A DNA stretch of 17,160 bases from Spirochaetia bacterium (lineage in GTDB: Bacteria; Spirochaetota; Spirochaetia; Treponematales; Breznakiellaceae). The position numbers were made by a program, and so were the translations under genes. Within the stretch, counting starts at the first letter, position 1. The number at the start of each line of letters is the position of its first letter. The notes under the pieces were generated by a model. The model did no database searches. It was not told where the DNA came from and worked only from the letters and a program-made list of their open reading frames with translations. Shown piece by piece: positions 1 to 17,160 of this stretch. The stretch covers positions 1 through 17,160 of the forward strand of contig BNVB01000054.1 of the NCBI GenBank assembly GCA_025997795.1, written 5' to 3'.

Positions 1-1
1 T

Positions 2-142
2 CCCATTGCGGCGGGTCTTTTGTACCTGTTCGGTGGGCCGCTTCTCAATCCCATATTTGCCGCCGCCGCCATGAGTCTTTCTTCGGTGTCGGTATTAACC
101 AATGCCCTGCGGCTCAAACGGTTTAAGCCGGCAAAGTTATAA
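2..142 (+). CDS. Heavy-metal (copper-type) translocating P-type ATPase, C-terminal fragment (5' end outside window)
   Basis: Frame 2 translates to [46 protein letters not shown] with a TAA stop at 140-142. This matches the conserved last transmembrane helix and C-terminus of P1B-type ATPases (the [18 protein letters not shown] motif). Confidence 0.7.
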
Positions 143-162
143 CATACAGGAGGTTAGACAAA

Positions 163-858
163 ATGAAAAAGACAAGTGTTTTTATAGCAGCGGCTTTTTT
201 GGGGCTGCTGGTAATGGTAACGGTTTCCTGCGGCAAAGGCGGAGGTATTTCTTCGCTTGATGTGGTGGGCAAAGATTCGGTCACTTCGTTTGACAGATTA
301 TTGAAAGCTGCGCCGCAGTTGGTAACAGAGGACGAAATGAACGGCGGCTGGTCGATTGCTGCACCGGATAGCGAAGCGTGGTTTGTGTGGAGTTGGGATT
401 ACAGCACAAGCCCCCTGCATGATGTGATGCTGGTATTCGACGCAAAGCCTTTTATCAATGCGGGACTTGAAATCGAAAAACTGCCCGAAGACATAGCCTA
501 TTATGATGATATGATTATGGTAGGCACCATGTTGGGTAATGACAAATTTTCCGGCAAGGGTTCCGCTCTTTCATCTTACGAAGAAATCGTGAAACGATAC
601 CGGGCTTCGATTGGCTATCATGGTGCCCTTGACCACTACGGCGTGAATGTCGGCGGCGGCAACCTGTTTGAATGGGCCAAAGATATGGGTACCAATGACA
701 AAGATATGGTTTTTGTACTTAATCCTGAACCGTTTATAACGGCAGGAGTTGATCCAAACGCTATTTCCGGGTGGGCCTTCGCTCCGGTTACGGTAGACGA
801 TGAAAATGGGAAGCCCGTACAGGTGGACAAAATCCTCAAGCCGTTTAACTTGTTGTAA
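163..858 (+). CDS. Hypothetical lipoprotein (231 aa)
   Basis: There is an AGGAGG ribosome-binding site at 149-154, 8 nt before the ATG. The N-terminus MKKTSVFIAAAFLGLLVMVTVSCGKGG is a signal peptide with a lipobox-like VSC. The ORF is clean and is followed by an intrinsic terminator. I recognise no domain. Confidence 0.7.
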   Translation: MKKTSVFIAAAFLGLLVMVTVSCGKGGGISSLDVVGKDSVTSFDRLLKAAPQLVTEDEMNGGWSIAAPDSEAWFVWSWDYSTSPLHDVMLVFDAKPFINAGLEIEKLPEDIAYYDDMIMVGTMLGNDKFSGKGSALSSYEEIVKRYRASIGYHGALDHYGVNVGGGNLFEWAKDMGTNDKDMVFVLNPEPFITAGVDPNAISGWAFAPVTVDDENGKPVQVDKILKPFNLL

Positions 859-921
859 GGGCGGAGGAGAAAAAAGTAAAAGGCTTGTTGAAAAGCTGTA
901 ACCGCAGCTAAACAGGCCGAA

Positions 922-959
922 CCCCGGATTTTCGCCTCCGTGCGAATCCGGGGTTTTTT
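922..959 (+). terminator. Rho-independent terminator
   Basis: CCCCGGATT (922-930) and AATCCGGGG (945-953) form a perfect 9-bp stem, followed by a run of six T (954-959). It lies 64 nt after the lipoprotein stop. The stop codon of the convergent flotillin gene abuts it. Confidence 0.75.
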
Positions 960-2421
960 ACCCTTTGGGATTTTCAGATTTTGGTTTTGTCAATTTGTCT
1001 ATGAGACTCTTGCCTATATCAGTTTGCGCAAGTCCTTCAAGCGCTCCTGCAATACTTAAACCGCCTTTTGGAGACAGCACTTCTGATACGGATTTTAATC
1101 CGCTTATTGCGTCTCCTGCATTGGCAATAATTTTAATCTCGGCGCGTCCCAGGTTCTTTGCTTGTTCTATTCCTATATCACGGTTTGCTTTAACCTGCTC
1201 GATGGTGATGAGGTATTGTTGATAGCCTTCATTTTCACCGACTTCTTTTGCGAGAGTGGTTTGGGCAACTACAGAGGCAAGCTGACGGGCCTTTTCGGCT
1301 TCACCTTCCGCAAGACCTATTGCTTCTTTACCTTCCGCCTCTGCCTTCATCTGTGCCAATTTACCTTCTGCGGTTGCTTCCAATTTATACTTTTCAGCAT
1401 CAGCTTCTTTTGATATGGCAATTTTTGCCGCTTCCGCGGTAATTTCCCTTTGGTATTTTGCCGCGTCGGTTTCAACCCTTATTTTACTTTGTGCGGCTTC
1501 CGCCGTTAATCTGACAACCTCTTTTTGCTGTTCCGCAGTAACAATGGCAGATTGTTTGGTAATTTCTGCCGCACGTACGGTATTTACCTCTTGAACGGCC
1601 ATTTGCTTTGTGGCGGTAATCTTCATCTCTTCCTGTATAGCTTGTTCGGATTGCTGCTGCGCTATACCCACCGCCTGAGTTGATTTCGCTGTCGCCTCAC
1701 CTGATAAACGCGCAGCCTCAGCTTTAGCAACTTCTATTTCTTTGTTAGCTTCAATTTCAGCCTCTTGCGCTTTTTGATTATTTAATGCTACGACTTCCCG
1801 GGATTCTTTTTCGATCTCGGATTTACGCTTGGCCATAATATTACTGATAACAGTAGACCCTTTCGCGTCTTTAATATCCATCAATTCGATATTCTTGACC
1901 GGTATGACACCCCAATTTGCAAGTTCATCTTTTGTGTCATTAGTAAATATTTCACCATATTTACTTCGTTCACCCATAATTTCTATTAGAGGGGAATTGG
2001 CTAATATAGAACGAACCGATCCTTGAACTATACCGGTCAAATGATCCATAAGCTCTTTCATATCGGTAACGCGGGTCGCTGCTTTATCGGTGTCTTCTAT
2101 ACGGAAAAATGCTTTTACATCAACATTAAACGGCACACGATCTTTATCATATGCCTCATATTCACTTAGATCCAAATCAAAGTTCGATACCGATAATTTC
2201 CGGGAAGTGATGCCGATACCAGGCAGACATGCAGGCCAATTATAATACACATTGCCGCCAATTTTACCGGTGCCATAGGAAATAGTTTTCTTTCTATGCT
2301 GAACAATATGCACAACATCAGAGGCTACAACAACGCGGCGGGACATAATCCACAGAAGCAATACAAGAAACACCGCTCCGCCGGCAATTAATAAAATCAT
2401 AGTAAAATTAGTAAAATCCAT
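958..2421 (-). CDS. Flotillin-like SPFH/Band-7 domain protein (YqiK/FloT-type), 487 aa
   Basis: An N-terminal transmembrane helix (FTMILLIAGGAVFLVLLLWIM) is followed by an SPFH domain, a long Ala/Glu/Lys-rich coiled coil (EAEIEANKEIEVAKAEAARL... repeats) and a flotillin C-terminal region. The ORF track begins at a TTG at 2436. The better start is the ATG at 2419-2421, preceded by GAAGGAG with 6-nt spacing. Confidence 0.88.
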   Translation of the reverse strand: MDFTNFTMILLIAGGAVFLVLLLWIMSRRVVVASDVVHIVQHRKKTISYGTGKIGGNVYYNWPACLPGIGITSRKLSVSNFDLDLSEYEAYDKDRVPFNVDVKAFFRIEDTDKAATRVTDMKELMDHLTGIVQGSVRSILANSPLIEIMGERSKYGEIFTNDTKDELANWGVIPVKNIELMDIKDAKGSTVISNIMAKRKSEIEKESREVVALNNQKAQEAEIEANKEIEVAKAEAARLSGEATAKSTQAVGIAQQQSEQAIQEEMKITATKQMAVQEVNTVRAAEITKQSAIVTAEQQKEVVRLTAEAAQSKIRVETDAAKYQREITAEAAKIAISKEADAEKYKLEATAEGKLAQMKAEAEGKEAIGLAEGEAEKARQLASVVAQTTLAKEVGENEGYQQYLITIEQVKANRDIGIEQAKNLGRAEIKIIANAGDAISGLKSVSEVLSPKGGLSIAGALEGLAQTDIGKSLIDKLTKPKSENPKG

Positions 2422-2507
2422 AATTTGCTCCTTCAAAAATCACCAAATCCCTGTTTCTCAAATACAAGCTGCCATGGCCCAGCTTCCTGACTTGGGCTGG
2501 TAAAATT

Positions 2508-2795
2508 ATGGCACTGATAAAATCAGTATGTCAAGGGGTCGCCAAAGGCAGCCTGTTCCAGGACATTAAAATACCCTTGAAAATTATATGGGTAACTATA
2601 TAATATACTGGAAGAAAGCAACGTATTACCAATATTTTTGCTACAGCCAAAGGCAAAAAAGCCGTTGATGGAATTATCGCTGACAATAAAAAGCTGGCAA
2701 AAGAAGTATCTGCCGCTCTTTGTGCGGAAGATCAAATCGTACTTATCGAATTATTGGAACGTCTGTTTGTCTCTCTGGAAAAAACAAATGATTAA
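2508..2795 (+). pseudogene. Decayed MarR/winged-helix-like regulator remnant, interrupted by an in-frame TAA at 2601-2603
   Basis: Frame 3 reads MALIKSVCQGVAKGSLFQDIKIPLKIIWVTI*YTGRKQRITNIFATAKGKKAVDGIIADNKKLAKEVSAALCAEDQIVLIELLERLFVSLEKTND*. The segment after the stop resembles the MarR wing and C-terminal dimerisation helix (DRR-x-LTxKG...L...L). The whole ORF is too short for MarR, it carries an internal stop, and it sits directly upstream of a MATE exporter, which is the usual position of a MarR partner. Confidence 0.3.
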
Positions 2796-4152
2796 GGGGG
2801 TATATGTGAAGAAAGATTCAACTTGGTTTTTTGAAGAAGCGCCCGCTTCAAGGGCGATAGCGCATTTTGCAGTACCGATGATGATTGGGATGCTGGTATT
2901 CATTGTTTATAATCTTGTGGATACGCTGTTCATAGGGATGCTGGGCGATCCAAATTTTATCGCCGCCGTTACCCTGGCTGTGCCGTTATTTACCCTAACA
3001 ATGGGATTGGGCGGCATTTTTGGCATAGGAGCCGGAACCTATATTTCCCGGCTCCTGGGAGAGAAAAATTATTCAACGGTAAAAAACGTTTCTGCCTTTG
3101 TTTTTTACAGCATTATCGGCATCGGTATCATCGTTACAGCGCTTGGCTTTATCTTTCTAAAACCGGTTTTAGCTGTTTTAGGAACTTCCCCCGGCACCTT
3201 TAATCCAACCCGCGATTATGTAATGATTTTTATTGCGGGATTTATCCCCGTTATGTTAAGTTTTGCGCTGGGGCAGATTGTACGCGCCGAAGGCGCCGCC
3301 AAAGTTTCCATGATGGGAAACGTGATAGGGACCGTTTCCAACATCGCCCTTGATCCCATTTTTATTTTTGTGTTCGGGTGGGGCCTTAAAGGCGCTGCTT
3401 TTGCTACGGTACTTGGGTATTTATTAGCGACATTGTTTTATGTTTTTTATCTAACCCGGAGAAGCAAATTCCTTTCATTAAAGTTAAGCGATTTCAGAAT
3501 GAACAAGGAAATTGCAAAACCAATTTTTTCAATCGGGCTTCCGGCATTTCTGCAAGACGCTGTTGTAATTGCAGTGTCTCTTGTTCAAAATAATCTTGCC
3601 GCCGCCTATGGCGATATTTTTATCGCGGTCATCGGCGTTATTTTAAAAGTGGGTATGCTGCCAAGGGCTTTAGCGCGCGGTCTTTGCATGGGTGTACAGC
3701 CGCTTTTGGGTTATAACTTTGCGGCAAAAAATATCAAACGCCTAAAAAGAATAATGAAACTTACCGGAACATACAGCACCGTTCTTGGCATGGTGATCTT
3801 TGCCGGGATGTTTATTGCCGGTACAAATGTGCTAAAAGCGTTTATAAGCGATACCGATATAATTGCTCTCGGAATGCCGTTTTTGCGTATTTCACTGGTG
3901 TCGTTCCTCACGTATGGCATTACATTCTTGTTTACGAGTCTTTTTCAGGCAACAGGCCTTGCAAAACCGGCGTTTGCGATGTCCCTTGCCCTGCTTTATA
4001 TTTTTCTTCCGGTTTTGCTTTTTGCAAATTATACGATAGGCATTAGAGGTTATGCATGGGCACTGCCGCTTACCGATATATTAACCATGGTCTTGGGTGT
4101 CATATTATACCGGATTAACCGGGAAAAAATTATGGCGCAAACCCGTTCGTAG
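2788..4152 (+). CDS. MATE family multidrug/sodium efflux transporter
   Basis: The protein has 12 predicted transmembrane segments with the MATE-type topology and two homologous halves. The N-terminus RAIAHFAVPMMIGMLVFIVYNLVDTLFIGMLG is the conserved MATE helix 1. The start is either the ATG at 2788 or the GTG at 2806 (an AAGGGGG site 5 nt upstream). The TTG start at 2638 in the ORF track is an artefact. Confidence 0.85.
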   Translation: MIKGVYVKKDSTWFFEEAPASRAIAHFAVPMMIGMLVFIVYNLVDTLFIGMLGDPNFIAAVTLAVPLFTLTMGLGGIFGIGAGTYISRLLGEKNYSTVKNVSAFVFYSIIGIGIIVTALGFIFLKPVLAVLGTSPGTFNPTRDYVMIFIAGFIPVMLSFALGQIVRAEGAAKVSMMGNVIGTVSNIALDPIFIFVFGWGLKGAAFATVLGYLLATLFYVFYLTRRSKFLSLKLSDFRMNKEIAKPIFSIGLPAFLQDAVVIAVSLVQNNLAAAYGDIFIAVIGVILKVGMLPRALARGLCMGVQPLLGYNFAAKNIKRLKRIMKLTGTYSTVLGMVIFAGMFIAGTNVLKAFISDTDIIALGMPFLRISLVSFLTYGITFLFTSLFQATGLAKPAFAMSLALLYIFLPVLLFANYTIGIRGYAWALPLTDILTMVLGVILYRINREKIMAQTRS

Positions 4153-4292
4153 GCCAAGCCCGCTGCTGCGGGCGCAGCGTATACAGCCAGAACGTTAGGT
4201 GAAGCAAAATCCTATTACCACCAAGAACCTGCTTACACGGGGGAGATGGACGGCAGGTGGACTAACGATTTAGCCAACAGAATTTTTATATT

Positions 4293-4565
4293 TTATGCAT
4301 TTGCCCTATTATTATACTTCTTGGCATATAGATCCAATACCTCATTTATCATTGTTTGGTATTTCACCTTGTTTTTTTCTGCATATTTTTTAAAAAAATC
4401 AACACTGGTACTATTTAAAGTAATAGTGATTTTTACCTTAGGTTCTCTTTTTATGAGTTGTTCAGGCGGTGGCAAAAAGTCCGCTATTATTTCACCTTCC
4501 ATAATATTTTTTGATATGGTTTTAGGTGCATTAACGTACCTTGTTTTTTTGTTCATATTTTTCAT
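4293..4565 (-). CDS. brnA: BrnA-family antitoxin (type II TA), about 90 aa
   Basis: The location immediately downstream of and overlapping a BrnT gene supports the call. The C-terminus (KVKITITLNSTSVDFFKKYAEKNKVKYQTMINEVL) has the size and fold class of BrnA, a CopG/RHH-like family. The start was chosen at the ATG at 4563-4565 because of a strong Shine-Dalgarno sequence (GGAGGGAAGG) 4 nt upstream on the minus strand. The 105-aa ORF from 4610 would overlap brnT by 80 nt. Confidence 0.65.
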   Translation of the reverse strand: MKNMNKKTRYVNAPKTISKNIMEGEIIADFLPPPEQLIKREPKVKITITLNSTSVDFFKKYAEKNKVKYQTMINEVLDLYAKKYNNRANA

Positions 4566-4809
4566 ATCCTTCCCTCCAGTATCCCGCACCAAATATGCGG
4601 ATATTTTCATTTCTCATAGTAAATCTTACTGTTACTATGCCATTTCCATCATTTCCTATACAAAAAAATCTTTCCTCTTTTTTTGAATGTTTTTTATCTT
4701 TTATTATCACACGGTTTTTATCAAAAAATGCTCCTTGTACCGTTTCAAATGAGACATGGTGTTTCTCTATATTATCCAGATTCTTTTCTTCATCCCATTC
4801 AAAGGTCAT
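4531..4809 (-). CDS. brnT: BrnT-family toxin (DUF497 ribonuclease toxin), 92 aa
   Basis: The N-terminus MTFEWDEEKNLDNIEKHHVSFETVQGAFFD matches the BrnT signature (F-x-WD-x-x-K-x-x-N-x-x-KH-G/x-VSFEEA). The C-terminus RIFGAGYWRE is the typical RIIS-A-R motif region. The gene is followed by an antitoxin gene that overlaps it by 35 nt. Confidence 0.8.
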   Translation of the reverse strand: MTFEWDEEKNLDNIEKHHVSFETVQGAFFDKNRVIIKDKKHSKKEERFFCIGNDGNGIVTVRFTMRNENIRIFGAGYWREGYEKYEQKNKVR

Positions 4810-4816
4810 ACATATA

Positions 4817-4845
4817 ATATTACATACTTTTTACCATAGTGTCAA
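4817..4845 (-). promoter_or_regulatory. Sigma70-type promoter for brnT-brnA (TTGACA, 17-nt spacer, TAATAT), near-leaderless
   Basis: On the minus strand, TTGACA (plus-strand 4840-4845) is followed by a 17-nt spacer and TAATAT (plus-strand 4817-4822). The ATG of brnT lies only 7 nt downstream of the -10 element and has no Shine-Dalgarno sequence. The -10 is embedded in CATACATATAATATTACATAC, which contains ACATA direct repeats and could be the BrnA operator. Confidence 0.5.
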
Positions 4846-4920
4846 CCATATTTTGAAATAAACTTGATTCTTTTCTATAACCGTATGATTTTTTATTCCT
4901 CCTGAATTACTGTATCCATC

Positions 4921-4949
4921 TTGCAGCTTTTATGAATACATGATATAAA
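4921..4949 (+). promoter_or_regulatory. Candidate sigma70 promoter for the MFS transporter (TTGCAG, 17-nt spacer, TATAAA), start codon 6 nt after the -10
   Basis: TTGCAG at 4921-4926 is followed by a 17-nt spacer and TATAAA at 4944-4949. The ATG at 4956 has no ribosome-binding site. Both features suggest a leaderless transcript divergent from brnT. Confidence 0.35.
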
Positions 4950-4955
4950 AAATTG

Positions 4956-6230
4956 ATGGAAATCAATTGGAAAAAGAACACCGTACTTTTTTTAGCAGGA
5001 CAGGCTTTGTCGCTTTTTGGATCAACGGTGGTTCAATATGCCATTCTATGGCATATAACGCTTAAAACCCAATCGGGAACCATGATGACCGTCTTTGCCA
5101 TAGCCGGATTTATCCCCGCGTTTCTCATTTCGCCTTTTGGCGGCGTGTGGGCGGACAGGTTTAACCGAAAATATATTATCAACATAGCGGACGGAGGCAT
5201 CGCCCTTGCCAGTTTGATTGTGGCGGTTTTTTTATTTTTTGGATTTGATAATTTTGGCATTTTATTAATCTGCGCTGTGGCGCGTTCCTTTGGGCAGGGT
5301 GTTCAAAGCCCGGCGGTAGGGGCATTTATTCCGCAGATTGTACCCGAAGAACATTTAACCAAAATCAACGGTATACAAAGCAGTATATTTTCCTGTGTCA
5401 CCCTGACTTCTCCCATGCTCAGCGGCGCGCTTATGACTTTTGCGCCCCTGGAAGTGATGTTTTTGTTTGATGTGGTTACGGCCGCCGTTGGCATTGGTAT
5501 ACTGTTCTTTTTTGTAAAAGTGCCATCACTCGAAAAAAAGGAACAGGCGGAAATTTCCGTGGAAATTTCCGTGGAAAGTTCCGCGCAACTTTCCGTAGAA
5601 GGGCAAAAAGGAATATCCTATTTCCATGACTTGAAAGAGGGACTAATATATATCAAAAAACATGGATATGTTTTACGGCTCTGTATCTTTATGGCTCTCT
5701 TTATGATACTCGCTTCTCCTTCTGCTATGTTAACTCCTCTTCAGGTAACAAGAAAGTTTGGCGCCGAAGTTTGGCACCTCACCGCCATAGAAATGACTTT
5801 TTCAATCGGGATGCTGCTGGGAGGACTCCTCATAGGCGTTTGGGGAGGATTCAAAAACCGTGTCTATACCATGACTTTTGCTTTTCTGTTCTACGGCATG
5901 GGCATTATCTTGCTCGGGCTGGTAGCCAACTTTTGGATATATCTTGCTATTTTTGCATTTATCGGCATAACGATGCCGCTTTTCAATACGCCTGCTACGG
6001 TTTTGATACAAACAACCGTTGACCCCATGTATATGGGGAGGGTATTTTCCGTTATCGGCATGATATCCAGCGTTATGATGCCGACAGGAATGTTGATTTT
6101 TGGTCCCGTTGCGGATAAAGTGTCTATAGATATTCTTTTAATTGGAACAGGTATCGCATTGATGTTATTGGCTATTCCCTTTGTCGCCAATAAAACATTG
6201 CGTGAAATAGGGATAAGTCATTTAAAATAA
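4956..6230 (+). CDS. MFS (major facilitator superfamily) transporter, 424 aa
   Basis: The protein has 12 transmembrane segments in two 6-TM halves joined by a central cytoplasmic loop. The conserved motif GxxxDRxGRK-like sequence (GGVWADRFNRKYI) lies between TM2 and TM3. The ORF-track start at 4953 is a TTG. The ATG at 4956 is preferred. Confidence 0.85.
   Translation: MEINWKKNTVLFLAGQALSLFGSTVVQYAILWHITLKTQSGTMMTVFAIAGFIPAFLISPFGGVWADRFNRKYIINIADGGIALASLIVAVFLFFGFDNFGILLICAVARSFGQGVQSPAVGAFIPQIVPEEHLTKINGIQSSIFSCVTLTSPMLSGALMTFAPLEVMFLFDVVTAAVGIGILFFFVKVPSLEKKEQAEISVEISVESSAQLSVEGQKGISYFHDLKEGLIYIKKHGYVLRLCIFMALFMILASPSAMLTPLQVTRKFGAEVWHLTAIEMTFSIGMLLGGLLIGVWGGFKNRVYTMTFAFLFYGMGIILLGLVANFWIYLAIFAFIGITMPLFNTPATVLIQTTVDPMYMGRVFSVIGMISSVMMPTGMLIFGPVADKVSIDILLIGTGIALMLLAIPFVANKTLREIGISHLK
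5549..5596. repeat. Four-unit 12-bp in-frame tandem repeat (GGAAATTTCCGT x2 perfect plus 2 degenerate) inside the MFS central loop
   Basis: The sequence is GGAAATTTCCGT GGAAATTTCCGT GGAAAGTTCCGC GCAACTTTCCGT. It encodes EISV-EISV-ESSA-QLSV. Each perfect unit contains the 10-bp perfect palindrome GGAAATTTCC. Confidence 0.85.
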
Positions 6231-6233
6231 CCA

Positions 6234-9074
6234 TTATGATGTTCCGCTGTCTGATAGAACTTCGCCATCCGCCGGAACTTCTGCCTGCTCAGCGGCTGCT
6301 TCCGGGCTAGTACGTTTGTTCCGTTTTTTCTTGATATTTTTCTTCGCCCACTTATTAAGCAGCGCCCGGAGGCCGTCATCGGTAAGTTTAAGGCTTTTGC
6401 CGCAATCGGGGCAGACAAAACGGTCCGATTCGTCCAGGTAGTCTTTACGGCAGCCAACACAGTACGTTTTACCGCAGCTGGGGCAGGTTCCGGCGGGCAT
6501 ATCGTCCGGCGGTATGGCATACAGCCGCAGGTTCGCTGCGGGGGCGGCGTTTCGTTCCACCTTCCATTCCCTGTTACATGAAGCGCAGGAAATGGTTCTA
6601 AACAACGCTTCGTTCATCCATGCTTCCAGATCGGAACGGCCTTTGGCGGTTTCTTCGCTTAAATTCAGATCAGAGAGTTGATCGAGGATCATTTTTACTT
6701 CGTCCCACTGGCCCACAAAAGCTTTGGTCCAGCCAAGCTGCAGAAGCGACGGGACATGATTGGGATCGATTTTGAGCGCCGCTTTGACGGCGGCTTCGGC
6801 CCGTTTGTATTCGCCTTTTTTTACCGCCACAAAAGCGATAAGCTCCAGCATATCGGGGTTCAGATCCGGGGGAAAATCGCGGCTGCCGGAACCGGCGGTA
6901 AGCGCATCGTCGGCTTCACCATAACGGTTCATCTCTATAAGGCAGGATCCCCGGTTATAGCGGTATAACATGTTAAGCGGCGCAGCGGCCATAGCCCGGC
7001 GGTAGAGGACATCGGCTTCTTCAAAGCGGCGGGAGCGGACCAAAAGATTACCTGCACAGTTTGCCAAAAGGCCCTCGGGGTCTTCTTCCGGCCGCGATTC
7101 AAGGATCGAAAGGGCCTTGTCTTCCATTCCTTTTAAGTAGAACGAAACCGCCTGGTTAACCCGTACAGCGGGAATGTCTCCCAAAATTGCCGCCGCTTCT
7201 TCAAGACAGCCGGCGGCCAGATCTACTTGACCTTTGCTTAGGGCCGCATGGGCGGCAAGGTTACGAATCCAGCCATAGGTTTGCGGATCTTCTTTTTTAT
7301 CGAATGCCATGGCCGCTTCCAGGTCTGCGGCAAATGCCGGATCATCCGGGTTTTGATAAATAAGAAAACGGTTTTCTGCCAGGCGGAAACGGAAGAGCGG
7401 ATAATCCGGCGCGTACTTGACGGCCTTTTCCAGCAGCGGCAGGGCTTCGTGCCGTTTGCCTTCCCGGACCAGCAATAAGCCCTGCAAAAAATAAATTGCC
7501 GGATCCCGGGCAAAATGTCCGGCCCTACGGATCTGTTCAGCCCGGTCCAGTTGTTCACCGGCGGTTTTCCAGTCCTCTATGCCAAAGGCCCATTTACCGG
7601 TAAGGGCACAGGCCTCCCAGTTATCGCTGCCCAAAAGGCGGAATTTGGGAATCAAAAGCCCCAGTTCCGCATAGAGGTTATCTGCCAAAAAGACACGGCC
7701 CGCCTTGAGGTACCATTTAAGGGCTTCTGCGCTTTGGTTAAGCAGTTCCCGGGCAACGGCGGTATTTTTTGCGGTGATGCCGCTTGTTTCGTCCAGGGCA
7801 AAAGCACGGTCGTAAGCATGGACGGCCTTTTGATAATCCCCGGCATTAAAGTGTGCGTGGCCCAAGAGGTTGTAGAGCGCCGCCGGATCGGCAAAAAGAC
7901 CGGGAGCTTCACCTTCTTTGTCTGCCCATTGGATTAAATCGCCATAGTTTCCCCTGGCATAAAACAGAGCGGCCTTCATATTGTTAAGTTCCGGAAGAAG
8001 TTCCCCCCTTAGCTCGAGGGCTTCTTCCACATAACCCGCCGCTTCGTCCAACTGTTCCAGGGCCATGGCAAGCTTGGAACCCAGGAGCAGTTCTTTTTCC
8101 GTTTTAAAGTGGACATCGGCATTTTCGCTCTGTATCGCCGCCAGTATCACCGCGTCTTCCGCTGTGGCCAGTTCCCGGGAAAGGGCGGCGGCGGCGGATT
8201 CCCTTCCTTCCCAGGCTTTGTGCAGCTGTACCAGTGCGGGATTTACCTGACCCAGGGCAGTAAAGGTTTCCGCCAGCCGTACCCGGTTATCCGGCGGAGC
8301 GCTTAGTTCCAGGGCTTCGTAACAGGCCGCCGTTTCATCAGTCCGGGAATCCAGTTCCAGGGAAAGAAGCGAAGCCAGGGCAGTGAATTCACTCTTTGCA
8401 CCGGGATCGCTGTTGTAAGGAGTGCCGGGGTTATTTTCCCCGCCGACAGCTTCGTAAGATGCGGCAGTAAAGGCAATACGCCCTGCCGGAATAGAGGCAT
8501 CGTTCCAGCTGCCCACCCACTGTCCGTTGATCAACAGTACAAAGCGGCTGCCCCAGGCGGCCAGTTCCAGATCAAAAATGACGGGTTCCCCTGATACCCG
8601 GATACCCGGCGCTTCGGTCCAGCCTGCCAGGGCCAGGGGCACGCCGTTCCGTACCAGATCCAGCCGGAAATAAGCGCGGTTTGACACCAACGCTATATAG
8701 TAGGTCCGCTCGTCCACCATACGAAAGATAAAACCCGCCGCGGCATAAGCGCCCCGGGGATCAAGGCAGATCCGTCCGCTTAGGTGCAAATCCTCGTAGC
8801 GGTAGATCATATCTTCTGCCCAGGCGATACAGTTGGTTTTTTTTACCCCCAGGCAAAGGGCGCCATCGTCCAGATAGGCACGATACAAATTTTCTGATGT
8901 AATAGAAAAACGGACAAGGGGCGGTTTTCCCGGCTTGTCAGGCCGGGAAAAATCGGCCTTCCATTGTTCCTTAACAATTGTATCCGGATCAATTTTCTGG
9001 GGGGTGGATAATCCACGGCCAAAGAGCTTTTTCAAAAAACCGAGCATATAGACAGTGTAACCCAAAAATACCAT
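6234..9074 (-). CDS. Large TPR-repeat protein with an N-terminal lectin/LamG-like (DUF1080-type) domain and a C-terminal double zinc ribbon plus polybasic tail, about 946 aa
   Basis: The ORF is long, clean and GC-rich. Residues about 60-200 (counted from Met at 9074) follow a jelly-roll pattern typical of the DUF1080/ConA-like fold (YYIALVSNRAYFRLDLVRNG...VLLINGQWVGSWNDASIPAGRIAFTA). The middle of the protein holds many TPR-like helices, with repeated A/L/Y/G patterns such as AALFYARGNYGDLIQWA and NLLGHAHFNAGDYQKAVHAYDRAFALD. The C-terminus has four CxxC pairs (CASC...CPSC..CVGC...CPDC) followed by KKNIKKKRNKR. The start is uncertain: the ORF track extends to 9524, but that low-complexity extension overlaps the divergent gene. 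The candidate starts are Met at 9074 or at 9047. Neither has a Shine-Dalgarno sequence. Confidence 0.65.
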   Translation of the reverse strand: MVFLGYTVYMLGFLKKLFGRGLSTPQKIDPDTIVKEQWKADFSRPDKPGKPPLVRFSITSENLYRAYLDDGALCLGVKKTNCIAWAEDMIYRYEDLHLSGRICLDPRGAYAAAGFIFRMVDERTYYIALVSNRAYFRLDLVRNGVPLALAGWTEAPGIRVSGEPVIFDLELAAWGSRFVLLINGQWVGSWNDASIPAGRIAFTAASYEAVGGENNPGTPYNSDPGAKSEFTALASLLSLELDSRTDETAACYEALELSAPPDNRVRLAETFTALGQVNPALVQLHKAWEGRESAAAALSRELATAEDAVILAAIQSENADVHFKTEKELLLGSKLAMALEQLDEAAGYVEEALELRGELLPELNNMKAALFYARGNYGDLIQWADKEGEAPGLFADPAALYNLLGHAHFNAGDYQKAVHAYDRAFALDETSGITAKNTAVARELLNQSAEALKWYLKAGRVFLADNLYAELGLLIPKFRLLGSDNWEACALTGKWAFGIEDWKTAGEQLDRAEQIRRAGHFARDPAIYFLQGLLLVREGKRHEALPLLEKAVKYAPDYPLFRFRLAENRFLIYQNPDDPAFAADLEAAMAFDKKEDPQTYGWIRNLAAHAALSKGQVDLAAGCLEEAAAILGDIPAVRVNQAVSFYLKGMEDKALSILESRPEEDPEGLLANCAGNLLVRSRRFEEADVLYRRAMAAAPLNMLYRYNRGSCLIEMNRYGEADDALTAGSGSRDFPPDLNPDMLELIAFVAVKKGEYKRAEAAVKAALKIDPNHVPSLLQLGWTKAFVGQWDEVKMILDQLSDLNLSEETAKGRSDLEAWMNEALFRTISCASCNREWKVERNAAPAANLRLYAIPPDDMPAGTCPSCGKTYCVGCRKDYLDESDRFVCPDCGKSLKLTDDGLRALLNKWAKKNIKKKRNKRTSPEAAAEQAEVPADGEVLSDSGTS

Positions 9075-9090
9075 ATAAGTCGAGGGAAGT

Positions 9091-10464
9091 ATGGGCAAAG
9101 AGACAATAATCAAGCGGATCCGGCAGGGTCTGGCGGCATTCATTCCAAAACCCGCGGGGAATGCCGGCAGTATAACGGGAACCCGGCTGGGCAAATTCTT
9201 TAGCAAGGCGCGTAGTATCTCTGCCGACAAGGTATTATGGATTTGGGCGCTCCTCATGGTTGCCGGGTTCTTTCTTTTTAGGCTCTTGAGCGGGAACCTT
9301 CCGGGAATGGCAACGACGCTGGTTTTTGCCCAGTATTGGGAAAACCAACTGGAAAGCCAGACCCTTACAAAGCTGGCTGCCGAATTTGAGGAACAGAATC
9401 CGGGAATCGTCATTAAACTGGAAACGATGAGCTGGGATGATATCCGTTTATCCCTGGAAGGAAAGGAAAAACCGGGTGACGATTCCGGCCGCCGTTCTTC
9501 GCAGCCGCCGGATATTTTTAGCATTGATCCCTACGGACTTTATGCCATAACTCCGTACCTGACAGCGGGCGGGGAAGAAAGCAATGTGCTGGCGCTTATT
9601 TCCTTTATCAATCCGCTTTTCTATAATATTGATCTGCTCCAGGCCGCAGGTTTTGACCGGCCGCCAAAAAATCAGACTGAATTACTTTCCTATGTACAGC
9701 GGATAAACCAGACCGCTGGGGCCGGGCAGACCGGATCCGTTTACGGCGCTGGTATCGCCCTTGGCGGCGGGGATCCTCGGCTGTCCTCTAAAGAGGAACC
9801 TCACAATGTAAGCCGCCACCTTCTTTCCTGGATTTGGTCCGCCGCGGGTAATTCCGAAACCGGCAGTTTTAACTTTACTACACCGGAGGTGGTAACGGCG
9901 CTGAACTTTCTTAATCAGCTTAAACAGTACCTGTATCCCAATCCTTTTGCCCTTACCCAAACAGAACTGCTCCGGGCCTTTGGCGAAGGCCGTGTGGGTA
10001 TGATGATAGGATCCTCGGCAGACATACGGGAATTAAAAACCAAAGGTGTCAATTTTGGCATCACCACTATTCCCGGTCCTGAATCGTACACAAAACGTCC
10101 GGTATTTCCCCTTACTGTTTGGTATGCGGGAATTAACGGTAAGAGCGAGTATCAGGAGGCGGCCCGGAAATTCCTTGACTTTCTGCGGGAACGGGCGGGG
10201 AACCTTGCCGCCGCCGCTTATGCGGTTCCCGGCAACGGCCGGCGCAGCCGGGATATGTCCAAAAACGATCTGTTTTATGCCAAGGCCTTTGATATGTACG
10301 AAGCGGGAGAAATGGCCCGGGAATTGTACGATAAACCCGGCGTAACAGAACTGAACAGCATTATCCGGCGGGAAGTGGAGTTGATGTTTAACGGAACTAA
10401 AACTCCCCAGCAATGTGCCGAAGCTATACAACAGGACTGGGAAGAAGTCCGGCTGTCCTCTTAG
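9091..10464 (+). CDS. ABC transporter substrate-binding protein (extracellular solute-binding family 1, sugar-type), with an N-terminal cytoplasmic segment and a single transmembrane anchor
   Basis: A GAGGGAAG site lies 1 nt before the ATG at 9091. The segment KVLWIWALLMVAGFFLFRLLSG is a hydrophobic anchor. The mature part carries the family-1 solute-binding-protein pattern (QYWENQ...LAAEFEEQNPGIVIKLE; YNIDLLQAAGFDRPPKNQTELLSYVQRI; a C-terminal region ending DWEEV). No permease or ATPase gene is adjacent. Confidence 0.7.
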   Translation: MGKETIIKRIRQGLAAFIPKPAGNAGSITGTRLGKFFSKARSISADKVLWIWALLMVAGFFLFRLLSGNLPGMATTLVFAQYWENQLESQTLTKLAAEFEEQNPGIVIKLETMSWDDIRLSLEGKEKPGDDSGRRSSQPPDIFSIDPYGLYAITPYLTAGGEESNVLALISFINPLFYNIDLLQAAGFDRPPKNQTELLSYVQRINQTAGAGQTGSVYGAGIALGGGDPRLSSKEEPHNVSRHLLSWIWSAAGNSETGSFNFTTPEVVTALNFLNQLKQYLYPNPFALTQTELLRAFGEGRVGMMIGSSADIRELKTKGVNFGITTIPGPESYTKRPVFPLTVWYAGINGKSEYQEAARKFLDFLRERAGNLAAAAYAVPGNGRRSRDMSKNDLFYAKAFDMYEAGEMARELYDKPGVTELNSIIRREVELMFNGTKTPQQCAEAIQQDWEEVRLSS

Positions 10465-10467
10465 CTT

Positions 10468-11871
10468 ATGCGGGTCCTGATTACCCCCCATGTTTTTTCC
10501 GGCGATCCCAAATCCGCCGATCAAACGGTAAGAATCCCCGCCTCCAAATCCCACACTATCAGGCGGCTTTTAATGGCTTCCCTTACCGGGGGTCTTTCCC
10601 GCATTGAACATCCCCTTAATTCGCTGGACACCCAATCCTGTGCGGCAGCCTGCCGTATCCTTGCAGAAAGCCGCAGGTCCGAAGCCGCAGCCGCCGCCGA
10701 AGCCGCCGTTGAAGCCGGGGCCGCCGGAAAAAAGGTTTCCGCAGCCCCCCGGCTTATTGATGTGGGCAACTCGGGTACAACGCTGTTTCTAGCCATTGCC
10801 GCAGCGGCGCTGGGTTCATCCCCGCTTACCTTTACCGGGGATGAACAAATCGCCAGGCGTTGTGCGGGACCCCTGCTCGCCGCCCTTGCGGGATTGGGGG
10901 TATCGGTTTATTCCGGCAGCGGCCCCGGCGGCGATACGGGTTATATCCCCATCACGGTATGCGGCCCCTGGAAGGGCGGCCGGATAAGCCTTTCCTGCCC
11001 CACCAGCCAGTACCTTTCGGCGCTGCTTCTTGCGGCCCCCCTGGCCCCCGCCGGAACAGTTACCCAGATCGATGTACCCCTCTTAAACGAAAAACCCTAT
11101 GTGGAAATGACCTTGTCGTATCTGGCGGCCCAGGGATTGTACAAGGCGGATTGTTCCGGACACATTAGCGCGGCGGCGGATTTTTCTTTTTTCCGCATAG
11201 AAGGCGGCGCTGCCTATACGCCAATACATGGCCCCGTACCGGGAGATTTTTCTTCCGCCGCCTTTCCCGCCGCCGCGGCGATCATTTCAGGCGGCGCCGT
11301 TACCCTGCGGGGTCTTGACCCCGCAGACACCCAGGGCGACAAGGTGTTTTTTGAACACCTTGTTACCATGGGCGCTGGAGTACAATGGAAGGGCGGCGAT
11401 GTTACCGTATCACGGCCCGGCAAACTGCGGGGCGGAACTTTCGACCTTAACGATACGCCGGATATGCTGCCAATCATGGCCGTTTTGGCCGCCTATGCCG
11501 AAGGAGAAACTTCCCTGGTCAACGCCGCTCATGCCCGGATAAAGGAAACAGACCGCATAGCTGTCATGGCGGCGGAACTGCAAAAACTGTTTCCCCCCAG
11601 CAGATCCGGTTCCGTTATCTGCGAGGAAAGATCCGACGGCCTTGTCATACATGGCCGGGGAATGGCGGAAACCAGGGTTCCAACTTTAGTGGAAACCGGA
11701 GGCCCGCTGATCCTTAACGGTCATGGCGATCACCGTGTTGTGATGGCCCTGGCCTGTGCTGCACTGGGACTTCCCGCCGGGGCAGGGCCGGTGGAAATCA
11801 GCGGAGCGGAAGCTGCGGACGTAACCTACCCGGGCTTCTTGGAACTGTTGGGCGGAAGGTCTTATACTTAA
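10468..11871 (+). CDS. aroA: 3-phosphoshikimate 1-carboxyvinyltransferase (EPSP synthase)
   Basis: The conserved motifs are present: IPASKSHTIRRLLMASLTGG, the SLDT (SDDT-like) motif, LIDVGNSGTTLFL, and the C-terminal region RIKETDRIAVMAAEL...HGDHRVVMA. The gene starts 3 nt after the stop of the preceding gene. It contains a low-complexity Ala/Glu-rich insertion (SRRSEAAAAAEAAVEAGAAGKK). Confidence 0.85.
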   Translation: MRVLITPHVFSGDPKSADQTVRIPASKSHTIRRLLMASLTGGLSRIEHPLNSLDTQSCAAACRILAESRRSEAAAAAEAAVEAGAAGKKVSAAPRLIDVGNSGTTLFLAIAAAALGSSPLTFTGDEQIARRCAGPLLAALAGLGVSVYSGSGPGGDTGYIPITVCGPWKGGRISLSCPTSQYLSALLLAAPLAPAGTVTQIDVPLLNEKPYVEMTLSYLAAQGLYKADCSGHISAAADFSFFRIEGGAAYTPIHGPVPGDFSSAAFPAAAAIISGGAVTLRGLDPADTQGDKVFFEHLVTMGAGVQWKGGDVTVSRPGKLRGGTFDLNDTPDMLPIMAVLAAYAEGETSLVNAAHARIKETDRIAVMAAELQKLFPPSRSGSVICEERSDGLVIHGRGMAETRVPTLVETGGPLILNGHGDHRVVMALACAALGLPAGAGPVEISGAEAADVTYPGFLELLGGRSYT

Positions 11872-11874
11872 TCA

Positions 11875-13413
11875 ATGCGCATAATCATTGTTGGTGCGGG
11901 ACTGGTGGGGACCCAGCTGGCCCGGCACTTGATCGAAGAAAAGCACGACATCGCCATTATTGAGGCAAACGAAGAACGGGCCCGCCATGTGTCCAACCGG
12001 CTTGACTGCATGGTACTCCAGGACGAGGGCAATTCCATCAACGCACTGGAAGAAGCGGGTATTGCCAAAGCAGAAGCCCTTATCTGCGTTACCGATTCTG
12101 ATGAAGTAAATATGATTATCTGCGGCCTGGCTTCGCGGTACCCCAAGCTGCTTAAAATTGCCCGGGTACGGAACGATGAATATGTACGGCGGAATTTTCA
12201 AAACCAGGTGGAAGCAGGGGCGCCGCCCATGGGAATCGATTACTTTGTTCATCCCGATGTGGAAGCGGCCCGGTCCGCCCTGGATGCCATAGAACACGGG
12301 GCCATTGGCAACATTCTTTCCTTTGCCGGAAGTCCCTACGAACTGGGAACCATCGACGTGGCGGCCCATTCCGCCTTTGACGGCCTTACCCTTAAAGATT
12401 TCAGGACAATCCTTGAAGGCGAAAGCCTTATCACCCTTGTAGAACGAAAGGGCAAAAGTTTTCTTCCCACCGGTTCCACAAAACTCCAGGCGGATGACCG
12501 GATCTATCTGCTTGCCAAAGAAGAGGAGTTAAACGAAGGTTTTAAACTTGCGGGCCGTTCAGAAAAACCAATCCACAAAATAGGCATTGTGGGCGGCGGA
12601 CGGCTTGGTTCCCTTATTGCCGCAGGACTGTTAAGCAAAGAACGGCGTAAACCCAATGAAGCGGCCGGTTCCGGAATGGATGCGGCCGGTGGTTTTGAAG
12701 CGGATGGAACAGAAAGAAAAAAAGCCAGGGGCTTCTTTTCTTTTTTAAAGACGCTCGTTCCCCGGGGTTTCAAAAAAGTGCTTATCATTGAACAGGATTA
12801 TGGAATCTGCAAGGATTTGGCCGCCCGTTTTCCCGATGCGTTAATTCTAAACGAAGATATTTCCGACGAAAGTTTTGTAGCCGAAGAACATATTGACGAT
12901 CTGGATCTTATCGTTACCGCCACGGATCTTCAGGAACTCAACATTATAACTGCAGTGTACCTTAAATCCCGCGGTGTAACCCGGACCATCGCCATGGTAA
13001 CCGGATCGGGTTATGCCGCCATTGCACGGCAGCTGGGAGTAGATGTGGTAATTCCCATGAAAGATGTGGTGGTCGATTCAATTCTTTCAAAATTGATGGG
13101 CGGCGGCGTAAAGGGAGTACACCGCCTGGGAGACGGCACTGTGGGAATTCTGGAAATTGATATAAACCCCGGTTCCCAGCCGGAGGGTAAATCGCTTAAG
13201 GACTTCCACCTGCCCGAGGGCGCGCTTGTAATGCTGGTAAACCGCGGCGTGGAAGTTGACTTTATTCCCCGGGGCGGTTATGTATACACCGCCGGCGACC
13301 GTATTCTTCTTATTGCCCGCAACGGAAGCGAAATGGACATTGAAAGAATTTTTAGCAGCCCTGTTAAAGGTACGTCTGTCAAAGACGAACCTGCCAAAGG
13401 AAACGCCAAATGA
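11875..13413 (+). CDS. trkA: Trk potassium uptake system NAD-binding subunit TrkA (tandem KTN-KTC-KTN-KTC)
   Basis: The N-terminus is MRIIIVGAGLVGTQLARHL (a GxGxxG Rossmann motif). A second Rossmann domain begins KIGIVGGGRLGSLIAAGL. Each Rossmann domain is followed by a TrkA-C domain. A roughly 50-aa low-complexity insert follows the second GxGxxG. The ATG lies 3 nt after the aroA stop. Confidence 0.9.
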   Translation: MRIIIVGAGLVGTQLARHLIEEKHDIAIIEANEERARHVSNRLDCMVLQDEGNSINALEEAGIAKAEALICVTDSDEVNMIICGLASRYPKLLKIARVRNDEYVRRNFQNQVEAGAPPMGIDYFVHPDVEAARSALDAIEHGAIGNILSFAGSPYELGTIDVAAHSAFDGLTLKDFRTILEGESLITLVERKGKSFLPTGSTKLQADDRIYLLAKEEELNEGFKLAGRSEKPIHKIGIVGGGRLGSLIAAGLLSKERRKPNEAAGSGMDAAGGFEADGTERKKARGFFSFLKTLVPRGFKKVLIIEQDYGICKDLAARFPDALILNEDISDESFVAEEHIDDLDLIVTATDLQELNIITAVYLKSRGVTRTIAMVTGSGYAAIARQLGVDVVIPMKDVVVDSILSKLMGGGVKGVHRLGDGTVGILEIDINPGSQPEGKSLKDFHLPEGALVMLVNRGVEVDFIPRGGYVYTAGDRILLIARNGSEMDIERIFSSPVKGTSVKDEPAKGNAK

Positions 13414-14864
13414 AACGGCGGGCCATGTTCCGGCTCCTTACGCTGCTTGTTTCGCTCGTTGCCCTTTCCATGGCCGCGCCCCTCCTCTTGGCTTTGTGCC
13501 TTGGTGAAATTGCCATGGCAAAGGCCTTTGGCCTTACCATGACAGCGGCGCTGATTTTTTCCGCGCCGGTGCTTATCGCCACCCGGTCCCAGCCCATACG
13601 TTTTACCGCCTCCGATGGTTTTCTCCTGGTGTTTCTTGCCTGGGTCGGCGCCTGCCTTTTGGGCGCTGTTCCCTATTATGTATCGCAGTATATTCCGGAT
13701 TTAACAAATGCCGTGTATGAAAGCGTGTCGGGCTTTACCACCACCGGTTCTTCTATTATCACCGACCTTAACGTTATGCCCCGGTCGCTGATCTTTTGGC
13801 GGGCAGAAACTCACTGGCTGGGGGGCATGGGAATGGTGGTACTTACCGTGGCCCTGCTTCCTCTTTTGGGAGTCGGCGGTTTCCAGCTTCTTAAAGCGGA
13901 AACCCCCGGACCCGGCAAAGAACGGATAACCCCAAAAATTACCGAAACGGCAAAGCTGCTGTGGCTTATGTATATTATCCTTACTGCGGTAGAAGCGCTG
14001 TTCCTTTTTCTGGCGGGAATGAATGTTTTTGATGCGGTAATCCACGCATTTTCCACCATAGCCACCGGCGGTTTTAGTTCCCGGAACGAAAGCATCGCCT
14101 ACTATCAATCGCCCTCCATAGAATGGATCATCACGATTTTTATGATCATTGCGGGTTTTAATTTTTCACTTCTTTTTAGGATCATCCAGCGGAAGTTCCG
14201 GGAAGTGTACTACAACAGCGAAGCCCGGGCCTATATGTTGATCATCCTTGCCGCCGGAATCCTAACGGCCCTTTCCCTTAGTGCAAGCGGTTCCGCCGAT
14301 GCCCCCGACACAGAAACCACCCTTAGGCACAGTTTTTTTTATACTGCCAGCATTCTTACCACTACGGGATTTACTGCGGCGGGACACAAGCTGTGGCCCG
14401 CCCTGGCCCAGGGGATACTTTTTCTTCTTATGTGGATAGGCGGCTGTTCGGGGTCCACCGCCGGGGGTATCAAGGTAGTGCGCCATGTGGTGCTTTTTAA
14501 ACAAATGAAAAATGAAATGCGAAAAATCATTTTTCCCCGGGGTGTTTTTTCCGTCCGGCTTAACAATAAAGTTGGCCGGAAAGATGTGGTCTACGGCGTA
14601 TCGGGATTTATTTTTCTCTACCTTATTCTAATTGCACTGGGGGCCCTGGTTACCGCCAGCTCGGGCCTGGATTTTTATTCTTCCTTTAGCGTTTCACTTA
14701 TCAGCATTGGCAACGTAGGCCTGGGACTGGGGCAGATAGGATCACCGGCGGTTTTTTTGGCCCTTCCGGGTTATGTAAAGTGGTTTCTTTCCTTCCTTAT
14801 GATAGCTGGACGGCTGGAACTGTGGACAGCGCTGGTTTTTTTAACCAGGGATTATTGGCGGTAA
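13410..14864 (+). CDS. trkH: Trk potassium uptake system membrane subunit TrkH
   Basis: Selectivity-filter-like glycine motifs recur at the ends of the re-entrant loops (SGFTTTGSSI, TGGFSSRNES, TTTGFTAAG, IGNVGLGLGQ). The protein is polytopic. The start codon overlaps the trkA stop (ATGA at 13410-13413). Confidence 0.9.
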   Translation: MKRRAMFRLLTLLVSLVALSMAAPLLLALCLGEIAMAKAFGLTMTAALIFSAPVLIATRSQPIRFTASDGFLLVFLAWVGACLLGAVPYYVSQYIPDLTNAVYESVSGFTTTGSSIITDLNVMPRSLIFWRAETHWLGGMGMVVLTVALLPLLGVGGFQLLKAETPGPGKERITPKITETAKLLWLMYIILTAVEALFLFLAGMNVFDAVIHAFSTIATGGFSSRNESIAYYQSPSIEWIITIFMIIAGFNFSLLFRIIQRKFREVYYNSEARAYMLIILAAGILTALSLSASGSADAPDTETTLRHSFFYTASILTTTGFTAAGHKLWPALAQGILFLLMWIGGCSGSTAGGIKVVRHVVLFKQMKNEMRKIIFPRGVFSVRLNNKVGRKDVVYGVSGFIFLYLILIALGALVTASSGLDFYSSFSVSLISIGNVGLGLGQIGSPAVFLALPGYVKWFLSFLMIAGRLELWTALVFLTRDYWR

Positions 14865-14900
14865 GGGAAAGGCAATGGGGGCTTAGCTTTTCTCTTGACA
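14824..14900. repeat. Direct repeat copy 1: the last 12 codons of trkH, its stop and a TTGACA -35 element (core 14829-14884 plus 12 extra bp plus TTGACA)
   Basis: The sequence GGACAGCGCTGGTTTTTTTAACCAGGGATTATTGGCGGTAAGGGAAAGGCAATGGGGGCTT[agcttttctctt]GACA matches 15625-15690. The differences are three substitutions, one 1-nt indel and one 12-nt indel. Confidence 0.9.
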
Positions 14901-14924
14901 TTTTTGTCCTATTTAAGGTATCAT
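14895..14924 (+). promoter_or_regulatory. Sigma70-like promoter (TTGACA, 18 nt, TATCAT) driving the inserted two-gene cassette
   Basis: TTGACA at 14895-14900 is followed by an 18-nt spacer and TATCAT at 14919-14924. This is about 30 nt upstream of the orf57 ATG at 14956, which has a G-rich ribosome-binding site (GGGGGTAGATAG). Confidence 0.5.
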
Positions 14925-14955
14925 ATAAAGTATCACCATTGCCGGGGGTAGATAG

Positions 14956-15129
14956 ATGGACTTTATTATAACTCAAGAGGATTATAACGAATATCTCTCT
15001 AAAAAGAGCGCCATCAACAATGAACGGATACGCCCGGATGATCAGAGCTTTTTTGATGCGCTTATGACGGTAGACATGAAAAACGACCCGGACGGAAAAC
15101 GGGCCATAGAGATTATTCGGGAATTATAA
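14956..15129 (+). CDS. Hypothetical small acidic protein (57 aa), first gene of the inserted cassette
   Basis: The ORF is absent from the supplied track, which appears to have a 60-aa cut-off. The translation is MDFIITQEDYNEYLSKKSAINNERIRPDDQSFFDALMTVDMKNDPDGKRAIEIIREL*. Its net charge is about -5. The TAA stop at 15127-15129 lies 1 nt before the next ATG, so the two genes are translationally coupled. The region is AT-rich, at about 35% GC. Confidence 0.5.
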   Translation: MDFIITQEDYNEYLSKKSAINNERIRPDDQSFFDALMTVDMKNDPDGKRAIEIIREL

Positions 15130-15130
15130 A

Positions 15131-15607
15131 ATGGCAAATACCCCTGAAGAATTCCCGGTATTTACCGATCTTGATATGCGGCAGATTACGATTCTTTCTT
15201 CCCGTTTCCGTCTTTACCTAAAAGACTTTGAGATTAATAACGGACTATCCGGCATCATTGCGTCTCCCCCTGTTATAGCAGAAATATGCGAACGCATTGA
15301 AAAAAGACGGATATATTTTCATATCTTCTATAATTGCAAAATGGGCGAGTTAAACGAGGGATCTCTTATGTGTTTCTGGATATTGAAATTAATGCCGTTT
15401 TCACATCTGTCTATTCCCTTGAACGAACTCAACGCAAAAATAGCGTTATATTTGCTCAATAACGTGCTGATATATCATGCAAAGAAGAAAGGCAAAAAAG
15501 TAAATATTTCCAGCGAGTTATACGAGCGTCTTTATTATTCATTCCGCTTTAGAGATATAAGCAAAGAAGCAATTATGGCATTGTCTGAAAGTCTTATAAT
15601 CCAATGA
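15131..15607 (+). CDS. Hypothetical protein (158 aa), second gene of the inserted cassette, with no recognisable family
   Basis: The ORF is clean and starts 1 nt after orf57. The protein is net basic with a Lys-rich patch (HAKKKGKKVN), mostly alpha-helical by composition, and has no transmembrane segment. It contains an R-x4-H motif (RRIYFHIFY) reminiscent of HEPN, but this is very weak evidence. Confidence 0.55.
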   Translation: MANTPEEFPVFTDLDMRQITILSSRFRLYLKDFEINNGLSGIIASPPVIAEICERIEKRRIYFHIFYNCKMGELNEGSLMCFWILKLMPFSHLSIPLNELNAKIALYLLNNVLIYHAKKKGKKVNISSELYERLYYSFRFRDISKEAIMALSESLIIQ

Positions 15608-15624
15608 GCCTCCCCGCCCTAAAG

Positions 15625-15690
15625 GGACGGCGCTGGTTTTTTTAACCAGAGATTATTGGCGGTAAGGGAAAAACAATTGGGGGCTTGACA
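15625..15690. repeat. Direct repeat copy 2 (trkH 3'-end coding sequence plus TTGACA), downstream of the cassette
   Basis: GGACGGCGCTGGTTTTTTTAACCAGAGATTATTGGCGGTAAGGGAAAAACAATTGGGGGCTTGACA still encodes ...TALVFLTRDYWR*. The only change inside the coding part is a synonymous AGG to AGA. The upstream frame is closed by a TAA at 15597. Confidence 0.9.
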
Positions 15691-15713
15691 AATCTGTTAA
15701 TAGTAAGTATACT
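15685..15713 (+). promoter_or_regulatory. Sigma70-like promoter (TTGACA, 17 nt, TATACT) for the SRPBCC-marR operon
   Basis: TTGACA at 15685-15690 is followed by a 17-nt spacer and TATACT at 15708-15713. An AGGAG site at 15734-15738 sits 9 nt before the ATG at 15748. Confidence 0.5.
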
Positions 15714-15747
15714 TATTATAATACTACTTATTAAAGGAGATGTATTT

Positions 15748-16161
15748 ATGGAACTGCAATTTACACTTGAAGTGAACGCCCCTGCGGAGAAAATTTGGCC
15801 TTATTACGCCGATCCCGCAAAACGTTATGTCTGGGAAGATGATTTAGAAGACATAACGTTCGATGGTGAGGTCAAGACTGGCACAACGGGCAGTATGAAA
15901 CTGAAAGAAATGCCCAATATGCCGTTTACCTTAACAGAAGTTATCCCAAACGCTTCTTATTGCGACAGGACGGATGTTCCGGGAATGGGGAGCCTCTATT
16001 TTGGGCATAAAATCCTGCGGGAAAACAGCAAGACCTATATCCGGCACAGCGTCCGGCTGGAAAAAGAGAACGCATGCGAAGATGACCTTGGCTTTCTTAG
16101 CGGCGTGTTCTCCGATGTACCCGGTGCGGCTTTGAAAATCAAAAGGGAGGTTGAGAAATAG
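15748..16161 (+). CDS. SRPBCC (START/Bet v1/polyketide-cyclase-like) ligand-binding domain protein, 137 aa
   Basis: The N-terminus MELQFTLEVNAPAEKIWPYYADPAKRYVWEDDLEDITFDG is the typical SRPBCC opening (a beta strand followed by helix 1). The protein is about 140 aa long. The start was chosen at the internal ATG, which has an AGGAG ribosome-binding site. The hydrophobic N-terminal extension in the ORF track is a read-through of the promoter region. Confidence 0.75.
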   Translation: MELQFTLEVNAPAEKIWPYYADPAKRYVWEDDLEDITFDGEVKTGTTGSMKLKEMPNMPFTLTEVIPNASYCDRTDVPGMGSLYFGHKILRENSKTYIRHSVRLEKENACEDDLGFLSGVFSDVPGAALKIKREVEK

Positions 16162-16614
16162 GTGGAATTTCCCTCTCTTAAATTCAAAAAGGACTCCGAG
16201 ACTTCAACCGGATTGGTTTTTATTCGTGTTTACAATAAATGGCACTCCACAATAAAAAACGCATTGCGGGAAGTTGGTATAACTCACCCGCAATTCGTAG
16301 TTATGACGGTGCTGAATTTTCTGTGCCAGTCGGACGAATATGTGACACAGGTAAATATCGCAAAAATGGCGGATATGGATGTTATGTCCGTTTCACAAAT
16401 CATCCGGGGCCTGGAAGAAAAGGGGTTTTTGAAACGGGCGGTTAATCCGAACGATACCAGAGCAAATGCCGTGTGGCTCTTGGAAAAAGGACAGGAAGCA
16501 ATCAAACGGGTCTTGCCAATCGTTGAAAAGATAGACGATGAATTTTTTGGCGTTTTATCAGACAATGAGCATTATTTTAGGGATTGCTTACACAAATTGA
16601 TAGCTTCTGAATAA
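16162..16614 (+). CDS. MarR family transcriptional regulator
   Basis: A winged helix-turn-helix is present (QFVVMTVLNFLCQSDEYVTQVNIAKMADMDVMSVSQIIRGLEEKGFLKR...DTRANAVWLLEKGQEAI). A GTG start directly abuts the SRPBCC stop, and an AAAAGGGAGG site lies upstream. Confidence 0.85.
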   Translation: MEFPSLKFKKDSETSTGLVFIRVYNKWHSTIKNALREVGITHPQFVVMTVLNFLCQSDEYVTQVNIAKMADMDVMSVSQIIRGLEEKGFLKRAVNPNDTRANAVWLLEKGQEAIKRVLPIVEKIDDEFFGVLSDNEHYFRDCLHKLIASE

Positions 16615-16762
16615 TTTAAGGGCAAGGTGGGAAGGGGATATAGCCATCTTCCATCATGGTGCTGTATACTCCCGCCTACGAACCCCGCCGCCGCTCCGGG
16701 GAGGAATTATCCAACATACGGATTGCAGGGCAGGTAGTGACGTGTTATCATAGAGTATAGGT

Positions 16763-17050
16763 ATGAGCGAATTGCGGTTTATTTGGGACGAAAACAAGAA
16801 TCTTGACAACATCAAAAAGCATGGGGTGAGCTTTGAAGAAGCCTCCGCCGCTTGTTTAGACCCGAATTGTGTTAGAATTTTTGATGAAACTCATAGTATA
16901 AATGAGGATAGATGGATTTTGCTTGGCAGGGTACGGGAAACCGTACTGTTCGTGGTTGAAACCGAGCAGGATACTGATACAATCAGAATTATATCAGCCC
17001 GGCCAGCCACCAAAAGAGAGAAGGAACGGTATTATGGCAATGGTTACTAA
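16763..17050 (+). CDS. brnT: BrnT-family toxin (DUF497), second divergent paralog in the window
   Basis: The N-terminus is MSELRFIWDENKNLDNIKKHGVSFEEASAACLDP. The C-terminal motif is IRIISARPATKREKERY. The gene is followed by an overlapping antitoxin gene. Confidence 0.85.
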   Translation: MSELRFIWDENKNLDNIKKHGVSFEEASAACLDPNCVRIFDETHSINEDRWILLGRVRETVLFVVETEQDTDTIRIISARPATKREKERYYGNGY

Positions 17051-17160
17051 AAAAGTTATAGAAATTCTGCCGCTTTCGGTGGAAGCGGTACAACGGCTGG
17101 ATAAACTCAAGGGCATAAAAGATGAGGATATAGACACCTCTGATATGCCGGAACTCACGG
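17034..17160 (+). CDS. brnA: BrnA-family antitoxin, N-terminal part (3' end outside window)
   Basis: The ATG at 17034 overlaps the brnT stop by 17 nt, and an AGAAGGAA ribosome-binding site lies upstream. The translation MAMVTKKVIEILPLSVEAVQRLDKLKGIKDEDIDTSDMPELT matches the BrnA N-terminal DxDIDxSDIPELT-type motif. Confidence 0.7.
   Translation, partial: MAMVTKKVIEILPLSVEAVQRLDKLKGIKDEDIDTSDMPELT

Follow-up and report, generated by a model that had tools for sequence, protein, structure and literature searches.

Two copies of the 3' end of trkH bracket a pair of small genes in a 17,160-nt stretch of DNA from a Spirochaetia bacterium (contig BNVB01000054.1; the whole stretch is referred to below as the window), which raises the question of how the pair entered this position and how the repeat came to flank it.

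Repeats, junctions and insert at the trkH locus

The direct repeat consists of copy 1 (14824-14884, plus strand, 61 nt) and copy 2 (15625-15686, plus strand, 62 nt), which are approximately 8% diverged. An alignment with one indel contains 57 identical columns of 62 and four mismatches, and an ungapped repeat search recovers 58 nt at 91%. A 42-nt core pattern, with up to three mismatches allowed, matches the 17-kb window at these two sites only and has no match in 200 shuffles, where none is expected by chance; the direct repeat described in the initial annotation is thus borne out. The pattern is also absent from all 122 other loci fetched, and across these loci and the window the repeat is a non-dispersed direct repeat of more than 30 bp. 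No known RNA element was found in the repeat, as the window has no Rfam match.

As originally proposed, both copies retain the TrkH C-terminal coding sequence, each encoding TALVFLTRDYWR followed by TAA. The single synonymous change reported earlier (AGG to AGA) is one of two, the other being ACA/ACG, and both are synonymous. As a gauge of selection on the second copy, the mismatches between the repeats of another locus, L070, are distributed over the three codon positions as 14/8/17; the window offers only these two coding differences. The 8% divergence with synonymous-only coding differences would likewise be compatible with the import of a copy from another strain.

Copy 1 comprises the functional 3' end of trkH (TALVFLTRDYWR*; the last 41 nt of the gene, 14824-14864) and 20 nt of intergenic sequence, and contains the hairpin CTGGTT-TTTTT-AACCAG (DNA fold z = -2.8). 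It is followed by a 10-nt filler, AGCTTTTCTC (14885-14894, plus strand), which is absent from copy 2. Pairing of the filler with 14863-14873 gives an 11-bp hairpin that precedes a T-run (RNA fold z = -3.8), a possible new terminator for trkH; no comparable RNA fold is found at copy 2. The right junction contains the filler GCCTCCCCGCCCTAAAG (15608-15624, plus strand), as read from the sequence, which has no homology to the nearest cassette relative (L127). Copy 2 is an untranslated relic of the trkH 3' end with intergenic sequence that enters the -35 box of the downstream operon, and the relic (15625-15665) should not be called as a functionally meaningful gene fragment in annotation. The earlier description let both copies end in a duplicated TTGACA and the downstream genes use a duplicated promoter, neither of which agrees with these junctions: the 10 unrelated bases of AGCTTTTCTC part copy 1 from the TTGACA at 14895-14900, and only the TT of the TTGACA at 15685-15690 falls inside copy 2. 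Neither promoter-like site is therefore a copy of the other.

Upstream of the insertion site lies a conserved block that includes trkA (11875-13413, plus strand; Pfam TrkA_N 3.9e-38, TrkA_C 9.6e-21) and trkH (13410-14864, plus strand; Pfam TrkH 2.3e-69). Downstream, a promoter-like site (15685-15713, plus strand; TTGACA-17-TATACT) precedes an SRPBCC-like gene (15748-16161, plus strand), which matches Pfam Polyketide_cyc2 weakly (0.003), and marR (16162-16614, plus strand; Pfam MarR 2.3e-8). As the trkH 3' end is present on both sides of the insert, trkH is complete and the operon downstream has not lost the region that precedes it. The gene order SBP-EPSPS-trkA-trkH is common to relatives L086, L088, L123 and L124, and the nearest TrkH homologues are just 75-78% identical. 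In five of five relatives the synteny stops right after trkH, the downstream neighbour differs in each, and in none is trkH followed by the SRPBCC-like gene and marR. A search with TrkH homologues and five context look-ups in the databases searched did not find an empty trkH site, and duplication at insertion is therefore proposed for the window by analogy with other loci. A duplication followed by capture of the cassette, the alternative raised in the initial annotation, would leave the same structure.

The segment between the repeats (14885-15624) is 740 nt long. Its GC content is 38.5%, compared with 51.3% for trkH, 47.6% for the SRPBCC-like gene and 41.5% for marR; the insert is thus poorer in GC than trkH, as had been noted, at these values rather than the 35% and 55% first given. 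A sigma-70-like promoter (14895-14924, plus strand; TTGACA-18-TATCAT), whose TTGACA box has the same relative place in cassettes elsewhere, and two open reading frames, ORF1 and ORF2, lie wholly between the repeats. The two frames (14956-15129 and 15131-15607) are translationally coupled by TAA-A-ATG, and no integrase or transposase family is present in any ORF of the window; both observations agree with the initial annotation. The anatomy of repeat and insert, which is far below 20 kb and carries no mobility genes among the window ORFs, is directly evident in the window.

A putative toxin-antitoxin cassette at many unrelated sites

ORF1 (14956-15129, plus strand, 57 aa) has its counterpart directly upstream of, and coupled to, the ORF2 homologue (in the window 15131-15607, plus strand, 158 aa) in nearly all loci, and these two small co-directional genes are kept together at more than 100 loci. 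Neither has a match in Pfam, NCBIfam, PHROG or PADLOC. ORF2 nevertheless has the Fic/Doc fold, and with 546 homologues and no Pfam model it represents a large, new and unannotated Doc-like family. The pair resembles Phd/Doc of phage P1 in its operon of two genes, of which the upstream one is small and the toxin has ~125-160 aa, and in the H-x-F-x-N of ORF2, which occupies the loop that contains HxFx(D/N) in Doc. It differs from Phd/Doc in that ORF2 has no Pfam Fic/Doc match, no match in a PDB profile search and no sequence-level match to Doc, and in that ORF1 has no Phd/YefM match; by sequence, the two proteins are not members of Fic/Doc and Phd/YefM. Additionally, the catalytic motif HxFx(D/N)(A/G)NKR is only partly present in ORF2, where H64 and F66 are near-invariant and are accompanied by N68 (N or D in relatives) in H-I-F-Y-N, whereas a conserved CKMGELNEG replaces the (A/G)NKR of Doc in a loop of low model confidence. 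The Doc-like fold of ORF2 is established, its toxin activity is putative, and ORF1 would act as the antitoxin.

At least 12 pairs of cassettes are 86-94% identical in DNA and reside in contexts without other similarity (tblastx). The copies are homologous from close to the -35 box to 0-6 nt past the stop codon. Members of the family occur in metagenome-assembled genomes of termite-gut Spirochaetia, Fibrobacterota, Planctomycetota and Holosporales (four phyla), as well as in the isolate Treponema primitia ZAS-10. Judged from these comparisons, the cassette is a discrete mobile unit that occupies many unrelated sites. The earlier proposal of an element inserted at the 3' end of trkH is thus upheld as to a segment that behaves as a horizontally acquired insert and whose family recurs at many unrelated sites, and it is not upheld as to an attL/attR origin.

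Such sharp homology boundaries around a small discrete unit would be expected of a transposon, a MITE or an integron cassette, in which the repeat would be a target-site duplication or an attC; chromosomal integrons commonly carry toxin-antitoxin cassettes. This explanation is highly improbable. The repeat is trkH coding sequence, and the window contains neither intI nor a transposase. Terminal inverted repeats or conserved ends are lacking, and the length of the duplication is variable and far above the target-site duplications of transposases, which speaks against a transposon or MITE; the homology ends at the stop codon (0-6 nt past it), so that no attC travels with the cassette. Equally improbable is an assembly artefact in which the contig joins two strain variants via a common trkH 3' end. 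The DNA comes from the draft genome of an uncultured termite-gut bacterium, and the divergence between the copies is typical of strain variation; against this, copy 2 is joined leftward to cassette DNA, which requires at least one real molecule with the order cassette then trkH end, and many independent assemblies, as well as the genome of an isolate, show the same architecture.

The inserts contain 3-580 nt of extra unrelated DNA. In L051, a 30-codon 5' gene fragment is fused to the right repeat, and its donor context was not found among the loci. A candidate second Doc-like cassette in L009 was rejected (hhalign probability 0.2), the upstream pair there being a retropepsin-like pair. A C-rich motif is enriched after the cassette stop codon, relative to a background that is mostly coding sequence.

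Flanking repeats and the origin of the duplication

Flanking direct repeats are present at approximately 21 of approximately 101 cassette loci (15 of 71 loci, together with 6 among 33 genome loci, three of which repeat metagenome contigs). These repeats are locus-specific and vary from 18 nt to more than 1 kb. Random positions in the same loci have such repeats in 3 of 170 cases (Fisher p = 1.3e-6), and similar-sized neighbouring genes have them in 10 of 148 (odds ratio 3.6, p = 0.0015); when only short repeats are considered, 17 of 101 cassette loci compare with 10 of 148 neighbouring genes (p = 0.02). The recurrence of locus-specific flanking repeats at cassettes is clear, and their enrichment over neighbouring genes is modest. 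The repeats are composed of local sequence, namely gene 3' ends, terminators, promoters or the 3' half of a tRNA; most occur exactly twice, and 8 of 15 duplicated segments are strong hairpin formers. No common core is found among the flanking repeats at the ~21 loci.

The long repeats at L009, L040 and L020, and perhaps L070, are whole tandem paralogue genes that are probably older than the insertion, and the repeats at L051, L064, L117 and L053 are multi-copy, REP-like or array-like. A pre-existing local repeat, arising from a tandem duplication or a paralogue relic, could have received the cassette by a chance insertion or substitution between its copies. 'Chance insertions between repeated sequences' are a class in Furuta et al. 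(PMC2853133), and the whole tandem paralogue surface-protein genes that flank the cassette in L009, L040 and L020, the three copies of the L051 repeat and a tandem 20-nt duplication at the trkH stop region in two trkH relatives all agree with such an origin. For the window, this origin is nonetheless quite unlikely: flanking repeats are enriched at the cassette over both random positions and neighbouring genes, trkH is single-copy in the window and in relatives, the repeat itself occurs only twice, and the target is single-copy in T. primitia strains without the cassette.

The latter comparison involves the cassette of T. primitia ZAS-10 (L111), which is flanked by a duplicated tRNA-Gly 3' end in the form of a 38-nt perfect partial tRNA repeat. 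The sister strains ZAS-1 and ZAS-2 lack both the cassette and a partial tRNA copy and carry a single tRNA-Gly(ccc). Because the MatE gene of the sister strains is missing from ZAS-10, this case is a substitution rather than a clean insertion. The tRNA target is what an integrase would use. Targeting of tRNA genes as a general rule was considered and rejected, as the cassette adjoins a tRNA in only 1 of 60 loci scanned.

The ZAS-10 locus speaks for site-specific integration, since a family member at a tRNA-Gly 3' end with a 38-nt perfect partial repeat is a classical integrase signature. Applied to the window, the 61-nt repeats would be attL and attR of a miniature element that uses a tyrosine integrase encoded elsewhere, either as a cis-mobilisable element or as the final trace of a prophage or island that has decayed, and that brought its own trkH 3' end to restore the gene. 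The target is a gene 3' end that contains a hairpin, the copies differ by 8% with synonymous coding differences, as if one copy had travelled with the element, a distant homologue lies beside a serine recombinase in a phage-like contig, and the extra DNA between cassette and repeats could be remnants of an island. However, repeats without a shared core that extend from 18 nt to more than 1 kb at ~21 loci would require many different integrases, all with the same cargo. No integrase is present in the window, in the contexts shown or in the larger repeat-bounded candidates, and only 10 and 17 nt of the insert lie outside the promoter and genes, which leaves no room for arm sites. Neither decayed islands of intermediate size nor larger repeat-bounded islands with integrases surround the cassette in the 35 loci with long flanks (at least 2.5 kb). 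For these reasons (dissimilar repeats, no integrase in or near the inserts and no space for arm sites), the attL/attR-like duplication of the initial annotation is unlikely.

The structure is probably best explained by the insertion of an addiction cassette between the trkH stop codon and the next promoter with a target duplication of ~61 nt, in which case the segment 14885-15624, acquired horizontally, is a self-contained addiction cassette of two genes with putative toxin and antitoxin roles. Its landing site would be the narrow space that separates the stop codon of trkH from the next operon's promoter, and a direct duplication of the ~61-nt target would have accompanied the insertion. Copy 1 would thereby leave trkH complete, and copy 2 would be the original sequence before the downstream promoter. 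The loci described above suggest that the insertion itself may have created the duplication. The duplication could be a by-product of recombination or replication that joins the ends of an incoming fragment to staggered positions, with no transposase or site-specific integrase. Candidate routes are integration across two sister chromosome copies, template switching at a hairpin-rich site, and Campbell-type integration of a circularised fragment that bears homology to the target. In compact functional junctions, only insertions that preserve both sides would survive, which would favour the duplicated form. The persistence of the structure may be explained by addiction, since the cassette would be lost by recombination between the repeats, which would leave the cell open to the stable putative toxin.

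A wider and more tentative reading, which as a whole is possible but doubtful, is that small addiction cassettes, toxin-antitoxin pairs besides restriction-modification systems, spread across phyla by a recombinase-free insertion-duplication. A fragment extending from promoter to stop codon would join staggered positions at hairpin-rich gene boundaries and give a duplication of 20 nt to more than 1 kb, and the toxin would protect this duplication from collapse. The repeats would also let the cassette excise as a circle, which could re-enter naive genomes by homologous recombination. If this reading is true, addiction cassettes would lock in tandem duplications, including those of whole genes, and thereby seed paralogues.

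Comparison with known systems

How toxin-antitoxin cassettes move when they carry no mobility genes themselves has long been a gap, and their spread is usually credited to hitch-hiking on a plasmid, phage or transposon. Cis-mobilisable or integrase-less islands with attL/attR at gene 3' ends resemble the present locus in that repeats of a gene 3' end bracket a small recombinase-free cargo, and one member of the cassette family is located at a tRNA 3' end. They differ in that the cassette sites have no common core and a highly variable repeat length, no integrase was found in the window or the loci described above, and the insert is too small for arm sites.

Transformation can create tandem duplications (merodiploidy) via interchromatid integration (Johnston et al. 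2013, PMC3784515). This process and the insertion-duplication (Campbell-type) integration used in the laboratory are similar to the proposed routes in that incoming DNA which recombines with staggered positions on sister chromosomes ends up at the junction of a tandem duplication, and in that otherwise disruptive insertions can survive. The duplications in merodiploidy are 100-900 kb and depend on pre-existing repeats, whereas the cassette repeats are 18 nt to ~1 kb.

The class that matches best is 'insertion with long target duplication', to date a description of restriction-modification systems. For gene complexes of this kind, insertion with a long (variable) target duplication has been defined as a class (Nobusato et al. 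2000, Gene 259:99; Furuta, Abe and Kobayashi 2010, PMC2853133; PMC3874152), in which the repeats are tens to hundreds of bp and the target sequence is single-copy in empty genomes (PMC2853133). As in that class, a complete post-segregational-killing unit (here putative) that has no mobility genes lies between direct repeats, these repeats frequently overlap a neighbouring gene's 3' end, the insert's GC content is deviant, and flanking repeats are significantly commoner than for average genes (PMC2853133). The complete killer-plus-protector unit considered by Furuta and Kobayashi lies inside the insert of the window, with putative roles for both genes. A genome in which the site is empty also belongs to the definition of the class, and for this trkH locus the databases searched contain no close relative. 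The cargo of the window differs from that class in being a putative toxin-antitoxin pair of two proteins, whose toxin is Doc/Fic-like instead of a nuclease.

No report of this architecture for a toxin-antitoxin system was found in the literature searched. The family offers a tractable dataset, in which one cassette family occupies more than 100 independent sites in four phyla and one habitat, with locus-specific long target duplications at approximately one fifth of the sites. As the cargo is Doc/Fic-like and not a nuclease, the DNA-breakage explanation given for restriction-modification systems does not apply here, which makes addiction, or a route of host recombination or replication, a likelier common cause of the two kinds of insertion than cleavage of DNA by the cargo.

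The repeat-flanked cassette 3' of trkH

Reading of the sequence reveals a direct repeat at 14824-14884 and 15625-15686, in which 57 of 62 columns are identical with one indel, essentially at the coordinates proposed in the initial annotation; a repeat search of the window recovers its ungapped part as 58 nt at 91%. When copies were counted with a 42-nt core pattern (up to three mismatches tolerated), only two sites were found in the 17-kb window and none in shuffled sequences, which confirms the repeat, and the 122 other fetched loci contain no match. Copy 1 takes in the last 41 nt of trkH (Pfam 2.3e-69), including the stop codon, and copy 2, which lies outside any longer ORF, keeps the same 12 codons and stop with two synonymous changes (ACA/ACG and AGG/AGA). 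The 8% divergence between the copies, with synonymous coding changes only, fits either age or an origin of one copy in another strain. The TTGACA boxes had been taken as the ends of the repeat, but ten unrelated bases separate the box from copy 1, and just the first two bases of the other box lie inside copy 2. Because these boxes are mostly outside the repeat, the promoter-like sites at 14895-14924 and 15685-15713 differ and are not copies of each other. The GC contents, initially given as 35% for the insert and 55% for trkH, are 38.5% and 51.3%, and the downstream genes are also below trkH (SRPBCC gene, 47.6%; marR, 41.5%). As previously noted, the ORFs of the window include no member of an integrase or transposase family, and searches of the window for tRNA genes and Rfam families returned none.

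The insert carries ORF1 (14956-15129, 57 aa) and ORF2 (15131-15607, 158 aa), which are separated by one base; neither matches Pfam, PHROGs, PADLOC or NCBIfam. A protein collection contains 546 homologues of ORF2, none with a Pfam domain, and those with a named source are from termite-gut-type Spirochaetia, Treponema or Holosporales. An AlphaFold2 model of ORF2, built from a 32-sequence alignment, is predicted to be all-helical (mean pLDDT 81), and the top two Foldseek matches of this model are Doc entries with probabilities of 1.00 and 0.99. The residues H64 and F66 are nearly invariant and N68 is N or D in relatives; together they read H-I-F-Y-N in the loop expected to correspond to the Fic/Doc motif HxFx(D/N), and the rest of the motif differs. 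On the basis of the predicted fold, the pair is read as a distant Phd/Doc-like toxin-antitoxin cassette with putative activities, and ORF2 belongs to a large, unannotated, Doc-like family spread across phyla in termite guts. A second toxin-antitoxin pair is close by at 16763-17160: a BrnT toxin (Pfam 1.7e-26), then the beginning of an overlapping partner gene that is cut off by the contig end. From the end of trkH onward, the whole stretch resembles a series of small accessory modules.

The cassette as a mobile unit

The ORF1-ORF2 pair is found at more than 100 loci and never apart, in MAGs of Treponema/Spirochaetia, Fibrobacterota (Fibrimonadaceae, Chitinispirillales), Planctomycetota and Holosporales and in one isolate, Treponema primitia ZAS-10. 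At least 12 pairs of cassettes share 86-94% DNA identity in contexts that are otherwise dissimilar even by tblastx; their homology begins near the -35 box, 25-90 nt 5' of the ORF1 start, and stops 0-6 nt past the ORF2 stop codon. No terminal inverted repeats or conserved end motifs were found in the compared copies. Such sharp homology ends need not imply precise excision, as the overwriting of resident cassettes by homologous recombination inside their conserved sequence would produce them likewise. One contig (L048) contains two family cassettes in tandem, at 3-326 and 520-786. In an IMG/VR contig (L085, 1704-8336), a distant cassette homologue (39% identity) lies amid phage-type genes, including repressor-like regulators, a replication initiator, RusA and a serine recombinase/invertase; the cassette may travel from host to host on phages.

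An empty trkH site for the window was sought through TrkH homologues, the closest of which are 75-78% identical, and the contexts of five relatives, and none was found. The SBP-EPSPS-trkA-trkH block is kept in all five (L086, L087, L088, L123 and L124), and synteny stops right after trkH, which is followed by the contig end (two contigs), a convergent gene, a xanthine/uracil permease or a DDE_3 transposase; the SRPBCC-marR operon follows trkH in none. Because synteny ends there in every relative, the region 3' of trkH is a hot spot of variation. In two of these relatives (L088, 6460-6505; L124, about 5454-5500), the trkH stop region is duplicated in tandem as a 20-nt unit, CTTATTGGCGrTArGCCAAT occurring twice, 5 nt apart, with each copy forming a small hairpin. 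The duplication is a structural element or else the trace of an earlier event at this position.

The T. primitia strains provide a partial, not a clean, empty-site test for the family. ZAS-1 and ZAS-2 have a single tRNA-Gly(ccc) with neither the cassette nor a partial tRNA copy, whereas in ZAS-10 the tRNA is followed by about 220 nt, the cassette and then the tRNA 3' end once more, as a perfect 38-nt copy. The MatE gene present there in the sister strains is missing from ZAS-10, and the sequence just 3' of the tRNA differs in all three.

Flanking repeats and junctions across the family

The 800 nt upstream and 800 nt downstream of each cassette were compared on the same strand. Direct repeats of at least 36 bits are present at 15 of 71 loci, the window counted, and mismatched locus pairs never score above 28 bits; genome-derived loci (33 tested, three of which are the same contigs as metagenome loci) add 6 further cases. 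Repeats are rarer around pseudo-inserts placed elsewhere in the same loci (3/170; Fisher p = 1.3e-6) and around neighbouring genes of similar size (10/148; odds ratio 3.6, p = 0.0015), and with short repeats only the comparison of cassettes (17/101) with neighbouring genes gives p = 0.02. The neighbouring-gene control is conservative, since its positives include several toxin-type cassettes (CdiA_C-like, PIN and retropepsin-like pairs), and flanking repeats may be general for such cassettes. Other small toxin-type cassettes occur nearby, at L001:381-905, L010:3172-3645, L009:444-1134 and L121:4172-4636; they are CdiA_C-like, of PIN type, or formed by a retropepsin-like aspartyl protease and a small gene upstream of it. 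Short direct repeats also flank those of L001, L010 and L121, which suggests that the architecture extends beyond the Doc-like family.

The repeat sequence differs at each locus, ranges from 18 nt to about 1.4 kb, and has exactly two copies in most cases and several in a few. The repeated sequences are local and mark functional boundaries: the trkH 3' end in the window, an outer-membrane-protein gene 3' end with its terminator in L051, the 3' 34 nt of tRNA-Gly at the ZAS-10 locus (L111), promoters in L032 and L078, and hairpin-rich terminator regions in others; 8 of 15 duplicated segments fold at z <= -2.2. Among the longest cases, three or four consist of entire tandem paralogues encoding surface proteins, which are probably older than the cassette insertion. 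In L009 (1140-2565/3330-4748), L040 (2680-3759/4597-5691) and L020 (1-577/1523-2090), surface or lipoprotein-like paralogues (Big_2, Lcl_C) of 85-97% identity flank the cassette, which either entered between existing paralogues or marks a gene-duplication junction that it stabilises. The paralogue and multi-copy cases weaken the repeat count yet leave the pattern standing.

The cassette core is separated from the repeats by 3-580 nt of extra DNA not common to sister cassettes. In L051, this DNA (4483-4572) consists of the first 30 codons of another gene (MKTLWRIAKEAVRYKGW...); they overlap the stop codon of the cassette (TAATG) and adjoin the right repeat copy without a gap. They appear to stem from a former context and to have come along with the cassette, and a donor context was not found among the loci. 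The extra DNA of L079 and L010 is homologous to genes adjoining cassettes elsewhere. From these three loci, the inserted DNA is ragged-ended and able to carry pieces of its former context. The junctions show neither a shared sequence nor obvious microhomology. The fillers in the window are 10 nt (left) and 17 nt (right). At 14863-14896, base pairing between AAGGGAAAGGC of repeat copy 1 and GCTTTTCTCTT of the left filler gives an 11-bp hairpin with a T-run behind it (RNA fold z = -3.8). The corresponding region at copy 2 shows no such fold, and the hairpin may be a new trkH terminator made by the insertion. C-rich tracts (CCCCTC, CTCCCC) occur within 70 nt 3' of the cassette stop at 8 of 73 loci against 0.4-0.8 expected (window 15610-15619, L078, L026 and L009, for example), an enrichment that may be a generic intergenic feature because the background is mostly coding sequence.

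Routes of insertion and known systems

An insertion at the trkH 3' end that leaves this end on both sides, as initially suggested, is upheld, but the accompanying att-site reading is not, given the unrelated repeats of variable length and the lack of integrases in or near the inserts examined. At individual sites, integration by an integrase acting in trans is possible: the tRNA case of ZAS-10 resembles integrase-mediated integration, and gene 3' ends with hairpins are typical att sites. Such an enzyme leaves unexplained about 20 unrelated repeats of very different length, the absence of integrases from the window and the contexts examined, and the lack of decayed islands of intermediate size among the 35 loci with long flanks. 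A transposase with a fixed-length target duplication is excluded by the variable repeat lengths, and integron recombination is excluded in that no attC moves with the cassette.

In the explanation that we prefer, an incoming cassette-bearing fragment would have been joined to staggered positions of the trkH/SRPBCC junction or, equivalently, a circularised fragment with trkH-end homology would have entered through a single crossover. Both trkH and the downstream promoter would stay intact only in the duplicated outcome, and the Doc-like toxin would then select against loss of the cassette through recombination between the repeats. We regard this overall explanation as reasonably likely and have low confidence in any one particular molecular route. 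In pneumococcal transformation, integration across sister chromatids yields duplications with the incoming DNA at the junction and lets insertions persist that would otherwise be lethal (PMC3784515).

Insertion with long and variable target duplication is a class defined for restriction-modification systems, with a complete killer-protector unit, no mobility genes, deviant GC, and repeats of >30 bp that occur once in empty genomes and frequently extend over the 3' end of a neighbouring gene; its authors suggested DNA breakage by the restriction enzyme as the mechanism (PMC2853133; PMC3874152). In the literature searched, no classical toxin-antitoxin pair was reported with this architecture. 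The window matches this class in its putative killer-protector unit, lack of mobility genes, deviant GC and repeats of >30 bp that overlap a gene 3' end, and the trkH locus is probably a further example of a known insertion mode with a new kind of cargo.

What the first reader, a model, noticed from the sequence alone, without database searches (positions are those of the whole stretch)
14956..15607. Uncharacterised coupled gene pair (57-aa acidic, 158-aa basic) as a candidate novel toxin-antitoxin or defence-type module
orf57 (net charge about -5) ends 1 nt before the ATG of orf158 (net positive, with a Lys-rich patch).

The architecture is a small acidic protein followed by a larger basic protein with a 1-nt gap. 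This is the canonical type II toxin-antitoxin layout, and many two-gene defence or addiction modules share it.

The locus sits on an insertion. The same genome segment holds two BrnT/BrnA systems, which is consistent with an accessory or TA-rich background.

I can assign neither protein to a known family from the sequence. orf158 has an R-x4-H motif (RRIYFH), the minimal HEPN RNase signature, but this is weak evidence. The 57-aa ORF falls below the cut-off of the supplied ORF track and is easy to miss.
Basis: inference. Interest (0 to 1): 0.7.

Follow-up and report, generated by a model that had tools for sequence, protein, structure and literature searches.

The report
Mobile Doc-fold toxin–antitoxin-like gene pair
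The two small genes are real and always travel together as an ~0.8-kb cassette that hops between unrelated termite-gut bacteria; the larger protein has the 3D fold of the Doc/Fic toxins but lacks their catalytic motif, so it is most likely an undescribed variant of a toxin–antitoxin module, though toxicity is untested.

Summary
In detail: orf57 (14956-15129, net charge -5) and orf158 (15131-15607, net +3) sit 1 nt apart.

- **Insertion.** The pair lies in an 801-bp, low-GC insertion behind trkH. The insertion is bracketed by a 61-nt direct repeat of the trkH 3' end.
- **Real genes, inherited as a unit.** Both are under purifying selection (dN/dS 0.02-0.18). They are adjacent in about 40 loci from several phyla, mostly termite-gut bacteria. 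They co-diverge (r=0.72).
- **No named family.** Pfam, NCBIfam, PADLOC, PHROGs and PDB sequence searches recognise neither protein.
- **No catalytic motif.** The family has no invariant histidine, so the Fic/Doc motif is not met.
- **orf57.** It is a ~60-aa, three-helix acidic protein with an invariant N-x-x-x-R signature and no DNA-binding domain.
- **Mobility.** Between genomes, homology stops at the cassette edges. Six of 28 loci carry locus-specific 38-79-nt flanking repeats, against 4 of 240 controls. One sits at a tRNA-Gly 3' end in cultured Treponema primitia ZAS-10, with no integrase nearby.

Verdict: a new variant of Phd-Doc/FicTA-type modules. Toxicity and the insertion mechanism remain untested.

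The parts
14824..14884 (+). Left copy of the flanking direct repeat. It is the functional 3' end of trkH (last 13 codons plus stop) and 20 nt downstream, and contains the hairpin CTGGTT-TTTTT-AACCAG.
   Evidence: the repeat finder D1; exact-pattern search finds 2 copies only; junction alignment; DNA fold z=-2.8.
14885..15685 (+). The inserted unit as a whole: 801 bp (one repeat period) carrying promoter, orf57, orf158 and the orphan repeat copy. It has low GC.
   Evidence: Repeat spacing 801; GC 0.37-0.41 against 0.49-0.57 in trkH.
14895..14924 (+). Sigma-70-like promoter of the pair (TTGACA-18-TATCAT, 11 of 12 matches). A GGGGG ribosome-binding site lies at 14944-14948.
   Evidence: Consensus scan; sequence. 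In other genomes the inter-locus homology starts 17-100 nt upstream of the small gene, so the cassette carries its own promoter.
14956..15129 (+). orf57 ('A'): a 57-aa acidic protein and the putative antitoxin/inhibitor. Three short predicted helices (7-17, 27-37, 48-56). Invariant N22 and R26 give the signature N-x-x-x-R-[P/G], followed by F[FW]D[AW][ML].
   Evidence: dN/dS 0.02-0.14.
15131..15607 (+). orf158 ('B'): a 158-aa all-helical protein with a Doc/Fic-like fold and the putative toxin/effector. Family signature: R-[VI]-E-K-R-R-x-Y-F ... E-x-N-E ... W-I-x-K-L-x-P-F ... N-x-K ... R-D-[IL]-S-K-E-A. There is no invariant His.
15625..15686 (+). Right, orphan copy of the repeat. It is a non-functional duplicate of the trkH 3' end that still reads TALVFLTRDYWR*. 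Both substitutions in its coding part are synonymous.
15685..15713 (+). Context: sigma-70-like promoter (TTGACA-17-TATACT, 11 of 12) of the downstream SRPBCC-MarR operon, immediately after the right repeat copy.
   Evidence: Pfam for neighbours.

Best explanation
The pair is a two-gene, self-contained toxin-antitoxin-type (addiction) cassette of a family that has not been described.

**orf158 (B).** B is the effector. It has the six-helix Doc/Fic fold, and its most conserved residues bracket the loop that carries the catalytic motif in Doc/Fic proteins (K86-L-x-P89-F90 ... N101-x-K103). It also has a conserved basic helix (R55-x-E-K-R-R-x-Y62) and an acidic/polar C-terminal patch (R141-D-x-S-K-E146). 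It lacks the catalytic histidine. I therefore infer one of two modes of action: it modifies a conserved cellular target through a non-canonical active site, or it binds and blocks that target. Doc's target is EF-Tu and FicT's are the topoisomerases, so translation or DNA topology are the most plausible targets.

**orf57 (A).** A is the cognate inhibitor. It is a small, acidic, faster-evolving, largely induced-fit three-helix protein. It is made first and translationally coupled to B. I infer that it docks on B and places its invariant N22/R26 element in B's conserved pocket. This resembles the way the Phd C-terminus complements Doc and the way VbhA/FicA blocks class I Fic toxins. A has no DNA-binding domain, so the operon is probably not autoregulated in the classical Phd way.

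**Mobility.** The whole unit (own promoter + A + B, about 0.7-0.8 kb) spreads horizontally among termite-gut bacteria of several phyla. It lands in intergenic spots at gene and tRNA 3' ends, often next to other TA genes. In about one locus in five it leaves a 38-79-nt duplication of the target.

**Shown:** gene reality, conserved pairing, co-divergence, fold, absence of the motif, cassette boundaries, flanking repeats.
**Inferred:** toxicity, neutralisation by direct binding, the target, and the insertion mechanism.
For: - **Architecture.** A 1-nt gap in the window; gaps of -14 to +9 nt or ATGA overlaps at most paired loci elsewhere (a few wider, e.g. 160 nt in L038).
- **Pairing.** A lies directly upstream of a full-length B in about 40 non-redundant loci. 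These come from Spirochaetota, Fibrobacterota, Planctomycetota, Cloacimonadota, Bacillota and Holosporales. Even 35%-identical Chitinispirillales copies keep an N-x-x-x-R...FWDF partner.
- **Co-divergence.** r=0.72, with 0 of 2000 permutations reaching it. A evolves faster than B: mean identity 34% against 46%, and omega is higher for A in four of the six closely related pairs where both could be estimated. This is the usual pattern for antitoxin versus toxin.
- **Charge.** A is acidic (median -5) and B mildly basic (median +2).
- **Precedent.** Class I Fic toxins are controlled by ~60-aa three-helix antitoxins (PMC8401265). A Fic toxin with a degenerate motif is still toxic (PMC5651007).
- **Selfish-element behaviour.** Several copies occur per genome. 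Homology between unrelated genomes is confined to the cassette, for example L014/L016 at 89.8% over 743 nt and L025/L026 at 92% over 791 nt. The window copy has low GC. Neighbours are often other TA pairs. Decayed copies exist, including intact A with an internally deleted B.
- **Insertion footprints.** Flanking repeats occur at 6 of 28 loci against 4 of 240 control positions, p=1.2e-4. One is a perfect 38-nt repeat of the tRNA-Gly 3' end in T. primitia ZAS-10.
Against: - There is no experimental or direct computational evidence of toxicity or of an A-B complex.
- No sequence-level link to Fic/Doc: Pfam, NCBIfam and PDB profiles all fail, and hhalign against Doc gives probability 1.3%.
- The catalytic His of Fic/Doc is absent in either possible register, and no His is invariant in the family. 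A Doc-like kinase or AMPylase mechanism is therefore unlikely as such.
- A shows no significant similarity to VbhA (hhalign probability 0.14%) or to Phd (no Pfam hit). Its model is only moderate (pLDDT 69).
- No conserved operator palindrome lies upstream.
- Decay is not clearly asymmetric: four loci have a broken B with intact A, and two have a truncated A with intact B. A strong toxin would predict the second class to be rare.
Confidence: 0.55

Rival explanations
1. Non-toxic accessory pair. B is a catalytically dead Fic/Doc-fold 'pseudo-enzyme' that acts as an adaptor or regulator by binding a partner, as reported for BepC. A is its chaperone or co-factor. The pair is frequently transferred because it is small and neutral or mildly beneficial in the termite-gut niche, not because it is addictive.
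For: No invariant His and no Fic/Doc motif. BepC, which has a non-canonical FIC motif, has no detected enzymatic activity but binds GEF-H1 (PMC8401265). Two loci keep an intact B next to a truncated A, which a potent toxin should not tolerate. No autoregulatory operator was found.
Against: About 15 charged or polar positions are very strongly conserved in a 158-aa protein, with omega as low as 0.03. Obligate pairing, translational coupling, multi-copy cross-phylum spread, residence among TA genes, and decay to orphan A genes all fit an addiction module better. Both truncated A copies keep the invariant N-x-x-x-R core.
Confidence: 0.2
2. Two-gene anti-phage (abortive-infection) system. B is an effector kept inactive by A and released on infection. 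This overlaps mechanistically with the TA model but has defence as the selected function.
For: The small mobile two-gene architecture, its location beside other TA/defence-type genes (BrnT/A, MNT/HEPN, HigBA, ParE, PIN), and wide horizontal transfer.
Against: No PADLOC hit. No enrichment next to canonical defence systems was measured. No phage data exist. The family is absent from annotated phages and plasmids.
Confidence: 0.15
3. One reading: orf158 is a minimal HEPN RNase that uses R59/R60 and H64.
For: The string R-R-I-Y-F-H exists in the window protein and is invariant in the close subfamily.
Confidence: 0.02
4. On mobility only: the repeat-flanked islet is the last remnant of a larger integrase-bearing island that integrated at the trkH or tRNA 3' end. 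Everything except the addictive pair was later deleted, so the pair itself is not the mobile unit.
For: Duplication of a tRNA 3' end (L028) or a gene 3' end (window) is the classic attL/attR signature of tyrosine-integrase elements. Both substitutions in the coding part of the window repeat are synonymous, as expected if one copy came from another strain's functional trkH. A Phage_integrase gene lies 1.4 kb from the A/deltaB remnant in L063.
Against: It would require independent reductions to exactly promoter-A-B in six loci with different targets. There is no integrase in the 17-kb window or within 6 kb in L028. Between genomes, homology ends within 10 nt of B's stop and 17-100 nt upstream of A, so the pair moves on its own.
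Confidence: 0.25

Closest known systems
Phd-Doc toxin-antitoxin module of phage P1 (Doc is a Fic-fold kinase of EF-Tu)
   Different: No detectable sequence similarity. Doc's motif HxFx(D/N)(A/G)NKR and its catalytic His66 have no conserved counterpart. B is about 30 residues longer, with an N-terminal extension and a longer loop at the motif position. A is not a Phd/YefM protein (no PF02604 hit) and has no DNA-binding domain.
Class I FicT/FicA modules (VbhT/VbhA, Ye_FicTA, EcFicT/A)
   Same: A Fic-fold effector controlled by a separately encoded ~60-aa antitoxin of three short helices and no DNA-binding domain (PMC8401265). The only invariant element of A (N22-x-x-x-R26-[P/G]) lies just after helix 1. 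That is nearly the same position, with the same i/i+4 spacing, as VbhA's (S/T)xxxE(G/N) at residues 20-25. The VbhA sequence was verified.
   Different: Profile comparison of A with VbhA is not significant. The inhibitory Glu is replaced by an invariant Arg. B lacks HPFx(D/E)GNGRxxR, including the arginine that the Glu would contact. The structural match to VbhT is weak (Foldseek E=0.7).
Fic-fold proteins with degenerate or absent motifs (C. fetus Fic2, Bartonella BepC/Bep8, AvrB)
   Same: They keep the fold and the structural 'PF' anchor while losing canonical catalytic residues (PMC8401265). Fic2 remains toxic (PMC5651007). AvrB appears among B's Foldseek matches.
   Different: Fic2 still needs its catalytic His. 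Those proteins are recognisable Fic family members by sequence, whereas B is not.
[quoted passage not shown]
   Same: A lone TA operon inserted in an intergenic spot between housekeeping genes. The site is variable among relatives and no mobility gene accompanies it. The integration mechanism is acknowledged as unknown (PMC7167474; PMC3184786).
   Different: Here a subset of insertions carries clear 38-79-nt target duplications, one at a tRNA 3' end. The same cassette is seen across phyla.

Membership tests
Fic/Doc (Fido) superfamily | Alpha-helical Fic core fold | tested here: met
Fic/Doc (Fido) superfamily | Signature motif HPFx(D/E)GN(G/K)RxxR, or Doc's HxFx(D/N)(A/G)NKR, with an invariant catalytic His | tested here: not met
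   By helix order, the loop equivalent to the motif is residues 88-103 (x-P-F ... N-x-K), and position 88 is variable. The alternative 'H64-I-F-Y-N' is not conserved: H64 is present in about 50% and H67 in 78% of the family, and some members have neither.
Fic/Doc (Fido) superfamily | Match to family sequence profiles (Pfam Fic PF02661, NCBIfam Doc models) | tested here: not met
   No hit for the window protein or for 68 diverse members. A PDB profile search finds no Fic/Doc chain. hhalign against Doc gives probability 1.3%.
Fic/Doc (Fido) superfamily | Phosphoryl or NMP transfer to a target protein | not testable with these tools
   Needs biochemistry.
Type II toxin-antitoxin system | Two adjacent, co-oriented, translationally coupled small genes conserved as a pair | tested here: met
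Type II toxin-antitoxin system | One product is toxic and the other neutralises it by direct binding | not testable with these tools
Needs expression assays.
Type II toxin-antitoxin system | Antitoxin with a DNA-binding domain that autoregulates through an operator | tested here: not met
   A has no HTH/RHH/AbrB/Phd domain. No conserved palindrome lies upstream in 10 loci. This feature is not universal; FicA-type antitoxins lack it too.
FicA/VbhA class I Fic antitoxins | About 60-aa protein of three antiparallel helices | tested here: inconclusive
   Three helices are predicted (7-17, 27-37, 48-56), but pLDDT is 69 and pTM 0.34, so the packing is unreliable.
FicA/VbhA class I Fic antitoxins | Inhibitory motif (S/T)xxxE(G/N) | tested here: not met
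   The invariant element is N22-x-x-x-R26-[P/G]. E23 is not conserved. hhalign against VbhA gives probability 0.14%.
HEPN RNases | Conserved R-x4-6-H motif on a HEPN four-helix fold | tested here: not met
   H64 is not conserved. There are no HEPN structural matches and no Pfam HEPN hit.
Integron gene cassette | attC recombination site 3' of the ORF and an array next to intI | tested here: not met
   Inter-locus homology ends within 10 nt of B's stop. There are no inverted repeats at the ends and no integrase in the window.
Integrase-mediated integrative element | attL/attR direct repeats that duplicate the 3' end of a tRNA or protein gene | tested here: met
   Window: 61 nt of the trkH 3' end. 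L028: a perfect 38 nt of the tRNA-Gly(CCC) 3' end.
Integrase-mediated integrative element | Element-encoded integrase or recombinase | tested here: not met
   The unit holds only A and B. No recombinase domain is found in the window or within 6 kb in L028.
Known anti-phage defence systems (PADLOC) | Match to a PADLOC model | tested here: not met
   No hit for either protein at E<=10.

The most novel reading that the evidence does not exclude
The promoter-A-B cassette is itself a minimal mobile element. It (or a host or helper activity that it recruits) inserts without any conventional transposase or integrase gene. Insertion produces 38-79-nt target duplications at gene and tRNA 3' ends, and B's Doc-like fold, stripped of the Fic motif, carries a new activity. 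That would give a concrete mechanism for the long-standing question of how chromosomal TA modules move.
Probability: 0.07. Interest if true: 0.9.

Novelty: new variant of a known kind. Interest (0 to 1): 0.55.

Why it matters
1. It defines a sizeable protein family that is unannotated in every library tried: 546 clusters at 90% identity and about 450 at 50%. The family uses the Doc/Fic scaffold without the catalytic histidine. It is therefore either a new chemistry on an old fold or a binding-only toxin.

2. It comes with a new partner family whose invariant N-x-x-x-R element sits where Fic antitoxins carry their inhibitory S/T-x-x-x-E. This looks like a charge-swapped version and gives a testable hypothesis.

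3. The cassette is a clean natural example of a TA-like unit moving alone across phyla within one ecosystem. Some insertions still carry long target duplications, including one in a cultured strain, T. primitia ZAS-10. A 2020 review states that how TA systems move and integrate is unelucidated (PMC7167474). These loci make that question experimentally approachable.

Tried and rejected
- **Profile libraries.** Pfam, NCBIfam, PADLOC, PHROGs and PDB sequence/profile searches on both proteins and on 68 and 25 family members found nothing meaningful.
- **hhalign.** B family against P1 Doc gave only a 19-column weak match of helix 2. A family against VbhA was not significant.
- **Fold libraries.** The afdb50 fold library was unavailable. 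The BFVD viral fold search gave no match.
- **Domain fusions.** Longer family members gave no informative fusions.
- **Empty site.** Two metagenome scans, one with the repeat core and one with a codon-degenerate trkH end, returned 0 hits. The closest TrkH is only 78% identical. Its relatives' contigs end just after trkH, and one has an unrelated pflA-like gene there. No true empty site was obtained.
- **Hairpin-target hypothesis for the repeats.** Hairpin potential is significant only for the window and L014, so I rejected it as a general rule.
- **Short flanking repeats at the other loci.** None above chance.
- **Integron and transposon signatures.** No attC or terminal inverted repeats.
- **Operator palindromes.** None conserved.
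- **RNA component.** No Rfam hit.
- **Vehicles.** tblastn against plasmids and phages gave no match. IMG/VR has only two contigs, one of which is a MAG contig already seen.
- **Decay asymmetry as a toxicity proxy.** Four loci against two, not decisive.
- **Literature.** My recollection that ccdO157 is flanked by a duplicated 77-bp target could not be checked, because Mine et al. 2009 is not held. I do not use it.

Full report
**1. The observation**

The window (a 17,160-bp contig of 'Spirochaetia bacterium' AGMMS50230, identified by the source names) has an ATG ORF of 57 aa at 14956-15129. A second ATG ORF of 158 aa lies at 15131-15607, with one base between them. Residue counts give net -5 and +3, and there is a KKKGKK patch at 118-123.

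Upstream lie SBP, EPSP synthase, TrkA and TrkH. Downstream lie an SRPBCC-like gene, a MarR regulator and BrnT.

**2. It is an insertion**

- A 61-62-nt direct repeat (14824-14884 / 15625-15686) brackets the pair, with a period of 801 bp.
- The left copy is the working end of trkH (...TALVFLTRDYWR*).
- The right copy is an orphan that still encodes the same 13 residues. The two substitutions in that part are both synonymous.
- GC falls from about 0.5-0.57 in trkH to 0.37-0.41 in the pair.
- Each repeat copy is followed by a strong sigma-70-like promoter. One serves the pair (14895-14924) and one serves the downstream operon (15685-13).
- The window contains no integrase or transposase.

**3. 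Both genes are real and form a conserved pair**

- orf158 has 546 relatives at 90%-clustering, almost all 156-165 aa, none with a Pfam domain, all named 'hypothetical'.
- A profile search of 1.84 billion representatives finds 449 clusters.
- In 53 genome loci, the hosts are Treponema/Spirochaetia, Fibrobacterota (Fibrimonadaceae, Chitinispirillales), Planctomycetota, Cloacimonadota, Holosporales, Oscillospiraceae and Lachnospiraceae. Most are termite-gut MAGs, and several genomes hold several copies.
- HMM searches of all reading frames show an orf57 homolog directly upstream of essentially every full-length orf158 homolog of the recognisable subfamilies.
- The 35%-identical Chitinispirillales copies have a partner with the same N-x-x-x-R ... 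FWDF signature that fell below the HMM threshold.
- dN/dS is 0.02-0.14 for A and 0.03-0.18 for B.
- Pairwise identities of A and B across 35 loci correlate (r=0.72; 0 of 2000 permutations reach it).
- A evolves faster (mean identity 34% against 46%) and is acidic nearly everywhere (median -5).

**4. What orf158 is**

No sequence library recognises it.

AlphaFold2 with a 39-sequence alignment gives a confident all-helical model (pLDDT 92, pTM 0.86; helices 16-29, 46-67, 73-87, 97-119, 128-140 and 145-154).
- Foldseek independently ranks Doc first (3kh2_C; prob 1.00, TM 0.61). VbhT, Coxiella Fic2, C. elegans Fic-1, FICD and AvrB follow.

The fold assignment is therefore solid. Family membership is not.
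- hhalign against Doc is non-significant and aligns only helix 2.
- P89-F90 and N101/K103 are conserved there, but the position of the catalytic His is variable.
- The superficially Doc-like 'H64-I-F-Y-N' is not conserved in the wider family. H64 is present in about 50% and H67 in 78%, and several members have neither.
- Family-wide polar invariants are R59, Y62, E73, (E76), W83, K86, N101, (D142), S144, (K145) and E146.

B is therefore a Doc/Fic-fold protein without the canonical active site.

**5. What orf57 is**

No family hit. The model is of moderate confidence (pLDDT 69) with three short helices. That is typical of small antitoxins that fold on their partner.

Across 25 diverse homologs only N22 and R26 are invariant, giving N-x-x-x-R-[P/G] just after helix 1. 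A hydrophobic F-[FW]-D-[AW]-[ML] helix follows.

Class I Fic antitoxins are also ~60-aa three-helix proteins, with (S/T)xxxE(G/N) at the end of helix 1 (PMC8401265). The VbhA sequence was verified. The position and spacing are alike, but Arg replaces Glu and the profile comparison is not significant. I treat this as a lead, not as membership.

A has no DNA-binding domain, and no operator-like palindrome is conserved upstream.

**6. Mobility**

Nucleotide homology between unrelated genomes is confined to a 0.7-0.8-kb unit. It starts 17-100 nt upstream of A and ends within about 10 nt of B's stop. Examples are L014/L016 (89.8% over 743 nt), L025/L026 (92% over 791 nt), L010/L012 (85.6% over 700 nt) and L020/L023 (81% over 722 nt).

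Six of 28 testable loci have strong locus-specific flanking direct repeats of 38-79 nt, against 4 of 240 size-matched control positions in the same loci (p=1.2e-4). The remaining loci have nothing above chance.

In the cultured strain Treponema primitia ZAS-10:
- The repeat is a perfect 38-nt copy of the 3' end of tRNA-Gly(CCC).
- The islet is 956 bp.
- The neighbours within 6 kb are SbcC, acylphosphatase, an aminoacyl-tRNA synthetase, an MNT/HEPN pair and an ATPase. None is a recombinase.

The repeats share no sequence and no common hairpin property. There are no terminal inverted repeats and no attC-like element.

Neighbouring genes are often other TA pairs. Decayed copies occur, including an intact A next to an internally deleted B. 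The family is absent from annotated plasmids and phages and almost absent from IMG/VR.

I could not obtain an empty site for the window. Two metagenome scans found nothing, and the nearest TrkH is 78% identical. In the two closest relatives the contig breaks just after trkH. One has an unrelated gene there, and the other has a 20-nt duplication at the trkH stop.

**7. Interpretation**

The best-supported reading (about 0.55) is an addiction-type toxin-antitoxin cassette. B is a Doc-fold effector with a non-canonical site, and A is a small direct inhibitor. It works like Phd-Doc or FicTA, but it is not a member of either family by the defining sequence features.

Rivals are:
- a non-toxic pseudo-Fic adaptor pair (about 0.2);
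- a defence/abortive-infection system (about 0.15, overlapping with the TA model);
- the HEPN idea (about 0.02).

How the cassette inserts is unexplained. Three options remain open: a trans-acting integrase using att-like sites, Campbell-type recombination of a repeat-excised circle, or repair of a widely staggered break. A review notes that the mechanism of TA movement is unknown (PMC7167474).

**8. Verdict**

This is a real, conserved, horizontally mobile two-gene module. It is a new variant of a known kind (Doc/Fic-type TA) rather than a categorically new system. Interest is moderate to fairly high because of the motif-less Doc fold, the new partner signature, and the insertion footprints in a cultivable organism.

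Noticed in passing
L060:5410-5520 and the ends of L059/L060: In the two closest TrkH relatives (75-77% identity, same SBP-EPSPS-TrkA-TrkH synteny) the contigs end 150-320 nt after trkH. L060 carries a 20-nt duplication (CTTATTGGCGATAGCCAATC twice, 25-nt spacing) exactly at the trkH stop. The trkH 3' end looks like a recurrent recombination or assembly-break hotspot.
   Followed up: partly
L062:4001-8174 versus L063:4001-6546: The two contigs share the same left context and the same A / internally deleted B remnant, but the right side differs. One has a ParE/Phd plus PIN/Phd array and the other a Phage_integrase gene. This is a variable TA island next to the module.
   Followed up: no
L014:1996-2601 (minus strand): A HigB-like 'addiction module killer' and its HTH antidote lie immediately upstream of the module. 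The 79-nt flanking repeat there contains a 12-bp-stem hairpin.
   Followed up: partly
BrnT (92 aa) and a BrnA-like gene (105 aa) overlap on the minus strand. A second BrnT lies near the right end of the window, and any partner downstream of it would be cut off by the window edge.
   Followed up: partly
window:15685-15750: The promoter-like site 15685-15713 overlaps the TTG start of the 158-aa SRPBCC-like ORF. The ATG at 15748 (137 aa) is therefore the more likely start of that gene.
   Followed up: no
L029:1-67: The contig begins with a 67-nt inverted copy of an internal segment of the B gene (97-100% identical to L025/L026). This is either a rearrangement or an assembly artefact.
   Followed up: no
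L065:1248-1991; L066: Two IMG/VR 'viral' contigs carry the pair. L066 is the same contig as the Cloacimonadota MAG locus L036. Nothing clearly viral lies next to the pair in L065, so the viral call may be a provirus prediction or a false positive.
   Followed up: partly
window:9091-9524: The 457-aa solute-binding-protein ORF (9091-10464, +) overlaps the end of the 1096-aa TPR protein ORF (6234-9524, -) by about 430 nt. The true SBP start is probably further downstream.
   Followed up: no
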